Shown: positions 1-64,000 of the stretch, one piece after another
Layout of the letters: the number at the start of each line of letters is the position of its first letter
Numbering within the stretch: position 1 is the stretch's first letter
Program-made: the position numbers and the translations under genes
From: an uncultured delta proteobacterium
GTDB lineage: Bacteria; Desulfobacterota; BSN033; UBA1163
Reading direction: 5' to 3'
Assembly: GCA_963708295.1 (NCBI GenBank)
Contig: CAVPSJ010000015.1
Location: 256,001-320,000, forward strand
DNA: 64,000 nt
The notes under the pieces: generated by a model
What the model was told of the DNA's origin: nothing
Databases searched by the model: none
The model's input: only the letters and a program-made list of their open reading frames with translations

Positions 1-28
1 CTGGTCAGCGCAGAAAGGGTAGCTGAAC

Positions 29-100
29 AAAAAAAACCGCCAGCGTTTCGGCCGATGGGGTTAATTGAAAAAGCCCACCAGCCTTTCGGCCGATGGGCTC
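29..100 (-). terminator. Two tandem, mutually similar intrinsic terminators downstream of PEP-CTERM gene
   Basis: Minus strand reads GAGCCCATCGGCCGAAAGGCTGGTGGGCTTTTT then CCCATCGGCCGAAACGCTGGCGGTTTTTTTT: GC hairpins followed by T-runs. Confidence 0.7.
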
Positions 101-185
101 TCCTCTTTCACTTCATTTCTTAAATTTTAAGTTCTAAGTTTTGAATGTTAATTCAACTCGCAACTCAACACTTATAACTCAAAAA

Positions 186-870
186 CTATTTCCTAAATTT
201 TCTCCTCGCAAACCCAGCCAATCCAATCAATCCAGAGCCAAGAAGTAACATGGTGGCGGGCTCCGGGACGACCGAGATCTGGCCGTAGAGGTCCGCCCTA
301 TTCTGCTGACCCTCTGCGGTGATGAACATTAGTAACGATCGTGTCGCTACCCTCAGGCGAGAAGCCCAGCATGCTGAAAATGTACTCTGTGCCTAAGTAG
401 TTGAACGTTGAGTCCAGGAACGGCGACGTGATGGTGACCACATCCGGTGCGGGGTTGGGTGTCTCATTGTGGGTAAAATGAAACAACCCCGTGTTGGGAG
501 CGAGCGCGTCGATGGTCATGCTGAAATTCATATCGATGCTCGTAATTGACGTTCCAGTAATCGGGAAGTTAAGATGGTTAAACGTGCCGAGGCTGAACGG
601 CGTGCCGATTGGTGCGTCGAATGCGACTGCCGGAGTCCAGTTATACCCGCTCTGGCCGAAGCCCGTGGAGGTTCCCCACCGGGCCGTTCTGGGGTTTACG
701 CTATTGTCGATGGTGGCAACAAAGGGTGGCAACGCGTTCTGCCAGGTCCCGTCTATCGCACTGATGGGGATCGCCCCGACAACTGGCGCCAACCCGACGG
801 TCAGACCAAAAACGAGCAGTCCAACAGCAAAACACTTTGTAGCAGCTTTCCAACTCAAATCATGTCTCAT
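186..870 (-). CDS. PEP-CTERM sorting-domain protein (THxN / choice-of-anchor K-like), frameshifted near nt 330
   Basis: Signal peptide; GTFNHLNFPI and FTHNETPN motifs; removing one base near 330 continues as FITAEGQQNRADLYGQISVVPEPATMLLLGSGLIGLAGFARRKFRK* (TAG at 186-188). Confidence 0.85.
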
Positions 871-974
871 AAATACTTCACCTCCTTCCTTTTTTAATTG
901 ATTTCATATCTAATCATAGGTTATTCAAACGAAAATGCTGCCAAATGGTGTCAATTCATACAACTTGTAAAGAG

Positions 975-990
975 AGCAATTTCCATGCCC
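975..990 (-). promoter_or_regulatory. sigma54 (-24/-12) promoter of PEP-CTERM gene
   Basis: Minus strand GGGCATGGAAATTGCT = GG-N10-GC. Confidence 0.75.
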
Positions 991-1086
991 AAAACTATAA
1001 ATCTATACAACTAATTAATATCAATAAATAATTTGCATTATTACTTTTTTAATCTCCTTTAAAAATGGGAATCGGTTTGCTCTTTT

Positions 1087-1359
1087 TTACTGATTCGTTT
1101 CTTTTTTTATATGTAAATCGCTTCCTCTTTTCTCGTGTCCCTGCCTACCGGCAGGCGGGTGAGCGGAATGCATAATATTGATTTGGAATTGGTTCTTGTC
1201 GACATATTCCAAGCAGTCTTTGAGGTTGGAAAAGGAGAGAGTTACGAGGGAATGCCGGGATTCAGAGGATCTCTTGATTAATTTGACCTTCCCATGAAAG
1301 GATTGAATCACCGTACATTTCTCTTTATGGAAGGTATCCGCAACCAAGATCATGAGCAC
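1087..1359 (-). CDS. Small hypothetical protein
   Basis: 90-aa ORF between PEP-CTERM genes; 3' part overlaps a CCTGCCTACCGGCAGGCGGG mini-hairpin; no family recognised. Confidence 0.3.
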   Translation of the reverse strand: MLMILVADTFHKEKCTVIQSFHGKVKLIKRSSESRHSLVTLSFSNLKDCLEYVDKNQFQINIMHSAHPPAGRQGHEKRGSDLHIKKETNQ

Positions 1360-1540
1360 CGCCTGTTACTCGTCAAAAAAAGGATTTAAAAATATCCTTA
1401 CATGAAGGAAAGGGAATGTGAATAGAGTGAATCAATTTTCGATTGGCTGCGTAAGAGCCTGGATAACTCTCTTTGGGTCACCGCCGTTTCCTTGGCAAGG
1501 GTACACAATGAACCAAACCGTACACCCCAGCACCGCACCA

Positions 1541-2299
1541 TTATCTTTTAGAGAACTTTCTCCTTCCATAAGCTGCCAATCCAAGCAGCCCCGAGCCCAG
1601 AAGCACCATTGTGGCTGGTTCAGGAGCGGCAACGGATGCGTCAACGTCATTACCACAGGTCATGGTATATCTGATTGGGGTTCCATCAGGGAAAGTGTAA
1701 CCGGTAGCAGTAAAATCAATAAGAATGTATCCAGCATCGTCCATATCATCTCCTTCTGCCTTGACATAAGTTATTCCTACATCCTTATAGCTATCAATCC
1801 CCGAAGCTGTGACAAGTTCATTGTCTCCGTATGAAGAGTTTGACCAATGGCTAAAATAACTATTTGAAAGTCTTCCACTTGTCGGGAAGAATATTTCACC
1901 CTTTGTGATTCCGTCGCCGAGTTCAGGAGTTAAGGTGTGGTTCCTAAGTGCTACAGCAAGGTTCCAAGACTCACTATGGAAAGTTAGTGGGGAGTAGCCT
2001 GTTGAACCAGAATATGAGAGAAATACGTCCCCGACCTTTATATTCGAGTCAGCCCAACCTGGGGGGTTAGCCCCCAACTTTTTTGAATCCCACGCCACAT
2101 AAATTACAAGACTCTTTGTTGAAAGCCACTCATGACCATAAACTTCGAAGGGTGGATTGCTACCGATAACGTCGCTAGTTCGTTGGCCGTGATTAGAGTC
2201 CAGGGGATGAAGATAGGTATCTGGAATCATGGTTGCGAAACTTGTCCCAACGAATGTCGTAAGAGATAACATGAGCGATATAAAAACTAGCTTTTTCAT
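1541..2299 (-). CDS. PEP-CTERM sorting-domain protein
   Basis: MKKLVFISLML signal peptide; C-terminal MTCGND then APEPATMVLLGSGLLGLAAYGRRKFSKR. Confidence 0.92.
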   Translation of the reverse strand: MKKLVFISLMLSLTTFVGTSFATMIPDTYLHPLDSNHGQRTSDVIGSNPPFEVYGHEWLSTKSLVIYVAWDSKKLGANPPGWADSNIKVGDVFLSYSGSTGYSPLTFHSESWNLAVALRNHTLTPELGDGITKGEIFFPTSGRLSNSYFSHWSNSSYGDNELVTASGIDSYKDVGITYVKAEGDDMDDAGYILIDFTATGYTFPDGTPIRYTMTCGNDVDASVAAPEPATMVLLGSGLLGLAAYGRRKFSKR

Positions 2300-2381
2300 C
2301 AGCTGACTCCTATCTGGTAGTAGGTTGGGTCTTGTTCTCAAACAAGACAGAAAAGAATCTATCTCTCGATAGTTACTTAAA

Positions 2382-2397
2382 TGCAATTCCTATGCCT
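2382..2397 (-). promoter_or_regulatory. sigma54 promoter of PEP-CTERM gene
   Basis: Minus strand AGGCATAGGAATTGCA = GG-N10-GC. Confidence 0.75.
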
Positions 2398-2549
2398 GAA
2401 TATTATTAATTAATAAGGTGTTGTTTTTGTTAACGATTGTTAATTTGACCCATTCTTGATTGCCAAGAAAAAATGAAGTGATTTTCTCTTTATTTCTCTC
2501 TAACTTCCGCTTAGTACAAAAGATTTTTTAGCGGTTGAATGTGCTGCGA

Positions 2550-2779
2550 GAAAGCAGAAAGCAGAAGGCAGGAAGCTGAAAGCTGGGGGCTGAAGGCTCA
2601 ATGCCAAAGGCTCAAGGCTCAATGCCAAAGGCTAAAGCTCAAAGCTGAAAGCAGAAGGCTGAACAGCTCAAGGCTCAAAGCTAAAGGCAGAAGGCAGGAA
2701 AGCTGAAGGCTCAAGGCTGAAAGCTGAAGGCTCCCGCCTAAAGCTAAAGTTCCGAAGCTCAAGGCTCAAAGCTCAAGGA
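2550..2779 (+). repeat. Degenerate heptamer tandem array (GAAAGCT/GAAGGCT/CAAGGCT/CAAAGCT), about 30 units
   Basis: Directly visible 7-nt periodic purine-rich array in an intergenic region. Confidence 0.9.
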
Positions 2780-2872
2780 ACGGGTTGACAGGATATCATG
2801 TACGTGATAGGTTCCTTGTGTACAACCGTCCGAAAGAAATTCCAGCCATTTTTTGTTCGGGAGGAGAGATTC

Positions 2873-3757
2873 ATGGATTCGACGAAGAAACGCGGGATGG
2901 GATGGATTCCGGATTATCCTGATTTCAGGGATTACACCGAGAAGACAGAAGAGATCCATCTGGTCTTAGGATTGAAAGGGGGCCTGAAGGGAGGACTGAA
3001 AGCGAAAGGGACCCCGATTTTCATGGATCTCCGGGAGTGGTGTTCACCCGTCGAGGACCAGGGAAGCCTGGGTTCGTGCACAGCCCAGGCAGGCGCCGGG
3101 GTCATCGAGTATTATGAGAGAAAGTCGTTTGGAAGGCACATCGATGCTTCGAGACTTTTTCTCTATAAGGTCACTCGCAACCTGATGAAGATGAAAGGGG
3201 ATACGGGAGCCTATCTTCGAACGACGATGGGCGCCATGGTGCTCTTCGGGGTGCCCCCGGAGGATTACTGGCCTTATACCGACGACGAAAAAGGGTTTGA
3301 TCAGGAGCCTCCTGCCTTCTGTTATGCCTTCGCCCAGAACTATCAGGCGATCAAATACTTCAGACACGATCCTGCCGGGACGAAAGCCGAAGAGGTCCTG
3401 AAGCAGGTCAAAGCGTATCTTTCAAAAGGCCATCCCGCGATGTTCGGGTTCACGGTTTATAGCTCTATCGATCAGGCAGAAAGCAGCGGGAGGATTCCTT
3501 TCCCGTCCAGCAAAGAAAAGATTGAAGGCGGCCATGCGGTGGTCGCGGTCGGTTATGACGATAAGATGAAGATTAAAAATCAATTCGGAAAGGTTGAGAC
3601 GACCGGAGCGCTCCTGATCAGGAATTCCTGGGGAAAGGCCTGGGGGGAAAAGGGCTACGGATGGTTGCCGTATGAATATGTCTTACGAGGGCTTGCAGAG
3701 GATTTCTGGTCCGTCGTTAAGAAGGAGTGGGTGGATACGGGGCAGTTCAAGGAATAA
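2873..3757 (+). CDS. Papain-like (C1A) cysteine protease
   Basis: DLREWCSPVEDQGSLGSCTA (catalytic Q/C), GGHAVVAVGY (His), IRNSWG (Asn); SD GGAGGAG before ATG 2873. Confidence 0.92.
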   Translation: MDSTKKRGMGWIPDYPDFRDYTEKTEEIHLVLGLKGGLKGGLKAKGTPIFMDLREWCSPVEDQGSLGSCTAQAGAGVIEYYERKSFGRHIDASRLFLYKVTRNLMKMKGDTGAYLRTTMGAMVLFGVPPEDYWPYTDDEKGFDQEPPAFCYAFAQNYQAIKYFRHDPAGTKAEEVLKQVKAYLSKGHPAMFGFTVYSSIDQAESSGRIPFPSSKEKIEGGHAVVAVGYDDKMKIKNQFGKVETTGALLIRNSWGKAWGEKGYGWLPYEYVLRGLAEDFWSVVKKEWVDTGQFKE

Positions 3758-3762
3758 TTTGA

Positions 3763-3886
3763 CAGGCTGCTGAAAAACACCCATCTGCGGCGTTGCCCTC
3801 ACCCTTCGTCGTTGCAGCGTACATCAAAGTACGCCTCACTCTCAGGATTTCGGGGGCCTTGCATCTGGGCATTTTTGAGCAGCCTG
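3763..3886. mobile_element. MITE-like element with 15-bp terminal inverted repeats
   Basis: CAGGCTGCTGAAAAA ... TTTTTGAGCAGCCTG (14/15 match), non-coding interior. Confidence 0.7.
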
Positions 3887-4049
3887 AGAAATGAGACTAT
3901 CAGCAACTCTTGGAGGACGAGCGTTTTTTACCATTAATATACAATGAGCTAATTTCTTGCGTTCTGGACGGCTCTGCGGTGAGAGCGTTATTTTGGACAA
4001 TCATGATATAATGAGACTTCAGAAGTTTGTATCCTCAGGAGGAGCAACA

Positions 4050-6335
4050 ATGAACCTTTCCAGCAAGAGAAGATTGGTTTTTACGGTCATCATCGCTTCC
4101 ATTTTTGTTTTTTCCGGCTTATCGGGTTGTAGCAAGGAAGCCAAAAAGGCGAAGCACTGGAAGCGCGGGGAAAAATATTTTTCGGAGAACAAATTCAAGG
4201 AAGCGATCATCGAATATAAGAACGTGCTTCAACTGGACCCGAAGGACCCGACCTGCCGCTACAAACTGGGGCTTTCTCATTTAAGGACAGGGCAGTTTCG
4301 GGAGGCTTTTACAGAATTTTCGAAAAGCGTCGAATTGAACCAGGATCTGGTCGACGCACGCCTCCAGTTAGGAAACTTCTACCTCATGTCAAGAGACAAC
4401 CGGAAGGCCAGGGAGCAGGCGGAGCGGGTTCTTGAAAAAGATCCGAATAACTCCTCCGGTCATCTCTTAATGAGTTCGGTCTATATGACCGAAAAAGATC
4501 CGGACAAGGCCGTTTCTGAGGCAAAGAAGGCCATCGAAAAAGATCCGAAGAATGTCGACGCCTACCTCCAGTTAGCGAACCTTTACCTCATCAAAAAAGA
4601 TTTGGTCCGGGCAGAGCAGACCTTCAAAGAGGCAACTCAAGTCGATGAGAAATCAGTGAAGGCCCGTTACGCCCTTGCCGAGTTTTATCGGAGAACCGGG
4701 AAAACCGAATTGGCAGAGGCTGAATTCGTGGAGGTCACCAAGATTGCTCCCAAAGAAGCCGGAGCCTACATGACCCTTGGAAACTTTTATGCCTCTGTGA
4801 ACCGGAAGGAGGATGCGGAAAAACAATTCCTGAAAGCGATTGAAATCGATCCCAAAAGAATTCCGTCCTACCTCCATCTGGGAGACTTTTACTTGGCCTC
4901 GGGGAAGAAGGAAAAGGCTGTAGAGACTTACAAAAAAGCGATCGATACCGATTCAAAAAGTATCCCGGCGTTATCGAAGCTGGCCGACGTTTACATCAAC
5001 AATAGGAAATATGAAGACGCATCCAGAGAGATCGGAAAGATCCTTGAGATCAACCCCAAAAGCAACGAGGGGACATTTCTGAAGGGGAGGGTGCATTTAG
5101 CCAAGCGGGAATTCAATGAGGCGATCACCCTTTTCCAACCCTACCTTAAAGATAATCCCAAGTCGTCCACTGGGCACTATTATCTCGGCCTTGCACATCT
5201 CGGGAATAGGGACATCCAGCAGGCGAAAGTCGAATTGGCGGAAGCAGTCAAGCTCAATCCGAACTGGATTGAGGCGAGGCTCACTCTGGCCGACCTCTAC
5301 CTCGGAACGGGAGCAGTGGATCTCGGGATGGAAGAGGCCCGGGCGGTTTTGAAGAGAGATCCCAAATCGGTTCCGGCCCATCTCATTCTTGGGAATGCTT
5401 ACTTCCTTAAAAACGATATCCGGAATGCGGGAAGAGCCTATGAAGAAGTGATTCAAATTGCGCCGAGCAACCCCGTTGGATATTTTCAAGCGGGTCGAGT
5501 CCTTTTGGCGCAAAAAAAGACGAAGGAGGCATTACCCCAGTTTGAGAAAGCCCTGTCCCTTCAGCCCAATTTCTTAGAGGCCCTCAATTTTGTAGTGGCC
5601 ATTTACATGGATCAAAAAGAGAATAAGAAAGCGATCGATCGGATAGAAACACAGATTAAAGCTTCGCCCCAAAATCCCTTTTTCTACAATTTGCTGGGCC
5701 GGGTTTATGAATTCAATAAGGAGTTGACCCAGGCAGAGGCCAATTATAAGAAAGCGATTGAGATGAACCCCAACATTGCGGGTTTTCATAGCTCTTTGGC
5801 CGTTTTCTACATCCGCCAGAACAGGGCGGAGAAGGCCATCGGAGAATACAATGCAGCGCTTCAAAAGGATCCGAATTCTCTTCCGGCGCTGATGGGCTTA
5901 GGAATCATTTATGACACTCAAAAAAAATACGATAAGGCGAAAGAACAGTATCAGAAAGCTTTAAAGATTAATTCCAAATTTGCTCCGGCTGCCAATAACC
6001 TTGCCTATCTCTATGCCGAGAAGGGGGAGAGTATCGACGAAGCCCTCAATTTAGCCCAGAGCGCCAAAGAGCAATTTCCGGACGACCCGCACATCGCGGA
6101 TACCCTGGGATGGGTCTATTACAAGAAGAACGTCTTCACCCTTGCCATTACCTATTTGAAGGAGGCAAGCGAGAAGACTCCAGATGGGTCGATGATCAGG
6201 TACCACTTAGGAATGGCCTACTATAAAAACGGAGATAAGGAACTGGCGAAAAAGGAACTGAGAAAGGCCCTCGAATTGGATCCGAAGTTTTCGGCCGCCG
6301 AGGATGCCAAAGACACCCTGGCGAAATTACAGTAG
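4050..6335 (+). CDS. TPR-repeat lipoprotein, PrsT-like (PEP-CTERM system)
   Basis: Lipobox LSGC; many TPR repeats; C-terminal AANNLAYLYAE...DTLGWVYYK; near PEP-CTERM genes. Confidence 0.85.
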   Translation: MNLSSKRRLVFTVIIASIFVFSGLSGCSKEAKKAKHWKRGEKYFSENKFKEAIIEYKNVLQLDPKDPTCRYKLGLSHLRTGQFREAFTEFSKSVELNQDLVDARLQLGNFYLMSRDNRKAREQAERVLEKDPNNSSGHLLMSSVYMTEKDPDKAVSEAKKAIEKDPKNVDAYLQLANLYLIKKDLVRAEQTFKEATQVDEKSVKARYALAEFYRRTGKTELAEAEFVEVTKIAPKEAGAYMTLGNFYASVNRKEDAEKQFLKAIEIDPKRIPSYLHLGDFYLASGKKEKAVETYKKAIDTDSKSIPALSKLADVYINNRKYEDASREIGKILEINPKSNEGTFLKGRVHLAKREFNEAITLFQPYLKDNPKSSTGHYYLGLAHLGNRDIQQAKVELAEAVKLNPNWIEARLTLADLYLGTGAVDLGMEEARAVLKRDPKSVPAHLILGNAYFLKNDIRNAGRAYEEVIQIAPSNPVGYFQAGRVLLAQKKTKEALPQFEKALSLQPNFLEALNFVVAIYMDQKENKKAIDRIETQIKASPQNPFFYNLLGRVYEFNKELTQAEANYKKAIEMNPNIAGFHSSLAVFYIRQNRAEKAIGEYNAALQKDPNSLPALMGLGIIYDTQKKYDKAKEQYQKALKINSKFAPAANNLAYLYAEKGESIDEALNLAQSAKEQFPDDPHIADTLGWVYYKKNVFTLAITYLKEASEKTPDGSMIRYHLGMAYYKNGDKELAKKELRKALELDPKFSAAEDAKDTLAKLQ

Positions 6336-6363
6336 AGGGCATTCTCGTCCAAGATTAGGATTC

Positions 6364-6440
6364 TCAACGCAGAAGCGCAAAGGACGCAGAGAAACCGGAA
6401 GAAAAATTCCCCTGTGAGATCTCTGCGTTTCAGCGGTGAA
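6364..6440. repeat. Inverted repeat with 9-mer-like ACGCAGAG arms
   Basis: AACGCAGAAGCGCAAAGGACGCAGAG ... CTCTGCGTTTCAGCGGTGAA; same family as 58834-59034. Confidence 0.6.
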
Positions 6441-6582
6441 ACCCGGGTCGCACGGTGTGTCCGGGAGCACCCCGCCATGGGCCCGGGGGATCAAGGGGTG
6501 CATTTTTTTAGCACATTTGAGAAAATTCTTTCCTCTTCGGACCTATTCGAAGCGATTGATCCTGATAAAAAATCTAATTAAA

Positions 6583-6625
6583 TCAAATGATTATAAATAT
6601 TTCGATTATTGGCATTAAAATTGCT
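6583..6625 (+). promoter_or_regulatory. IHF-like site plus sigma54 promoter
   Basis: AATCAAATGATTA (WATCAA-N4-TTR) then TTGGCATTAAAATTGCT at 6609-6625. Confidence 0.7.
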
Positions 6626-6666
6626 CAATACTAGGGTGATAACCGGGTCCAAGAGGTTGTAAACAT

Positions 6667-7596
6667 ATGGAAAAGGATGTTTTTCTTGATTTTTTGAACG
6701 AAATGAGCCCGCCCCCGAAACCCCCTGCAAGCCCTATCAGCAGGGAGAAACCGAACGTGCCCGATCCTAAAGAGAACATCATTCCGAACGAACGGATAGC
6801 CTTCCTCTTGTTTCCGTTTTTTATCGAGCTGATCGATCAATTCAAGGACACCCTGAAAAATCTAAAAAACCTAACAAAGATTTTTCAGGAGAAGTACGGG
6901 GATAGAGAGTACAGCGCTTATCTCAATCGAGTCATTACCGAGGATATCAAGAAAATCGAGTTGGTTCAGAATAGCCTTCTCAATTATATCCGGATTAACA
7001 ATCCGGTGGCGAAAACAAATACCGTCAATACCCTCCTCGAAGAAGAGATAAAAAAGTATGAGGTTGAGCTGGAAGAAAGAAAGATTAGATTGTTTAAAAC
7101 GCTTGAAAATAACCTCTCTGAAACCGCCGTCCCCGACGACCAGCTCAGGTATATCGTGAGCTGCATGCTGCAGTATATTATGGCTTTGATTCCTGTCAGC
7201 GGAAACTTAGGTGTGTTTACCAAGAATGTCGTTCTCCAGAGGGAAATGGGCGAGGGTCGGGAATCAAGGTTTATTGAAATTTTGATTGCCTACACGGGTT
7301 ATAAGAAGCCTGCAGAACAAATCAGGTCGCCCCTGGGAATTCCCGGGCATCAAAAAGAGAAGATTTTGGATCTTGCGTTAAGGTTGGTTGAAGAGATTGT
7401 CCAAAGAAACCGTGGAATCATGAAATTCGAGGAGGACGAAAAGAAAGCGAAGGCCATGATCTCCCTGAGGTTCCCTGTGGAAAGAAGAAAGGTAGTCTAT
7501 TATCAGCAGATGGGGGAAAGTGGTTTCAATGTGCACGAATTTAAAAGTACCTTCGAGAAACTCTCATCCCTTGAAGAGATGAAGAAAGGGGGTTAA
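6667..7596 (+). CDS. Degenerate histidine-kinase-like protein (DHp/HATPase-like, catalytic residues absent)
   Basis: Kinase-like layout (ELIDQFKDTL, LALRLVEEIVQRNRGIM, ISLRFP) but no His in the H-box and no clear N/G boxes. Confidence 0.6.
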   Translation: MEKDVFLDFLNEMSPPPKPPASPISREKPNVPDPKENIIPNERIAFLLFPFFIELIDQFKDTLKNLKNLTKIFQEKYGDREYSAYLNRVITEDIKKIELVQNSLLNYIRINNPVAKTNTVNTLLEEEIKKYEVELEERKIRLFKTLENNLSETAVPDDQLRYIVSCMLQYIMALIPVSGNLGVFTKNVVLQREMGEGRESRFIEILIAYTGYKKPAEQIRSPLGIPGHQKEKILDLALRLVEEIVQRNRGIMKFEEDEKKAKAMISLRFPVERRKVVYYQQMGESGFNVHEFKSTFEKLSSLEEMKKGG

Positions 7597-7994
7597 CCCT
7601 TCTTCCTTCCCATCCCGCCCTTACGTCCACTTTCTTTTCTTTTGCATCCCTCCACATTTTGAGGTATCTTTTTACTCTAACTCGGAACGGAATTCAGTTT
7701 TGAGTGTTGGATTTTAAGTTTTGAATTTAGTAAGGAGTCCATGACAAGGAAGACATAGGTTTCGTGAAATCTCCCCCCTGCCTTCGCCGAAGCGGCTTCG
7801 CGCAGGCAGGTCGCCCCTCTTTGCCAAATCCCGCGAAAAGCGGGACCATTTGTAAAGGGAGGTGAGGAGGGATTTAGTCTTCAGTGTCCACAGGGTTATA
7901 GACTGATTTATAAATTCAAAATTCATTAACTCATCATTCATCACTGATCACTGATTACTGACAACTTTGATTTTTTATTTCTAAGGGGATACCG

Positions 7995-9005
7995 ATGCTG
8001 GTTTTGGCCGTTGAGACATCCTGTGATGATACGGGAGCAGCTGTCCTTCTGGATGGGAGGGAGATTCTCTCGAATGTGGTTTCTTCTCAAACGGCAGTGC
8101 ATCAAAAATATGGAGGGGTTGTCCCCGAACTCGCCTCGAGAAAACATATTGAATCCGTCGTGCCCATCGTGACAGAGGCCCTGGAAGCGGCACGGGTCAC
8201 GCTGAAAGAAATCGACGGCATTGCTGTCACCCAGGGGCCGGGCCTCGTCGGCTCCCTCCTGGTGGGTCTATCGTTTGCTAAATCCATGGCCTTTGCTTCA
8301 GGGATACCCTTCGTCGGAGTCAATCATATTGAAGCGCATCTGTCGGCTATTTTTCTCGAAGAAAAACCCCCGGGGTTTCCTTTCATCGGATTGGTGGTCT
8401 CGGGAGGCCACACGTCTCTCTTTCGCATGGACGGGTTCGGGAAAGTTGTGCGATTAGGGCAAACCCGGGATGACGCAGCCGGGGAGGCGTTTGACAAAGT
8501 GGCCAAACTCTTAGGTCTCGGATATCCGGGAGGGCCGATCATCGACGAACTCTCGAAGACGGGGAATCCCAGGGCGATCCGATTCCCGAGGGCCGCTCTC
8601 TCTAAAGATTCACTAGACTTCAGTTTCAGCGGAGTCAAAACGGCCGTCGTCAACTATATCAAGAAGCATCCGGAGCCTCCGGGAGGCTATTCAAAAGATT
8701 TCATCAAGGATATCGTCTCCAGCTTTCAGGAGGCCGTGGTCGAGGTCCTTGTGAAAAAAACGATTCAGGCCGCTCGACAACAAGGGTTGAAAAAAATCGT
8801 TCTTGCAGGAGGGGTGGCCGCCAATCGGCGTCTCCGGCAGAGGATTCAGGAAGAATCCCTCGATCAGAAATTGAAAATCTATCTTCCTTCCCCCGCTCTC
8901 TGCACGGACAATGCGGCCATGGTGGGGGTGGTCGGATATGAATATCTGAAGCGAGGAATCCGGTCGCCGTTATCCTTAAATGCTTTTTCAAGCATGCCCC
9001 TCTAG
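7995..9005 (+). CDS. tsaD: tRNA N6-adenosine threonylcarbamoyltransferase
   Basis: VLAVETSCDDT, VVPELASRKH, NHIEAH, VSGGHT, DDAAGEAFDK, CTDNAAMV. Confidence 0.97.
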   Translation: MLVLAVETSCDDTGAAVLLDGREILSNVVSSQTAVHQKYGGVVPELASRKHIESVVPIVTEALEAARVTLKEIDGIAVTQGPGLVGSLLVGLSFAKSMAFASGIPFVGVNHIEAHLSAIFLEEKPPGFPFIGLVVSGGHTSLFRMDGFGKVVRLGQTRDDAAGEAFDKVAKLLGLGYPGGPIIDELSKTGNPRAIRFPRAALSKDSLDFSFSGVKTAVVNYIKKHPEPPGGYSKDFIKDIVSSFQEAVVEVLVKKTIQAARQQGLKKIVLAGGVAANRRLRQRIQEESLDQKLKIYLPSPALCTDNAAMVGVVGYEYLKRGIRSPLSLNAFSSMPL

Positions 9006-9149
9006 TGACAAATTGGGGGTTGGGGGATGACAAACCCCAAACTCTTCTCGCTCATTAAATCACTAAGTCATTAAGTAATTAGGTAAGTGAGTCATTGAAT
9101 GACTTAATGACCTAATGACATAGTGACCTTTGAATTTGGTGGCTACGGT

Positions 9150-9980
9150 ATGGTTTCCATCAAACAAGAGCTGAGAGACTACGGCCTCTTCCCCAAGAAA
9201 AGGCTGGGCCAGCATTTCCTGGTCGATCGAAATATCCTCCATAAGGTCATCCAAACCGCCGGGGTCGGAAAAGAGGATGTGATTGTTGAAGTAGGGCCCG
9301 GTCTCGGAGAGATGACCATCGCCCTCGCCCGCTCGGTCAAACGAGTGATCGCTGTCGAGATCGACGCAAGATTGGTGGAGGTCCTAAAAAACAAATTGGC
9401 AGACGTTCCGAATGTGAACGTCGTCAAAAGCGATATTTTGAAAGTGGACTTCGAAGATTTCCTTAGAAAGGAAGGACAGCCGGTCAAAGTGGTTGCGAAT
9501 CTTCCCTACCAGATCTCCACCCCCCTTCTCTTTCGTTTTATCGAAGCGAAAGAGGTTTTTTCCACTTTTACGTTAATGCTTCAGAGAGAGGTTGCAGAGA
9601 GAATGGTGGCCCCGGCAGGTGGAAAAGACTACGGCCCTCTGTCCGTCTTCGTGCAGTTGTTTTTGGACGTCTCCATCCGTTTTTTCATCAAGCCGTCTGC
9701 CTTCTCCCCCTCCCCGAAAGTGGAGTCGGCTGTCGTCCATATGGTCTGGAAAGAAAAACCGATGATCGAAAAGAAAGATGAAGAATGGTTCAGGAGAGTC
9801 GTGAAGGCCTGTTTCGGCTATCGCAGAAAAACACTGCTAAACGCGCTGAAACATTCCAAGGTTTCCCCGCCCGAGTCCCTCGAATCAAGAATGGACAAGG
9901 CCGGAATAGATCCCCAAAGAAGACCGGAGACCCTCGCCATTGAAGAATTCATCCGCCTGGCCGAAGCCTTAAGAGTGTAA
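9150..9980 (+). CDS. rsmA: 16S rRNA (A1518/A1519) dimethyltransferase
   Basis: KKRLGQHFL, EVGPGLG, VANLPYQIS, PKVESAVV, RRKTLLNAL. Confidence 0.96.
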   Translation: MVSIKQELRDYGLFPKKRLGQHFLVDRNILHKVIQTAGVGKEDVIVEVGPGLGEMTIALARSVKRVIAVEIDARLVEVLKNKLADVPNVNVVKSDILKVDFEDFLRKEGQPVKVVANLPYQISTPLLFRFIEAKEVFSTFTLMLQREVAERMVAPAGGKDYGPLSVFVQLFLDVSIRFFIKPSAFSPSPKVESAVVHMVWKEKPMIEKKDEEWFRRVVKACFGYRRKTLLNALKHSKVSPPESLESRMDKAGIDPQRRPETLAIEEFIRLAEALRV

Positions 9981-10229
9981 GTTGAAACGAACGATGGACG
10001 ATAAACAATGAACTATTAACAGATGTCCTGGCCATGATTCGAGTTGGCGGACAATGTCAAGATAACCCTGCTTGGGAACTGCACACACCTACAGTCCTGG
10101 ATTATTCTTAGATTTAGCGATTACTGAATGAAATACGCAGGGAGAAAGACAAAGCCATTTCTGATTCCGTCCCATTTCTCAAAATACTTTTTACACAGGG
10201 AATCACATCACTTAATGCATTCCTTTCAA

Positions 10230-11018
10230 TTAAAGATATTCGATCCCACCTTTCAACGGAGCCGAAGGGGCAAAGAATTTGAACAGCCCCGATAATAACA
10301 AGGGGTCACTTTGATTCCCTAAATCATCTCTGGAAGTAATTCCGATATGATACGTTCCAGGTTCTGTTGGGAACTCCAGCCAATCATCCGGGATGATCAA
10401 CTCCGTCTTCCCAATCACTATTTTTGAAATGATTCCCGGCGTTGTCTCCCACGAAAAGTGATCAGGTTCAAGAGGTGTTCTGTCTCTGCTCACATACACT
10501 TCGTAGCCGCTTGCTTCGGAAACGGATTCCCACCAAATTCTTCGTTTACGAACCCATGGCGTAATTTTCTCTCTCCTCCTTGACTCAACTGCCTCCATTG
10601 AACCGTCTGCTCTAAACCCTTTTTCTGATAAAATTGACTTCAACAACGTAGCGATCTCCCCAATTGTGATCGAACCCTTATTAAAGAAATAATCAGGCTT
10701 CCCTTGGGTGGCTAACTTTCGAATTTCTTGTGGGTCACAGCTTGTAAGAAGGATAATCAGGATATTTGGGTGACTGGCTTTTATCTTTCTCGTTAGTTCA
10801 AGGCCGTTTTCCCCGGGTAATATGAAATCCATGAAGATTAGATTTGGCGGACAAGAATCGATTTCCTTTAACGCCTCTACCCCGTCCGCTGCTTCAACAA
10901 TAGACATGGAAGGGAACTCAGACTTTAGGTAAAGTCTAACTACTTGTCTGAAGGAATAGTTATCTTCGACGAGCATCGTTCTAAACACAATATTTCTGTC
11001 TTCCAGAGTTAACATCAC
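10230..11018 (-). CDS. Response regulator receiver domain fused to a beta-rich (FnIII-like) C-terminal domain
   Basis: LVEDN, IFMDFILPGENGLEL, ILLTS receiver motifs; C-terminal WESVSEASGYEVY...GTYHIGITSRDDLGNQSD. Confidence 0.75.
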   Translation of the reverse strand: MMLTLEDRNIVFRTMLVEDNYSFRQVVRLYLKSEFPSMSIVEAADGVEALKEIDSCPPNLIFMDFILPGENGLELTRKIKASHPNILIILLTSCDPQEIRKLATQGKPDYFFNKGSITIGEIATLLKSILSEKGFRADGSMEAVESRRREKITPWVRKRRIWWESVSEASGYEVYVSRDRTPLEPDHFSWETTPGIISKIVIGKTELIIPDDWLEFPTEPGTYHIGITSRDDLGNQSDPLLLSGLFKFFAPSAPLKGGIEYL

Positions 11019-11039
11019 TGTATTTTAAATGCGATGGAT

Positions 11040-11273
11040 TTATTTCACCGTGATCTCTCCTCTGTCCTGATCCTTCCAATTTTGATTGCTTCTCAACCGC
11101 TCCTCAACCCGTCGCCAGACGTCTTCCTCTTTCTTGCCCGGATTCTTTTCAAAGAAGTCCTTCCACGCCAGATCCATTTCCTCCCTCATTTTTTGCTTTG
11201 CACGCAAAAATGGAACCTCCCATTTCAGTGAGTCGTTCCTCGTGTCTATTCCCACTTTTGCTTTATGGTCCAT
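11040..11273 (-). CDS. Small hypothetical protein downstream of riboswitch candidate
   Basis: 77-aa ORF with SD GGAGG; REEMDLAWKDFF resembles N-termini of small heat-shock proteins (weak). Confidence 0.55.
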   Translation of the reverse strand: MDHKAKVGIDTRNDSLKWEVPFLRAKQKMREEMDLAWKDFFEKNPGKKEEDVWRRVEERLRSNQNWKDQDRGEITVK

Positions 11274-11364
11274 CTAAAGTACCTCCAACTAATTTTGTTT
11301 ATAGATGAACTCAAAAATAAAGCCTCCACCTCTTAAAAAGGCCAAACTTACCTAAGCCTCTTCC

Positions 11365-11445
11365 TTCAGCGGCTCAGCCACCTTCAACTTTAAAAGGCCT
11401 ACCGTTTTCAGCCCCATCCTCACGGAAGGTTTGGTTTTATTGAGC
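11365..11445 (-). ncRNA. GEMM-I (c-di-GMP-I / cGAMP) riboswitch candidate
   Basis: Minus strand ACCAAACCTTCC-GTGA-GGATGGGGCTGAAAACGGTAGGCCTT...AAGGTGGCTGAGCCGCTGAA fits the GEMM P2 (GNRA loop)/P3 layout. Confidence 0.65.
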
Positions 11446-12102
11446 ATTAAATTCCTTATCCTTTAGGTTTTTCTTATTTGGAAGACCCTTTAAAACACTT
11501 AAGTCAGAGGGAAGATTTGAATATGCTGATGGATCTGACTTTCTGGAGGAAGAGTCTAATTTGTATAGTCGAACTTTTAAAGGTCTTTCTCCATCCATCA
11601 CCCCCTTCGGAAAGAGAAAGTTTGTTAAGGTCTTAGATTTAGTACGACACAAAACGAATCCTTTGTCAATGCCAAAATAGGCTTGTGAAGATTATCTTTT
11701 AAGGATTATCACTTGCTGGTATAACGACATGGATTCTAGACCCGACGACTCCAGGAGGTAATGGAGGAACCATTAACTGACGAGGCCCGAAGGCAATGTG
11801 GGTCTGAATGAAATAGAAATCACTCGATCTACTCAAGGATCTGGAACAGCTTCTGGACCGATTGCCTGGTAAGCATAATAGCATCTTTACAGGTCTTCAT
11901 TCTGTCATCCCATTCCCTTTGCTCTAGGGGGCCAAGTCCAGAGAGGTCCAGTTGACTAAAAAACCGCATAGCTCATCGAGATGGAAGGAAATCCGTTCCA
12001 GTGAAACTCTGTTTCTTTCTTTCTCAATTTCCATCGCCGTGCCTTCCCTATCTTAGATCACCTGGAAAAGATAACTGCACACTAGATATGCCGAATATTG
12101 GC

Positions 12103-12345
12103 TTAACTTTTAATGTCTATTGGATGGTTATTGAAAGACAGATCGTGCCAAAGAACTCCTCCTGAAAGACCATCTACTCTCATCGGCTTGAAAAATATGT
12201 TCTTGCTATCCACATTATCACCTAAAAGCATTTTCCCCCAAGTCATGACAGAGTCGTTGGTTATTCTCGTTGGGTTCTTTCTTCTCTCTGGGAGAACCCC
12301 GATGAGCTCATAGCCTTTTGTCTTATTAAATGTGTACAGCTGGCT
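12103..12345 (-). pseudogene. 5'-truncated small hypothetical protein gene
   Basis: QLYTFNKTKGYELIGVLPERRKNPTRITNDSVMTWGK... reads as real coding sequence but has no own start; begins just after the stop of the upstream gene. Confidence 0.5.
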
Positions 12346-12355
12346 CTTACAATGT

Positions 12356-13639
12356 TCAGTCCGGGGGAGTGTGTTGACCCTGTGCGGAACACCCGGAATG
12401 ATACAGGCGGCCGGCGTTGGGCGGAACGGCAATCTTTAGGCGACCGTCCTCAGCGTTCAGCGTTTTCCCAGTGAAGACGTCGACGAATGCGGCGTCCTTC
12501 GTGTTCAGTGGAATCTCCACCGTTTGCGCCTCCCGGTCCGGGTTCACCGCCACGACGCCCTTTTCGTAGACCCTGTAGTGGACTCCGTTGCCCGATCGGA
12601 TGTCATCGATGGGCCTGCCGATCCGCACCTGGTTCAAGTCGTCGTAGTGCGACCAGAGAAAACCCGACAGCTTCGCGCAGGCATACGCATAGAAGGCATT
12701 TTCCTTGCGTTGCTCTTCGTTCTCGCCCCCAACATAGCTCAAAGCAAGAACCGCCTTGCCGCGATCCACGTAGTGCCGCCAGTCGTCCGCCGCCTTCCTC
12801 ACCTGCTCCCAATCCTGTCTGCGCTGGGCGTTCCCAAAGATGTACGACTCCCACATTAATCCGTCCGAGCATTCGGCATATTCCTCGCGTAAATCCCCAG
12901 AGTTCAACACACATACTTTGTCGTCACCGTAGCTCTTCACCAAGCGGCGCACTTCGGCGAGAAGCATCTTGTAGGTCTCCGGGTTGTTCTTATCAGCATG
13001 AACGTGTTTGTGCTTGCCGCGTTCCGGCCCAAAACAGACCTCAGGATGGACATTGTCGATGAACAACCCATCAAAGCCCAGGTTCATAATTCCGCGCACG
13101 CCTCGCAGAACCGCCTCGGAATAGCCTTCAACATTCGTACAAACCTGACTCCAGCCGGCCACATAGTTCGGGTCGTTAAAGGGACGCTTGACCTCGCCGT
13201 TCTCGCCGATCAGCCTCCAATCGGGGTGGTTCGATAAATCTACCGCTTGCCAGAACGGATTCCGCTTGCATTCCTCGACACCCGGTGAACCGCCCTCCCA
13301 TCGGCGCCGGTCCTCCACGTCGGGGATCGCTGGCGCCTTGTAGAAGGAAACGTAGGCAATCGAGCGGATACCGGAATTATGGAACTCATGGACCCATTTC
13401 TGATTGGAGCACGGCTGCCCCCAGTCAATGAACGAGAACGCCTGGTAAGTGCGGATTTCCTCCTCGGAAGCCAGATCCGAGTACCACAAGCCGTACGTCT
13501 CGGCCTCGTAGAGCCACGTCGGGGCTTTGTCTGGTCGCGCGGGATCCGCAGCGCTGGCAATGGTCATCCAAAGCATCAGCGCCACGGGGATCAGCGACAT
13601 GATAGGCAGCAGGCGGTGTCGAGCGGGCAGTCGAGACAT
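12356..13639 (-). CDS. Secreted putative glycoside hydrolase (GH114/GHL-like TIM barrel)
   Basis: Signal peptide (TIASA-AD); GIRSIAYVS, LGFDGLFIDNV, DGLMWES; C-terminal RVYEKGVVAVNP beta domain; GC-richer than flanks. Confidence 0.7.
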   Translation of the reverse strand: MSRLPARHRLLPIMSLIPVALMLWMTIASAADPARPDKAPTWLYEAETYGLWYSDLASEEEIRTYQAFSFIDWGQPCSNQKWVHEFHNSGIRSIAYVSFYKAPAIPDVEDRRRWEGGSPGVEECKRNPFWQAVDLSNHPDWRLIGENGEVKRPFNDPNYVAGWSQVCTNVEGYSEAVLRGVRGIMNLGFDGLFIDNVHPEVCFGPERGKHKHVHADKNNPETYKMLLAEVRRLVKSYGDDKVCVLNSGDLREEYAECSDGLMWESYIFGNAQRRQDWEQVRKAADDWRHYVDRGKAVLALSYVGGENEEQRKENAFYAYACAKLSGFLWSHYDDLNQVRIGRPIDDIRSGNGVHYRVYEKGVVAVNPDREAQTVEIPLNTKDAAFVDVFTGKTLNAEDGRLKIAVPPNAGRLYHSGCSAQGQHTPPD

Positions 13640-13725
13640 TTGTGGCGCTCCTTGGGGAGGACAACGAGAATGCCATTGGGGCAGCCTTAAGGATAAGAAA
13701 AGGATAAGAACTTGCTTTGGAACGA

Positions 13726-13761
13726 GTTGAATCTACAATAAAGGAAATAGTCTGTCAAGAA
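13726..13761 (-). promoter_or_regulatory. sigma70-type promoter module, copy 1
   Basis: Minus strand TTCTTGACA-N17-TAGATT-CAAC; 31/36 identical to 34618-34653. Confidence 0.7.
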
Positions 13762-13852
13762 TAACCGAAAAACATGGGAATGTCTCTCTTTTCCATTCGA
13801 GCGTCAGCCCGGCAAGAAGAAGCACACTAATGATTACCGAAGGAAACAAACA

Positions 13853-13884
13853 AAAAAGGCAGAGCCATTTGACCCTGCCTTTTC
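13853..13884 (-). terminator. Intrinsic terminator-like hairpin without an adjacent upstream gene
   Basis: AAAAAAGGCAGAGCC-ATTT-GACCCTGCCTTTT; similar to 36986-37022. Confidence 0.55.
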
Positions 13885-13988
13885 CCTCCTGTGATTAGAT
13901 TGTATAAATTTATTTTGTTGCAATTCTATTTGCAAAACCTCAGAGAGATGATTATTTTAGTTAGAGTGTCATCTGTGGGGGTGAAGAG

Positions 13989-16580
13989 ATGGATCCGAAT
14001 AAATTGACGTTGAAAGCCCAGGAGGCTTTGCAGGAAGCAAAATCCATTGCCGAGAAGAAACATCACCAGCAAATCGAGGTGGAGCACCTCTTGTCGGCCC
14101 TCCTCGCCCAGAAAGACGGGATCGTCATTCCGATTCTCCAGAAGTTAGGGGCAAACCCGGATTTGATTCATTCCCAGTTGGAGAACGAATTGAGCCGGAT
14201 TTCCCAGGTGACGGGCAGGGGGGCGGGGCAGGTTTATCTCTCCAGCCGGGCCAATGAAGTTCTGAACGCGGGCTGGAAAGAAGCCGAGGCTTTGACGGAT
14301 GAGTACCTCTCCACGGAGCATCTTCTGATCGCCATTGCGGATGAGAAGCAGGGAGCCTCCTATCAAATTCTTCAGAGGAACGGGGTGACCAAGGATGCGA
14401 TCTTCAGGGTGCTCCAGGAGATCCGGGGGGCCCAGCGGGTGACCGACCAGAATCCGGAGGACAAATACCAGGCCCTCAAGCGCTACAGCCGGGACCTCAC
14501 GGAGGAGGCGAGGAAGGGAAAGCTCGATCCGGTCATCGGCCGGGACGAAGAAATCCGGAGGGTGATTCAGGTCCTTTCGAGAAGGACCAAGAATAACCCG
14601 GTTCTGATCGGGGAGCCTGGCGTTGGAAAAACCGCGATCGTCGAAGGGCTGGCCCAGCGAATCGTGAAAGGCGATGTCCCCGAGACATTGAAGAATAAGA
14701 AGCTGGTGGCCCTCGACCTGGGCGCCATGATCGCAGGGGCCAAATTCAGAGGTGAATTCGAAGACCGGCTGAAGGCTGTTTTGAAAGAGATTTCGAATGC
14801 GGCGGGCAACATCATCCTTTTCATCGATGAACTCCATACCCTGGTGGGGGCGGGCGCAGCCGAAGGCGCCATCGACGCCTCCAACATGCTGAAGCCGGCC
14901 CTGGCTCGCGGGGAACTCCGCTGTGTCGGGGCGACGACGCTCAATGAATACCGGAAGTATGTCGAGAAGGACGCGGCGTTGGAGCGGCGGTTCCAGCCGA
15001 TCTACGTCAGCCAGCCCACCGTCGAGGATACCATTGCCATTCTCAGGGGATTGAAGGAGCGGTACGAGGTCCACCATGGCGTGAAGATCCTGGACTCGGC
15101 GATCATCGCTGCGGCCATGCTTTCCCATCGCTACATTGCGGATCGCTTCCTTCCCGACAAAGCCGTGGATCTGATCGACGAGGCGGCGTCGAGGCTTCGA
15201 ATCGAGATCGACAGCGTCCCGGTGGAGATCGATGAAGTTCAGCGGAAGGTCATGCAACTGGAGATCGAGCGTCAGGCGTTGAAAAAGGAGAAGGACAAGG
15301 CCTCCGTGGAAAGGCTGAAAAAAATCGAAAAAGAGTTGGCCGATTTAAAAGAAGAGGTGAAAGAAAAGTCGCTCAGGTGGGAGAATGAGAAGAAGGCCAT
15401 TTCGAGAATCCACCAGATCAAAGAACAGATCGAGAAGACGAAGCAGATGATGAAAGAGGCCGAGCGGGAAGTAAACTATTCCAGGCTGGCCGAGCTGCAA
15501 TACGGAGAAATGGCAAGACTCGAGGGCGAGTTGAAGAAAGAAGAGGAGAGACTCGCAGCCGTCCAAAAGAGCGGGAAGATGCTCAAGGAAGAAGTGGATG
15601 AAGAGGATGTGGCTGAAGTGGTTTCCAAGTGGACCGGCATTCCGGTTTCGAGGATGCTGGAAGGAGAGATGGAGAAGCTGGTCCATATGGAGGAGAGGCT
15701 GAAGCAGCGGGTCATCGGTCAGGATGACGCGGTCGTCGCCGTTTCGAACGCCGTGAGAAGGGCCAGGGCGGGATTGCAGGACCCCAATCGGCCCATCGGT
15801 TCCTTCATTTTCATGGGACCCACGGGTGTCGGAAAGACAGAGCTTGCGCGGGCCCTGGCTGAGTTTTTGTTCGATGATGAGCAGGCGATGGTCAGAATCG
15901 ATATGTCCGAATACATGGAGAAACATTCTGTCGCCCGGCTGATCGGCGCGCCGCCCGGGTATGTGGGATACGAGGAAGGGGGTTTTCTCACCGAGGCGGT
16001 TCGAAGAAGACCTTATTCCATTGTCCTCATGGACGAGATTGAGAAGGCACATCCTGAAGTGTTCAACATCCTCCTGCAGATTTTGGACGATGGGAGGCTG
16101 ACCGATGGCCACGGTCGAACGGTTGATTTCAAGAATACGGTCGTCATCATGACCTCCAACATCGGAAGCCAGTGGATTACCGACCTGGGAGAGAAGGACT
16201 ACGAGGAGATGCGGCGTCGGGTGCTGGACGCGGTCAGGGCGCATTTCAAGCCCGAGTTTTTGAACCGTGTTGACGAGTTGGTCATCTTCCGCAGTCTGGG
16301 GCTGGAGCAGATTAAGGCGATTGTTGAAATTCAAGTGAAGAAACTTGAGAAGCGCCTGCTGGAAAGACGAATACAACTTAAAATAACGGAAAGAGCGAAA
16401 GAATGGTTAGCCAACGAGGGGTTTGATCCTGCCTATGGAGCGCGACCACTTAAACGAGTGATTCAAAAGGAGATTCAGGATAAGTTAGCCTTGCGGATTT
16501 TAGAAGGCAAATTTAAAGAAGGCAGTGCAGTCACTGCGGACGTGGATGAAAGAAAAGGGGAACTGGTATTCAAGGCATAG
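13989..16580 (+). CDS. clpB: ATP-dependent chaperone ClpB
   Basis: [21 protein letters not shown], coiled-coil M domain, [35 protein letters not shown]. Confidence 0.98.
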
Positions 16581-16601
16581 AGTTATAACTTAACAATGTT
16601 C

Positions 16602-16630
16602 TTGACAATATTTTAAAAAACTGTTATGAA
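16602..16630 (+). promoter_or_regulatory. sigma70 promoter for tRNA-Val/thrS
   Basis: TTGACA-N17-TATGAA. Confidence 0.6.
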
Positions 16631-16687
16631 TACAACGTTTTGCCAAAGTCTGCCTGCTCTGTGCGGCGGAAGGCAAAGGAGTTCTGA

Positions 16688-16762
16688 AGGCACGTAGCTC
16701 AGGGGGAGAGCGCTACCTTGACGCGGTAGAAGTCTGGGGTTCAAATCCCCACGTGCCTACCA
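16688..16762 (+). tRNA. tRNA-Val(GAC)
   Basis: Acceptor stem AGGCACG/CGTGCCT, anticodon arm CTACC-TTGACGC-GGTAG, GGTTCAAATCC T-arm, CCA end. Confidence 0.97.
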
Positions 16763-16835
16763 TTGGCCGAAACCTGCCCCGGAAGGCCCGCTTGCAGGCG
16801 GGTCAAGGGGCACAACATATACGAAACTTCCTCTT

Positions 16836-16868
16836 CGGGAAGCCCCGACCTGTGGGCGGGGAGCTTCA
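16836..16868 (+). mobile_element. IS200/IS605-like end palindrome (orphan)
   Basis: CGGGAAGCCCCGACCTGTGGGCGGGGAGCTTCA; near-copy at 52761-52793. Confidence 0.5.
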
Positions 16869-16933
16869 AACCAATTCTTTAAAAAGTGAAACATAACTTA
16901 TTGAAGAAACATACAATTTGATGAAAACAACAC

Positions 16934-16974
16934 GAAGAGGCATCATTCAGATTTATTTTGAGTGATGCCTCTTC
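16934..16974 (+). other. Stable hairpin in thrS leader (terminator or processing/operator stem)
   Basis: GAAGAGGCATCATTCA ... TGAGTGATGCCTCTTC inverted repeat. Confidence 0.55.
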
Positions 16975-17003
16975 CGCTTCAGTTCAAGCAGGATGACCGA
17001 AGA

Positions 17004-18897
17004 ATGAATGAACAGGTGACCCTCACCATCGATGGCGAGAAGCGATCGGTCCCGAAGGGAATGAAGCTCGAAGCATTGGCCGGTCCGCGGGACAAGGACG
17101 CTGTTGCAGCGCAGGTCAATGGAGCGGTCCTTGATCTCAGTAGGACGGTGGAGAAAGATGCAGCCGTTTCATTCATCGCCATTCATTCGAAAAAAGGGTT
17201 AGAGATATTGCGCCATTCTGCCGCGCATGTCATGGCCGAGGCAGTGAGGGAACTGTTTCCGAGCGTTAAGATGACCTTTGGTCCCTCTACCGAAAATGGC
17301 TTCTATTATGATTTCGACTTTGATCGAACCTTTACACCTCAAGATCTTGAGACGATAGAAAAAAGGATGTCCGAGATCATTGCGAAGGACGAGCCCTTTC
17401 TTCGTAAAGAGGTGTCAAAAGAGGAAGCCGTCAAGACCTTTGAAGAAATGGGGCAAACCTATAAAGTGGAACACCTGGAGGAGCTTCCCGATCGTGTTTC
17501 TCTCTACCGGCAAGGGAGTTTCGTGGATCTCTGTGAAGGCCCCCATCTCCCTTCGACGGGGAGGATTAAGGCCTTTCGGCTCTTGAATGTATCGGGGACT
17601 TATTGGAGAGGGGACGCCCGGAATCAGGTCCTCCAGAGGATTTACGGAACGGCGTTTCCGACCCAGCAGGCCTTGGAGGAATTTCTCCACATGCTTGAGG
17701 AGGCCCGCAAACGGGACCACCGAAAACTGGGGAAGGAGCTGGATCTCTTCAGCCTGAGCGAAGAGGCAGGCCCGGGTCTGGTGATCTATCACCCCAAAGG
17801 CGCCATGCTCCGGACGATCCTGGAAGATTTTGAGAAGAAGGAACATTTGAAACGGGGATATCAGATCGTCATCGGCCCCCATCTCCTCCGGATGGAGCTT
17901 TGGCAGCAGTCGGGCCATTTCGAAAACTATCGGGATAAGATGTACTTCACCAAAGTCGAGGACGTGGAGTATGGAATCAAGCCGATGAACTGCCTTGCCC
18001 ACATGCTCATCTATAAATCCCAGATTCGAAGCTATCGAGATCTTCCGATCCGATATTTCGAGTTGGGAACGGTCTACCGGCATGAGAAATCCGGCGAGCT
18101 CCATGGTCTTCTTCGGGTCAGAGGGTTTACTCAGGATGATGCCCATATCCTCTGCCGGCCGGATCAATTGAACGAGGAGATCTGCTCCATCATCGAATTC
18201 GTGGATGATGTGATGAAGATCTTTGGTTTCGAGTATGAGATCGAACTCAGCACCCGGCCGGAAAAGTCGATCGGCTCGCAGGAGGATTGGGAGAGGGCGA
18301 CGCAAGCCCTGATTCATGCCCTCAAGACAAAAAACCTTCCCTACGATGTGCAATGAAGGGGAGGGGGCTTTTTACGGTCCGAAGATTGACATCAAGCTCA
18401 AAGATGCCCTTCACCGAAGGTGGCAGTGTGCGACGATTCAGGTGGACTTTGCCCTGCCCGAACGGTTTGACCTGACCTACGTGGGAAGCGATGGAGAACG
18501 GCACCGGCCCGTCATGCTTCACCGGGTGATCCTCGGCGCGATGGAGAGGTTCATCGGAGTGTTGATTGAACACTATGCCGGGGCATTTCCGGTCTGGCTC
18601 GCTCCGACCCAGGCGATTCTGATGACCGTGACCGATCGGCAGATCGAGTACGCCGAGGGGGTTTACCGCCAGCTCGTTCAAAAAGGAGTGCGCATGGAAA
18701 AGGACTTCCGGAATGAGAAGCTGGGGTTCAAGATTCGGGAAGCCCAGCTTCAGAAGATCCCCTACATGCTTGTGGCCGGGGATCGGGAAGTGAAAGAGGG
18801 AACCCTGGCTCCACGAAAACGAAGCGGCGAAACATTGAAGTCGATGACGGTAGAGGATATCGTCAAACAAATCGAATCCGAATACCCAATAATATAA
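17004..18897 (+). CDS. thrS: Threonyl-tRNA synthetase (split by a +1 frameshift near 18350, probably a sequencing error)
   Basis: TGS domain, [39 protein letters not shown]; second frame continues [13 protein letters not shown]...QCATIQVDF. Confidence 0.95.
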
Positions 18898-18900
18898 TTG

Positions 18901-19105
18901 AATTGCAGATTGAAAAATCTGAGATCCAAAGCAAACCAAGAATGTCATTCCGGAGAAATCCGGAATCCAGTGTTTTGAAGGTATTCCGAACTAACTGGAC
19001 CCCGGTTTTTACCGGGGCGACGCCTAAATAAGATAAGAATAGATTGCAGATCGCAAATTGCAGATTGAAAAGTCTGAAATCCAAAATCTGAAATTTGAAA
19101 TCGAA
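18901..19105. repeat. REP-like hairpin pair flanked by a 30-bp direct repeat and heptamer arms
   Basis: TGTCATTCCGGAGAAATCCGGAATCCAG...CTGGACCCCGGTTTTTACCGGGGCGACG (18943-19022); AATTGCAGATTGAAAA(A/G)TCTGA(G/A)ATCCAAA at 18901 and 19056. Confidence 0.75.
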
Positions 19106-19122
19106 AGAAGGAGGTGATGCTT

Positions 19123-19647
19123 ATCGCAAGGGATGTTCGAATTAATCGAGAGATTCGAGCGAAAGAGGTAAGGGTCATTGACCCGGAGGGGAAGCAGTTG
19201 GGGGTCTTACCAGCCTACGAGGCGCTTCGGCTGGCAACGGGTTTTGAGTTAGACCTGGTGGAGGTTTCACCGAAATCGGAGCCGCCCGTCTGCCGCATCA
19301 TGGATTACGGGAAGTTCAAGTATCAGCAGAGCAAGAAGGCGCATGATGCGAAAAAGAAGCAGGTCGTTGTCCATCTTAAAGAAGTGAAGATGAGGCCGAA
19401 GACCGAGGAGCACGATTTTCAATTTAAGCTTAAGCATATCGAACGATTTCTGAAAGAGGGAAATAAGACCAAGGTGACCATTGTTTTTCGGGGAAGGGAG
19501 CTCGCCCATCCTGACCTGGGGAGAAACATGCTGGGCAGGATTACGGAGGAGGCCAAGGAGTGGGCGAAGGTCGAGCTGGCTCCCAAATTTGAAGGAAGAA
19601 ATTTCATCATGGTCTTAGCTCCTCTCCAGAGTCAAAAACCATCTTAA
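19123..19647 (+). CDS. infC: Translation initiation factor IF-3 (probable ATC start)
   Basis: RINREIRAKEVRVID, LDLVEVSP, CRIMDYGKFKY, FRGRE; SD AGGAGGTG lies 6 nt before ATC. Confidence 0.95.
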   Translation: MARDVRINREIRAKEVRVIDPEGKQLGVLPAYEALRLATGFELDLVEVSPKSEPPVCRIMDYGKFKYQQSKKAHDAKKKQVVVHLKEVKMRPKTEEHDFQFKLKHIERFLKEGNKTKVTIVFRGRELAHPDLGRNMLGRITEEAKEWAKVELAPKFEGRNFIMVLAPLQSQKPS

Positions 19648-19736
19648 AGAGACTTGTGTCGGTGTGAGTGTCGGTGTCAGCTTTGCCTTGCACACACAGA
19701 CACTGTCACTGTCACGATGAATCAAAGGAGAAACAC

Positions 19737-19935
19737 GTGCCAAAATTGAAGACCAATCGAGGAGCAGCAAAACGGTTTAAGAAGACCGGGACGGGGAAGA
19801 TAAAAGCCAAGAGGGCCTTTGCACGTCATATTCTGACGAAAAAGTCGACCAGTCGAAAGCGAGGCCTCCGGAGGCCGAAGGTGCATCGAGAAGACGGACT
19901 CCAAGGGGATCAAGAAGCTGGTCCCGTACATTTAA
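19737..19935 (+). CDS. rpmI: 50S ribosomal protein L35 (+1 frameshift near 19882)
   Basis: [23 protein letters not shown]...HILTKK; corrected C-terminus [16 protein letters not shown]. Confidence 0.93.
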
Positions 19936-19991
19936 AAATAAAAAAACGCTTAGCGCATAGCGCATGGCGACTATCAGGAGGATGATCAATC

Positions 19992-20357
19992 ATGCCGAGG
20001 GTAAAAGGAGGACCAAAGACAAGACAGAGACGGAAAAGGGTCCTTAAAATGGCAAAAGGTTATCGGGGAGGGCGAAGCCGGCTCTACCGAACGGCCGTCG
20101 ACGCGGTCCATCGGGCTCTGGCTTATGCCTATCGCGATCGAAAGGCCAGGAAAAGAGATTTCAGAAGGCTTTGGATTGCTCGCATCAATGCGGCGGCGAG
20201 GCTTCAAGGGGTCTCTTACAGCCGTTTGATGGACGCTTTGAAGAAAGCCCATATCGAGATGGATCGAAAGATATTAGCCGATTTAGCGGTGAAGGATCCG
20301 GGCGCCTTTTCCAAGATTGTCGCGATGGCAAAGACGAGCGCTGCTGGAAAATCTTGA
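19992..20357 (+). CDS. rplT: 50S ribosomal protein L20
   Basis: [37 protein letters not shown]. Confidence 0.98.
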
Positions 20358-20382
20358 AGCCTGCCCGCAGGAGAAGAACCTC

Positions 20383-21399
20383 GTGAAAGAGGAGTTGGAA
20401 AAGCTCCGAAACGAAGTCTTGATCTCAATCTCTCAGACCTCGACGGAAAAAGAGCTTTCTGAAATCCGGGTGGGGGTTTTAGGAAGGAAGGGGAGCCTCA
20501 CTCAGCTTCTCAAACGTCTGGGGTCCCTTCCCGAGGAGGAGCGCAGAGAAATAGGGAGAAGGGCAAATCAGGTCAAAGGTGACCTCGAGGAAAGGATCGA
20601 AGACACCCTTCTGCAGATTCAAGAACGGGAGCGAAGGGAGGTCCTGGAGAAAGAGAAAGTCGATGTGACCCTCCCCGGCAGGCGGGTTCCTTTTGGAAAG
20701 AGGCATCCTCTCACCCAGACCCTGGATGAGATCATCGACATCTTTTCCCGCCTGGGGTTCGAGGTTGCGGAAGGACCCGAGGTGGAGCTGGACTACTACA
20801 ACTTCGAAGCCCTGAATATTCCGAAGGGGCATCCTGCCAGAGAAATGCAAGCCACCTTCTTCATCTCGGATGAGGTGGTGCTCCGAACGCATACCTCACC
20901 GATGGAGGTGAGGACGATGGAAAAGCATCCTCCTCCCGTGCGAATCATCTCTCCCGGCCCCGCTTACCGGCGGGATTCGGATCCAACCCATTCCCCGATG
21001 TTTCACCAGGTAGAGGGACTTTTGGTCGATAAAGGGATTACCTTTGCCGACCTGAAAGGCGTCCTGACCGTCTTTGTTCACCAGATGTTCGGCAAGGGAA
21101 CGAGGCTTCGATTTCGGCCCAGCTTTTTCCCCTTCACCGAGCCGAGCGCGGAGATTGACATCGAATGTATCATGTGCGGCGGAAAGGGATGCGGGGTTTG
21201 CTCGAACACCGGCTGGTTGGAAATTTTGGGTTCTGGAATGACAGACCCGGCAGTATTCGGATTTGTGAACTATGACCCTGAAGAGGTGACGGGTTTCGCA
21301 TTCGGGATGGGCGTCGAAAGAATCGCCATGCTCAAGTACGGGATCAACGATATCCGGCTCTTCTTCACGAATGATCTGAGGTTCCTGAGGCAGTTCTAG
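20383..21399 (+). CDS. pheS: Phenylalanyl-tRNA synthetase alpha subunit
   Basis: NFEALNIP.HPAREMQ, LRTHTSP, HSPMFHQVEG, FPFTEPS, GFAFGMGVER. Confidence 0.97.
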   Translation: MKEELEKLRNEVLISISQTSTEKELSEIRVGVLGRKGSLTQLLKRLGSLPEEERREIGRRANQVKGDLEERIEDTLLQIQERERREVLEKEKVDVTLPGRRVPFGKRHPLTQTLDEIIDIFSRLGFEVAEGPEVELDYYNFEALNIPKGHPAREMQATFFISDEVVLRTHTSPMEVRTMEKHPPPVRIISPGPAYRRDSDPTHSPMFHQVEGLLVDKGITFADLKGVLTVFVHQMFGKGTRLRFRPSFFPFTEPSAEIDIECIMCGGKGCGVCSNTGWLEILGSGMTDPAVFGFVNYDPEEVTGFAFGMGVERIAMLKYGINDIRLFFTNDLRFLRQF

Positions 21400-21588
21400 A
21401 TGAGAGGGAGCCACACGGGATTTTTTAAATTCGAAGCACGAAATCCGAAGTACGAAACAAGCACGAATTTTCAAAATACAGATGACCGAAACCGAGGTTT
21501 AGAATTTTGAGAATTTGAATTTTGAAATTGTTTCGAGTTGGTCCGAGGCGGACGCTTCGCCCGATATTCGGTTTTAGGACTTGAAAAG

Positions 21589-23997
21589 ATGAAGGTCAGT
21601 CTGAATTGGCTCAAGGATTACGTTGAGATCCGGATGGACTCCAAAGATCTCACCCACCTCCTCACCATGGCAGGTCTGGAGGTCGAAGGAGCTATTTCCA
21701 CAGGGGAAGGGCTGGAGAAAGTGGTCGTGGCGGAGATCCTGTCGGTTCGGAGACATCCCAATGCAGACCGACTTTCCCTGGTCGAGGCGAAGACCCATCA
21801 GGAGTCGTTTTCGATCGCTTGCGGGGCAACGAACATCAAGGAAGGCCAGAAAGTTCCCCTGGCCCTGGTGGGAGCCCGGCTCCCGAACGGGATTGAAATC
21901 AAGAGATCAAAGATCCGGGGGGTCCTCTCCGAAGGGATGCTTTGCTCGGAGATTGAGCTTGGTCTGGGCCAGGAAGCCTCCGGAATCATGATCCTGGCCC
22001 CCGAGCTTCCTCTGGGATCGGGGGTGGGAGAGGCCCTGGGTTTGAAGGATACCATTCTCGACATCAGCATCACACCCAACCGTCCGGACTGGCTCTGTGT
22101 GATCGGGGTGGCGCGAGAGATTGCTGCGCTCACCGGGCAAAAAATGAAGTATCCCTCCCTTTCTCTTGCCGACCGGGGAGAAGAGATCCATCGGAAAACC
22201 TCTGTCACGATTCTGGACCAGGACCTATGCCCCCGTTATGTCGCGAGGATGATCGAAGGAGTGAAGATCGGTCCTTCTCCCCGTTGGATGAGCAATCGAT
22301 TGGAAAAAGTAGGCATCCGGTCCATCAATAACGTGGTCGACGTGACCAATTATATCATGATGGAATACGGGCAACCGCTCCATGCGTTCGATTTTGAATT
22401 CCTGGAAGAAGGTCGGATCGTCGTTCGGAGGGCAAAGGGCGGCGAGGAATTCGTCACCCTGGATGGAGTGAAGAGGACCCTGGATGGGGAAATGCTCATG
22501 ATCTGCGACGGCGTCAAACCGGTAGCCATCGCCGGCGTCATGGGCGGCCTCAATTCAGAGATCAAGGATGATACCACGACGGTCCTGCTGGAAAGCGCCT
22601 ATTTCGACCCCACGGGGAATCGGAGGACCTCAAAAAAGCTCGGTCTGGAGACGGAAGCGGCCTATCGGTTCGGAAGAGGGATCGACTACGGGGGATGCCT
22701 CTCCGCGGCGGACCGGGCCGCCCAATTGATTCAAGAATGGGCGGGAGGAAGGGTCGTGGAGGGAGCCGTGGATGTCTACCCGGCGCCGATCCGGCCCAAG
22801 CCGATCCGTTTACGGGGAGAAAGAATTCGCCAGGTTTTGGGAACGGAGGTCTCCGCCAAAGAAGCAAGGAATTACCTGGAAAATCTGGAATTGGAAGTCC
22901 AGGAGGAGAAAGAAGGCGTCCTCCTCGTCGTGCCGGCTTCCTTCCGGGGGGATTTGGAGAGAGAGATCGATCTGATCGAAGAAGTGGCACGCCTGAACGG
23001 ATACGATCGAATTCCGATCACCCTTCCGACCGGGTCTCCCTCGTCGGAGAAGAGAAGCAAAGAGTTTCTTACGGAGAGGAGGGCGATCGATCTTCTCAAC
23101 GCCCATGGATACAATGAGGTGATCAATTACAGCTTTACTTCTCCAGCCTTCGCAGACCGGATTGGACTCCCTCCGGATGATCCGAGGCGACAGCCTCTCC
23201 GGATCCTCAACCCTTTGGCGGAGGATGTCTCCGTCATGAGAACCACACTCATTCCCGGCCTGATGGAGACCGTCCAATACAACCTCTCCCGTAAGAATTC
23301 GAACCTCAAGCTCTTTGAATTGAAAAAAGTCTTCCTTCCTCAGGAAGGAGGGAGACTGCCCAGGGAAGTCAAGCTTTTGGCGGGCGTGGCGTTGGGGTTT
23401 GACAGAGGTCCCCATTGGGCTTCTCCGCAGAGGCCGGTGGATTTTTACGATATCAAAGGCTGCGTGGAAGACCTTTTGGACACCCTGCAGATCAAGGACG
23501 CGAAGTTTGTTAAAGCAGAGGATGTCCCCTATCTCCATCCGGGAAAAGCATCGAAGGTGGTCCTGGATCAGGAGGTCTTGGGGGTTTTAGGAGAAATTCA
23601 TCCGGAGGTGTCGGGCCGTTATGAAGTTCGGGGAAAGGGTTATCTCTTTGAAATGGACTTCAGTAAAATGGTGAAAGAAGCAGGGGAAGAAAGGCGGTTT
23701 CAGGCTCTGCCCAAATTCCCGGCGGTTGAAAGGGATCTTTCCGTGGTCGTCGATCAAGCCATGGAAGCAGAAAGAGTGATGGAAGCCATCCGGACGTTCC
23801 GGCAACCTCACGTCGAAGAGGTCACCCTTTTCGACGTGTATGAAGAACCGCCGATCCCGGAGGGGAAAAAGGGAATTTCTTATCGAATCCGGTACCAGGC
23901 CAAAGATCGGACGTTGACGGATGAAGAAGTGAATCAATACCACGAGAAGATCCTCTCCAGATTAAAGGAGGTCTTTCAGCTCGATTTGAGGCAATAA
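21589..23997 (+). CDS. pheT: Phenylalanyl-tRNA synthetase beta subunit
   Basis: MKVSLNWLKDYV, HPNADRL, ITPNRPD, GQPLHAFD, DLIEEVARL, FDX-ACB C-terminus. Confidence 0.97.
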   Translation: MKVSLNWLKDYVEIRMDSKDLTHLLTMAGLEVEGAISTGEGLEKVVVAEILSVRRHPNADRLSLVEAKTHQESFSIACGATNIKEGQKVPLALVGARLPNGIEIKRSKIRGVLSEGMLCSEIELGLGQEASGIMILAPELPLGSGVGEALGLKDTILDISITPNRPDWLCVIGVAREIAALTGQKMKYPSLSLADRGEEIHRKTSVTILDQDLCPRYVARMIEGVKIGPSPRWMSNRLEKVGIRSINNVVDVTNYIMMEYGQPLHAFDFEFLEEGRIVVRRAKGGEEFVTLDGVKRTLDGEMLMICDGVKPVAIAGVMGGLNSEIKDDTTTVLLESAYFDPTGNRRTSKKLGLETEAAYRFGRGIDYGGCLSAADRAAQLIQEWAGGRVVEGAVDVYPAPIRPKPIRLRGERIRQVLGTEVSAKEARNYLENLELEVQEEKEGVLLVVPASFRGDLEREIDLIEEVARLNGYDRIPITLPTGSPSSEKRSKEFLTERRAIDLLNAHGYNEVINYSFTSPAFADRIGLPPDDPRRQPLRILNPLAEDVSVMRTTLIPGLMETVQYNLSRKNSNLKLFELKKVFLPQEGGRLPREVKLLAGVALGFDRGPHWASPQRPVDFYDIKGCVEDLLDTLQIKDAKFVKAEDVPYLHPGKASKVVLDQEVLGVLGEIHPEVSGRYEVRGKGYLFEMDFSKMVKEAGEERRFQALPKFPAVERDLSVVVDQAMEAERVMEAIRTFRQPHVEEVTLFDVYEEPPIPEGKKGISYRIRYQAKDRTLTDEEVNQYHEKILSRLKEVFQLDLRQ

Positions 23998-24119
23998 TAA
24001 AAAGAAGTTTTGAGTTTTAAGTTTTGAGTTAAATTCAAAATTCATAATTCAAAATTTAACCTTTTGAGGGGGAAGTGTCCGTCATGGAAGATTCCCGAAA
24101 AGAAAGGAGGATGTCGGCG

Positions 24120-24404
24120 ATGACGAAGGTGGATATCGTTGAGGGGATTTATGAGAAGGTGGGGTTTTCGAAGAAAGAGGTGGCTAAAATCGTCGAGTAT
24201 ATTTTTGATATCATCAAAGATACCTTGATCAAGGAAGATAAGATCAAGATTTCCGGGTTTGGAAATTTTGTCGTCCGGAAAAAGAGGTCGAGACGGGGCC
24301 GAAACCCACAGACCGGGAGCGACATCGAGATCACCGCAAGAAGGATCTTGACGTTTAAACCCAGTCAGGTCTTAAAGGGAGGCCTCAACCGTAAGGAGTC
24401 CTGA
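24120..24404 (+). CDS. ihfA: Integration host factor alpha subunit
   Basis: MTKVDIVE, KISGFGNF, GRNPQTG, LTFKPSQVLK; follows pheT. Confidence 0.93.
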   Translation: MTKVDIVEGIYEKVGFSKKEVAKIVEYIFDIIKDTLIKEDKIKISGFGNFVVRKKRSRRGRNPQTGSDIEITARRILTFKPSQVLKGGLNRKES

Positions 24405-24471
24405 TTTTTTCAGTTCTTCTTGAAGCCTGTTTTTCCGTTTGATGAACGACAGGGGCGGTGAAAGAAGAAAG

Positions 24472-24867
24472 ATGGCCGGGCTACTCAAAAAACATGAGGT
24501 GGAGGACTCCATTTCCCATGAAAGGCTTTATTATCGGATAGGAGAGGTGAGCCGCCTGACGGGTCTCAAACCCCATGTGCTTCGTTATTGGGAGTCGGAG
24601 TTCAGAGTGATCAGGCCCCACAAGGGCGGGTCCTCACAACGGCTCTACCGGAGGAAAGACCTGGACCTCATCCTGAAGATCAAGAAACTCCTGTATGAGG
24701 ACGGGTTCACCATCGCCGGAGCAAAAAAGAAGATCCGAGACCTCGAGCGATTTGAAAATAAGCAGATGAAATTGAAACCCATTGAGAAAGGATCTGACGA
24801 AAACGCTCATGAGTTTCTGGTCGCTGTTCAGGAGGAACTGAAGGGGATCAGAGACATGCTGGAATAG
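24472..24867 (+). CDS. MerR family transcriptional regulator
   Basis: YYRIGEVSRLTGLKPHVLRYWESEF; conserved ihfA-merR-tRNA-Pro synteny. Confidence 0.92.
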   Translation: MAGLLKKHEVEDSISHERLYYRIGEVSRLTGLKPHVLRYWESEFRVIRPHKGGSSQRLYRRKDLDLILKIKKLLYEDGFTIAGAKKKIRDLERFENKQMKLKPIEKGSDENAHEFLVAVQEELKGIRDMLE

Positions 24868-25047
24868 CTCCTTTGCCCGAGAAGGGACTGGACTTTTGGA
24901 AGGAAATTGAATATAGTAATTAAAGGTTGGAGTAATGGAGTATGGAGTAATGGAATAAAAATGACAGGTAAGACTTATAAAGCATAATTCTTCTTGTGGG
25001 AATCAAAACCCCAGCCCTCCAATACTCCATCATTCCACGGTTTTTAT

Positions 25048-25124
<77 letters not shown>

Positions 25125-25173
25125 TTTCCCTCCATTTCACCCGCGGTTACAGTACCGATATTCTGCCGACCTT

Positions 25174-25660
25174 TCAGACATTCCACTGGATGCCCTCTCT
25201 GGGCTCGGCTTTTTCTTTGACGCTGGCCAACCCTCTATCCGCCACTCCCCTGCCGGCCGTCTGATCCGCCATGCGGAAGACCACGAGAATCATTTCCAAG
25301 AAGACCCTGCTGAAAACCGCTGTTAGACAGAAACACCACAGGACCCCAATCAGAAGCGCAGAAAGTCCAAGCCGGAGGGAGGTTTCAAACCCGCGCGAGG
25401 ATGAAGAAAAGGGCCACCAGACCCGCGCAAAGAATCGACAGGATGTAAAGAAACTTTATCATTTTTACGGGAACAGACCGACGGAATGAAAAATCAAAAA
25501 GGGGATGGAGAAAATCAAACTGATGCGAGGGGGACACATCCTCCAAGCCCCTCAGGCGGGAGAGCCTGTCTTCTATCGGGTTGTTCGCCAACGATTCCCC
25601 ACAGTTGGCGCAGAGATTTGCTCCGTTCTTGTTCGAAGCGCCGCAGTTTGTGCAAAACAT
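25174..25660 (-). CDS. Zinc-ribbon plus DUF4282-like membrane protein (+1 frameshift near 25395)
   Basis: CTNC...CANC; LFDFSF...IKFLYIL; second frame AVFSRVFLEMILVVFRMAD...IQWNV*. Confidence 0.75.
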
Positions 25661-25687
25661 AGGTGTCTCCTTGAGTATTCCGTAAGC

Positions 25688-26893
25688 TTAACTTACGGGC
25701 TTAATCCCTTTGATCTTCCAGTGGCCGTCTTCTCTCTTCAGGGTAACGTCCAGAACGGTTCTTCCGTTATGGGGTTTCCCGCCCACTTTCTCGGAGGTCG
25801 TGATCACCCACTCCAATCTGACGTCGGCCGTATCCCCTGATATCGTCTGTTTCTTCAAAGCATAAGAAAGGTCATGGTAGTTAAAAGTTTCCCACATTTT
25901 GAGAGTATCCTTCCGTTTTCCTTCTGCCCCTTTAAAATCGCGAGAGTAGCAGGACATGAAGAGATCGATGTTCTTCTGAAGGTTTGCGCGTCTGATATTT
26001 TCAAAGACAGACTCTATTTTCTCGACTTCTATGTTCTCCGTTCCGGCCTGTGGATCGGGCGGAGAAGACAGTGGGGAAGGAGAAGACGTGACTTCTATTG
26101 AAACGGGTTTGGCGGAAGGGGGATACTGCGTCCAGAACAAATACCCACCTGCAATGATCAAAAAAAGGATGACCCCTCCTGTCGTCAAGGTGAGCGGCCG
26201 GAGAAGGCCCCCTGCGAACTCGGAGGAATCGACATTTCCCCCGGCCGGACCCGGCAAGAGAGAAAGGAGGTGACGAAATTTTCTTAAGTTTCCCTGGATG
26301 GATTTCATTTCCTTTTTTAGTTCTTTCCTCTCTCTCAGGAAGTCGGACTTTGTCACGGCGCTTTCCTTATAAAGCGATTGAAATTCCTCGAGCCGTTTCT
26401 GAACGGGTTTCAACTGATCCTCCAGCAGATCGATTTCTCCCGTTGCCCTTTTTCGAATCGATTCAAGCTCTTTTTCGATTTCCTGATGCAGGGGTGACAA
26501 AGACTCCAGCCGATTCCTATAGCGAGCGATTAACGGATGGATTACATCCGTGGAGATGTTGTTTCCCTGTGTCTCCAGCTTGCTCATGCAGGATTCTAAC
26601 TCTCTTTCTTCTTCCAACAGGTTCAGCCACTCCTTCACCCATCTCTTGACCGATTTTTTTTCTAAAGGAGGGACATCCGCTTTTTCGGATGGAGCTCGCA
26701 TCAACAGGGAGCCGCATTTCCTGCAATACTTTCCGCTTTTGTGGGAGGCTTGACATCTTGGGCAAGTGAGACTGACCGCTGCTTTCTCTTTTGCGGCCGC
26801 AGGGTCATCTACGGCTAGAAGGAACTTCCCGCATTTCTTACAAAATTCCTCCGAGGGACCATGTTCGATGTTACATTGAGGGCAAATAACCAT
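25688..26893 (-). CDS. Double zinc-ribbon / coiled-coil / TM / NTF2(SnoaL)-like protein
   Basis: Four CxxC pairs, long coiled coil, one TM helix, C-terminal NIDLFMSCYSRDF...LKREDGHWKI. Confidence 0.75.
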   Translation of the reverse strand: MVICPQCNIEHGPSEEFCKKCGKFLLAVDDPAAAKEKAAVSLTCPRCQASHKSGKYCRKCGSLLMRAPSEKADVPPLEKKSVKRWVKEWLNLLEEERELESCMSKLETQGNNISTDVIHPLIARYRNRLESLSPLHQEIEKELESIRKRATGEIDLLEDQLKPVQKRLEEFQSLYKESAVTKSDFLRERKELKKEMKSIQGNLRKFRHLLSLLPGPAGGNVDSSEFAGGLLRPLTLTTGGVILFLIIAGGYLFWTQYPPSAKPVSIEVTSSPSPLSSPPDPQAGTENIEVEKIESVFENIRRANLQKNIDLFMSCYSRDFKGAEGKRKDTLKMWETFNYHDLSYALKKQTISGDTADVRLEWVITTSEKVGGKPHNGRTVLDVTLKREDGHWKIKGIKPVS

Positions 26894-27361
26894 TTTCAGT
26901 CTCCTGAAATCTTGGACCCATTCGACGGCTCCGAAGGGCTCACCATCCCGAGTGAAGTAAAGAGATAGGCCGGGGGCGTCGAATGGGTTGATTTCCTGAA
27001 CCATTAAGGGGAGTTATAATGCATTTTATGTGCCACAAAGAAAACAAATTTTTTTCCTCAGATTTCAATATCTTTTGGCACCACTGAAAAAAGGAATGGA
27101 TCAAAATCGAAGGGTATGGACAAAAATTGTCCATCTGACCGCTCTCCCTGCCGGGCCTGTTTCCAAGCCCATGACAAACGCTCCCTCACCCCTATCCCTC
27201 TTCCAAGAACGGTGTCGTAACCGTGATGGGTGGAAGATTCCGGCGGAACGGAAACGGGCTCCTCGTCTTTATGACACCGCCTTCCAAAGGAAGAGCAAAG
27301 GAAGAGGGAGGCTGAGGGGTCTCTGGACTTCGTGCAAAATTTGAGCTAAAACTGCAGGGTT

Positions 27362-28526
27362 ATGAAAAAAAGATTTACCGTTCGATCGATCGAAAGAATC
27401 TTTAAGCAGCCATTTTCTATTGCCACTCATGCCCATTTATTATGGAAGGGGAGAGATTCTTTTCAGATCATATTCGATGCGGTCGGGCGTGCAGAGAAAT
27501 TGATCTGTCTTCAATTTTATATATTCAAGAATGATGAAACCGGAATCGCCTTATCCAGATTTGCTGAAAAAGAAAAGCCGGGAGGGCGTGAAGGTTTATG
27601 TTTTGCATGACCATTTTGGATCCTTCGGAACGCCGCGAAGCTTTTGGAAGGAAATGAGGGCGGCGGGTATTCAGATCAGGGCCTCCCATCCCTTTCGGTG
27701 GACTGCCCCTTTTCGTTATGTTCATCGGGATCACAGAAAGCTCATCGTCATCGATTCGAAGAAGGCCTTTACCGGCGGGCTCAATATTGCAAATGAATAT
27801 AGCGGGTTTCACATCCGGAAGCGAAGCAGGGGGTGGCGCGACACGGGGATACTCGTGGGAGGTCCCATCGTGAGCGAACTTTTGGATACGTTCAAAAAAA
27901 GCTGGACCACCTGGGGAGGAGAAGAGATTCTTTTTGAGGGCGAACGAGAGGAGATGCGGGGCAACCTCCCGGAGGAAGGGATTCCTGCGCTTCCCATTTT
28001 CGTCTATTCCGGGAAGGGCAGAAGAAGAATGAGGAACCTTTTCCGCTACAGCATCGACCATGCACAGACCAGTATTCTCTTGACCACAGCTTATTTCATT
28101 CCGAGCCGCAGGCTGATTGAACGACTTGAGCGATCGGTGAGGCGCGGGGTTAAGGTGAGACTCCTCGTGCCGGGCAAGAGCGATGTTCCCGCCGCCTCCT
28201 ATGCGGGAAGAGCCTTTTTTTCGAGACTCTTAAAGGCCGGGGTCGAAATCTATACCTACCTGGGAGAGATGCTTCACGCGAAAACCTATCTGTTTGACCA
28301 GGGCTGGAGCATCATCGGGTCTACGAACCTCGATTACCAGTCTCTTCGGTATAACGACGAGGGAAACGTTGGAATTCTGGATCGACCGTTTGGTTCGCAG
28401 ATGGCAGAGGTCTTTGAGGAGGATCTAAAAAAATCTGCCAAAATCAATGAAGAGGCCTGGCGCCGGAGGCCGTTTTTGGAAAAGGTCAAGGAACACTTCT
28501 TTGCCCTTTTTAGAAAAAGGCTTTAG
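27362..28526 (+). CDS. Cardiolipin synthase / phospholipase D family (+1 frameshift near 27556)
   Basis: N-part LQFYIFKNDETG; two HKD motifs HRKLIVID and HAKTYLFD; GSTNLD. Confidence 0.88.
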
Positions 28527-30152
28527 CTTTGTTTTCACTTTACCGCCACGCGTCTGACGCAGCTTGAACCTCTGAATCTTTCCCGTCGTGCTCTTCGGCA
28601 GCTCCGGGAGGAACTCGATCCACCGGGGATACTTGTACTTTGCCATTCGCTCGAGAACCCAGTTTTTTAGTTCCTGGGCCATTTCTTCAGAAGGTGCATA
28701 GCCGTCGCGCAGGACCACAAAGGCCTTCGGTTTGACGAGGTCCTTTTCATCTTTGTGTCCTACGACCGCGACTTCCCGGACGGCGGGATGGAGGTCCAGA
28801 CAGTTTTCTACCTCCAGGGGTGAGACCCAGATTCCACCCACCTTCAACATGTCGTCGCTCCGGCCTGTACACCAATAATAACCGTCTTGATCGACGTAAT
28901 ACTTGTCACCCGCGTTAATCCATTCCCCCTGCATGGTGAGCCGTGTTTTTTCCCTCCTGCGCCAGTACTGCTGGGCTGCACTGTCCCCTTTGACGTGCAG
29001 GGTACCAATCTCCCCCTCTGGCACTTCCATTCCCTCGTCGTCTACGAGCTTCAGTTGATATCCCGGGACAGGCTTGCCGGTTGAGCCCGGCCGGATATCA
29101 TCCATTCTGTTCGACAAGAAGATATGGAGCATTTCCGTCGAGCCGATACCGTCGATGATGTCTACCCCGAAACGCTGCTTCCATCGGTAGTAGATGTCGG
29201 TGGGCAGCGCCTCTCCGGCGGAAACGCAGATTCGTACGGAGGAAAACTCGTGGTTCGTGTTCGGGTCCGGCTTCGTGCCCGTCTGTCTGTCCTGCTTCGC
29301 CTTGACTTCGAGCATCTGCCCGTAGAGGGTCGGTATGCCGAAGAAAACCGTCGGACGAAATCGTTCCAGATGTCGGAAAACATTCTCAGGGGTCGGCGCG
29401 TCGGGATTGAGCACGGCCGATGCGCCTACCGACATGGGCAGATACATGCCGTTGCCGAGACCGTAAGCAAAGAAGAGCCTTGCCGCCGAAAAACAGATGT
29501 CGTCCTCCGTGAGACGAAGAATGCCTCGTCCAAAGGCCTCGGAGGTCACCACCATGTCATACTGGGAGTGAATCGCCCCCTTCGGGGAACCGGTAGACCC
29601 TGAGCTGTAAAGCCAGAAGCAGGCGTCATCCTTGGTCGTAAACTCCGTCTTGATCGTCGCCGGAGCATGCCGGTACTTCTGCCGGAATGGGATCCGCGCC
29701 CCCTCTTTTTCCGAGATGACGATCAGGTCCCTGAGGTAGAGCAGATCTCCCTTGATTTGTGAGACCACCGGCATGAGCTGTTCCGAGACAACGAGCACCC
29801 GTGCTCGGCTGTCGTTGAGGTAGTACTCATAATCCTCCGGGGTCAGCATCGTATTCAACGGAATCGGCACGGCGCCGATTTTTACGGCCCCCCAGAAGAT
29901 CGCGTAAAACTGGGGGACGTCGAGCATCAGCATAATGACCCGGTCGTCCACCTGTACGCCGAGTTCGCGCAGGCCGTTGGCTGTTTTGTTCACCATCTTC
30001 TGTATGTCGTTGTAGGTGTAATTGCGGTATTCCGAATAGACCGCTACTTTGTGGCCTCTTCCCTGCCGGATATTTCTGTCTACAAAGTAGTCTCGCCGCA
30101 TTAAAAAACTCTTGGGATTCTCCGTGAATCATTCGTTACCTGCCTCTCTCAT
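28425..30152 (-). CDS. Benzoate-CoA ligase family protein (5' end frameshifted; 3' end uncertain)
   Basis: FWLYSSGSTGSPKG, FSAARLFFAYGLGN, DGIGSTEMLHIF, GRSDDMLKVGGIWVSP, LPKSTTGKIQRFKLR; upstream frame gives EFFNAA joined to DYFVDRN. Confidence 0.9.
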
Positions 30153-30523
30153 GCCGTCCTCCTCATGATCCCTTCTCCTCCGTTTTTGTCTAAAACATCT
30201 AACCACTCATTTTGACGTATTTAATATAGTATAGCTGTAGCAGCGTTCTAATTTCAAGAAGAGGGTTCAATGGAGGAATCAACGGAGGAGTAGTTCATGG
30301 GTAAGATGGCGGCCTGAACAGCCGGGAGGATGGGCGCGCGGCGCAGGGGTTTGGAGTGGTGGCCGTTCCTTCGGGACCCCCTTTGCCGCATCCGGTCTTT
30401 TTGTTTGACATGCGACTGACTTCTTTTTATATTCAACTCATTTGCAGGCTGATGGACATGGAATAAGAAAGGATTGGAATGGCGTCAAAACAAACTGTCC
30501 TATTTCGTGAGAGGAGAGAGAAA

Positions 30524-31636
30524 ATGAAAAAGAGTCCGCCTCAGGGGATGGATCGCCGGACATTTCTCAAGGCCAGCGGTGCGATCGGCTTAGGAACGGT
30601 GGCAACTTTTGGCCCCGGCGGGGACATTTCAGCACCGCCGGGCTCGCCGGTGGCCGGCAAGAGCACCGGGGAAATGATCGATATGTTCCCCCACATTCTG
30701 CCCGCGAAATATAATAAGGCTTTACTAAAGAAGGCCAAGCCCTGTTATTACCTCGAAGCAAACCGGGTCCGGCCGGCACTGGCCAATCTTGAGGAGAGAT
30801 TTAAGTTTATGGACAAGGTCGAGGGGCTTCGTGAAGTATTAACCCTTGGCTCGCCACCCCCGGAATATGCGCTTTCTCCGAGGGATGCCGTCGACCTGGT
30901 TCGAATGGCGAACGATGAGATGGCGGAGTTAGTCGACAAGTACCCGGACCGTTTTCCTGCTGCCGTGGCTTCGCTTCCTATGAATGACCTGGATGCCTCG
31001 CTCCGTGAAATAGACCGGGCTGTTCATGATCTCAAATTCAAGGGGGTCCAAATCTTCACCTCTATCAACGGAAAAGCGCTGGATCGTCCCGAGTTCTTTG
31101 CGATTTATGAGAAGATGGCCCAGTATGATCTTCCGATCTGGCTCCACCCCTGCAGAGATCAGGACGTTCCGGACTATCCTGGCGAAAAGGCGGCAAAGTA
31201 CGGCCTGTTTCTTTTTTTTGGGTGGCCTTACGAGACCACCCTGGCATTAGGGCGTCTCGTTTTCAGCGGTGTGATGGAAAAATATTCCAATCTGAGATGG
31301 ATCGCCCATCACTGCGGCGCAATGATTCCATTCCTGACCGCGCGGATCGCTCCTCAGCCACTGCAGGATGGAGAAATCATGAAACTCGCCAAGCCCCCGA
31401 TCGAGTACTTTAAGAGGATTTATGCCGATACTGTTTTGGGCGGGAATACGGCGTCCATGATGTGCGGCTACGCCTTCTTCGGCGCCGATCATATGCTTTT
31501 CGGGACAGACTACCCCTATCCGGGGGACGCCGCGCACGAAGCCATCATTGAAGCCATTGGGCGAATGAATATCACGGGGCAAGAGAAAGCCAACATTTTT
31601 TCTAAAAACGCAAAGCAGTTATTGAAACTGGCCTGA
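30524..31636 (+). CDS. Amidohydrolase_2 family enzyme with Tat signal peptide
   Basis: MDRRTFLK twin-arginine motif; IDMFPHILP, IWLHP, AHHCGAMIP, FGTDYP. Confidence 0.85.
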   Translation: MKKSPPQGMDRRTFLKASGAIGLGTVATFGPGGDISAPPGSPVAGKSTGEMIDMFPHILPAKYNKALLKKAKPCYYLEANRVRPALANLEERFKFMDKVEGLREVLTLGSPPPEYALSPRDAVDLVRMANDEMAELVDKYPDRFPAAVASLPMNDLDASLREIDRAVHDLKFKGVQIFTSINGKALDRPEFFAIYEKMAQYDLPIWLHPCRDQDVPDYPGEKAAKYGLFLFFGWPYETTLALGRLVFSGVMEKYSNLRWIAHHCGAMIPFLTARIAPQPLQDGEIMKLAKPPIEYFKRIYADTVLGGNTASMMCGYAFFGADHMLFGTDYPYPGDAAHEAIIEAIGRMNITGQEKANIFSKNAKQLLKLA

Positions 31637-31966
31637 TTAAGAAATTGAACGTGTATCGGACGAGTTGAATGCTCCACCCACTTCTCTTCCGTCCAAGGTA
31701 GGTATGTGAATCAACGATTCCCGCGAGAAATGTGTATAAGTAAAAGAAGCAGGCGAGAGTGGGCTACGGTCAACAACCCACTCCCTTTAGTCCAATTCTC
31801 ATCAGAGAGTTGGTCTTTGGAGGCCCACTTCGGAAGCCTACTTCGGCAATTCAAATGTTCTGGTGTCTCCGTCTATCTTTGCCTTGCGTCTGGCGACATG
31901 GGTTTGACGGCTATCGATAGCCGCACGCCCACCCGCGCCTTAATTGGGTTCACAAGGAAAGTTTCC

Positions 31967-32437
31967 TTATTCGTCGATCATCATGCGGTCGTGAGCACCC
32001 TTGGGTTGTGGCGGGGTAAAAATATTAAAGATCAATAATTCTTTGCCAGGAAGCGCACGGGTCGCATGGGCCACACCTCGGGGACAGACATGCAGGTCGC
32101 CGGCTTTAATTGGGACCCATTTGCCGTTGACATACATTTCTCCTTCCCCCTTATACACAAACACAATTTCATCCACCGTGACGTGAATATGCCTCCCGAT
32201 ACCTTTGGGATCTTTATTGGACCCGATAAATACCGCGGAGCGGGGGGATGAAAAAACATTGTCCGAACGCCCCACTTCGCCTTCTTTTATAGGGTTCTTC
32301 GCAAACCACTCGTCAAGATGAATCAGGACACCTTCCCCTGGGCTTGCGTCGATGAGGTATTTTGCCGTAGGAGCCGCTAATACTTGTCCAATTACAAAAG
32401 CCGCCAATATGGACCCAATAATTAAAATAGTACGCAT
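31967..32437 (-). CDS. Secreted cupin-domain protein
   Basis: Signal peptide; HIH...DEIVFVYKGEG and GDLHVCPRGVAH cupin motifs. Confidence 0.85.
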   Translation of the reverse strand: MRTILIIGSILAAFVIGQVLAAPTAKYLIDASPGEGVLIHLDEWFAKNPIKEGEVGRSDNVFSSPRSAVFIGSNKDPKGIGRHIHVTVDEIVFVYKGEGEMYVNGKWVPIKAGDLHVCPRGVAHATRALPGKELLIFNIFTPPQPKGAHDRMMIDE

Positions 32438-32519
32438 TTGACAATCCTCCTTTTTGGTTTTTTTGTAAAACGGGTCTAATCTATTTGTGACCGAGAATAT
32501 TTTGAAATTAAAACGTGAC

Positions 32520-32912
32520 TCAATCCTTTTTCGCTTGGAGTTTTGCTAAGCCTTGGTCGATAAGATAGGCAAAAGTACCTCTCCCAACCAAATTGCGTGC
32601 GGTCCCCTCTCCATCTGTTTGTTTTGCATGATCGAGTAACGAGTCCCAATCTTTGACGCTTTTACCCGGTTCCCCCAAACCGACCAATGCTGCGAGTTCA
32701 GCACGTTCATCTTTAGGTAAATCACTGACCATTGTTTCTAATTGAATTCGTATCGGATCGCTGAAATATTCTTTCATCCTTTCACTGTTCCGTTCATCTT
32801 TTGCAAGGTCCGAAGATTGGGGTTTATCAGTATAAACATCATGTAAATCTCTGGCTAAGTTCCTGATCCTTAGGATGACTTCTCTTTTTAGTTTCATGAC
32901 TGGTCTCATCAC
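32520..32912 (-). CDS. DUF3775-like protein
   Basis: ERAELAALVGLG...DW...TARNL...AYLIDQGLAKL pattern. Confidence 0.65.
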   Translation of the reverse strand: MMRPVMKLKREVILRIRNLARDLHDVYTDKPQSSDLAKDERNSERMKEYFSDPIRIQLETMVSDLPKDERAELAALVGLGEPGKSVKDWDSLLDHAKQTDGEGTARNLVGRGTFAYLIDQGLAKLQAKKD

Positions 32913-33502
32913 CGTGAAGAGTTTGGCTTTGTCGGATGAATCGTATTTTCGTCTTAGGAATACAACTCACAAATATCAGGAATACTTTTTTTGTCAATAG
33001 CAAAAATAAGATTGTGAAAATTATCTTTTTCAGCAGCAGAAATCGTAACCACCGGCGCCGCTCTTTTTGTTAGGCCCAACTGCCCTCGATTGTACTGGCA
33101 AGATTTGCCGACATAACGTCAGCTAAGGATGTTGGCTGAAGATAACCTACTACCCCACACTCGAAGACGCCTCTTGAAGTTAAAGATGTCGGATTGAAAC
33201 ACACAGGAGCAAGCGATCAGCCCCTCTTGTGGAGGGGCCAACTCCTTCGCCCCTAAAGATCCACTCTCCAATCATCTCATGAATCCATCGGGTATCCCGG
33301 GTTCGGATGGAAGGAAGGGGCAGAGAATGGAATCTGGGAATCTGAATAATCGATGGGAATCGTTATAGAGGTGTCTTCTTGAGTGCTAAGAATTCTGCTG
33401 CTCTCGCGCTTCATTCTTGGATTCCTTGGATCCAGGGCAGCCAACGCAGATTAGGGATCGGGTATCGCGCCCGATCCCTGCTTCCGCGCCGAAAACTTGC
33501 TG

Positions 33503-34567
33503 TTAGAAGTAGTGTCCTTCGCGCACTGTTTTGATTCGATACAGCCGCATCGGGAATGCGGTTACGACGTACAGCGAACCGGTGTCGGCGTCCCGGCCGA
33601 AACCGAGATTCGTCGTCAATCCTTCACTCGGTACCGGAAGGCGCTCCACGATTTGTCCTTCCGGGTTCAGCACCACAATGCCCCTGCCCGGAGCCTTGGC
33701 ATTGCCGTTATGCATCGCCAGATACAGGTTGCCCTGACGATCCATGGTCATCCCGTCGACCATCAGTTCGTCATTGCGGAAGAACAGCCGGCCGTGAGAA
33801 ATGTTGCCGCCTGAGTCGAGGTCGTAGACCACAACGCCGCCCAGCGTGATGCCGAATTTATCGACGGCAGGGCCGTTCGGGTTGGTTGGCAAGGGCTTGG
33901 CATTAGCGGCCGAGACGTACAGCCGCTTACCATCAGGCGAGACTTCGATGCCGTTTGGCCTGAAGATGTCGGTCGAGAGCTGCGTGACCTTCCCGTCGGG
34001 ATCGGCCCGGTACACCGCGTTCGGCAGTTCCATCGGCTCCTGGCCACCGTAACGTGCGTCGGTGAAATAGACCCGTCCCTTTGCGTCGCTGGTGAGGTCG
34101 TTCGGACCGTTGAAGTGCTTCCCCTGGTAGCGGTCGGCGACCACGGACATGGCTCCGGTGGCGAGCTTGCGTCGCATTATCGCGCGCCCGCCTCCCTTTC
34201 CCTCGCCGCCCGAGTCCTGGGCAATCAGCAGATCGCCATTGCGGTCAAAGTGCAGCCCGTTTGACATCCCGCTCGGCTCCAGGTACTTGGTCGTCTGGCC
34301 GGTGGCGGGGTCGAAGCGAAAGATGGTACCACCGGGATTATCCGGTCCCGGAGGAAGTGCACGCGTCATGCTGCTAAAATAGACGATGCCGTTGGCGGCG
34401 GCCACCACGCCTTCGCCGAAAACCATGCCTTCCCGTGATACCTCTTTCCACGTGGCGCCCGGTGCAACAAATCCGGTCGGCGTCTGCCGCATTCCCGCGC
34501 AGGCAGTAAGCAACGCGCAGACAAGCCCCACTATTCCGATCCTAATGAAACGTTGTGATTTGGCCAT
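33503..34567 (-). CDS. SMP-30/gluconolactonase family lipoprotein
   Basis: Lipobox LLTAC; FGEG, SNGL, FNGPNDL...GRVYFTD, PNGIEVSPDG, VDGMTMD; GC-richer than flanks. Confidence 0.9.
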   Translation of the reverse strand: MAKSQRFIRIGIVGLVCALLTACAGMRQTPTGFVAPGATWKEVSREGMVFGEGVVAAANGIVYFSSMTRALPPGPDNPGGTIFRFDPATGQTTKYLEPSGMSNGLHFDRNGDLLIAQDSGGEGKGGGRAIMRRKLATGAMSVVADRYQGKHFNGPNDLTSDAKGRVYFTDARYGGQEPMELPNAVYRADPDGKVTQLSTDIFRPNGIEVSPDGKRLYVSAANAKPLPTNPNGPAVDKFGITLGGVVVYDLDSGGNISHGRLFFRNDELMVDGMTMDRQGNLYLAMHNGNAKAPGRGIVVLNPEGQIVERLPVPSEGLTTNLGFGRDADTGSLYVVTAFPMRLYRIKTVREGHYF

Positions 34568-34617
34568 GATCTCCTCCTGTGTAAGTGAAGTGAGTGAAAA
34601 GAAAGTGATTTGGATGG

Positions 34618-34653
34618 GTTGAATGTACGAAAAAGGGAGTAGTCTGTCAAGAA
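34618..34653 (-). promoter_or_regulatory. sigma70-type promoter module, copy 2
   Basis: Minus strand TTCTTGACA-N17-TACATT-CAAC; 31/36 identical to 13726-13761. Confidence 0.7.
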
Positions 34654-35240
34654 ATAAGAACACTGATGATTACCCAATACATATCGTGCATGCTTAGACA
34701 AAATACCGGGTTGTTGATTTCGGGAAGAGCTTTTCTTTTTTCCAAAACCCTGTTGGTCCGGATATCGATTTAACGCTTCCACCAAGTCCTTAGGGACAAA
34801 CATAATCAGGAATCGAAGATTACGATGAAAGCATCTGGTGTATTTTACTTACTTATGGCTTCTTAGTGTCTTTCTCTGTCTTGATTACTGTTTGTTCATA
34901 AGGTTCAGACATGAGCCGCTCCCAATCATCAAGGGGTCTGTCACCTTTGCCACTCTCAGGATGCCATTCCTTAATCCGTCTTGGCTTAGATTTACTGTTT
35001 GTCTTAATTGCCATTTGTCTTTGCCTCCTTCTGAGGCTTAACATACTTCGTCAGTTTGTACCAGACCCTATTAGACCCTGCCCCTTTATCTGAGACCTCA
35101 AACTCAGCGTGTATCTTTTCAATGGTCATTCCACTTCCTTTAAGCCAGCGAATGTGACGCATAAATTTGCATCAGGCCACTTCCCCCATATAAGATGCAT
35201 TGCTTGGTCTTCTGTGGATTTTCTTCCGGTTATTACGACT

Positions 35241-35402
35241 TGACCTTCCCCCGATTTGATGGACACAGCTAATAATTTGCATAATAGGGTAGGAGGTGCC
35301 TATGGGGGGGGGAAGAATCGTCACTTCAGCCGGGAGTTCAAGCGAGATGCAGTGCAGTTAGTCACAGAGAAAGGGATGCCGGTAGGCAAGGTAGTGGAAT
35401 GA
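35241..35402 (+). mobile_element. Truncated IS3-family element (left end plus start of orfA)
   Basis: Starts TGACCTTCCCCCGATTTGATGGACAC; SD AGGAGG; encodes KNRHFSREFKRDAVQLVTEKGMPV then stops. Confidence 0.75.
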
Positions 35403-35408
35403 TTCTCT

Positions 35409-36599
35409 TCATCCATCTCTCCATCTTAGGGCCTCCGACGAGATCAATTCTCGGCGCACTTGCCGACGTCGCTCCCTTGGAAAAGAAATCGTGATTGCCG
35501 TCCATTTCCCCGCTTCGCTTTCGACCCAGATCTTTCCTCCCTGCTCCTCCACCACTCTTTTTGCAAAGGTCAGTCCAAATCCCACTCGATCGGGTCGTGT
35601 AGAAAAAAAAGGATCAAAAATTCGACCGATGTTCTCTTTTGCAATCCCTTCCCCATTATCAGAGATAGAGATCCCCACAGTTTCCTCATTCCCCAAAATG
35701 GTCACATTCAATCTCGCCCGCTCCTTCCCCACAGGTATCCGTGTTATTGCTTCCAGGCTGTTTTCAAAAATATGCGACAGAGCCTTGATCGCCAAACTCT
35801 TATCGATGAAGAAACTCCCTTCACCCTTTAAAGCTTCTGTGTCTAAGTTGACGCAGACCCCCTTCTCAGTTGCCATTTTGGAAATGGTCTGGAGCGCTGC
35901 GTCAACTACCTCCTGAATCTTCTCCCTTTGAAGAGTAGGCCTCGGAATCAGAATGTACTCCTCCACCCGCTGAATCATCGTCTCCAGTCTCCTCGTCTCT
36001 CGAACGACTTGATCAAGATAGAACTCGCGCTTTTCAGAGACTAAGTTTGGCTTGAGAAGACGCTGCGTAAATCCTCCGATAGAGACAATCGGGTTTCGAA
36101 CCTGATGGGCAATTTCTTCCACAATTTTTCCGAGGCTTACCCAATGCTCCGCTTCCAATCTCTCCCTCTCCATTTTTTTCAACCGCTGAATTTCCTGTAA
36201 GGAAAAAGTTAAAAAAACCTCTCCCTCTTCCTCGAAAGAAGCGGTGGAGATGTAGACAAAGATTTTTGTCCCGTTCTTCTGTCTTAAAAGGGCTTCCCCT
36301 TCAAAGCCGTTTTTGTAAACGGTAAAATAAACAATATTCGGAAGAAAATAGGTCAGATCGTCTTCCAGGAAGAGGACGCTCATCCGCTGCCCCTCAATCT
36401 CGCTCCTCGCATAACCGAAAACACGCTCAGTGAACAGGTTGCTGTACACAACCTTTAAGTGGGCATCGGTGATGATAAAGGCCACTTGAATCAAATCGAG
36501 GAGGTCGTGTCTGCTTTTTGTAATCTCAACCCTCATTGATTCCATTCCAATTGATTTTGATAAACGATGGAACATCGACGTCTTTATCCTTTTTACCAT
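35409..36599 (-). CDS. PAS-domain sensor histidine kinase
   Basis: PAS region; EIAHQVRNP H-box, FENSLEA, ISDNGEGI, IFDPFFSTR, GFGLTF. Confidence 0.9.
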   Translation of the reverse strand: MVKRIKTSMFHRLSKSIGMESMRVEITKSRHDLLDLIQVAFIITDAHLKVVYSNLFTERVFGYARSEIEGQRMSVLFLEDDLTYFLPNIVYFTVYKNGFEGEALLRQKNGTKIFVYISTASFEEEGEVFLTFSLQEIQRLKKMERERLEAEHWVSLGKIVEEIAHQVRNPIVSIGGFTQRLLKPNLVSEKREFYLDQVVRETRRLETMIQRVEEYILIPRPTLQREKIQEVVDAALQTISKMATEKGVCVNLDTEALKGEGSFFIDKSLAIKALSHIFENSLEAITRIPVGKERARLNVTILGNEETVGISISDNGEGIAKENIGRIFDPFFSTRPDRVGFGLTFAKRVVEEQGGKIWVESEAGKWTAITISFPRERRRQVRRELISSEALRWRDG

Positions 36600-36985
36600 A
36601 GGTTTGGGTTTATCGGGAACTAAAAAAAACCTCTTGGAGGCTTCCTACTGGAACCTTCTGAAAATCCAATGTGACAACCCGCTCCAAACGGTTGAGGTTG
36701 GATTGAGATGGTTGGCTCCTGGAAACGATATGTCTTTTTCTTGAAAAGAGCCTAAAAATCAAATGAGACAAGTCGATGAGGATGATAAGGGCAGGAGGCA
36801 TCCCATGCGGCATATTATTTTCCATACTTCATCAGCCTTTATCGTGTTGATTTCCGTTTGAAAGTTCCTCCTCCCCGACAGCCAGATATCTTTCAACGAT
36901 CTGTACCTTCCGAAAGGTTTGGGTTTGAAAGACCTATCAAAACTTTGAATCAGAGGATAATGACCACCTATCGATTACCAATAAA

Positions 36986-37022
36986 CAAAAAAGGCAGGAC
37001 CATCTTCGATCCTGCCTTTTCC
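36986..37022 (-). terminator. Intrinsic terminator of PEP-CTERM gene
   Basis: AAAAAAGGCAGGA...TCCTGCCTTTT hairpin just after the stop codon. Confidence 0.75.
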
Positions 37023-37042
37023 TCCTCGAATCTGGGATTGAT

Positions 37043-37693
37043 TCACATTTTGAAGAACCTCTTCCTCCCGTACCCTGCAAGGCCGATTAACCCGGAGCCA
37101 AGAAGGAACAGAGTGGCGGGTTCGGGAACCGGCATATTGCTGATATCACCACTCAGAAGTTCGCTACTTCTGAAAGCTCCAGGTGGCGAACCTGATGCAA
37201 GAAAGCTTATATTAAAGTTTCCCGAATAAGTCATATTGGGTAGTCCAAAATAGGCAAGCAATTCCGGATCCTTGGTATCGAAGAAACCTGGGATTGCAAC
37301 TTTATAAGTAGGACCGACAGCAGCGACTTGCATACTCGTGAAACTCCCGGTAAGCAGAGTTGTAGATCCGTCTGAAATAGTAATCGATCCACCAGGACCA
37401 AAATACCAATGGGATGAATCAGTCGTTACTAAATTGCCTGTATGAAAGTTTAAGAAGTAACCAACAAGAGGCTTTGGCACACCACTGTTAAGTGGGGTTC
37501 CAATGCCGGTCACGTTATCGACGTCAATGCCGGTCCCATAAAGCGGGGTAATCCCACCCGTGTAGTACACAGATCCCCCTGTCGGAGCAATGACGCCAAA
37601 ATCAATTATGCCGTCGGCCATGACCGGTGATGGAGTGAAGCTTAACCCCAATGCCAGAATCAATCCTGCTGCTACGATTAAAACTTTCTTCAT
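37043..37693 (-). CDS. PEP-CTERM sorting-domain protein
   Basis: Signal peptide; C-terminal VPEPATLFLLGSGLIGLAGYGRKRFFKM. Confidence 0.93.
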   Translation of the reverse strand: MKKVLIVAAGLILALGLSFTPSPVMADGIIDFGVIAPTGGSVYYTGGITPLYGTGIDVDNVTGIGTPLNSGVPKPLVGYFLNFHTGNLVTTDSSHWYFGPGGSITISDGSTTLLTGSFTSMQVAAVGPTYKVAIPGFFDTKDPELLAYFGLPNMTYSGNFNISFLASGSPPGAFRSSELLSGDISNMPVPEPATLFLLGSGLIGLAGYGRKRFFKM

Positions 37694-37843
37694 TTTCTAT
37701 CCCTCCCTCAAAGTTGTTTCTTGTCTTAGCCGGCAAATCTTGAAATGTTGAGAAACAAGAATGATTCAGATTTTCTGTTTATCGACTCCTTTTTCCCTGA
37801 ACTTAAGCCAAAATGAAAATGCCGATCTACTAAGGATTTAGCC

Positions 37844-37915
37844 TTCGGCAGTTCGGCCATTTTCTTGGAAAAAACATCACTTTCCGTCCCCCCACTCAGG
37901 AAAGGCTTGGTTCTG
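37844..37915 (-). ncRNA. Degenerate GEMM-I riboswitch candidate in PEP-CTERM leader
   Basis: Minus strand AACCAAGCCTTTCCTGAGTGGGGGACGGAAAG...GGCCGAACTGCCGAA; GACGGAAAG core and 3' GCCGAA present; P2 loop and P3 imperfect. Confidence 0.5.
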
Positions 37916-37953
37916 CGGGAAGCATCTGGATACTTCATTCCTTAGCATTAATC

Positions 37954-37970
37954 AGCAATATTAATGCCAA
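37954..37970 (-). promoter_or_regulatory. sigma54 promoter of PEP-CTERM gene
   Basis: Minus strand TTGGCATTAATATTGCT. Confidence 0.8.
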
Positions 37971-38291
37971 ATGCTAAAAGTTGCTGTAAATGGCTGATAA
38001 CTTGAGACAATTCTTAACAACTGGATATTTAGAGAAAATGCGAAAATGGAAGATTTTTTCCTAAAGATCCCGAATCATTTCGTCAAAAGGATGAAAAAGG
38101 GTGAAAGGCGGTGAAAAACTTCGCTCACCTCTTTTTCAGGTCGATTTTGAATTGAAATTCATCGATTCGAGGCAAAATCGGCGAAGTACCCTTAGAGGAA
38201 GTTATCCACGCGCTTCTCCAATGCCTGTCAGCGATGGGTTTGAATAAGAGGGAAGGATAAAAAGATGGGCGATGCGGAGAACGCAAGAGGA

Positions 38292-39476
38292 TCAGGAAGG
38301 CGCGGGTTTTGAAAGTGAAGAAGCCACTTTCTTGTCTCTCACAAGAAACTGAAAATAGATGAGACTGAAGGTGCCGACGAGAGATAAGCAAACGAACATC
38401 ATCGGATAGCTGGTGACTTGGATGACCATGCCCATGACCGCCGGTCCCATGAATATCCCCAGGTCCGTCATTCCGGTCAGCGTCCCCATCGCTAAACTTC
38501 GGGAGGAACCCACACGATCAAGAATATAAACCACCAACGCAGGGTAGAAAAAGGCGTGCCCAATTCCCCAAATCAACCCGGCGAGAACAAACATGGAAAG
38601 CGTTTTAGAAAAAGCGATGATGATCGTGGAAACAATGAGAATGATAAGGCAAGGAAGGATGATTTTTTCGCTGCTGTAGAGATCCGAAACCCTGGCGCCC
38701 AAGACGCGGCTCAAAATAATCATGATGGCGATCATGGTGAAAAACAGTCCGGGATTGATCCCGCCCTGTCGGATGGCATAGAGAGGGAAGAAGGTGGTTA
38801 TTGCTCCCCAGATAAAAAAGAAGAAGAAACCCATCGTAGACGCCGGGAGCGCTTCCCGGCTGATCAAGAACCTGCTTGCGATGGAAGAGTCCTCCATCGG
38901 GGCGACTTGCCTACTTTTCAATTTGATAAGAATAAAGAAAGAGCCCAAGGATAGACCCAGGCAGACCAGGAAGAGCATGGTGAAGTCGAAGCGGTTGATC
39001 AGAAACATTCCGAGGGACGGACCCAGCGCCAGGGAGATATTCAGGGCCAGGAGAAAGTAGCTGAGGCTCTGTCCGCGGTGAGCTTCGGGGCTGATATTCG
39101 CAATCAATGTAAAGGAGGCGGTGTAGAAGAAGGCGTATCCAACTCCTTGAAAGACCCTGACCAAGAAGAAAGGCCAAAAGGGGAGGGCGACGAAGTAGCC
39201 GATGGAACCCAACCCGAAGAGGAGGGCACCGGTGATCATCATTTTTTTCTCGGGGGTTCGCAAGAGAATTTTACCCGTCAAAGGTCTGAGGACGAGTGAA
39301 GAAACGGTGAAGACTCCGATCAGAACCCCGATCTCCGTTTCCCTGGATCCCAATCTTGAAAGGTAGATCGGGAGGGTGGGAATGAGGATATGGTTTGCCA
39401 AGGTGAAGGTGAACTGGGCAAAGAATGCAAGGATGAAATCGCGAGTGAGTATCTTCCGGATCGCTTCTGTTCTCAT
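38292..39476 (-). CDS. MFS transporter
   Basis: About 12 TM segments; RVFQGVG, ISPEAHRGQSLSYF, ALGPSLG. Confidence 0.9.
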   Translation of the reverse strand: MRTEAIRKILTRDFILAFFAQFTFTLANHILIPTLPIYLSRLGSRETEIGVLIGVFTVSSLVLRPLTGKILLRTPEKKMMITGALLFGLGSIGYFVALPFWPFFLVRVFQGVGYAFFYTASFTLIANISPEAHRGQSLSYFLLALNISLALGPSLGMFLINRFDFTMLFLVCLGLSLGSFFILIKLKSRQVAPMEDSSIASRFLISREALPASTMGFFFFFIWGAITTFFPLYAIRQGGINPGLFFTMIAIMIILSRVLGARVSDLYSSEKIILPCLIILIVSTIIIAFSKTLSMFVLAGLIWGIGHAFFYPALVVYILDRVGSSRSLAMGTLTGMTDLGIFMGPAVMGMVIQVTSYPMMFVCLSLVGTFSLIYFQFLVRDKKVASSLSKPAPS

Positions 39477-39734
39477 CTCTTATTTTTTCCGTATGACCAA
39501 CATACAGTATTCTATTTTGTGATGAATTTTTCAACCGCCCTATCTTCTCTTGCTAAAGCCTCTCCCAGGAATCTCCAGGCGGGGGCTTATAAATAAATGG
39601 GGAAGGACAAGGTTCAGGAACCTCTTGACAGTGGGCACGTATGAATGTACGTTAGCGATGGAGCAAGTGGGTTTCACAACGGTCCTGTTGCCGCACCTCA
39701 GGGCATTAACCATGGATTCAAAGGGGAGGGGCTT

Positions 39735-40010
39735 ATGGAAAACGAAGAGACTTACCAAAGAGCGAGAAGGCGCGTGGAGGCCAAAATCGGATTTTACATC
39801 CATCTGGCTGTCTATGTCGGAGTCAACATTTTGCTGATCGTCATTAACCTCCTCACCGCTCCTCAATATCTCTGGTTTAAATGGCCTCTGATGGGCTGGG
39901 GGATTGGAGTTTTCTTCCACGGGATGTCCACCTTCTTTTTCACCGGAAAGAAATTCAAAGAGCTCAAGGACAGGATGATCGAAGAGGAGGTCAAAAAAGA
40001 ATCCCGCTGA
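39735..40010 (+). CDS. 2TM-domain protein
   Basis: YQRARRRVEAKIGFYIHLAVYVGVN...WPLMGWGIGVFFH. Confidence 0.85.
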   Translation: MENEETYQRARRRVEAKIGFYIHLAVYVGVNILLIVINLLTAPQYLWFKWPLMGWGIGVFFHGMSTFFFTGKKFKELKDRMIEEEVKKESR

Positions 40011-40144
40011 AGAGGAAACCTCTCGCACGGAGACGGGGAAGATCGATGGTTCGGAGCTCATCGAGTCGGGCCCTGGGATCAGCGGGAAACTTTATCGGCT
40101 TCTCCAGGAAAGGTTTTACGGGGAAGGGTAGCCATCTTCCCTTT

Positions 40145-41458
40145 TCAGGGAATCAGACTCAGATCCCCGGTGAAGGCAGCTTCCAGCACCGGCTTCATCA
40201 GCCGATCCAGATCTCCCTTTTCAGCATCCATGGGGGTTGGCATATTCTGTAATTTCATCTTTAGCTGCGGATTCCTCGCCGCAGCAAGCATTCGATCGAG
40301 ATGCTCCCGGGTTGCTCCCGCCTCTCTCAAGGTCGTTGGAAAATTCAAATCCCTGGCAAAGGAAATCATCCCATTGGCCACAGCCAATCCAAGGGGTCTC
40401 CCGCTCAAATTCCAGATTTCCTCTTTGATGTAGCCCGCCTCCTTGAAGATCGCTCCAATCAGATGGAGAGGGTCCTGAATGACCGGGGCGAAGAGGACGG
40501 TGTAGTAGGGATTGAGCAGAGCGCACGCCCTCCCATGGCTGAGGATATCGATCAGCGAGAAGCTGCCCAGATGCGGTCCTCCTGTCCCCCCAAGCATGAT
40601 CGCATATCCACCCAGATCCGTCCCGAGTCCGAGGCAAATTCTTCCCTCCAGATCTCTTCTGTCTTTCTTGACTCTCTGAAGTCCATAGACGACCAGCCGG
40701 GTGCACAATGCAGCGACCTCTTTCATTTTCTCATAGGCCGCACCTTTCGTTCCGATCAAAACCTCCCAGGCGTGGGCGATTCCGTCCAAACCTCCATCCA
40801 GCGTGAGGCTCATCGGCGCGTCGAGCGTTACGGTGTAATCAAAGACAGAAGCAGGAGGAAGGATCGCCTCATCGACGATCAGTTTCTTCTGATTTGTGGC
40901 CGGATCGGTAATATTAGAATATTTCGTAAGATGGGCTCCGGAACTCGCAGCGGTTTGCACCGGAATGACGGGCAAGACCGGTCTCCCTGTCCTCTCCCTC
41001 ATCTTCGTAACCAGCCCTGTTCCAAAGTAGGGCTCGATGGAATCAGCCTCCCCCGGGGAGGTTCCGAGAATCTCGATCACTTCAGACGGGGAATAGGTAT
41101 TGAGAACAGCTGCAGACTTTGCGGCATCGATCGTACTCCCTCCCCCCAGGGCTACGATCATGTCCGACCTGGACCGGGCAAACTGAAGGCCGATCCGGTA
41201 CACATCCTCCCGGGGTGCATTGGGTCCTGCCCCCTTGGCCGTTTCAAAAACGATGCGGTTAGCCTTCAGGCTTGTTTTTACCCTCTCAAAAGGCCTCTCG
41301 ATCCACGGCTGCCCTAGCTCCGTGACGACAAGGAGGGCTTTTTTCCCCTGTTCCCTGGCGTAGTCTCCGGTCGCCTCGAGGACATTCTCTCCGAATGCAT
41401 AGGATTTACCCTTCCAGTCTTTCAACACTTTCTTGGCTCGATCCATGTATTCTTTCAT
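40145..41458 (-). CDS. Iron-containing alcohol dehydrogenase family
   Basis: ALGGGSTIDAAK, DGIAHAWE, HGRACALL. Confidence 0.85.
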   Translation of the reverse strand: MKEYMDRAKKVLKDWKGKSYAFGENVLEATGDYAREQGKKALLVVTELGQPWIERPFERVKTSLKANRIVFETAKGAGPNAPREDVYRIGLQFARSRSDMIVALGGGSTIDAAKSAAVLNTYSPSEVIEILGTSPGEADSIEPYFGTGLVTKMRERTGRPVLPVIPVQTAASSGAHLTKYSNITDPATNQKKLIVDEAILPPASVFDYTVTLDAPMSLTLDGGLDGIAHAWEVLIGTKGAAYEKMKEVAALCTRLVVYGLQRVKKDRRDLEGRICLGLGTDLGGYAIMLGGTGGPHLGSFSLIDILSHGRACALLNPYYTVLFAPVIQDPLHLIGAIFKEAGYIKEEIWNLSGRPLGLAVANGMISFARDLNFPTTLREAGATREHLDRMLAAARNPQLKMKLQNMPTPMDAEKGDLDRLMKPVLEAAFTGDLSLIP

Positions 41459-41507
41459 TGTCAACCTCCCGAACCGCACGGCAGGACGATTCTCATCAAT
41501 ACTGTCA

Positions 41508-43004
41508 TCAATACTGAAGGTTCACCGTGATGCACTTGCGCTGCGTATAGCTGTCGAGCATCCCTTCCAGGGAGTATTCTCGACCGATTCCGCTCTGTTT
41601 GAAGCCCCCGTAGGAAGTTCCGGGTAGGATTCCTAAGCCCTGGTTCACCTGGACCCATCCCGACTCGATGGCGTGGGCTGTCCGGAGGGCCTTTCCAATA
41701 TCGTGAGAATAAACAAAAGCGGCCAATCCATAGTGGCTATCGTTGGCCATCCGGATCGCTTCCTCTTCTTTCTCCCAGGGAATGGCCACAAGCACCGGAC
41801 CGAAAACTTCCTCCCTTGCGATTCGCCATTCATTCTTAATGTGGCTAAATATCGTAGGTTTCATGAAATAGCCTTGCGCGAGAGGACCTTCTTTCGGGGG
41901 GAGGCCACCGGTCACCAATCGGCTTCCTTTCTGTTCGAGTCCGTCTTGGACATAGGCACACACCTTTTCGAATTGAATCCGGTTGATGATCGCTCCGATA
42001 TCGGTTGCCTCATCGAGAGGATCTCCGATCTTGAGCGATCCGAGTTTCTTCACCAATTGATCCACAAAAGAATCGAAGATAGACGCATGGAGGAAGAGGC
42101 GCGAACCGGCGGTACAGGATTGTCCCTGCCGTGTAAAGCGCATTCCGTTGATGACACTCTGCACCACGTGCTCGTCGCTGGCGTCAGGAAAGACAATCTG
42201 CGGGCTTTTCCCGCCCAATTCCAAAGTGACGGGCACAATCCGTTCTGCCGCCGCGGCCATGATGCTCTTTCCCACTTCCGAGGAGCCTGTCAACGACAAT
42301 TTTCCTACGCCCGGGTGTCGGGCCAGGATCGCTCCACATTCACTTCCGGTCCCGGTGATTACATTCAGGACACCCTTCGGAAGGTGGGCATTGCAGAGGG
42401 CTGCCATTTTCAAAACAGCCAAGGGCGCATCGGAAGCCGGCTTCAGGACCAGCGCATTCCCCACGGTCAGGGCCATCGTAATTTTCAGTGCTCCCAGAAG
42501 GACCGGTGAGTTCCAGGGGATGATCCCTGCCACCACGCCGATCGGCTCTCGCCTGCTGTAACACAAAACCTGCTCACCCAGCGGAACGGTTTCACCCTTT
42601 TGCTCGCTCGCCACGCCACCATAGAATCGAAACAGGTCCGCGGCAAGGGCGACCTCGCCCCGGGATTGAGTGCGAAGGGCATTGCCGGTCTCAAGGGAAA
42701 GGGTCTTGGCGATATCTTCGGATCGTGCCTCGATGTCCGCTGCGATTTTCAACATCCCTTTTCCACGATCCCTGGGGGCCATTCGCTTCCAGCTCTCAAA
42801 GGCCTTGGCCGCTGCCTTCACCGCGCGATCGACATCGACTTCCGTTGACCTGGGAACCTCCGCGATGACGGTTCCTCTCCTGGCCGGGGTCTCCACGGGA
42901 AGAAACCGTCCGCCTGAACTCGCCGTCCACTCGCCATCGATCAACATCAACGGTCGTTCGATGTCTTCTTTCGGTTGTTTCTTACTCTCTCCGGTCGTTT
43001 CCAT
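41508..43004 (-). CDS. Aldehyde dehydrogenase family
   Basis: IIPWNSP, LKPA, LTGSSEVG, LELGGKSP, GQSCTAGSR, EEVFGPV, GGFKQSGIGRE. Confidence 0.95.
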   Translation of the reverse strand: METTGESKKQPKEDIERPLMLIDGEWTASSGGRFLPVETPARRGTVIAEVPRSTEVDVDRAVKAAAKAFESWKRMAPRDRGKGMLKIAADIEARSEDIAKTLSLETGNALRTQSRGEVALAADLFRFYGGVASEQKGETVPLGEQVLCYSRREPIGVVAGIIPWNSPVLLGALKITMALTVGNALVLKPASDAPLAVLKMAALCNAHLPKGVLNVITGTGSECGAILARHPGVGKLSLTGSSEVGKSIMAAAAERIVPVTLELGGKSPQIVFPDASDEHVVQSVINGMRFTRQGQSCTAGSRLFLHASIFDSFVDQLVKKLGSLKIGDPLDEATDIGAIINRIQFEKVCAYVQDGLEQKGSRLVTGGLPPKEGPLAQGYFMKPTIFSHIKNEWRIAREEVFGPVLVAIPWEKEEEAIRMANDSHYGLAAFVYSHDIGKALRTAHAIESGWVQVNQGLGILPGTSYGGFKQSGIGREYSLEGMLDSYTQRKCITVNLQY

Positions 43005-43231
43005 GAGCAGACCCTCCTCGGAATCACCCTTCCCTCTCAAATAGTTTTATTCTCACACGATCAAGATTGAGTTTCAATAAGATTTTTGAAGAGAGTTGCT
43101 TTAGGACGAGGATGACGAGCTGGTCCGTAATTGAGTAGACGGTTGATTAACCCACCCCCACCCCCTGAACCATGTAAGGTTCAGGGCATTGTCCTGCACC
43201 CCGCGTGGTGCAGGGCTTTCCCTCCCCCTGG

Positions 43232-43461
43232 GAGACTGTGTCACAATGGAACGTCTGAGGGGAGAGGCAGTCGGCTTCCAAAGCTTTAGAACGCGGGTCT
43301 TTTAGGAATGGGGAACCGTCGTTGGCTAAAAATCGGAATGTGTTCATAGGGTTGGCGACCCTGAATCCAAACGGTTATAAAGGTTGCCGCTCTAAATCTT
43401 CTCCACCCGACCGCCTCTCCCCTTTTTTGAAAAGCGTTTTTTCATATTGCGACACAGCCTC
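43232..43461. mobile_element. 230-bp MITE inserted in the loop of a REP-like hairpin
   Basis: TIRs GAGACTGTGTCACAAT / ATTGCGACACAGCCTC; TGG on both sides; outer arms CTTTCCCTCCCC / GGGGAGGGAAAG. Confidence 0.75.
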
Positions 43462-43738
43462 TGGAGGGGAGGGAAAGAATGATCTTCGTCTCCCTGGGGG
43501 GGGGGATTATATTCTTCCTCCACCTTCAAGGGGGAGGTCAGGGAGGGGATGGGGTTCCGTTAGTGATAGAAATCATAATGGCGCGCTTTTCTTCCGAGGC
43601 GATGCGCCCCGTTTCGGTGAGGAAACAAAAAACCCCTGGCGGAAGTGTCGAAGGGAAAATGCCCAGGGGAGTTGCAGTTGCGGGAGGGATACTACAGGGG
43701 AAACAATGTGGCGGGAAAGAAACTAACAAAGTCCTGGT

Positions 43739-43921
43739 TCATTCGTCAGTATCCTCCTTTTTCTCGTAGAATGACTTGATGCCCAGACTACCCACGCCCG
43801 TCATAATCTTTTTCTTTCCATCCTGCGATTCGAGTACAACCATGTTGTTCACGACCTTCTTGACCGTATACTTAGCCCCGTCCAAAGTACTTTTAAATAT
43901 GTCTCCCTCCTTTGCTTCCAC
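43739..43921 (-). CDS. Small hypothetical protein
   Basis: 60-aa ORF MEAKEGDIFKSTLDGAKYTVKKVVNNMVVLES with upstream purine-rich SD. Confidence 0.6.
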   Translation of the reverse strand: MEAKEGDIFKSTLDGAKYTVKKVVNNMVVLESQDGKKKIMTGVGSLGIKSFYEKKEDTDE

Positions 43922-44084
43922 GGCGGCTTCTCCCTTCCCCTTCCCGCCACGATTCTTACACTACTCCGAACCCACATTTGTGTCAAGAACTATTTAGGGT
44001 TTGCTCATCCCCAGTTTTTCCCTCGCCCGCGACCGGGTGAATCCCCTCCCGGGTATCCGGCAAGCGCTTTGTAACCCTTTGACA

Positions 44085-44945
44085 TCATGCCTTAATCCAT
44101 TGCGGCGGATGCAGGCGGCCTTGAGTGACATCCCGCATTTTAACGCCGCTGATGGCTTCGTAAATCATGCCATTTAAGCCATAAATCCAGACGTCAAACG
44201 TGAGCGATTCCTGATCGACCTTCACCGGCACGACCCGGCCAAGATACCTGCCTCCTTTCTTTGTCTTTTGATAAATAAATCTCTTTTCAAAACCTGTGGG
44301 AAAGGCGACCCTGTCGCTGAAGCGTTGTCCCCAGACGCAAGCTGCGTGCATGGCCGCGTCCAGAGGAAATGGCGAACCAAGCAAATTTTCATCGGCTTCA
44401 TCATTCCCGCCGGAAAGATAAGCCAGAGCGCCCTCGGGTGAAACTGCCAAATCGTCGATGATGTTTTGATAAGCTGCTCCGAAAGGTACCAGCTCACGAT
44501 AAATGGTTGCCGCAGGCACGCGGATGCATTTTCCCTCCAGCTTCTCCAAAACCCGGAAAGGAGCTACAGGGCGGAAAGCGGAATCGTCAGTTGCGAATTC
44601 CACACAGGCATGCTCGAGGACGCGGCAGATGGCGCTTGTTTTTGATTTTAGCGACGTCAAGAGCGCGGCGGTCATACGATGCCCACCGGCATACTCTATC
44701 TCCACGGATACGGCCAAATGCTGTGTTTCCGGCGGAACAAACAAAAAGTGGTGGAAGCTGGCCTTTGACAGACGGTTCATCCTCATCTGCGGGAAATGAA
44801 GGTTAACCACACGAGCCAGAGCGATTAAAGCTTCCACCGCGGGCAGAATCACTTTTCCTTCGAACCGGTGATCGCGCAAATAGGGAGATACCTCAATGAC
44901 CGAAGGATAGCGGGTTTTCCTGTTTATTTGGGGAACGATGTCCAT
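44085..44945 (-). CDS. Stand-alone PKS-type dehydratase (double hot-dog)
   Basis: YLRDHRFEGKVILPAV (HxxxGxxxxP), IYRELVPFGAAYQ, PFPLDAAMH (catalytic Asp). Confidence 0.8.
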   Translation of the reverse strand: MDIVPQINRKTRYPSVIEVSPYLRDHRFEGKVILPAVEALIALARVVNLHFPQMRMNRLSKASFHHFLFVPPETQHLAVSVEIEYAGGHRMTAALLTSLKSKTSAICRVLEHACVEFATDDSAFRPVAPFRVLEKLEGKCIRVPAATIYRELVPFGAAYQNIIDDLAVSPEGALAYLSGGNDEADENLLGSPFPLDAAMHAACVWGQRFSDRVAFPTGFEKRFIYQKTKKGGRYLGRVVPVKVDQESLTFDVWIYGLNGMIYEAISGVKMRDVTQGRLHPPQWIKA

Positions 44946-45403
44946 AGCTGAACCGTCTTAGGATCCACGGCCACGGGTGTGCCCGCCAAATTCAAGGCGC
45001 AGTGTTTGGTAAAGCCGGTACAGATCAGATGTCCCTTCTCCGCGTGTGTGATGACGTAGTCGAACTGCAAACGGACCCGCTCCAGATTTACCGGACGCGT
45101 GTGAATATACATCAAATCATCGTAGTACAAAGGCTGATTAAAACTGATGCCCAAATCGAAGATCGGATAAACGTAGCCGCTGGCCTCGATCTCTTTGTAG
45201 GGGTAAGCCAGGTCCCGCATCAACGAGGTACGGCCGAATTCAAAATAACGCAGGTAATTGGAATGATAAACCACTTCCGAGCGATCGGTATCGGCGTAGA
45301 GCGTCCTCTGTTGAGAACGATGCCAGATAAAGCCGCTGGTGCGGTCGCGGACATATCTTTCATCGTTATGATAAATTTCCGGTTTAAACGGCTTGGGCTT
45401 CAT
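44924..45403 (-). CDS. Acyl-CoA/ACP thioesterase (YbgC/4HBT hot-dog family)
   Basis: TLYADTDRSEVVYHSNYLRYFEFGR motif. Confidence 0.88.
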   Translation of the reverse strand: MKPKPFKPEIYHNDERYVRDRTSGFIWHRSQQRTLYADTDRSEVVYHSNYLRYFEFGRTSLMRDLAYPYKEIEASGYVYPIFDLGISFNQPLYYDDLMYIHTRPVNLERVRLQFDYVITHAEKGHLICTGFTKHCALNLAGTPVAVDPKTVQLWTSFPK

Positions 45404-45404
45404 T

Positions 45405-46670
45405 CTACACTCCCCTGAGAATGACACAGCAATTGGTTCCGCCGAATCCGAAGGCATTGGAAAGAGCAATTTCATATCCTTGTCTGCGAGCGGCATTCGG
45501 CACAACATCAATGTCGGAAAGACCGGGATCGGGAAGATGATTCATCGTGGGCAGGATGATTCCGTTCCTCATTCCTTCGATGGTCAGTGCGGCTTCGATG
45601 GCAGCCGTCGCTCCCAGGGTATGTCCTAATTGAGATTTATTGGAAGAAACGGGAATCTTTTCTATTCTCTTGCCGAAAACATCCCGCAGGCACTTTATCT
45701 CCGTTTGATCTCCTGTAGGCGTGGAAGTGCCGTGGGCGTTGATATATTGAATATCTTCCGGCTTTAACCCTGCATCTTCGATGGTTTCCCTGATGGCCCG
45801 TATAATGGTCGTCGCATTCGGGCTGGTGTAATGATGGGCATCCGATGTCCAGCCGACACCCAACACCTCGGCTTTGGGTTTCAAGCCATGAACGTTAAGC
45901 GATTCTTCCGCCGCGAGAACAACCACGCCTGCCCCCTCCGATAGGACGAACCCTTTGCGATCGACGCTGAAAGGACGGGAGGCCTGTCCGGGATCGTGAT
46001 AAGCGCGATCGCCCGGACGAACTTTGATCGTGGCGTTCATGTTGGCGAAGCCGTGAATCAATTCCGGTAAAAGGGGCGCGTCGGCGCCGCCAGCCAGGGC
46101 AAAATCGCAATCGCCATCCCGAATCATCCTTGCTCCGATGCCGATGGCATGATTCCCCGAGGCGCAAGCGCCCTGGGGCGAAAAAATAGGACCGGCAAAT
46201 TTTAACAGCATTCCGGCTTTACCGGAGGGGAGGTTCGCGCATAGATTAGGCACCAAATAGGGGCTGACCCTCAGGGGCCCACGTTGTTCCAAATTGTGCA
46301 TGGCAACGCGAAAAGCATCCGATCCGTTCAGGGCCGAACCGATCAGGCAAGCCATCCGGGGAGCAGTCTCTTCATCGATGGGAACTCCCGAGTTTTCCAG
46401 CGCCTCCTTGCAGACAGCCATCGTTAAAATCACGAAGGCGGCATTCCAGTTATAAACTTCTTTCGCACTGGTGAAGTCAAGCTTGAGCGGATCCCAGTCC
46501 GGAATTTCTCCAACGATGTCGCAGGCCGATTCCACGTTGCACCGCGTCACCTTCCTGAAGCCCGTTTCACCCTGGATGGCCCTTTTCCATGTTTTCTCAA
46601 AGGTGCTTCCAAGCGGGGTGGCCGCGCCGTAACCGATCACAAAAACTCTTCTGTTCTTAGGAGCTTTCAT
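45405..46670 (-). CDS. Beta-ketoacyl-ACP synthase (FabF-like), KS2
   Basis: GACASG (Cys), YINAHGTST (His), KSQLGHTLG (His), NAFGFGGTN. Confidence 0.92.
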   Translation of the reverse strand: MKAPKNRRVFVIGYGAATPLGSTFEKTWKRAIQGETGFRKVTRCNVESACDIVGEIPDWDPLKLDFTSAKEVYNWNAAFVILTMAVCKEALENSGVPIDEETAPRMACLIGSALNGSDAFRVAMHNLEQRGPLRVSPYLVPNLCANLPSGKAGMLLKFAGPIFSPQGACASGNHAIGIGARMIRDGDCDFALAGGADAPLLPELIHGFANMNATIKVRPGDRAYHDPGQASRPFSVDRKGFVLSEGAGVVVLAAEESLNVHGLKPKAEVLGVGWTSDAHHYTSPNATTIIRAIRETIEDAGLKPEDIQYINAHGTSTPTGDQTEIKCLRDVFGKRIEKIPVSSNKSQLGHTLGATAAIEAALTIEGMRNGIILPTMNHLPDPGLSDIDVVPNAARRQGYEIALSNAFGFGGTNCCVILRGV

Positions 46671-46686
46671 ACGCCGCTATCACGAT

Positions 46687-47940
46687 TTATGCAAGCCTGC
46701 GCAACACTAAACAGGAATTGCATCCGCCGAAACCAAAGGCGTTCTTCAATACGAATTCTTGGCTCAACTTTCTGGCGCCTTCGGCGACGCAGTCCATCAC
46801 CATTCCCGGATCGGGGGCATAATTGATCGTCGGAAGCAACGTTTCTTCGGTCATCCCTTCCATGGCCAGAATCGTTTCAATAGCGCTCGACGCTCCCATG
46901 GCGTGTCCCAACTGGGATTTATTTGCCGATACGGGCGGAACGTTTTTTCCGAAAATGTTCGAGAGGGCATCCGCTTCCACTTTATCGCCCACCTTCGTCG
47001 ACGTGGCATGGGCGTTAATCGCGTCGATATCGTCGGGCCGCAATCCGGCATGGGTGAGGGTTTCTTCAATACATCTTTGGACCGTCTCCAGCCTGGGCGA
47101 AACAAAATGGCCGGCGTCGGATGTCATGGACCAGCCGGCCATTTCTATTCTGGGCGTGAGTCCATGCGCCTTGGCAAATTCTTCAGTCGCCAAAATAATG
47201 CAACCCGCGCCTTCGGAAACGACAAAACCTCTTCGATGGATGGAAAAAGGCCTGCTCGTTTTTTCCGGTGGTTCTTCCGGCTGCCCTTCTTTCGGACGGT
47301 ACGCCCCGTTCATGGTGGCGAATCCGGCGACAATCGGTTCAACGAGGGGGAAATCCACAGCGCCGCCGATCACCACATCCGCCCTGTTTCCCTGCAGCAT
47401 CATCCCGCCGATGATGAGCGAGGCGACCCCGGTAGCGCACGCCGTAACGGTTGAACAGATGGGACCCGTTGCTCCGGTAAGGATGGAAACCTTACCGCCC
47501 ACCATATTAATGCAGGAATTGGGGTTGGTAAAGGGGTGAGGCATCTTGCCTTCCGCAACCATCAGGCGATCCGCCTTTAGAACAGCGTCGAGACCGCCAA
47601 CGGCAGTGCTGAAAGTTACCGCAACCCGTGGCGCGATATCGGGTGTTATTGAAATTCCACTTTTTTCCAGAGCACGATGCGCGACCAGAAGAGCGTATTT
47701 AAAGATCGGCGAGGTCCAATACCCCATTTCCCGCGGCCGCAAAAAAGGATAGGGCCCCACATCGACCTCGGCGACTTCTCCGGCAACGCGCACGGGAAAG
47801 TCGGCGCTAAGCGGGAATCGGGTCAACTTTCCGATTCCGCTCTCCCCGGCGACCGCGCGCTGCCATTGATGACCCAGATCCGTTCCTAAAGGAGAAACGG
47901 CATCGTAGCCCAATATCACGGCCTTCTTTGAACCCATCAC
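46687..47940 (-). CDS. Beta-ketoacyl-ACP synthase (FabF-like), KS1
   Basis: TACATG (Cys), AINAHATST (His), KSQLGHAMG (His), NAFGFGGCN. Confidence 0.92.
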   Translation of the reverse strand: MMGSKKAVILGYDAVSPLGTDLGHQWQRAVAGESGIGKLTRFPLSADFPVRVAGEVAEVDVGPYPFLRPREMGYWTSPIFKYALLVAHRALEKSGISITPDIAPRVAVTFSTAVGGLDAVLKADRLMVAEGKMPHPFTNPNSCINMVGGKVSILTGATGPICSTVTACATGVASLIIGGMMLQGNRADVVIGGAVDFPLVEPIVAGFATMNGAYRPKEGQPEEPPEKTSRPFSIHRRGFVVSEGAGCIILATEEFAKAHGLTPRIEMAGWSMTSDAGHFVSPRLETVQRCIEETLTHAGLRPDDIDAINAHATSTKVGDKVEADALSNIFGKNVPPVSANKSQLGHAMGASSAIETILAMEGMTEETLLPTINYAPDPGMVMDCVAEGARKLSQEFVLKNAFGFGGCNSCLVLRRLA

Positions 47941-48033
47941 ATCCTTCCTGAAAGATACGAAAAATTCCTTCCCGGGGAAAAGGAAACCCCGGAGGATGAT
48001 CGTCCATGCGCCTCTATCAACGATGGTTGGGAC

Positions 48034-49029
48034 TTACCACGGAATAAACCGGTACAGCTTGGCGAACATCTCGTAAACTTCGATCCAGTTTTGCAAATCT
48101 TTGGTCGAATTCATATGCTCCCGCTTGTTGACCATAATCCAGCTCATGTGCGCCGCTCCATCCTTGCACGTGAGACAATCGCGCGTTGCCGACGTGCAGC
48201 ATCGGTGAACGGTTTGCAAATCGGAAGCCCAGCGGATAAAATGGATCAGACGGCGGGGTTGCGGTTTTCTGTGATCCCGGGACTCCGTCACGGACGGACA
48301 TTCCTCCCAGCCAAAACGGCGACCCATCATCTTCCCGGTCGTGATCACTTCATGGTAGTATTTGCTCGAGATGACCGTTTGAGAGTATCGGTCCAGCATG
48401 CCGTCCATTTCGCAGCGTAAATCTTCTAGCTCGCCTTCGCGCCAGGAAAACCCGTCCACCCCCTCGTCATTCGACAGAAGCTGGAGATGCACTTTCAAGC
48501 CGACATCCGCAATTCGTTTGATGACCGGTTCGATCTTTCCCACCTGCCGCGGCGTGATGGTGTACAGATAGTAGGTGTAAGGGTCGCCGGCATAATTTCT
48601 ACTGGAAACGGCAAAGGTATCGCGCCCGCGAAGAATCTTTTCATCCCCGGGGCCGCCCCACAGTGAAATCCCCACCATCATATCGGGAAACTGATCACGG
48701 GAAACTTTAATCTGTCCGTTGGTGGCGCAATACGTCGGCAGGCGTTTGTAAAAAGCCTCAACGCGGTCCAGGCAAAGCGTCGGCTCTCCGCCGATCAGGA
48801 TCGCCAGATTCACACCGCGCTCTTTTTCTTTATCGATAAAATTTTCCCATTTCCGTATATCCATTTCCTCCGCTACTTGATGCTCCCCCGAAGAAAAGAA
48901 GAAGCACCCCTTACAGCGTAAATTACAGCGGTTCGTTACATCATAGATGGAACTGCGGATGTTAAGATTGGCAATTCGCTTGTAGCGGGCTTGCCAATCG
49001 TTATCCAGCAGGGAACTCACTGTCTTCAT
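48034..49029 (-). CDS. Radical SAM protein A
   Basis: CNLRCKGC (CxxxCxxC), GGEP; C-terminal C...CC-x6-CxxC. Confidence 0.9.
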   Translation of the reverse strand: MKTVSSLLDNDWQARYKRIANLNIRSSIYDVTNRCNLRCKGCFFFSSGEHQVAEEMDIRKWENFIDKEKERGVNLAILIGGEPTLCLDRVEAFYKRLPTYCATNGQIKVSRDQFPDMMVGISLWGGPGDEKILRGRDTFAVSSRNYAGDPYTYYLYTITPRQVGKIEPVIKRIADVGLKVHLQLLSNDEGVDGFSWREGELEDLRCEMDGMLDRYSQTVISSKYYHEVITTGKMMGRRFGWEECPSVTESRDHRKPQPRRLIHFIRWASDLQTVHRCCTSATRDCLTCKDGAAHMSWIMVNKREHMNSTKDLQNWIEVYEMFAKLYRFIPW

Positions 49030-49074
49030 CCACTCGGCCCTTCCATGTCCGTGGTGTTCTTCCCCTGGCCATCC

Positions 49075-49119
49075 CCGTTCACCCTGAGCCTGTCGAAGGG
49101 CAAACTCAGCACGAACGGC
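49075..49119. repeat. REP-like element between the radical SAM genes
   Basis: CCGTTCACCCTGAGCCTGTCGAAGGGCAAACTCAGCACGAACGG; the TGAGCCTGTCGA core recurs at 52890 and 52942. Confidence 0.65.
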
Positions 49120-49187
49120 TTCATCCTCAGTGCCTGTACGATGATGGACGATTAGGATCTATGATAGTATCTATGCCGGCATCCTTG

Positions 49188-50267
49188 TTAATGTGGAGCG
49201 ATCTGTGTCGGCTCGATCGGCTCGGCACAAAGGTTTTCCCCTTTTTCATAGTCCATGACCCAGACCGACAGATAAGTGTCGACATAATCAAGCCAGGATT
49301 TAAATGAGGCCAGGTTATGGGCATGGCGGTAAAGGCGCGCCGTGACGACAGCGGACCCGGCGGCGTAATGACGGCAATCGTCGCAATCCGTATCCGGCAC
49401 GCAGCAGGCAACCGACCTGTCCCAGTTCAAGTCCGTTCTGTATTGCCGGAAAGATCTGCCCAGACCGATATCCTGGGAAGGATTCTGGCGGGGATAGGAA
49501 CAACGGTAAAGATCGTGCAAACCTTTTTGATGGGTGTGTGCCACGGCATTGTAAACGGAAAAAAGAATATTTTGCGGATATTTATTCAAAAGCGCTATCA
49601 TCTTTTGTTTTGTTCGTTGAAGAGATTCATCATCATGGCGCAGGGGGCCGGTATAACCGACCGGAGAAGAAAACACATTAAAGGTTAATTTACAACCGTG
49701 GGTCACAAGCGCTTCGACGACCTCATGGACTTCATCGATATTTCCCCGCGTAAAAGTGTAAACAAACACCGCCCGCGGATCATTTTTATAATTTTCGATC
49801 TGCGCTTTCAAAAGATTTTTCGCTTTTCGGATGCGCAGGCTGGTTTCGTCATTGCCCCAGACGGAGATGTGAACCTTATAACGGACCGATTCCGGGATTT
49901 TTCTAAAACCATTCGTCGCGATACTGCCCAGCGGCATCTCCTGATAGCACACCTCGAGCAACTCCGGCACCAAAGACGGCTCTGCTCCTGCCAGAACGAC
50001 ATAGGTAATGCCGCGAGCTTTTTCGCCTTGCATCAGCCTTCGCCATGCCTGCACGTCGCCCATTTCCCGGGCAAATTGTTTATCCCCTTCAAAATAATAA
50101 CAGCCGTCACAACGGATATTACAGCGGTTACTCATGTCATACGTTGACTCCCGCAGAAAAAAATATTTCCTGACTTTTTCCCACCGCGCCTTTACCTCCG
50201 GCCGGGCCAAGAGCTCGGAAAATTTCGGTTTGGCAGGTTCCAAAAAATCTTTAGGGTTAATCGTCAT
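49188..50267 (-). CDS. Radical SAM protein B
   Basis: CNIRCDGC (CxxxCxxC), GAEP, ATNG; C-terminal C...CC-x5-CxxC. Confidence 0.9.
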   Translation of the reverse strand: MTINPKDFLEPAKPKFSELLARPEVKARWEKVRKYFFLRESTYDMSNRCNIRCDGCYYFEGDKQFAREMGDVQAWRRLMQGEKARGITYVVLAGAEPSLVPELLEVCYQEMPLGSIATNGFRKIPESVRYKVHISVWGNDETSLRIRKAKNLLKAQIENYKNDPRAVFVYTFTRGNIDEVHEVVEALVTHGCKLTFNVFSSPVGYTGPLRHDDESLQRTKQKMIALLNKYPQNILFSVYNAVAHTHQKGLHDLYRCSYPRQNPSQDIGLGRSFRQYRTDLNWDRSVACCVPDTDCDDCRHYAAGSAVVTARLYRHAHNLASFKSWLDYVDTYLSVWVMDYEKGENLCAEPIEPTQIAPH

Positions 50268-50287
50268 AGACCGGTCATCTCTGTCGA

Positions 50288-50560
50288 CTAATTTTTCGTG
50301 GCAAGTTTTTCTTCGATATAATCGGCGATCAGACGAATTGTTTTCAATTTTGGATAGTCGTCTTCATCAATCACAATTTTATATTCATCCTGCAGGACCA
50401 AGGCAAGGGTGGCCAAATCCATACTATCAATGCCCAGTTCATCCACCAGGTCCATATCCGGATTGAATGTATCGGCAGTCACATCTTCCAGCTTAAGTTC
50501 TCCGATGAGGACTTCGGCCACGTGACGGACAATGCCTCTCATATCGATATTTTCAGGCAT
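50288..50560 (-). CDS. Acyl carrier protein
   Basis: Acidic 90-aa protein with DELGIDSMDL phosphopantetheinylation site; SD GGAGG. Confidence 0.92.
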   Translation of the reverse strand: MPENIDMRGIVRHVAEVLIGELKLEDVTADTFNPDMDLVDELGIDSMDLATLALVLQDEYKIVIDEDDYPKLKTIRLIADYIEEKLATKN

Positions 50561-51045
50561 TCGAACCCTCCTTCGACACGTTTCTTGTTCTTTCCTATCT
50601 CTTCCGCAAGGATAAAAGATACGGGTTTACTCGCGACGCAGCCGTTCTCGGGGAGATGGCCCTCTGCACATGCCAATCCATTGCTGTGATATTTTACCCA
50701 CCCCAACGAACTGTCCGGATTGACAAACTGAAGGAGCTGTCCCCGTAAAAGCAATCAGCTTTTTGTGAGAGCGAGAATTGTCCGCTGTCCCCACCGCAGC
50801 CAAGAGCGGCGAACCGTTTGTTTCATCTGTGCTCCTTGAGGCGTTTATGGGTCAACGGCCATTTTCTTAGCAAAAGTGTACTAGATCAAAGACCGAGTGT
50901 CAATGGGACCGAGGACCACACGATGTCTCCATGGGGACATGATTACTTTGCTATCTCATTAGATCTCAAACCCCTTGACGGAGGTTGGCCGCCAGGGATA
51001 TTCTGATAGAATATTAAATCCATAGGAAAGCGGAGAGGACGGAAG

Positions 51046-52056
51046 ATGAATGAGGGGCGGAAGATGAATATTGTCCGTGCTGCGGTGGTCCAGGATAGTC
51101 CAGTTGTTTTTAATCGGAAAGCCACCGTTGAAAAGGTCTACTCCTTAGTGAACCAAGCGGGCAGAGAAGGGGCAAGACTGGTCGTCCTTCCTGAGGCGTT
51201 CGTCTCAGCATACCCCGCAGGACTGGACTTTGGAGCCCGGATTGGCTCCCGGACGCCAGAAGGGCGTGAGGATTTCAGGCGATATCACGAAAGTGCTGTG
51301 GATGTGCCCGGTCCGGCCTGTGAGGCCCTCGGGAAGGCTGCGCGGGATGCCCGGGTTTTTCTGGTCGTCGGCGTCATCGAGCGTGACGGCGGAACGCTTT
51401 ATTGTACGGTCCTTTTCTTTTCCCCGGATGGAGGATTCATGGGAAAACATCGAAAGTTAATGCCCACCGCCATGGAGCGCCTGGTCTGGGGATTTGGGGA
51501 TGGTTCGACGCTGCCCGTATTTGATACCCCTCTCGGAAAAATTGGAAGCGTCATTTGTTGGGAAAACTACATGCCCATGCTCCGCATGCACATGTTCGCC
51601 CAAGGAATCCAGATCTACTGTGCCCCAACGGCCGACTCCCGGGACACCTGGCTTCCTTCGATGCGCCACATCGCCCTGGAGGGACGCTGCTTCGTCCTCA
51701 GCTGCTGCCAGTACCTCACCCGGGCCGATTGTCCGGAGGACTATGCCGCCGGCCGGGGAAACGACCCGGCCACGGTTCTGATGCGGGGGGGAAGCTGCAT
51801 CATTGGCCCCCTGGGCCAGATTTTGGCTGGCCCAAATTTTGAAGGGCCGTGTATCCTGATTGCGGATCTGGATTTGGATGAGATTCCAAGAGGCAAATAT
51901 GACTTCGACGTCGTCGGCCATTATTCCCGGCCGGATATTTTTCGCCTTTATGTCAACACTCGTCCTACCCCACCGGTGGTGGTATCTTCAGGAGACGAGG
52001 AGGAAACGAATCTTCCACGGAAGCCTGGCCAAGGGCCTCGCGGTGATCCAGCGTGA
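51046..52056 (+). CDS. Nitrilase (carbon-nitrogen hydrolase)
   Basis: LPEAF (Glu), HRKLMPT (Lys), ICWENYMP (Cys), DVVGHYSRPD. Confidence 0.93.
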   Translation: MNEGRKMNIVRAAVVQDSPVVFNRKATVEKVYSLVNQAGREGARLVVLPEAFVSAYPAGLDFGARIGSRTPEGREDFRRYHESAVDVPGPACEALGKAARDARVFLVVGVIERDGGTLYCTVLFFSPDGGFMGKHRKLMPTAMERLVWGFGDGSTLPVFDTPLGKIGSVICWENYMPMLRMHMFAQGIQIYCAPTADSRDTWLPSMRHIALEGRCFVLSCCQYLTRADCPEDYAAGRGNDPATVLMRGGSCIIGPLGQILAGPNFEGPCILIADLDLDEIPRGKYDFDVVGHYSRPDIFRLYVNTRPTPPVVVSSGDEEETNLPRKPGQGPRGDPA

Positions 52057-52077
52057 TACTGATCCTTCGCGTCAATA

Positions 52078-52461
52078 TCAATCTACTCCTCCCAGCCTCG
52101 GGGGGCGTATCGCCTTCCTCCGCATGTTGTCCCAATAATCACTTGTATTCTGCTCTCGAATTCGATACCGATGTTTCAGGGAAACAAATTCCCAGGGATG
52201 CTCAGCATCGTCATAATAACCCACCGGTCTTGCATCCAAGCCGAGCCTCTTGGAACTTTCCTGGAGCCAGACGAATCCGCAGTGAGTACACCGGTACAGG
52301 CTTTCCCCTTCCTTTTTCTCGGCCCACACTTCTCGGCTGAGCCAATTAGGGTTTCCCCTTATTCGATTCAATTTGGTTTTATGTCCCCCGGTGCAAGTTC
52401 GTGAAGGGCAGTGCGCTTCATATCGTTTCGACGACGTTTGTCCCCTTTCCGAAAAAGCCAT
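52078..52461 (-). CDS. Hypothetical protein with Cys motifs (possible zinc ribbon)
   Basis: CPSRTC and YRCTHCGFVW. Confidence 0.55.
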   Translation of the reverse strand: MAFSERGQTSSKRYEAHCPSRTCTGGHKTKLNRIRGNPNWLSREVWAEKKEGESLYRCTHCGFVWLQESSKRLGLDARPVGYYDDAEHPWEFVSLKHRYRIREQNTSDYWDNMRRKAIRPPRLGGVD

Positions 52462-52760
52462 TTTTCATCTTTCAGGTTATTCTTTGTACTTGTGTTGGAA
52501 GCACTTTTGAGATACGCTGGAATGTCTCCCGTATTTCAATTGATCTTCCTTTCCATTTCCTCTCCCTGCAAGAAAGGAATTTTCAGTTCCCCTTTGATGG
52601 ATAACTCATGGATCGGTCTCGAATGAAGAGGGTTTTCGATTTATGGTTGAAACATAAGGAAGGCCTCCAGAGGATATCATCATCCCCCTGGAGACTTCAT
52701 ACAGGCATTTTCCTGAAACCCTTTCGCATCCATCACTCCAACAGGCTGATGTTGCGTGCC

Positions 52761-53005
52761 CGGGAAGCCCCGCCTGTGGGCGGGTATCTTCACAAGACTT
52801 TACTCGTTTTGAACGGAAAGGTCAATAAGAATTATTCCTGCCGTGAGCCTTTCGATTCCCGGTCTATTCTTCGACTTCCCTCGGGAGGGTGAGCCTGTCG
52901 AACCAAAGACCGGGGCTTGCCTTCGACCCGATTGATTCGACTGAGCCTGTCGAGCGCCTCCAGGTCGAGCGACTCGCCGAAATCTCAGGCCGAGGAGTCG
53001 AGGTT
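52761..53005. repeat. Cluster of an IS605-like end palindrome and nested REP-like units
   Basis: CGGGAAGCCCCGCCTGTGGGCGGG...TTCAC then several TGAGCCT(G/T)TCGA / TTCGAC units. Confidence 0.6.
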
Positions 53006-53162
53006 CACCCTGCATCAGCTTTCTTTCCCATCTCTACGGGTGAAGGGCTGCTCAGGAGGAGTATTTTTCTTGACATACAACTCTCTTTTTCTTATATATA
53101 ACTCACTCCTTGGTTTGACCATTTCACAAGATCGCCAGCTCTCACTGCCAGAAAGATCCAAC

Positions 53163-53603
53163 ATGACCATAGACCGAATCAGCGGGGTCTTTCTCTTTCT
53201 CCTCGGACTCTTTGTCGCCTGGGAGGACCGCGTGCTTCCCCTGGGCACCCATGGTCGTCCAGGCCCTGGATATTTCCCTCTGTTGCTTTCCGCCCTCCTC
53301 GGAATCCTGGGGCTTCTGCTGTTCCTCCGGGGTCGGTCATCCGCTCCTTTGCGTTCCATCCGCTGGGAAGAAGCGGGGCATGCCGCGGCGATTCTGGCGT
53401 GTAGCTTCCTGGCCACATTCGGAATTGAAAGGCTCGGCTACCGCATCACCATGATCCTCATCCTGGGATTTCTTTTCGGCGTTGTGGAACGTCTGAAACT
53501 CTGGCAGGTCTTTGTTCTGACGATCGGTCTCTCTCTCGGCTCCTTCTGGGTTTTCGATTCCCTTCTTCGGGTCATTCTTCCGAGAGGAGGTTTTGGATTC
53601 TAA
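53163..53603 (+). CDS. tctB: Tripartite tricarboxylate transporter small subunit
   Basis: Four TM helices, GRPGPGYFP, ERLGY, LRVILPRG; directly upstream of tctA. Confidence 0.85.
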   Translation: MTIDRISGVFLFLLGLFVAWEDRVLPLGTHGRPGPGYFPLLLSALLGILGLLLFLRGRSSAPLRSIRWEEAGHAAAILACSFLATFGIERLGYRITMILILGFLFGVVERLKLWQVFVLTIGLSLGSFWVFDSLLRVILPRGGFGF

Positions 53604-55126
53604 TGGGAGATACCTTCCATCATCTGCTTTTGGGTTTTTCAACGGCCCTCACGGCAACCAATCTCTTTTATGGCTTTCTGGGCTGTTTCATAGGAACGAT
53701 CGTCGGTGTTCTTCCGGGAGTCGGCCCCCTCGCAGGGATCAGCATGCTCCTCCCTACGACCTTCGGGCTCAACACGACCTCCGCCATCATCCTTCTGGCC
53801 GGGATCTATTATGGGGCGATGTACGGGGGATCGACGACGTCCATCCTCATGAGAATCCCCGGGGAGGCGGCCTCTGTTGTCACCTGCATCGACGGATATG
53901 CCATGGCGCAGAAGGGCCGGGCCGGCCCGGCCCTTGCGATTGCCGCCATCGGCTCGTATGTCGCCGGGACGCTGAGTATCGTCGGGTTGATGTTTCTTGC
54001 GCCTCCCCTGGCCAGGTTCGCTCTCCGATTCGGTCCCCCGGAATATGTCAGCCTTCTTGTCTTAGGGCTCATCGTCCTTGGATACATGACCGGAGGATCG
54101 GTCATCAAAAACCTATCGATGATCATTCTGGGCCTCCTCTTCGGTATGATCGGGATCGATCAGATGACCGGGTATTTCCGGTTTTCATACGGGATTGTGG
54201 CCCTGGGAGATGGCATCGGGATTGTTCCGGTCGCTGTGGGTCTCTTTGGAATTGCTGAGATCCTTGCCACGGCCGGACAGTCGGGTAGGCCGGAAGTGAT
54301 GAAGCCTCGGTTCAAAGACCTCATCCCGTCGCGTCAGGAGTTCAAAGAATCGTGGTGGCCCATGGGCCGGGGGACGGTACTCGGTTTTCTGATCGGTATC
54401 ATCCCGGGCTCCGCCCATATCATTTCAACCTTCGTCTCCTATGCCGTGGAGAGAAGGATATCGAAGCATCCCGAAAAGTTCGGCAAAGGGGCGGTGGAAG
54501 GGGTTGCCGGGCCGGAGTCGGCCAACAACGCAGCAAGCTGCGGAGCCTTGGTGCCCATGCTGGCCCTTGGCGTTCCCACAGGTGGAATCCCCGCGGTCCT
54601 GCTTGCGTCCCTCATGGTCCATGGAATCAATCCGGGGCCTCTCTTCATCAAGGAGCAGCCTATTGTTTTCTGGGGGCTCGTTGCAAGCATGTATGTCGGG
54701 AACGTGATCCTCCTGCTTCTCAATCTTCCCCTGGTTGGCCTCTTTGTCAACTTCCTGAGAATCCCCTATAGAATCCTCTATCCGACGATCCTGATGTTTT
54801 GCGTGGTCGGGGTCTATGCGGTTAATTCGAGCTTTGTTGACGTGGGCATCATGAGCGTCATGGGAGTCCTGGGGTACATTTTACGCAAGTTTGACTTTGA
54901 GACCGCGCCCGTCGTCCTCGGGGTTGTCCTGGCGCCGATCATTGAGGTGAGTTTCAGGCAATCCCTTGCCATGTCGGATGGGCGATATTCCATCTTTGTT
55001 CAGCGCCCGGTATCCGTTATCTTTCTGATGTCCGCTGTTGCAATGATTCTCCTTGCCGTTAGGCCTCTGATTTGGAAGAAGAGCGGCTTCCGGGACCGCT
55101 TGACGGAGGCGGAGAAGGGCGGATAA
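53603..55126 (+). CDS. tctA: Tripartite tricarboxylate transporter permease
   Basis: GVLPGVG, YYGAMYGGS, IPGEAASV...DGY, GPESANNA, LALGVP. Confidence 0.95.
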   Translation: MGDTFHHLLLGFSTALTATNLFYGFLGCFIGTIVGVLPGVGPLAGISMLLPTTFGLNTTSAIILLAGIYYGAMYGGSTTSILMRIPGEAASVVTCIDGYAMAQKGRAGPALAIAAIGSYVAGTLSIVGLMFLAPPLARFALRFGPPEYVSLLVLGLIVLGYMTGGSVIKNLSMIILGLLFGMIGIDQMTGYFRFSYGIVALGDGIGIVPVAVGLFGIAEILATAGQSGRPEVMKPRFKDLIPSRQEFKESWWPMGRGTVLGFLIGIIPGSAHIISTFVSYAVERRISKHPEKFGKGAVEGVAGPESANNAASCGALVPMLALGVPTGGIPAVLLASLMVHGINPGPLFIKEQPIVFWGLVASMYVGNVILLLLNLPLVGLFVNFLRIPYRILYPTILMFCVVGVYAVNSSFVDVGIMSVMGVLGYILRKFDFETAPVVLGVVLAPIIEVSFRQSLAMSDGRYSIFVQRPVSVIFLMSAVAMILLAVRPLIWKKSGFRDRLTEAEKGG

Positions 55127-55196
55127 GACACAGTCTCCTAGGGGTGAGGGGAGATCATCTTTCACAATAGCGTGAAATACAAAAGGAGGAAACAAC

Positions 55197-56186
55197 ATGA
55201 AACGTCACAGAATTTTTTGGGGTATGATGGCAATTTGCATTGGTTGTTTGGGGCTTGCCGCCGGACTTTCGGCGGCTCAGGAAGTGTACCCGTCTCGACC
55301 CATTCAGATCATCGTTCCTTTTCCCCCCGGCGGTGTGGCAGACCTTGTGGCACGCCCTTTTGCCACCGCTCTTGAAAAGCTTCTGAAGCAACCGGTGGTT
55401 GTCGTCAACAAGACCGGCGCCGGCGGTGCGGTCGGGATGCAGACTGCGGCCGTGGCAAAGCCGGATGGCTACACCTTGATGGTCGCCCTCTCCAGCATTT
55501 CAGTCATGCCGGAGGTAGACGCCCTGTTTAACCGGCCTCCAACCTATAAACTCGAAGATTTTGCCCCGATTGCCCTTCTTACATCGGATCCAACGATCCT
55601 TGCCGTCAGGAAAGAGACTCCCTGGAAGACGGTTTCTGAATTTGTTGCCGATGCTAAGCGAAGGCCTAACGAGATCAAATACAGCTCTTCGGGTGTTTAC
55701 GGAACGATGCACGTGGCGATGGAACTCTTTACGCATGCTGCCGGAATCCAGTTGCGTCATATCCCGACCGCAGGCGGGGGACCGGCTCTGACTGCGCTCC
55801 TGGGAGGACATGTCGATTGCTCCTCCATCGGACCGAACGTTGCGATCCCGCAAGTGAAGGCCGGAGCCCTCCGGGTGCTCGCTTCCTGGGGAGACAAGCG
55901 ACTCGCTGCCCTGCCCGATGTCCCCACGCTCATGGAACTTGGATATAAAGACGTCGAATTTTACATCTGGTCCGGCTTTTTCGCCCCCAGGGCAACGCCT
56001 CCTGCTGCCATCAAAGTACTGAGAGAAGCCACTCAAAAGGCCGTCAATTCGCCGGAGTTTAAAACAGCCCTGGAGAAGATGGAAACACCCATCGCCTACC
56101 TTGACGCAGACGATTTTCAGAAGTTCTGGGACAAGGATGCGAAGCGATTAATCCAGGGAGTGAGAAACATAGGGAAGGTGCAGTAA
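55197..56186 (+). CDS. tctC: Tripartite tricarboxylate transporter substrate-binding protein (Bug)
   Basis: Signal peptide; YPSRPIQIIVPFPPGG, NKTGAGG, KPDGYTL, LPDVPT. Confidence 0.93.
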   Translation: MKRHRIFWGMMAICIGCLGLAAGLSAAQEVYPSRPIQIIVPFPPGGVADLVARPFATALEKLLKQPVVVVNKTGAGGAVGMQTAAVAKPDGYTLMVALSSISVMPEVDALFNRPPTYKLEDFAPIALLTSDPTILAVRKETPWKTVSEFVADAKRRPNEIKYSSSGVYGTMHVAMELFTHAAGIQLRHIPTAGGGPALTALLGGHVDCSSIGPNVAIPQVKAGALRVLASWGDKRLAALPDVPTLMELGYKDVEFYIWSGFFAPRATPPAAIKVLREATQKAVNSPEFKTALEKMETPIAYLDADDFQKFWDKDAKRLIQGVRNIGKVQ

Positions 56187-56371
56187 CCCAACCACCGGAT
56201 CGCATCAACGTCAGCGATCGGTGTCAGACAGCATGAGTTTCTTAGGGATCCAGCTGTGGCAGTGGGGCTTCCCCTACGAATTCATGTTTTGTTTTCATAG
56301 CCACGCTACGCGCTATCTGTCCTCGGTAGGAGGATGCGCTATGCGCTGTGCTATTTTTTCAGGAGAATTTT

Positions 56372-57250
56372 ATGAAGCGAATCGGTTTTATAGGAACGGG
56401 CCTCATGGGGCAACCCATGGCGAGGCGCCTCCTGGAGGGTGGATATCCCTTAACGGTCTGGAATCGCACGACACAAAGGGCTAAACTTCTGTTGGAGGCA
56501 GGGGCGGTCTGGGCGGATTCTCCGAAGACCGTAGCTCAAGCCTCCGACGTTGTGATTACGATGGTTACCGATTCAAAGGCATCCGAAGAAGTCATTTGCG
56601 GAAAAAACGGGGTGCTCGAAGGGGTCCACCCGGGCCTGATTCTAATCGACATGGGGAGTATCGGACCCGAAGTCTCCAGATCCATTTCGATTCGGGCGAA
56701 GGCCAAGGGGATTCCCATGCTCGATGCGCCGGTGACGGGGAATCCGAAAGTGGCTTCGGAAGGGAAATTGGGGATCATGGTCGGTGGCCCCAGGGAGACT
56801 TTTGATGCGTGCCTTCCGATCTTCGAAAAGATGGGGATCAAGATCGTATATGTGGGCGACAATGGTACTGGAACGACACTCAAACTAATCAATAACCTGA
56901 TCCTCGGAATAGCGATCGAGGCTGTTGCCGAGGCCTTTGTCCTGGCAAAAAAGGTTGGAATCGATCCGCAAAAGGTGATCGAGATTACCTCCGTTGGGGG
57001 CGCTCGAACAGGGGCCATGGAGACACGGGGTCCGAGGATGGCCAGGCACGATTTTTCGCCCCATTTCTCGACCAACAACATGTACAAGGATCTATCAAGC
57101 GTCATGAAGCTGGCTGAGGAAGCCGGCGTTTCCCTTCCGGCAGCCAGTATCTCAACGGAGATGCTCAGGGCGGCGAAGTCCCAGGAAAAAGGAGACCTTG
57201 ATTCGTGCGTCGTCATGACGGTGCTGGAGGGTCTGGCGAATATCACGTAA
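56372..57250 (+). CDS. Beta-hydroxyacid dehydrogenase (3-hydroxyisobutyrate/tartronate-semialdehyde reductase family)
   Basis: IGFIGTGLMG, LDAPVTG, MVGG, KLINN, KDL. Confidence 0.9.
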   Translation: MKRIGFIGTGLMGQPMARRLLEGGYPLTVWNRTTQRAKLLLEAGAVWADSPKTVAQASDVVITMVTDSKASEEVICGKNGVLEGVHPGLILIDMGSIGPEVSRSISIRAKAKGIPMLDAPVTGNPKVASEGKLGIMVGGPRETFDACLPIFEKMGIKIVYVGDNGTGTTLKLINNLILGIAIEAVAEAFVLAKKVGIDPQKVIEITSVGGARTGAMETRGPRMARHDFSPHFSTNNMYKDLSSVMKLAEEAGVSLPAASISTEMLRAAKSQEKGDLDSCVVMTVLEGLANIT

Positions 57251-57267
57251 AATATGATCACATAGGG

Positions 57268-57549
57268 AATGTCTCACTGAAGCGTGCGGAACCCCGGCGA
57301 CCCGACCCCGCGCCACGCGGGGCCTCCGAAAATATTATAAAACGGATGGATCATATTTTTTCAGGTTGGGTAACACTCACTATCGGTAGCCCGGTTGTCG
57401 CTGCGTTACTGAGCCGTTCAGCTTTAGGGACAAGCTGAGGTTGCCGCCATAAGATTTTCTCCGACATTCCTGTCGGATCTCAGCGAGCCATGGGAGAGTG
57501 AGGCATTTCTGCCTGGTCTCAGGATTTCCGCACGTTTCAGTGAGGCATT
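57268..57549. mobile_element. 282-bp MITE with about 24-bp terminal inverted repeats
   Basis: AATGTCTCACTGAAGCGTGCGGAA ... TTCCGCACGTTTCAGTGAGGCATT (2 mismatches). Confidence 0.75.
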
Positions 57550-57620
57550 ACTCACGCAGATTGAAAGAAGTATGATACCGACTTCAACCGGAAAATCTAA
57601 GGAGAAGAGGAGAATAGACC

Positions 57621-58784
57621 ATGTACCAATTGATTCAATTTAAGACACCATCCATCCTCTTTGGGATGGATACCATCAACCAGATCGGCCAGGAGGCAAA
57701 GAAGCTCGGGGCCGGAAGAGTTCTCCTGGTGACGGGGCCCAGGGTAAAGGCGGCGGGGATTCTTGAGAAGGCGGTCTCTTTTTTGAAAGGTGAATCCATT
57801 TCTGTGGAAGTCGCGGTCGAGGACCGGGATACCCCGGAACCCGCCACCACGGTGGTGGAAGAAGTGGCTGAGATTGCCAGGAAAGGAAATTTCGACGTGA
57901 TCGTGGGACTGGGGGGAGGGAGTATTCTCGATGTTGCCAAAATGGCCTCCGCTTTATTGACCAATCCCGGGAAGACAAAAGACTATTTTGGAAAGGAGAA
58001 GGTTCCTAAACGCGGGAAACCCACCATCATCATTCCAACGACTGCAGGGACAGGGGCCGAGGTGACCAAGCACGCCATCTTTCTCGACCGGGAGTCGAAC
58101 GTGAAAAAGGCTGTCGCCTCCTCGAACCTTTTGCCTGACGTGGCCATCGTTGACCCTATGCTGACGGTCAGTTGCCCGCCTCCTGTCACGGCCAGCGCAG
58201 GGATCGATGCCTTCCTCCACGCGGCAGAGCCGTTCCTTTCGAAGATGGCAAACCCTATGACCGATGCCATGTCTCTGGAGGCGATCTCCATTACCAGCCG
58301 ATGGCTGGGGCCGGCCTTCGCTGACGGACAGGATCTGGATGCCCGCTACTATATGTCTCTGGGTAGCCTGATGTCCGGCATTGTTCTTAACAATTCCGGG
58401 ACGAGTCTTGTCCATGCCATGGCTTACCCCGTGGGCGGGGAATACCACACGCCTCATGGAGTCACCCTCAGCGCCCTTGTCGTTGCGTGTTTTGATTATA
58501 TCCGGGTGGCAAAGCAGGAAAAGATGGTTCGTCTCGGCCGGGCCATGGGCGAGCCAGTGGACGGGCTTCCGCCGAGAGAAGCTTCAGCCCGTGCCCTGGA
58601 TGCAATCCGCCATTTGATCCAGAGTGTGGGACTTCCGGCCTCGCTGAAAGACCTGAAGATCACCGATACAGGCAGGATCCCAAGATGGGCGGTGGAGGCG
58701 CATAAAGAACAGAGACTTCTCTCCCGTTCCCCCCGGATCCTTTCCGTAGAGGATATCCAGAAGATCTATGAGAAGGCCTTTTAA
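57621..58784 (+). CDS. Iron-containing alcohol dehydrogenase
   Basis: GLGGGSILDVAK, IPTTAGTGAEVT, AIVDP, DAFLHAAE, VHAMAY, HG. Confidence 0.93.
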   Translation: MYQLIQFKTPSILFGMDTINQIGQEAKKLGAGRVLLVTGPRVKAAGILEKAVSFLKGESISVEVAVEDRDTPEPATTVVEEVAEIARKGNFDVIVGLGGGSILDVAKMASALLTNPGKTKDYFGKEKVPKRGKPTIIIPTTAGTGAEVTKHAIFLDRESNVKKAVASSNLLPDVAIVDPMLTVSCPPPVTASAGIDAFLHAAEPFLSKMANPMTDAMSLEAISITSRWLGPAFADGQDLDARYYMSLGSLMSGIVLNNSGTSLVHAMAYPVGGEYHTPHGVTLSALVVACFDYIRVAKQEKMVRLGRAMGEPVDGLPPREASARALDAIRHLIQSVGLPASLKDLKITDTGRIPRWAVEAHKEQRLLSRSPRILSVEDIQKIYEKAF

Positions 58785-58833
58785 TAAGTCATCGTAAGAA
58801 CCTCCCCTTAAAGTCTTTGAAAAAATTCGTTGT

Positions 58834-59034
58834 TTCACCGCGGAGACGCAAAGAGCGCAGAGGGGATTTGCTTTTGATCCAATCGGGAGATGGCGATTGG
58901 ATCAAAGCCCCCTCTTTGAAAACACATTTTCTCAGCATGCTGGTTCCACGAAGGGATGGGCATTTTTGATTTGCGGCTGTCTCCCCGCAAATCAAAAGAG
59001 ACTTCCTCCGCGTTCTCTGCGGCTCTGCGGTGAA
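58834..59034. repeat. Multi-hairpin element with CGCAGAG-type inverted arms between convergent genes
   Basis: TTCACCGCGGAGACGCAAAGAGCGCAGAG ... CTCCGCGTTCTCTGCGGCTCTGCGGTGAA enclosing TTTGATCCAATC/GATTGGATCAAA and TTTGATTTGCGG/CCGCAAATCAAA hairpins. Confidence 0.75.
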
Positions 59035-59108
59035 TTCATGTCGATCTGATTAAAGATCTTGTCCAGAGGGCTAAATTGATTAAGGATCGAAGCTTTTTGA
59101 AGAAACGG

Positions 59109-59966
59109 TCAACGGCCCCGTTTTTTTAGAGTCTCCTTCAGCTTGGGAAGCTCTCCGTCAACCATATTATAGGTATGTTGAGTTTCCGGGAACCGGCGGG
59201 CCCGCACGTCGTTTGCATAGGCCGAAAGGGCCTTTAGCGTTTCTTCTCCAAGGCTTGCATATTTCTTGACGAATTTTGGAGTGAACGCCTGGAAGATGCC
59301 GAGGATGTCGCTCACAATCATCAATTGACCGTCTGCATCTATCCCGGCCCCGATGCTATACACGGGAATGGTCAACTCATCTCGAATGATTTTACAGACC
59401 TCCGGCGGAACGGCCTCTACCAGGAGAGAGTAAGCTCCTGCCGTCTGGATCGCTTTGGCATCCTCGATCAACTCCAGGGCGGTCTCGGCCGTTCGTCCCT
59501 GGGCTTTGAACCCGCCCAGTTGGCCCGAACTCTGGGGTGTGAGACCGATGTGTCCCATGACCAGCATCCCGCCTTCTGCAATCGATTTGATCTGAGGGCA
59601 AACCCGCCGCCCCCCTTCGAGCTTGATCGCGTCGACCCGGGCCTCCTTGAAAAAGCGGCCTGCATTACGGACAGCCTCGTCACAGTTGACCTGATAGGAA
59701 AGAAAAGGCATGTCGCCGATGATAAAGGTATTGGGGGCGCCCCGGCGAACGGCCTCGGAGTGCCAGATACATTGATCCATGGTGACAGGAATGGTTCCTT
59801 CGTAACCATAGATACACATGCCGAGGGAGTCTCCCACAAGAATCATGTCCATGCCTGCCTGCTCTGCAAATTGGGCCGTCCAGTAATCGTACGATGTGAC
59901 CCAAACAGCCGTTTGGCCGGAATCCTTCATTTTCTGAAGATCAAGCCTGGTCAGTTTCTTTCTCAT
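59109..59966 (-). CDS. panB: 3-methyl-2-oxobutanoate hydroxymethyltransferase
   Basis: TSYD, ILVGDSLGM, GDMPFLSY, IKLEGG, MGHIGLTPQ, IGAG.DADGQ, PKFVKKY. Confidence 0.96.
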   Translation of the reverse strand: MRKKLTRLDLQKMKDSGQTAVWVTSYDYWTAQFAEQAGMDMILVGDSLGMCIYGYEGTIPVTMDQCIWHSEAVRRGAPNTFIIGDMPFLSYQVNCDEAVRNAGRFFKEARVDAIKLEGGRRVCPQIKSIAEGGMLVMGHIGLTPQSSGQLGGFKAQGRTAETALELIEDAKAIQTAGAYSLLVEAVPPEVCKIIRDELTIPVYSIGAGIDADGQLMIVSDILGIFQAFTPKFVKKYASLGEETLKALSAYANDVRARRFPETQHTYNMVDGELPKLKETLKKRGR

Positions 59967-60077
59967 TTTAATTCTCCTTCCATCGAGGGGTATATTGGAA
60001 TGAGGGATAGGCTTTCGCAGTGATGGTCTGGTGACGGTGGCTCAATTTTATAATTTATTGACTTTTGAGGGGGTAAT

Positions 60078-60122
60078 TGGTGGCGGTGCAGGGATTTGAA
60101 CCCCGGACACTGCGGATATGAG
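60078..60122 (-). mobile_element. 3' half of tRNA-Met(CAT): probable att site of an integrated element
   Basis: Minus strand CTCATATCCGCAGTGTCCGGGGTTCAAATCCCTGCACCGCCACCA; the D-arm and 5' acceptor strand are missing; IHF-like AATCAATAAGTTA at 60177-60189. Confidence 0.8.
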
Positions 60123-60244
60123 TTTGAACCCAGAGAATCGGCAAGATGGGAATAATATTAAAGAAAATTCTTTTCTAATCAATAAGTTATAAAATTTTCT
60201 CGCTTACTTTTTATTACCGTTTTTTACCTCAAAATACCCCATTT

Positions 60245-60640
60245 TTGCATCAGGATTACTGCAATATTACTGCAGGATGTCCGGGCTTGTCAATCCACTT
60301 TTCTTTCGAAATGGTGGCAACTTCCTTAACATTTGAAGCTCCCCATTTCTCCCTAACATTATTTGTATCTGGAAACCGCATGCTCAACCATGCTGCTCCA
60401 AACTACCAAAACTCCCATCCTTTAGTAATTACCCTCCGACTTTCCCTTTACCCTGAACGAACCTTGGGAGATCGTATCAGAAAATGGAGGTTGGAACAAG
60501 GGCTATTTCAGGTGGACTTGGCCAAGAGGATCGGGGTGAGTAAGATGACGATAGTTAATTGGGAGAAGGGGAGGACCAAACAAATCAAGCAAAACTTCGA
60601 GAGATTAGAGAAAATTTTGAAGGATTTTCGCTTCAAGTAA
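60245..60640 (+). CDS. XRE-family HTH protein (start uncertain, possibly a remnant)
   Basis: LGDRIRKWRLEQGLFQVDLAKRIGVSKMTIVNWEKG. Confidence 0.65.
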   Translation: MHQDYCNITAGCPGLSIHFSFEMVATSLTFEAPHFSLTLFVSGNRMLNHAAPNYQNSHPLVITLRLSLYPERTLGDRIRKWRLEQGLFQVDLAKRIGVSKMTIVNWEKGRTKQIKQNFERLEKILKDFRFK

Positions 60641-60764
60641 TTTTTGTACTTGACAATGTAGATCCAATTTTCTTACTATTCTCCCGTTTAATTCGCCAGG
60701 GCTGAAAGGTTTCCATAGCACTTAACAAGAACTCCAAATCAGGGAAACCATTCTGGAGGTGTAT

Positions 60765-61727
60765 ATGCAGGAAGTGGTTAATGGTCTCAAATCTATCTTC
60801 ATCGCCTGTGATGTTGTCCATCCGAAAGATAAGGTACTGGTGATAGCAGACGATGATGGCAAATCAATGTGGCTGGGATACCTGTGTCTGGGAACCATCA
60901 AAGCAATGGGTGCTGAAGCTAATCTTATCGTGATGGATCCACCGGAGCAGAGAGCTGCTGAACCGCCAATCACAGTGTCCGCCGCTATGAAAACAGTTAA
61001 CGTCTGTGTTCGGGTGTCCGATAAAGCCCCCCTCGTTCATACTACCGCCCGTAAAGAAGCAAGTGCCCTTGGTGTAAGATACTGTCCGATCGAGATACCT
61101 GTGGAAGAAATTAAAATGGGGGCTTCAGCTAAAAAAGTCAAACTTATTAAGCAGCGGACCGAAAAATTGGCGGAAATTCTGGGTAAATCTAAGACCGCCA
61201 GGATCACTACTCCGGAAGGAACAGACCTCACCGTAAGTATTGCCGGTCGCCCTCCTATTCCCCTCCACCCCTTAAGCCCTCTGGTAGCTGGTATTCCTGC
61301 CTATGCCGAAGCGGCCGTTGCCCCTATTGAAGGCACTGCCGAGGGGAGAATCGTGGTGGACATCGCCTTTATCGACTGGTGCTGTCTCCTCCGAGAGCCG
61401 ATGCATCTAACGGTCAAGAAAGGCAAGGTAGTAGACATAAAAGGTTACCAGCCGGAAGTGGAAAAAGTCTCCAAGGTGTTGGATACCTATGAAAATGCCG
61501 ACAACATCGGTGAACTGGGCATAGGCACCAGCCATACCATTCCCCTGCCCATTTACGGAATCCGAAGAGACGCCGCCAGAATCGGCACCGCCCATTTTGC
61601 CCTGGGCAGAAATAATGATATCGGTGGTAACACACTTAGCGAAATTCACTGGGATATGCTGATGAATCAGGCAACTGTGGAATTTGATTCCAAGGTGGTT
61701 CTGAAAGCTGGAAAGTTTTTAATTTAA
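60765..61727 (+). CDS. M29-like aminopeptidase / NicX-like metalloenzyme
   Basis: AEPP...AAM, ITTPEGTDL, PIEGTAEG, IGELGIG, GTAHFALG, IHWD. Confidence 0.8.
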   Translation: MQEVVNGLKSIFIACDVVHPKDKVLVIADDDGKSMWLGYLCLGTIKAMGAEANLIVMDPPEQRAAEPPITVSAAMKTVNVCVRVSDKAPLVHTTARKEASALGVRYCPIEIPVEEIKMGASAKKVKLIKQRTEKLAEILGKSKTARITTPEGTDLTVSIAGRPPIPLHPLSPLVAGIPAYAEAAVAPIEGTAEGRIVVDIAFIDWCCLLREPMHLTVKKGKVVDIKGYQPEVEKVSKVLDTYENADNIGELGIGTSHTIPLPIYGIRRDAARIGTAHFALGRNNDIGGNTLSEIHWDMLMNQATVEFDSKVVLKAGKFLI

Positions 61728-62159
61728 ACTTGGTTAAAAACTATCGCACTTGAGATTCTAAGCAGAGTCTGTCCATAAACTCACTTATTTTCTTGAAAAG
61801 ACTGGTAAGCTACGACGAAGTGGACGGGTTCACCAATGTTTGTGAAGCCATTCAGGCGAGGTTCGTTTCGTAAACCTCCGTTGAGATCGCGTCTGTGTGA
61901 GTTCTTTAGAGACCAATTCTGTAACGGTTGTTCGTCCCAGAGTTTAATCTTTAAGGCAATACTCTCAACTCGATAATCTTCAATTCCCAAGGTTCGTTGA
62001 CTCCAAGCATTAGTAAATATTGTCCTTGTCAAGCGAAATTTGGTTTATAGTTTGAATCAAATTTCTAACCAGATTTCAGGCCGAAGGTCGAAGAGCCGAA
62101 AAGAAAGGCTGCTTTATATCTATTTCAGTAAGACGATGCTTAAATTCGCAAAAAAATCC

Positions 62160-62206
62160 TTGACAAGAAAAACTAATCTTGATATATCGCATATCACATC
62201 TGATAT
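62160..62206 (+). promoter_or_regulatory. sigma70 promoter with downstream palindromic operator (possible GntR site)
   Basis: TTGACA-N17-TATATC followed by ATATCACATCTGATAT near-palindrome. Confidence 0.55.
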
Positions 62207-62503
62207 TTTGACTTGTTAACCAGCAGAAAAACTGAAAAACCTCTTAGATACGTTGTAAGACCAAGCCCACACTTTTGCCGAGTTGGGTGTGAATAGTAAC
62301 CACAAGATTCCAAAAAGATTGCCGGGTACCCTAATGGACGATGGATTGGAGGACTTGTTGGTGTTGGCCCCGGTCGGAATGATCATATCGATAGAAAATC
62401 CGCAACAGACGTTCATTTAGACTTACCCATCGCCTAGGCAACCCTTCTATTGAATGGGTGATCCATTCTTAAAGACGGCGCTCTTAAGATCTGAAGCGAA
62501 TAT

Positions 62504-63264
62504 ATGAAAAACGCTAAGAAAGTACTACAGAATTTTGATGACACCGGGGCGGTAGTTGCCCTAAAAAACATTTCCAAGACTATATTGAGGGATGAAACAT
62601 ACGCATCTCTGAAAAAAGCTATACTCACTGGCAAAATTGCTCAAGGCGAGAAGCTCACGATTAGAAAGCTCAGCGCACTAAGTGATTTTAGTCCCACGCC
62701 CATTCGAGAAGCTCTTCTTAAACTCGAGCAAGACGGTGTTGTAACTCGTGCTTCGAGCGGACAATTTTTTGTGCGCCGGTTTTCAGAAAAAGAGGTGGGG
62801 CAAATCTTCCAGCTGAGAATTCTCCTGGAGACCTATGGCGCAACCGAAGCCATGGGGTATGTGACAGAAAACGATATCATTTATCTGGAGGAAAATATAA
62901 AAGAATCCGAAATTGCTCTTGGACAAGGCCTCATCAGTGCTGTGAGTTTACTCAATACCGAGTTTCACAACTTCCTGACAGGCATCCCGAAGAACGAAAT
63001 ACTTCAAGATTTACTGCAAAGGATCAGTGATAAGATTTGGATCAACAGATCAACAGCTCTCTGGGCGTCAGGCAAAGCTGCAAAACCGCCATTATCCAGC
63101 ATAGGAAGATCGTCGAATCAATCAAGAACGGAATTGTCAAGGAACTGAAGCAAATTCTGAAAGAACATATTCTGACGGCACAACAGATTGTGATCGAGGA
63201 GACGGCAAAAAACGAAAGAACCTTGAAATCCTCCTATGAGCAGCGCGCTACTAAGAAAGAATAG
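62504..63264 (+). CDS. GntR (FCD) family regulator (frameshift near 63080)
   Basis: YASLKKAILTG, SPTPIREALLKLEQDG, LRILLE, NTEFH; second frame QHRKIVE...EHI. Confidence 0.85.
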
Positions 63265-63352
63265 GAGAACATACTCTGTTGAGGTTGGGCCGGGAAACGG
63301 AATTCTTGATGAAAATTTAATGCGATAAGAAGAGGTGGTAAAAGGTACAAAG

Positions 63353-64000
63353 ATGTCAAAAGAGCAGACATTCTGGAATTTAAAGAAAGAATCGGAACGA
63401 TGGGAAGGGATGAAATAAGAAGCCTCCAGATAAGCAAACTGCAGAAGCAATTGGTCTATAATTATGAGAATTCAACTTTCTACCGCCACAAATTCAAAGA
63501 AGCGGGTTTAGACCCAAGAAAAGTTCAGACACCCGAAGATCTCAGAAACTTACCTCTGACGACCAAGGAAGATCTTCAGGAGAATGCAGGAAGAATCAAT
63601 CGAAACCTTCGGTCACCCCTATGGGCCGACAGCGATCACCTGTGCGCCCATTGAGAAAGTCGTGAGGATCAATTCTACCTCCGGTACGACGGGCACGCCC
63701 ACGTTATATACCCTGACGCTGCACGATGTGGATATCGTCAACGAAGTTCATGCCAGAAGCTTCTGGATGGCGGGAATCAGGCCGGGCCATGTCATCCTCC
63801 AGGCCATGTCCCTGAGCATGTTCGTTGGAGGACTTCCCCTCTCCCAGATGGTTATGCATATGGGAGCATGCATTGTCCCCATTGGCGTGGAAGGGGGGAC
63901 GAAAAGGGTTCTCGATTTTATTCGACTTACTTCTCCCATGGCCATCTTTGCAACCCCATCCTTCGGGCAATATTTGATTGAGCAATCTCCTCAGTTGATT
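63353..64000 (+). CDS. Phenylacetate-CoA ligase family (PaaK-like); frameshifted; runs off the window
   Basis: YNYENSTFYRHKF, LPLTTKEDL; after shift RINSTSGTTGTP, AGIRPGH, ATPSF. Confidence 0.82.

Follow-up and report, generated by a model that had tools for sequence, protein, structure and literature searches.

Two adjacent genes in a 64,000-nucleotide stretch of bacterial DNA (the window) encode radical SAM enzymes, A and B, that are true paralogues and belong to a family that is unnamed in Pfam and NCBIfam yet extremely conserved. On balance, we think that this anciently duplicated pair modifies an acyl chain held on an acyl carrier protein (ACP) without oxygen, with A and B working either as a complex or in consecutive steps. 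We know of no lipid-modifying radical SAM enzyme that occurs as a paralogous pair acting on an acyl carrier protein. Few radical SAM enzymes are known to modify lipid chains, and they are recent discoveries; examples are Tes, Mss, Grs and Jaw5 (review PMC13459092). If the reaction were solved, it would offer a new oxygen-free route to functionalised fatty chains, and it could put a name to a membrane lipid made by syntrophs and sulfate reducers, which would be a possible biomarker.

Paralogy and motifs of A and B, and the modelled fold of A

Both genes coincide exactly with open reading frames on the minus strand, and their products are 27% identical over 323 residues (BLASTP, E 2e-34), a likeness far beyond chance. 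The two proteins and the motifs that they have in common are as follows.

48034 to 49029, minus strand: radical SAM paralogue A, 331 aa
49188 to 50267, minus strand: radical SAM paralogue B, 359 aa
Cluster motif: SIYDVTNRCNLRCKGC in A, STYDMSNRCNIRCDGC in B
EKxRG motif: EKERGV in A, EKARGI in B
SAM-binding motif: GGEP in A, GAEP in B
ATNG motif: ATNG in A and in B
ISxWG motif: ISLWG in A, ISVWG in B
Lone Cys: C244 in A (ECPSV; CPS motif), C256 in B (YRCSY)
C-terminal tail, from a regular-expression scan: CCTSATRDCLTC in A from residue 277, CCVPDTDCDDC in B from residue 288

Every motif listed by the first-pass annotation, which was made from the DNA letters and their reading frames, is present in the two translations, and the catalytic motifs are all retained in both proteins. 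The CX3CX2C motif, which would hold a canonical [4Fe-4S]/SAM site in each enzyme (C35/C39/C42 in A, C49/C53/C56 in B), is invariant in 74/74 sequences of our family alignment. The GAEP of B, which had been pointed out as standing in place of GGEP, is indeed there, though Ala is the commoner state of the family (32/46 distant rows and 8/8 B rows) and therefore marks no defect of B. The shared tail is found in both proteins, as CC-x6-CxxC in A (C277, C278, C285, C288) and as CC-x5-CxxC in B (C288, C289, C295, C298). Across the 74 aligned members, C35, C39, C42, C277 and C288 (A numbering) never vary, whereas C285 occurs in 73 and C278 in 63; the tail therefore has three invariant or almost invariant Cys and one or two further ones that differ by clade. 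The lone Cys is clade-specific, being C244 in 20/20 A-clade rows and C256, in another alignment column, in 8/8 B-clade rows.

No curated family in Pfam or NCBIfam claims A or B. Against PF04055, A scores 34.8 bits, above the gathering cut-off of 29.5, and B scores 25.6 bits, below it despite the motif. Our view of NCBIfam covers the best 25 of 36 matches for A and all 20 for B; neither the HpnH model nor the DUF3463 C-terminal domain is among these or among the Pfam matches. Pfam matches to the B12-binding domain PF02310 occur in neighbouring genes of relatives and in neither A nor B. Membership of a known family unrelated to acyl-ACP chemistry, which would have spoken against the first reading of the pair, was not observed, as no characterised family claims either protein, and we found no published biochemical characterisation of any family member in the literature.

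At the level of sequence, the PDB match of A is confined to the region of the cluster motif (best E 0.007), and a search of the ESM Atlas returned solely the family's own clusters. For a confident AF2 model of A (pLDDT 91.6, pTM 0.91), alignments to numerous radical SAM structures give Z 12–18, which places it in the partial TIM-barrel fold. Judged by this model, A most closely resembles radical SAM enzymes of the twitch/SPASM type (SkfB, BlsE, anSME), with Z-scores over residues 20–326 of 18.3 for SkfB, 18.0 for BlsE, 16.5 for SuiB and 16.4 for anSMEcpe; twitch/SPASM neighbours are also seen by Foldseek. A SPASM domain is recognised by a seven-Cys motif, two auxiliary clusters and a profile match; A and B lack the seven-Cys motif and match no SPASM profile in Pfam (E 0.01) or NCBIfam. 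Twitch-type enzymes bear a short C-terminal domain, made of a beta-hairpin and a helix, whose Cys serve a single cluster; the number of Cys in A and B fits such an arrangement, and in the model of A the alignment with SkfB and BlsE reaches residues 309–326. The tail of each protein would most likely bind one auxiliary Fe-S cluster, in a twitch-like, truncated SPASM arrangement and not in a full SPASM domain. An auxiliary site unlike full SPASM had been proposed at the outset, and the absent SPASM match, the few invariant tail Cys and the twitch-type fold matches of A all support it.

A seven-gene cassette with a patchy distribution

The pair sits in a minus-strand operon in the order ACP, B, A, KS1, KS2, thioesterase and PKS-type dehydratase, whose remaining features are listed here from upstream to downstream.

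50875 to 50903, minus strand: best sigma-70-like promoter match upstream of the ACP gene, TTGACA-17-TACACT, a consensus match alone
50288 to 50560, minus strand: acyl carrier protein, first operon gene, 90 aa, with a GIDSMD phosphopantetheine site (PF00550, 38.8 bits)
49030 to 49187, minus strand: B–A spacer, 158 nt, with a short dispersed repeat at about 49075–49100
46687 to 47940, minus strand: KS1, FabF-like ketosynthase, 417 aa (PF00109 and PF02801)
45405 to 46670, minus strand: KS2, second FabF-like ketosynthase, 421 aa, with Cys-His-His in ACASG, INAHGTS and LGHTLG
44924 to 45403, minus strand: hotdog thioesterase of YbgC/4HBT type (PF13279 and PF03061)
44085 to 44945, minus strand: PKS-type double-hotdog dehydratase, last cassette gene, 286 aa, with HxxxGxxxxP (PF14765 and PF21089)
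43160 to 43478, unstranded: dispersed repeat element adjoining the cassette at its 3′ end

The cassette ACP falls below the cut-off of all NCBIfam ACP models. KS1, in whose translation the Cys-His-His residues are read in ACATG, INAHATS and LGHAMG, scores 324.8 bits against TIGR03150, under the cut-off of 493.75, and its best PDB matches are canonical FabF enzymes. The thioesterase scores 78.2 bits against TIGR00051, over the cut-off of 68.7, and matches YbgC-like thioesterases in the PDB; its start is likely the ATG at 45403, directly after the KS2 stop, because the translation and a 159-aa ORF at a related locus (L047) point there, and the longest ORF, which begins at 45511, would overlap KS2. 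For the dehydratase, no PDB sequence match was found at E 0.1. Because the cassette lacks a ketoreductase, an enoyl reductase and an acyltransferase, its genes do not reveal which chain is made. Translational coupling of B and A is not evident in the window, because of the 158-nt spacer between them and a 93-nt gap between A and KS1 that bears a terminator-like hairpin. Rfam models match just two tRNAs in the window, both far from the locus.

We compared this arrangement across 80 related genome loci, counting for each feature the loci at which it was testable. The gene directly upstream of A is B in 75/75 loci, and the one directly upstream of B is ACP in 71/72; KS1 follows A in 68/74, and the complete seven-gene cassette is present in 54/58. 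The link to ACP and ketosynthases that had been drawn from the window by itself is supported by these counts, and the opposite pattern, in which the genes would usually occur singly and without ACP or ketosynthase, is not seen, the pair being accompanied by ACP at all testable loci but one. Many relatives have a longer operon, in which PlsY follows the dehydratase (34/53 loci) and a FabA/ApeI-like dehydratase (47/60), a polysaccharide-deacetylase-like gene (42/60) and a B12 radical SAM gene (41/60) lie upstream. The cassette of the window is a free-standing seven-gene unit, and as such a minimal expression construct.

In the genome collection, close relatives of A occur in 544 species genomes. 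Within a sample of 401 genomes of the phylum, A is present in 30, and all 30 carry B on the same strand, 84–2421 bp upstream. Identity across orders is 69–94% for A and 63–89% for B, the B clade has an SH-aLRT support of 100, and the two clades appear from their sequences to have been kept paired since before the phylum's orders split. The distribution among anaerobic bacteria is patchy, with lateral transfer: in the same sample, all 11 further genomes from the family to which the window belongs lack A, and the cassette proteins share 78–91% identity with their counterparts in a Smithellaceae genome, although RpoB is just 52–68% identical, which is why we conclude that the cassette was transferred. 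Close genus-mates with and without the cassette provide a natural comparison.

Repeats lie within and beside the cassette. The one in the B–A spacer has 26–35 nt matches at 91–100% identity in many places of a family-mate genome (G327), and one further copy on contig C4 of genome G000. A query spanning 43100–43750 gave 76 further matches on G000 contigs C4, C5, C7, C12, C13, C15 and C17, and the repeat at 43160–43478 has many copies in family-mate genomes. Contamination of the contig was considered and rejected, as the flanking genes are 69–89% identical to those of family-mates and the cassette-adjoining repeat occurs on six other contigs.

A proposed reaction on a carrier-bound chain and its rivals

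In the reaction sequence that we propose, KS1 and KS2 would build a chain on the cassette ACP, housekeeping FAS II would lend the reduction, and the PKS-type dehydratase would desaturate the chain. A and B would then act jointly on the tethered chain, as a B–A complex or in consecutive steps, abstracting hydrogen from it without oxygen. The resulting radical may be resolved through C–C bond formation (cyclisation or cross-linking) or through oxidation by the auxiliary cluster (desaturation), and the hotdog thioesterase could release the product or proofread. In most relatives, the adjoining PlsY may then pass the product into a membrane glycerolipid. A more specific version, which we put forward as a speculation and consider unlikely, is that B–A is a two-subunit, oxygen-independent enzyme that forms carbocycles or C–C bonds on the growing enoyl-ACP, so that the cassette would be a laterally moving seven-gene module for a cyclic or cross-linked fatty acid in non-anammox anaerobes. 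Stepwise ring closure during elongation has so far just been hypothesised, for ladderanes (type c, PMC10139942).

A heterodimer of A and B is plausible, being supported by the strict adjacency of the genes and by one natural in-frame B–A fusion (L040; 706 aa), in which the B stop is lost and the halves are joined by a 20-residue linker. The frame of this fusion is seen in G384 as a 707-aa open frame. The fusion is one case in one metagenome-assembled genome and arose by stop loss across a short spacer, and for that reason it may reflect misassembly or a neutral accident. A longer candidate for a fused homologue (P0302, a single word-search match) was dropped, as it has the look of a frameshifted high-GC read-through and lacks a B-like half. 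An obligate dimer is disfavoured because distant family members occur singly. Of five metagenome loci with distant A-like relatives, the only one long enough to read (L086) has a single member beside KAS III and a fatty-acyl-AMP-ligase-like gene. A lone distant relative in G038 has DnaE2, glucose dehydrogenase and TamB genes as neighbours and lacks an ACP, so the fold does not go with ACP chemistry in every case. Fusions are seen in other distant members, in P0133 to a PKS/NRPS thioesterase that has a TubC docking domain and in P0161 to an AMP-binding domain; these partners, like those of L086, favour the proposed reaction.

From the single members it follows that an enzyme of this family can work without its paralogous partner, and there is an appreciable, though minority, chance that A and B are two independent tailoring enzymes that form no complex and act on a different carbon or chain length each. 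The full set of catalytic motifs in both proteins is compatible with this, as is the distance between the genes, 158 nt in the window and up to 2421 bp in G297; however, strict co-occurrence at 75/75 loci and in 30/30 genomes, the fusion and the long-held pairing of the two clades all argue for joint action.

We think it improbable that the substrate is instead a free acid released by the thioesterase, a CoA ester or a completed membrane lipid, in the manner of Tes or Mss. The cassette does include a thioesterase, the model of A weakly matches GDGT-MAS (Z 13.2), and the tetraether synthase model NF045702 matches A weakly at its N-terminus; however, that match covers just ~60 residues round the cluster motif and scores 30.9 bits (23.2 bits for B) against a cut-off of 450, the secondary structure of A includes no membrane-anchoring feature, and ACP immediately precedes B at nearly every locus.

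Sulfur insertion in the manner of LipS1/LipS2 or BioB, in which the auxiliary cluster would be sacrificed to thiolate one or two carbons, is very improbable. Paired enzymes, a carrier-bound acyl chain as context and a tail with just three invariant Cys, which would leave room for a cluster site that is labile or open, are what this explanation has in its favour. Against it, no lipoyl- or biotin-synthase family appears in Pfam or among the NCBIfam matches listed (the 25 best of 36 for A and all 20 for B), the LipA-type N-terminal auxiliary motif, CX4CX5C, is absent from both translations, the nearest folds are twitch/SPASM enzymes and neither LipA nor BioB, and two ketosynthases with a PKS-type dehydratase make a chain of their own that octanoyl thiolation would not need.

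Peptide (RiPP) maturation, which is what twitch/SPASM radical SAM enzymes usually do, is scarcely credible for A and B even though their best NCBIfam and PDB neighbours are the maturases ScmE, PapB, SkfB, SuiB and CteB, since the NCBIfam scores are about one tenth of the family cut-offs, the neighbouring genes encode ACP and ketosynthases, and the cassette has no conserved precursor-peptide gene, the 60-aa ORF at 43739–43921 matching nothing in the 80 related loci and no Pfam family.

Comparison with known systems

Modification of an ACP-bound chain by A and B, the reading that we prefer, sets the pair apart from its nearest structural neighbours. SkfB (6efn), BlsE (7vob), SuiB (5v1q), anSMEcpe (4k36) and CteB (5why) have the same partial TIM-barrel core and a C-terminal Cys-bearing extension, and the model of A aligns with these twitch/SPASM structures at Z 16–18 over residues 20–326, at just 15–18% identity. 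However, those enzymes act on peptides or sugars, and A and B differ from them in their context of ACP and ketosynthases, in forming a conserved paralogous pair, in having no seven-Cys motif and in family scores far under the cut-offs.

Two other systems consist of paired radical SAM proteins. CofG and CofH, the two paralogous proteins of F0 synthase, are usually split and also occur fused as FbiC, which recalls the B–A fusion of L040; their family, substrate and context are unrelated to those of A and B, and they have no counterpart among the Pfam matches or the NCBIfam matches listed (the 25 best of 36 for A and all 20 for B). LipS1 and LipS2 are two radical SAM proteins that act on a carrier-bound acyl chain, and the first-pass annotation had likened the pair to them; this likeness proved conceptual only, with no basis in sequence, as no lipoyl-synthase family is found in Pfam or in the same portion of the NCBIfam matches (best 25 of 36 and all 20, respectively). 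The auxiliary Cys motif and its position also differ, and the cassette of A and B makes its own chain.

In gene content, the cassette resembles the 'ladderane candidate' FAS II-like clusters of anammox bacteria and Desulfotalea (Rattray 2009, PMC2649909; Javidpour 2016, PMC4790861; Granatino 2026, bioRxiv; the Booker-group review, PMC13459092), which likewise combine an ACP of their own with two FabF-like ketosynthases, a dehydratase and radical SAM enzymes in one operon of an anaerobe. The radical SAM enzyme of the anammox Cluster I has a B12-binding domain, which A and B lack, and amxFabFmut is dead (Granatino 2026, bioRxiv), in contrast to KS1 and KS2, which keep Cys-His-His. The extended operon of the relatives, with its B12 radical SAM and polysaccharide-deacetylase-like genes, holds the kinds of gene that PMC2649909 lists for kuste2803 and kuste3351.

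Cassette organisation and conserved partners

The paralogous radical SAM proteins A and B are encoded in a compact, seven-gene operon on the minus strand (the cassette) together with an acyl carrier protein (ACP), two ketosynthases (KS1 and KS2), a thioesterase and a dehydratase.

Genes of the cassette in the window
50288–50560, minus strand: ACP; 20-nt gap to B
49188–50267, minus strand: B, radical SAM protein, 359 aa; 158-nt spacer to A
48034–49029, minus strand: A, radical SAM protein, 331 aa; 93-nt gap to KS1
46687–47940, minus strand: KS1, FabF-like, Cys-His-His present
45405–46670, minus strand: KS2, FabF-like, Cys-His-His present
44924–45403, minus strand: thioesterase, YbgC/4HBT hotdog type
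44085–44945, minus strand: dehydratase, PKS-type double hotdog, HxxxGxxxxP

The closest relatives of both ketosynthases in the PDB are ordinary FabF enzymes. The longest thioesterase reading frame (44924–45511) overlaps KS2 by 107 nt; the likely start is the ATG at 45403, directly past the KS2 stop codon, which gives a 159-aa protein, and the reading frame in the related locus L047 is equally long. Ketoreductase, enoyl reductase, acyltransferase and PlsY genes are absent from the window cassette, and the genes flanking it are unrelated (an aldehyde dehydrogenase, an Fe-alcohol dehydrogenase, a divergent nitrilase, TctABC and an MFS transporter). Between A and KS1, a terminator-like hairpin (47965–47985, minus strand), matched by consensus only and consisting of a 9-bp stem followed by a T-run, could separate the ACP-B-A genes from the ketosynthase, thioesterase and dehydratase genes. 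Just 3′ of the cassette lies a 60-aa reading frame (43739–43921, minus strand), which matches no Pfam family, has a counterpart in 0 of 80 related loci and is probably no part of the cassette.

Pattern scanning, with each species represented by one genome, gave 562 matching stretches, 544 of which encode a close relative of A, and synteny was counted over the 80 best loci. B lies immediately upstream of A in all 75 testable loci, B is in turn preceded by the ACP gene in 71 of 72, KS1 comes next after A in 68 of 74, and the complete seven-gene cassette is found in 54 of 58. ACP, B and A occur without the ketosynthase, thioesterase and dehydratase part in four loci (L007, L016, L032 and L040), indicating that this trio is the core of the cassette. 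In relatives, the cassette is usually part of a longer operon, with a FabA/ApeI-like dehydratase (47/60 loci), a polysaccharide-deacetylase-like gene (42/60) and a B12 radical SAM gene (41/60) upstream and PlsY downstream (34/53). The best matches to these partner genes in the genome of the window (G000) lie on another contig, C4, at ~185–190 kb and 1,043 kb; the window cassette is a free-standing minimal unit.

Contig C4 also holds a further lipid-type region (~185–190 kb and 221–245 kb) with polysaccharide-deacetylase-like, FabA-like, ACP, AMP ligase, several B12 radical SAM and ketosynthase genes, and an additional radical SAM gene at C4:243769. This region may belong to the aryl-polyene-like ‘ladderane-like’ cluster type.

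Sequence, fold and family of A and B

All motifs listed for the two proteins in the first-pass annotation were recovered: SIYDVTNRCNLRCKGC, EKERGV, GGEP, ATNG, ISLWG, Cys 244 and the tail CCTSATRDCLTC, beginning at residue 277, in A; and STYDMSNRCNIRCDGC, EKARGI, GAEP, ATNG, ISVWG, Cys 256 and the tail CCVPDTDCDDC, beginning at residue 288, in B. A and B share 27% identity across 323 residues (E = 2e-34), showing that they are genuine paralogues whose resemblance is not due to chance, and because GAEP is the majority state of the family, B is not a degenerate copy.

In a 74-row family alignment, C35, C39, C42, C277 and C288 (A numbering) are invariant, C285 is kept in 73 rows, and C278, which completes the CC pair, in 63. 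The lone Cys noted earlier is present once in each protein, but it is not a family-wide feature: C244 is invariant within the A clade, as part of a CPS(V/I) motif common to A-like relatives, and C256 of B occupies a different alignment column. The proposal of an auxiliary Fe-S site distinct from a full SPASM domain is supported at the sequence level, with three invariant tail Cys and one or two clade-specific ones; this pattern fits a single auxiliary cluster with a possibly variable fourth ligand, and does not fit a seven-Cys SPASM domain.

An AlphaFold2 model of A built from the family alignment (mean pLDDT 91.6, pTM 0.91) is weaker solely at residues 231–260 (pLDDT 69–80), and was compared with known structures using Foldseek and then VIA.

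Structural relatives of the A model
SkfB: Z 18.3, rmsd 4.6 Å, 243 residues aligned, model residues 20–309
BlsE: Z 18.0, rmsd 3.5 Å, 258 residues aligned, model residues 22–326
SuiB: Z 16.5, rmsd 3.6 Å, 230 residues aligned, model residues 11–283
anSMEcpe: Z 16.4, rmsd 3.8 Å, 258 residues aligned, model residues 23–329

Lower scores were obtained for viperins (~16), MoaA (13.4) and GDGT-MAS (13.2), a ranking that puts the predicted fold of A in the twitch/SPASM branch of the superfamily.

Judged by their profile scores, A and B lie outside every curated family searched in Pfam and NCBIfam. Pfam assigns A a generic Radical_SAM domain (34.8 bits, cut-off 29.5) and additionally Fer4_12, B scores 25.6 bits for Radical_SAM, below the same cut-off, and SPASM, B12-binding and DUF3463 were without match in either protein. 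The top NCBIfam scores are about one tenth of the cut-offs (A against ScmE, 33.6 for a cut-off of 400; B against PapB, 34.9 for 340; the Tes model, 30.9 for 450), and a PDB sequence search with A matched only the cluster-motif region (best E 0.007).

A word-based search returned 1887 relatives, the best 120 of which are all 331–332 aa long and 82–95% identical. Exhaustive HMMER searching of 1.84 billion cluster representatives gave 560 matches at E ≤ 1e-3, 203 at 1e-10 and 31 at 1e-30; the only full-length A-type representative among them is P0121 (76% identity), the others being 23–38% identical. Quick maximum-likelihood analysis of 74 sequences recovers A as a clade of 20 rows and B as a clade of 8 rows, to which the representatives P0174 and P0167 also belong, both clades with an SH-aLRT support of 100. 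A groups with a set of A-like relatives (support 100), and a very short branch (0.02; support 94, not starred) joins the lineages of A and B. The tree thus makes the duplication an old one.

Distribution, repeats and lateral transfer

An even sample of 401 genomes from the phylum contains 31 with a match at E ≤ 1e-20, and positives occur in 19 of 254 genera. Thirty of these 31 carry an A-type gene (69–100% identity), in all 30 of which a B-type gene lies 84–2421 bp upstream on the same strand; the sole match in the remaining genome, G038, is a single distant relative. The other 11 genomes of the family to which the window belongs are all without a match, the genus-mate G246 (100% complete) among them. 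When five family-mates were searched at the DNA level, the cassette was unmatched except for short repeat matches, whereas the same genomes match its flanks (nitrilase 84–89%, Fe-alcohol dehydrogenase 74%, aldehyde dehydrogenase 69%). The RpoB of two carriers, G401 (locus L001) and G403 (L014), is 92% identical to that of G000, comparable to the 93% of the cassette-free G246, so that the cassette is patchy among genus-mates.

The cassette of locus L002, from the Smithellaceae genomes G370/G404, is 78–91% identical to that of the window (ACP 88, B 89, A 91, KS1 87, KS2 90, thioesterase 88, dehydratase 78%), against only 52–68% for RpoB, which indicates that the module as a whole was transferred laterally, in one direction or the other.

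The contig belongs to this genome, as a nested dispersed repeat adjoining the cassette (43100–43750, core ~43160–43478), which fills the 1-kb gap between dehydratase and aldehyde dehydrogenase, recurs on six other G000 contigs (76 further BLASTN hits on seven contigs, counting the window’s own, C15); many copies are also present in family-mate genomes. The B-A spacer contains a short family-specific repeat of 26–35 nt (49075–49100), with many sites in the family-mate G327 (91–100% identity) and one further copy on C4 of G000; it resembles a small element of REP/MITE type whose insertion would have made the spacer longer.

Proposed role and known systems

The family at large tends toward thiotemplate and acyl chemistry, with exceptions. 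Two distant members link its fold to assembly-line chemistry: P0133 (724 aa), fused to a TubC docking domain and a type I PKS/NRPS thioesterase, and P0161 (562 aa), fused to an AMP-binding domain. Members also occur singly; one A-like gene (L086) lies amid a KAS III-like gene, two di-iron proteins and a fatty-acyl-AMP-ligase-like gene, and the single member of G038 lacks acyl-related neighbours.

The heterodimer suggested earlier for A and B is touched on by a natural fusion, a single case from one assembled genome. L040 lacks the stop codon of B, and an in-frame 20-residue linker leads into A, giving a 706-aa protein (residues 1–354, 77% identical to B; residues 375–706, 84% to A); in its genome, G384, the fusion frame is open (707 aa) and a normal split copy exists alongside. 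The fusion fits a 1:1 working pair, short of proof. The L040 module (6547–12708), the second copy in a genome shared with locus L030, comprises ACP, the fused B-A, a B12 radical SAM gene with DUF4070 and an AMP-binding ligase, and lacks ketosynthases, thioesterase and dehydratase.

In the best-supported reading, A and B are a twitch-like radical SAM pair whose substrate is an acyl chain carried on the cassette ACP. KS1, KS2 and the dehydratase would build this chain on the ACP, A and B would act on it jointly or one after the other, and the product would be a fatty acid modified without oxygen; from what we infer, the reaction could be a cyclisation, a cross-linking or a desaturation. That the pair instead acts on free lipids is less likely, as is a role of A and B as peptide maturases.

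Our literature search turned up no publication on the A/B family. In 2009, FAS II-like clusters containing radical SAM genes were reported from Kuenenia and Desulfotalea (PMC2649909); by the account in PMC4790861, they were tried in E. coli in 2016 without result. In these papers kuste3342 and kuste3343, adjoining ACP and FabG, are annotated simply as SAM radical enzymes. Recent focus is on Cluster I, which comprises amxACP, amxFabZ, a FabF heterodimer with one live and one dead subunit, and a B12 radical SAM enzyme (PMC10139942; 2026 bioRxiv; PMC13459092), and antiSMASH ‘ladderane’ calls in Desulfobacterota and Myxococcota are reported with no lipid link (PMC9902471). The analogy drawn earlier between LipS1/LipS2 and the A/B pair is a conceptual one.
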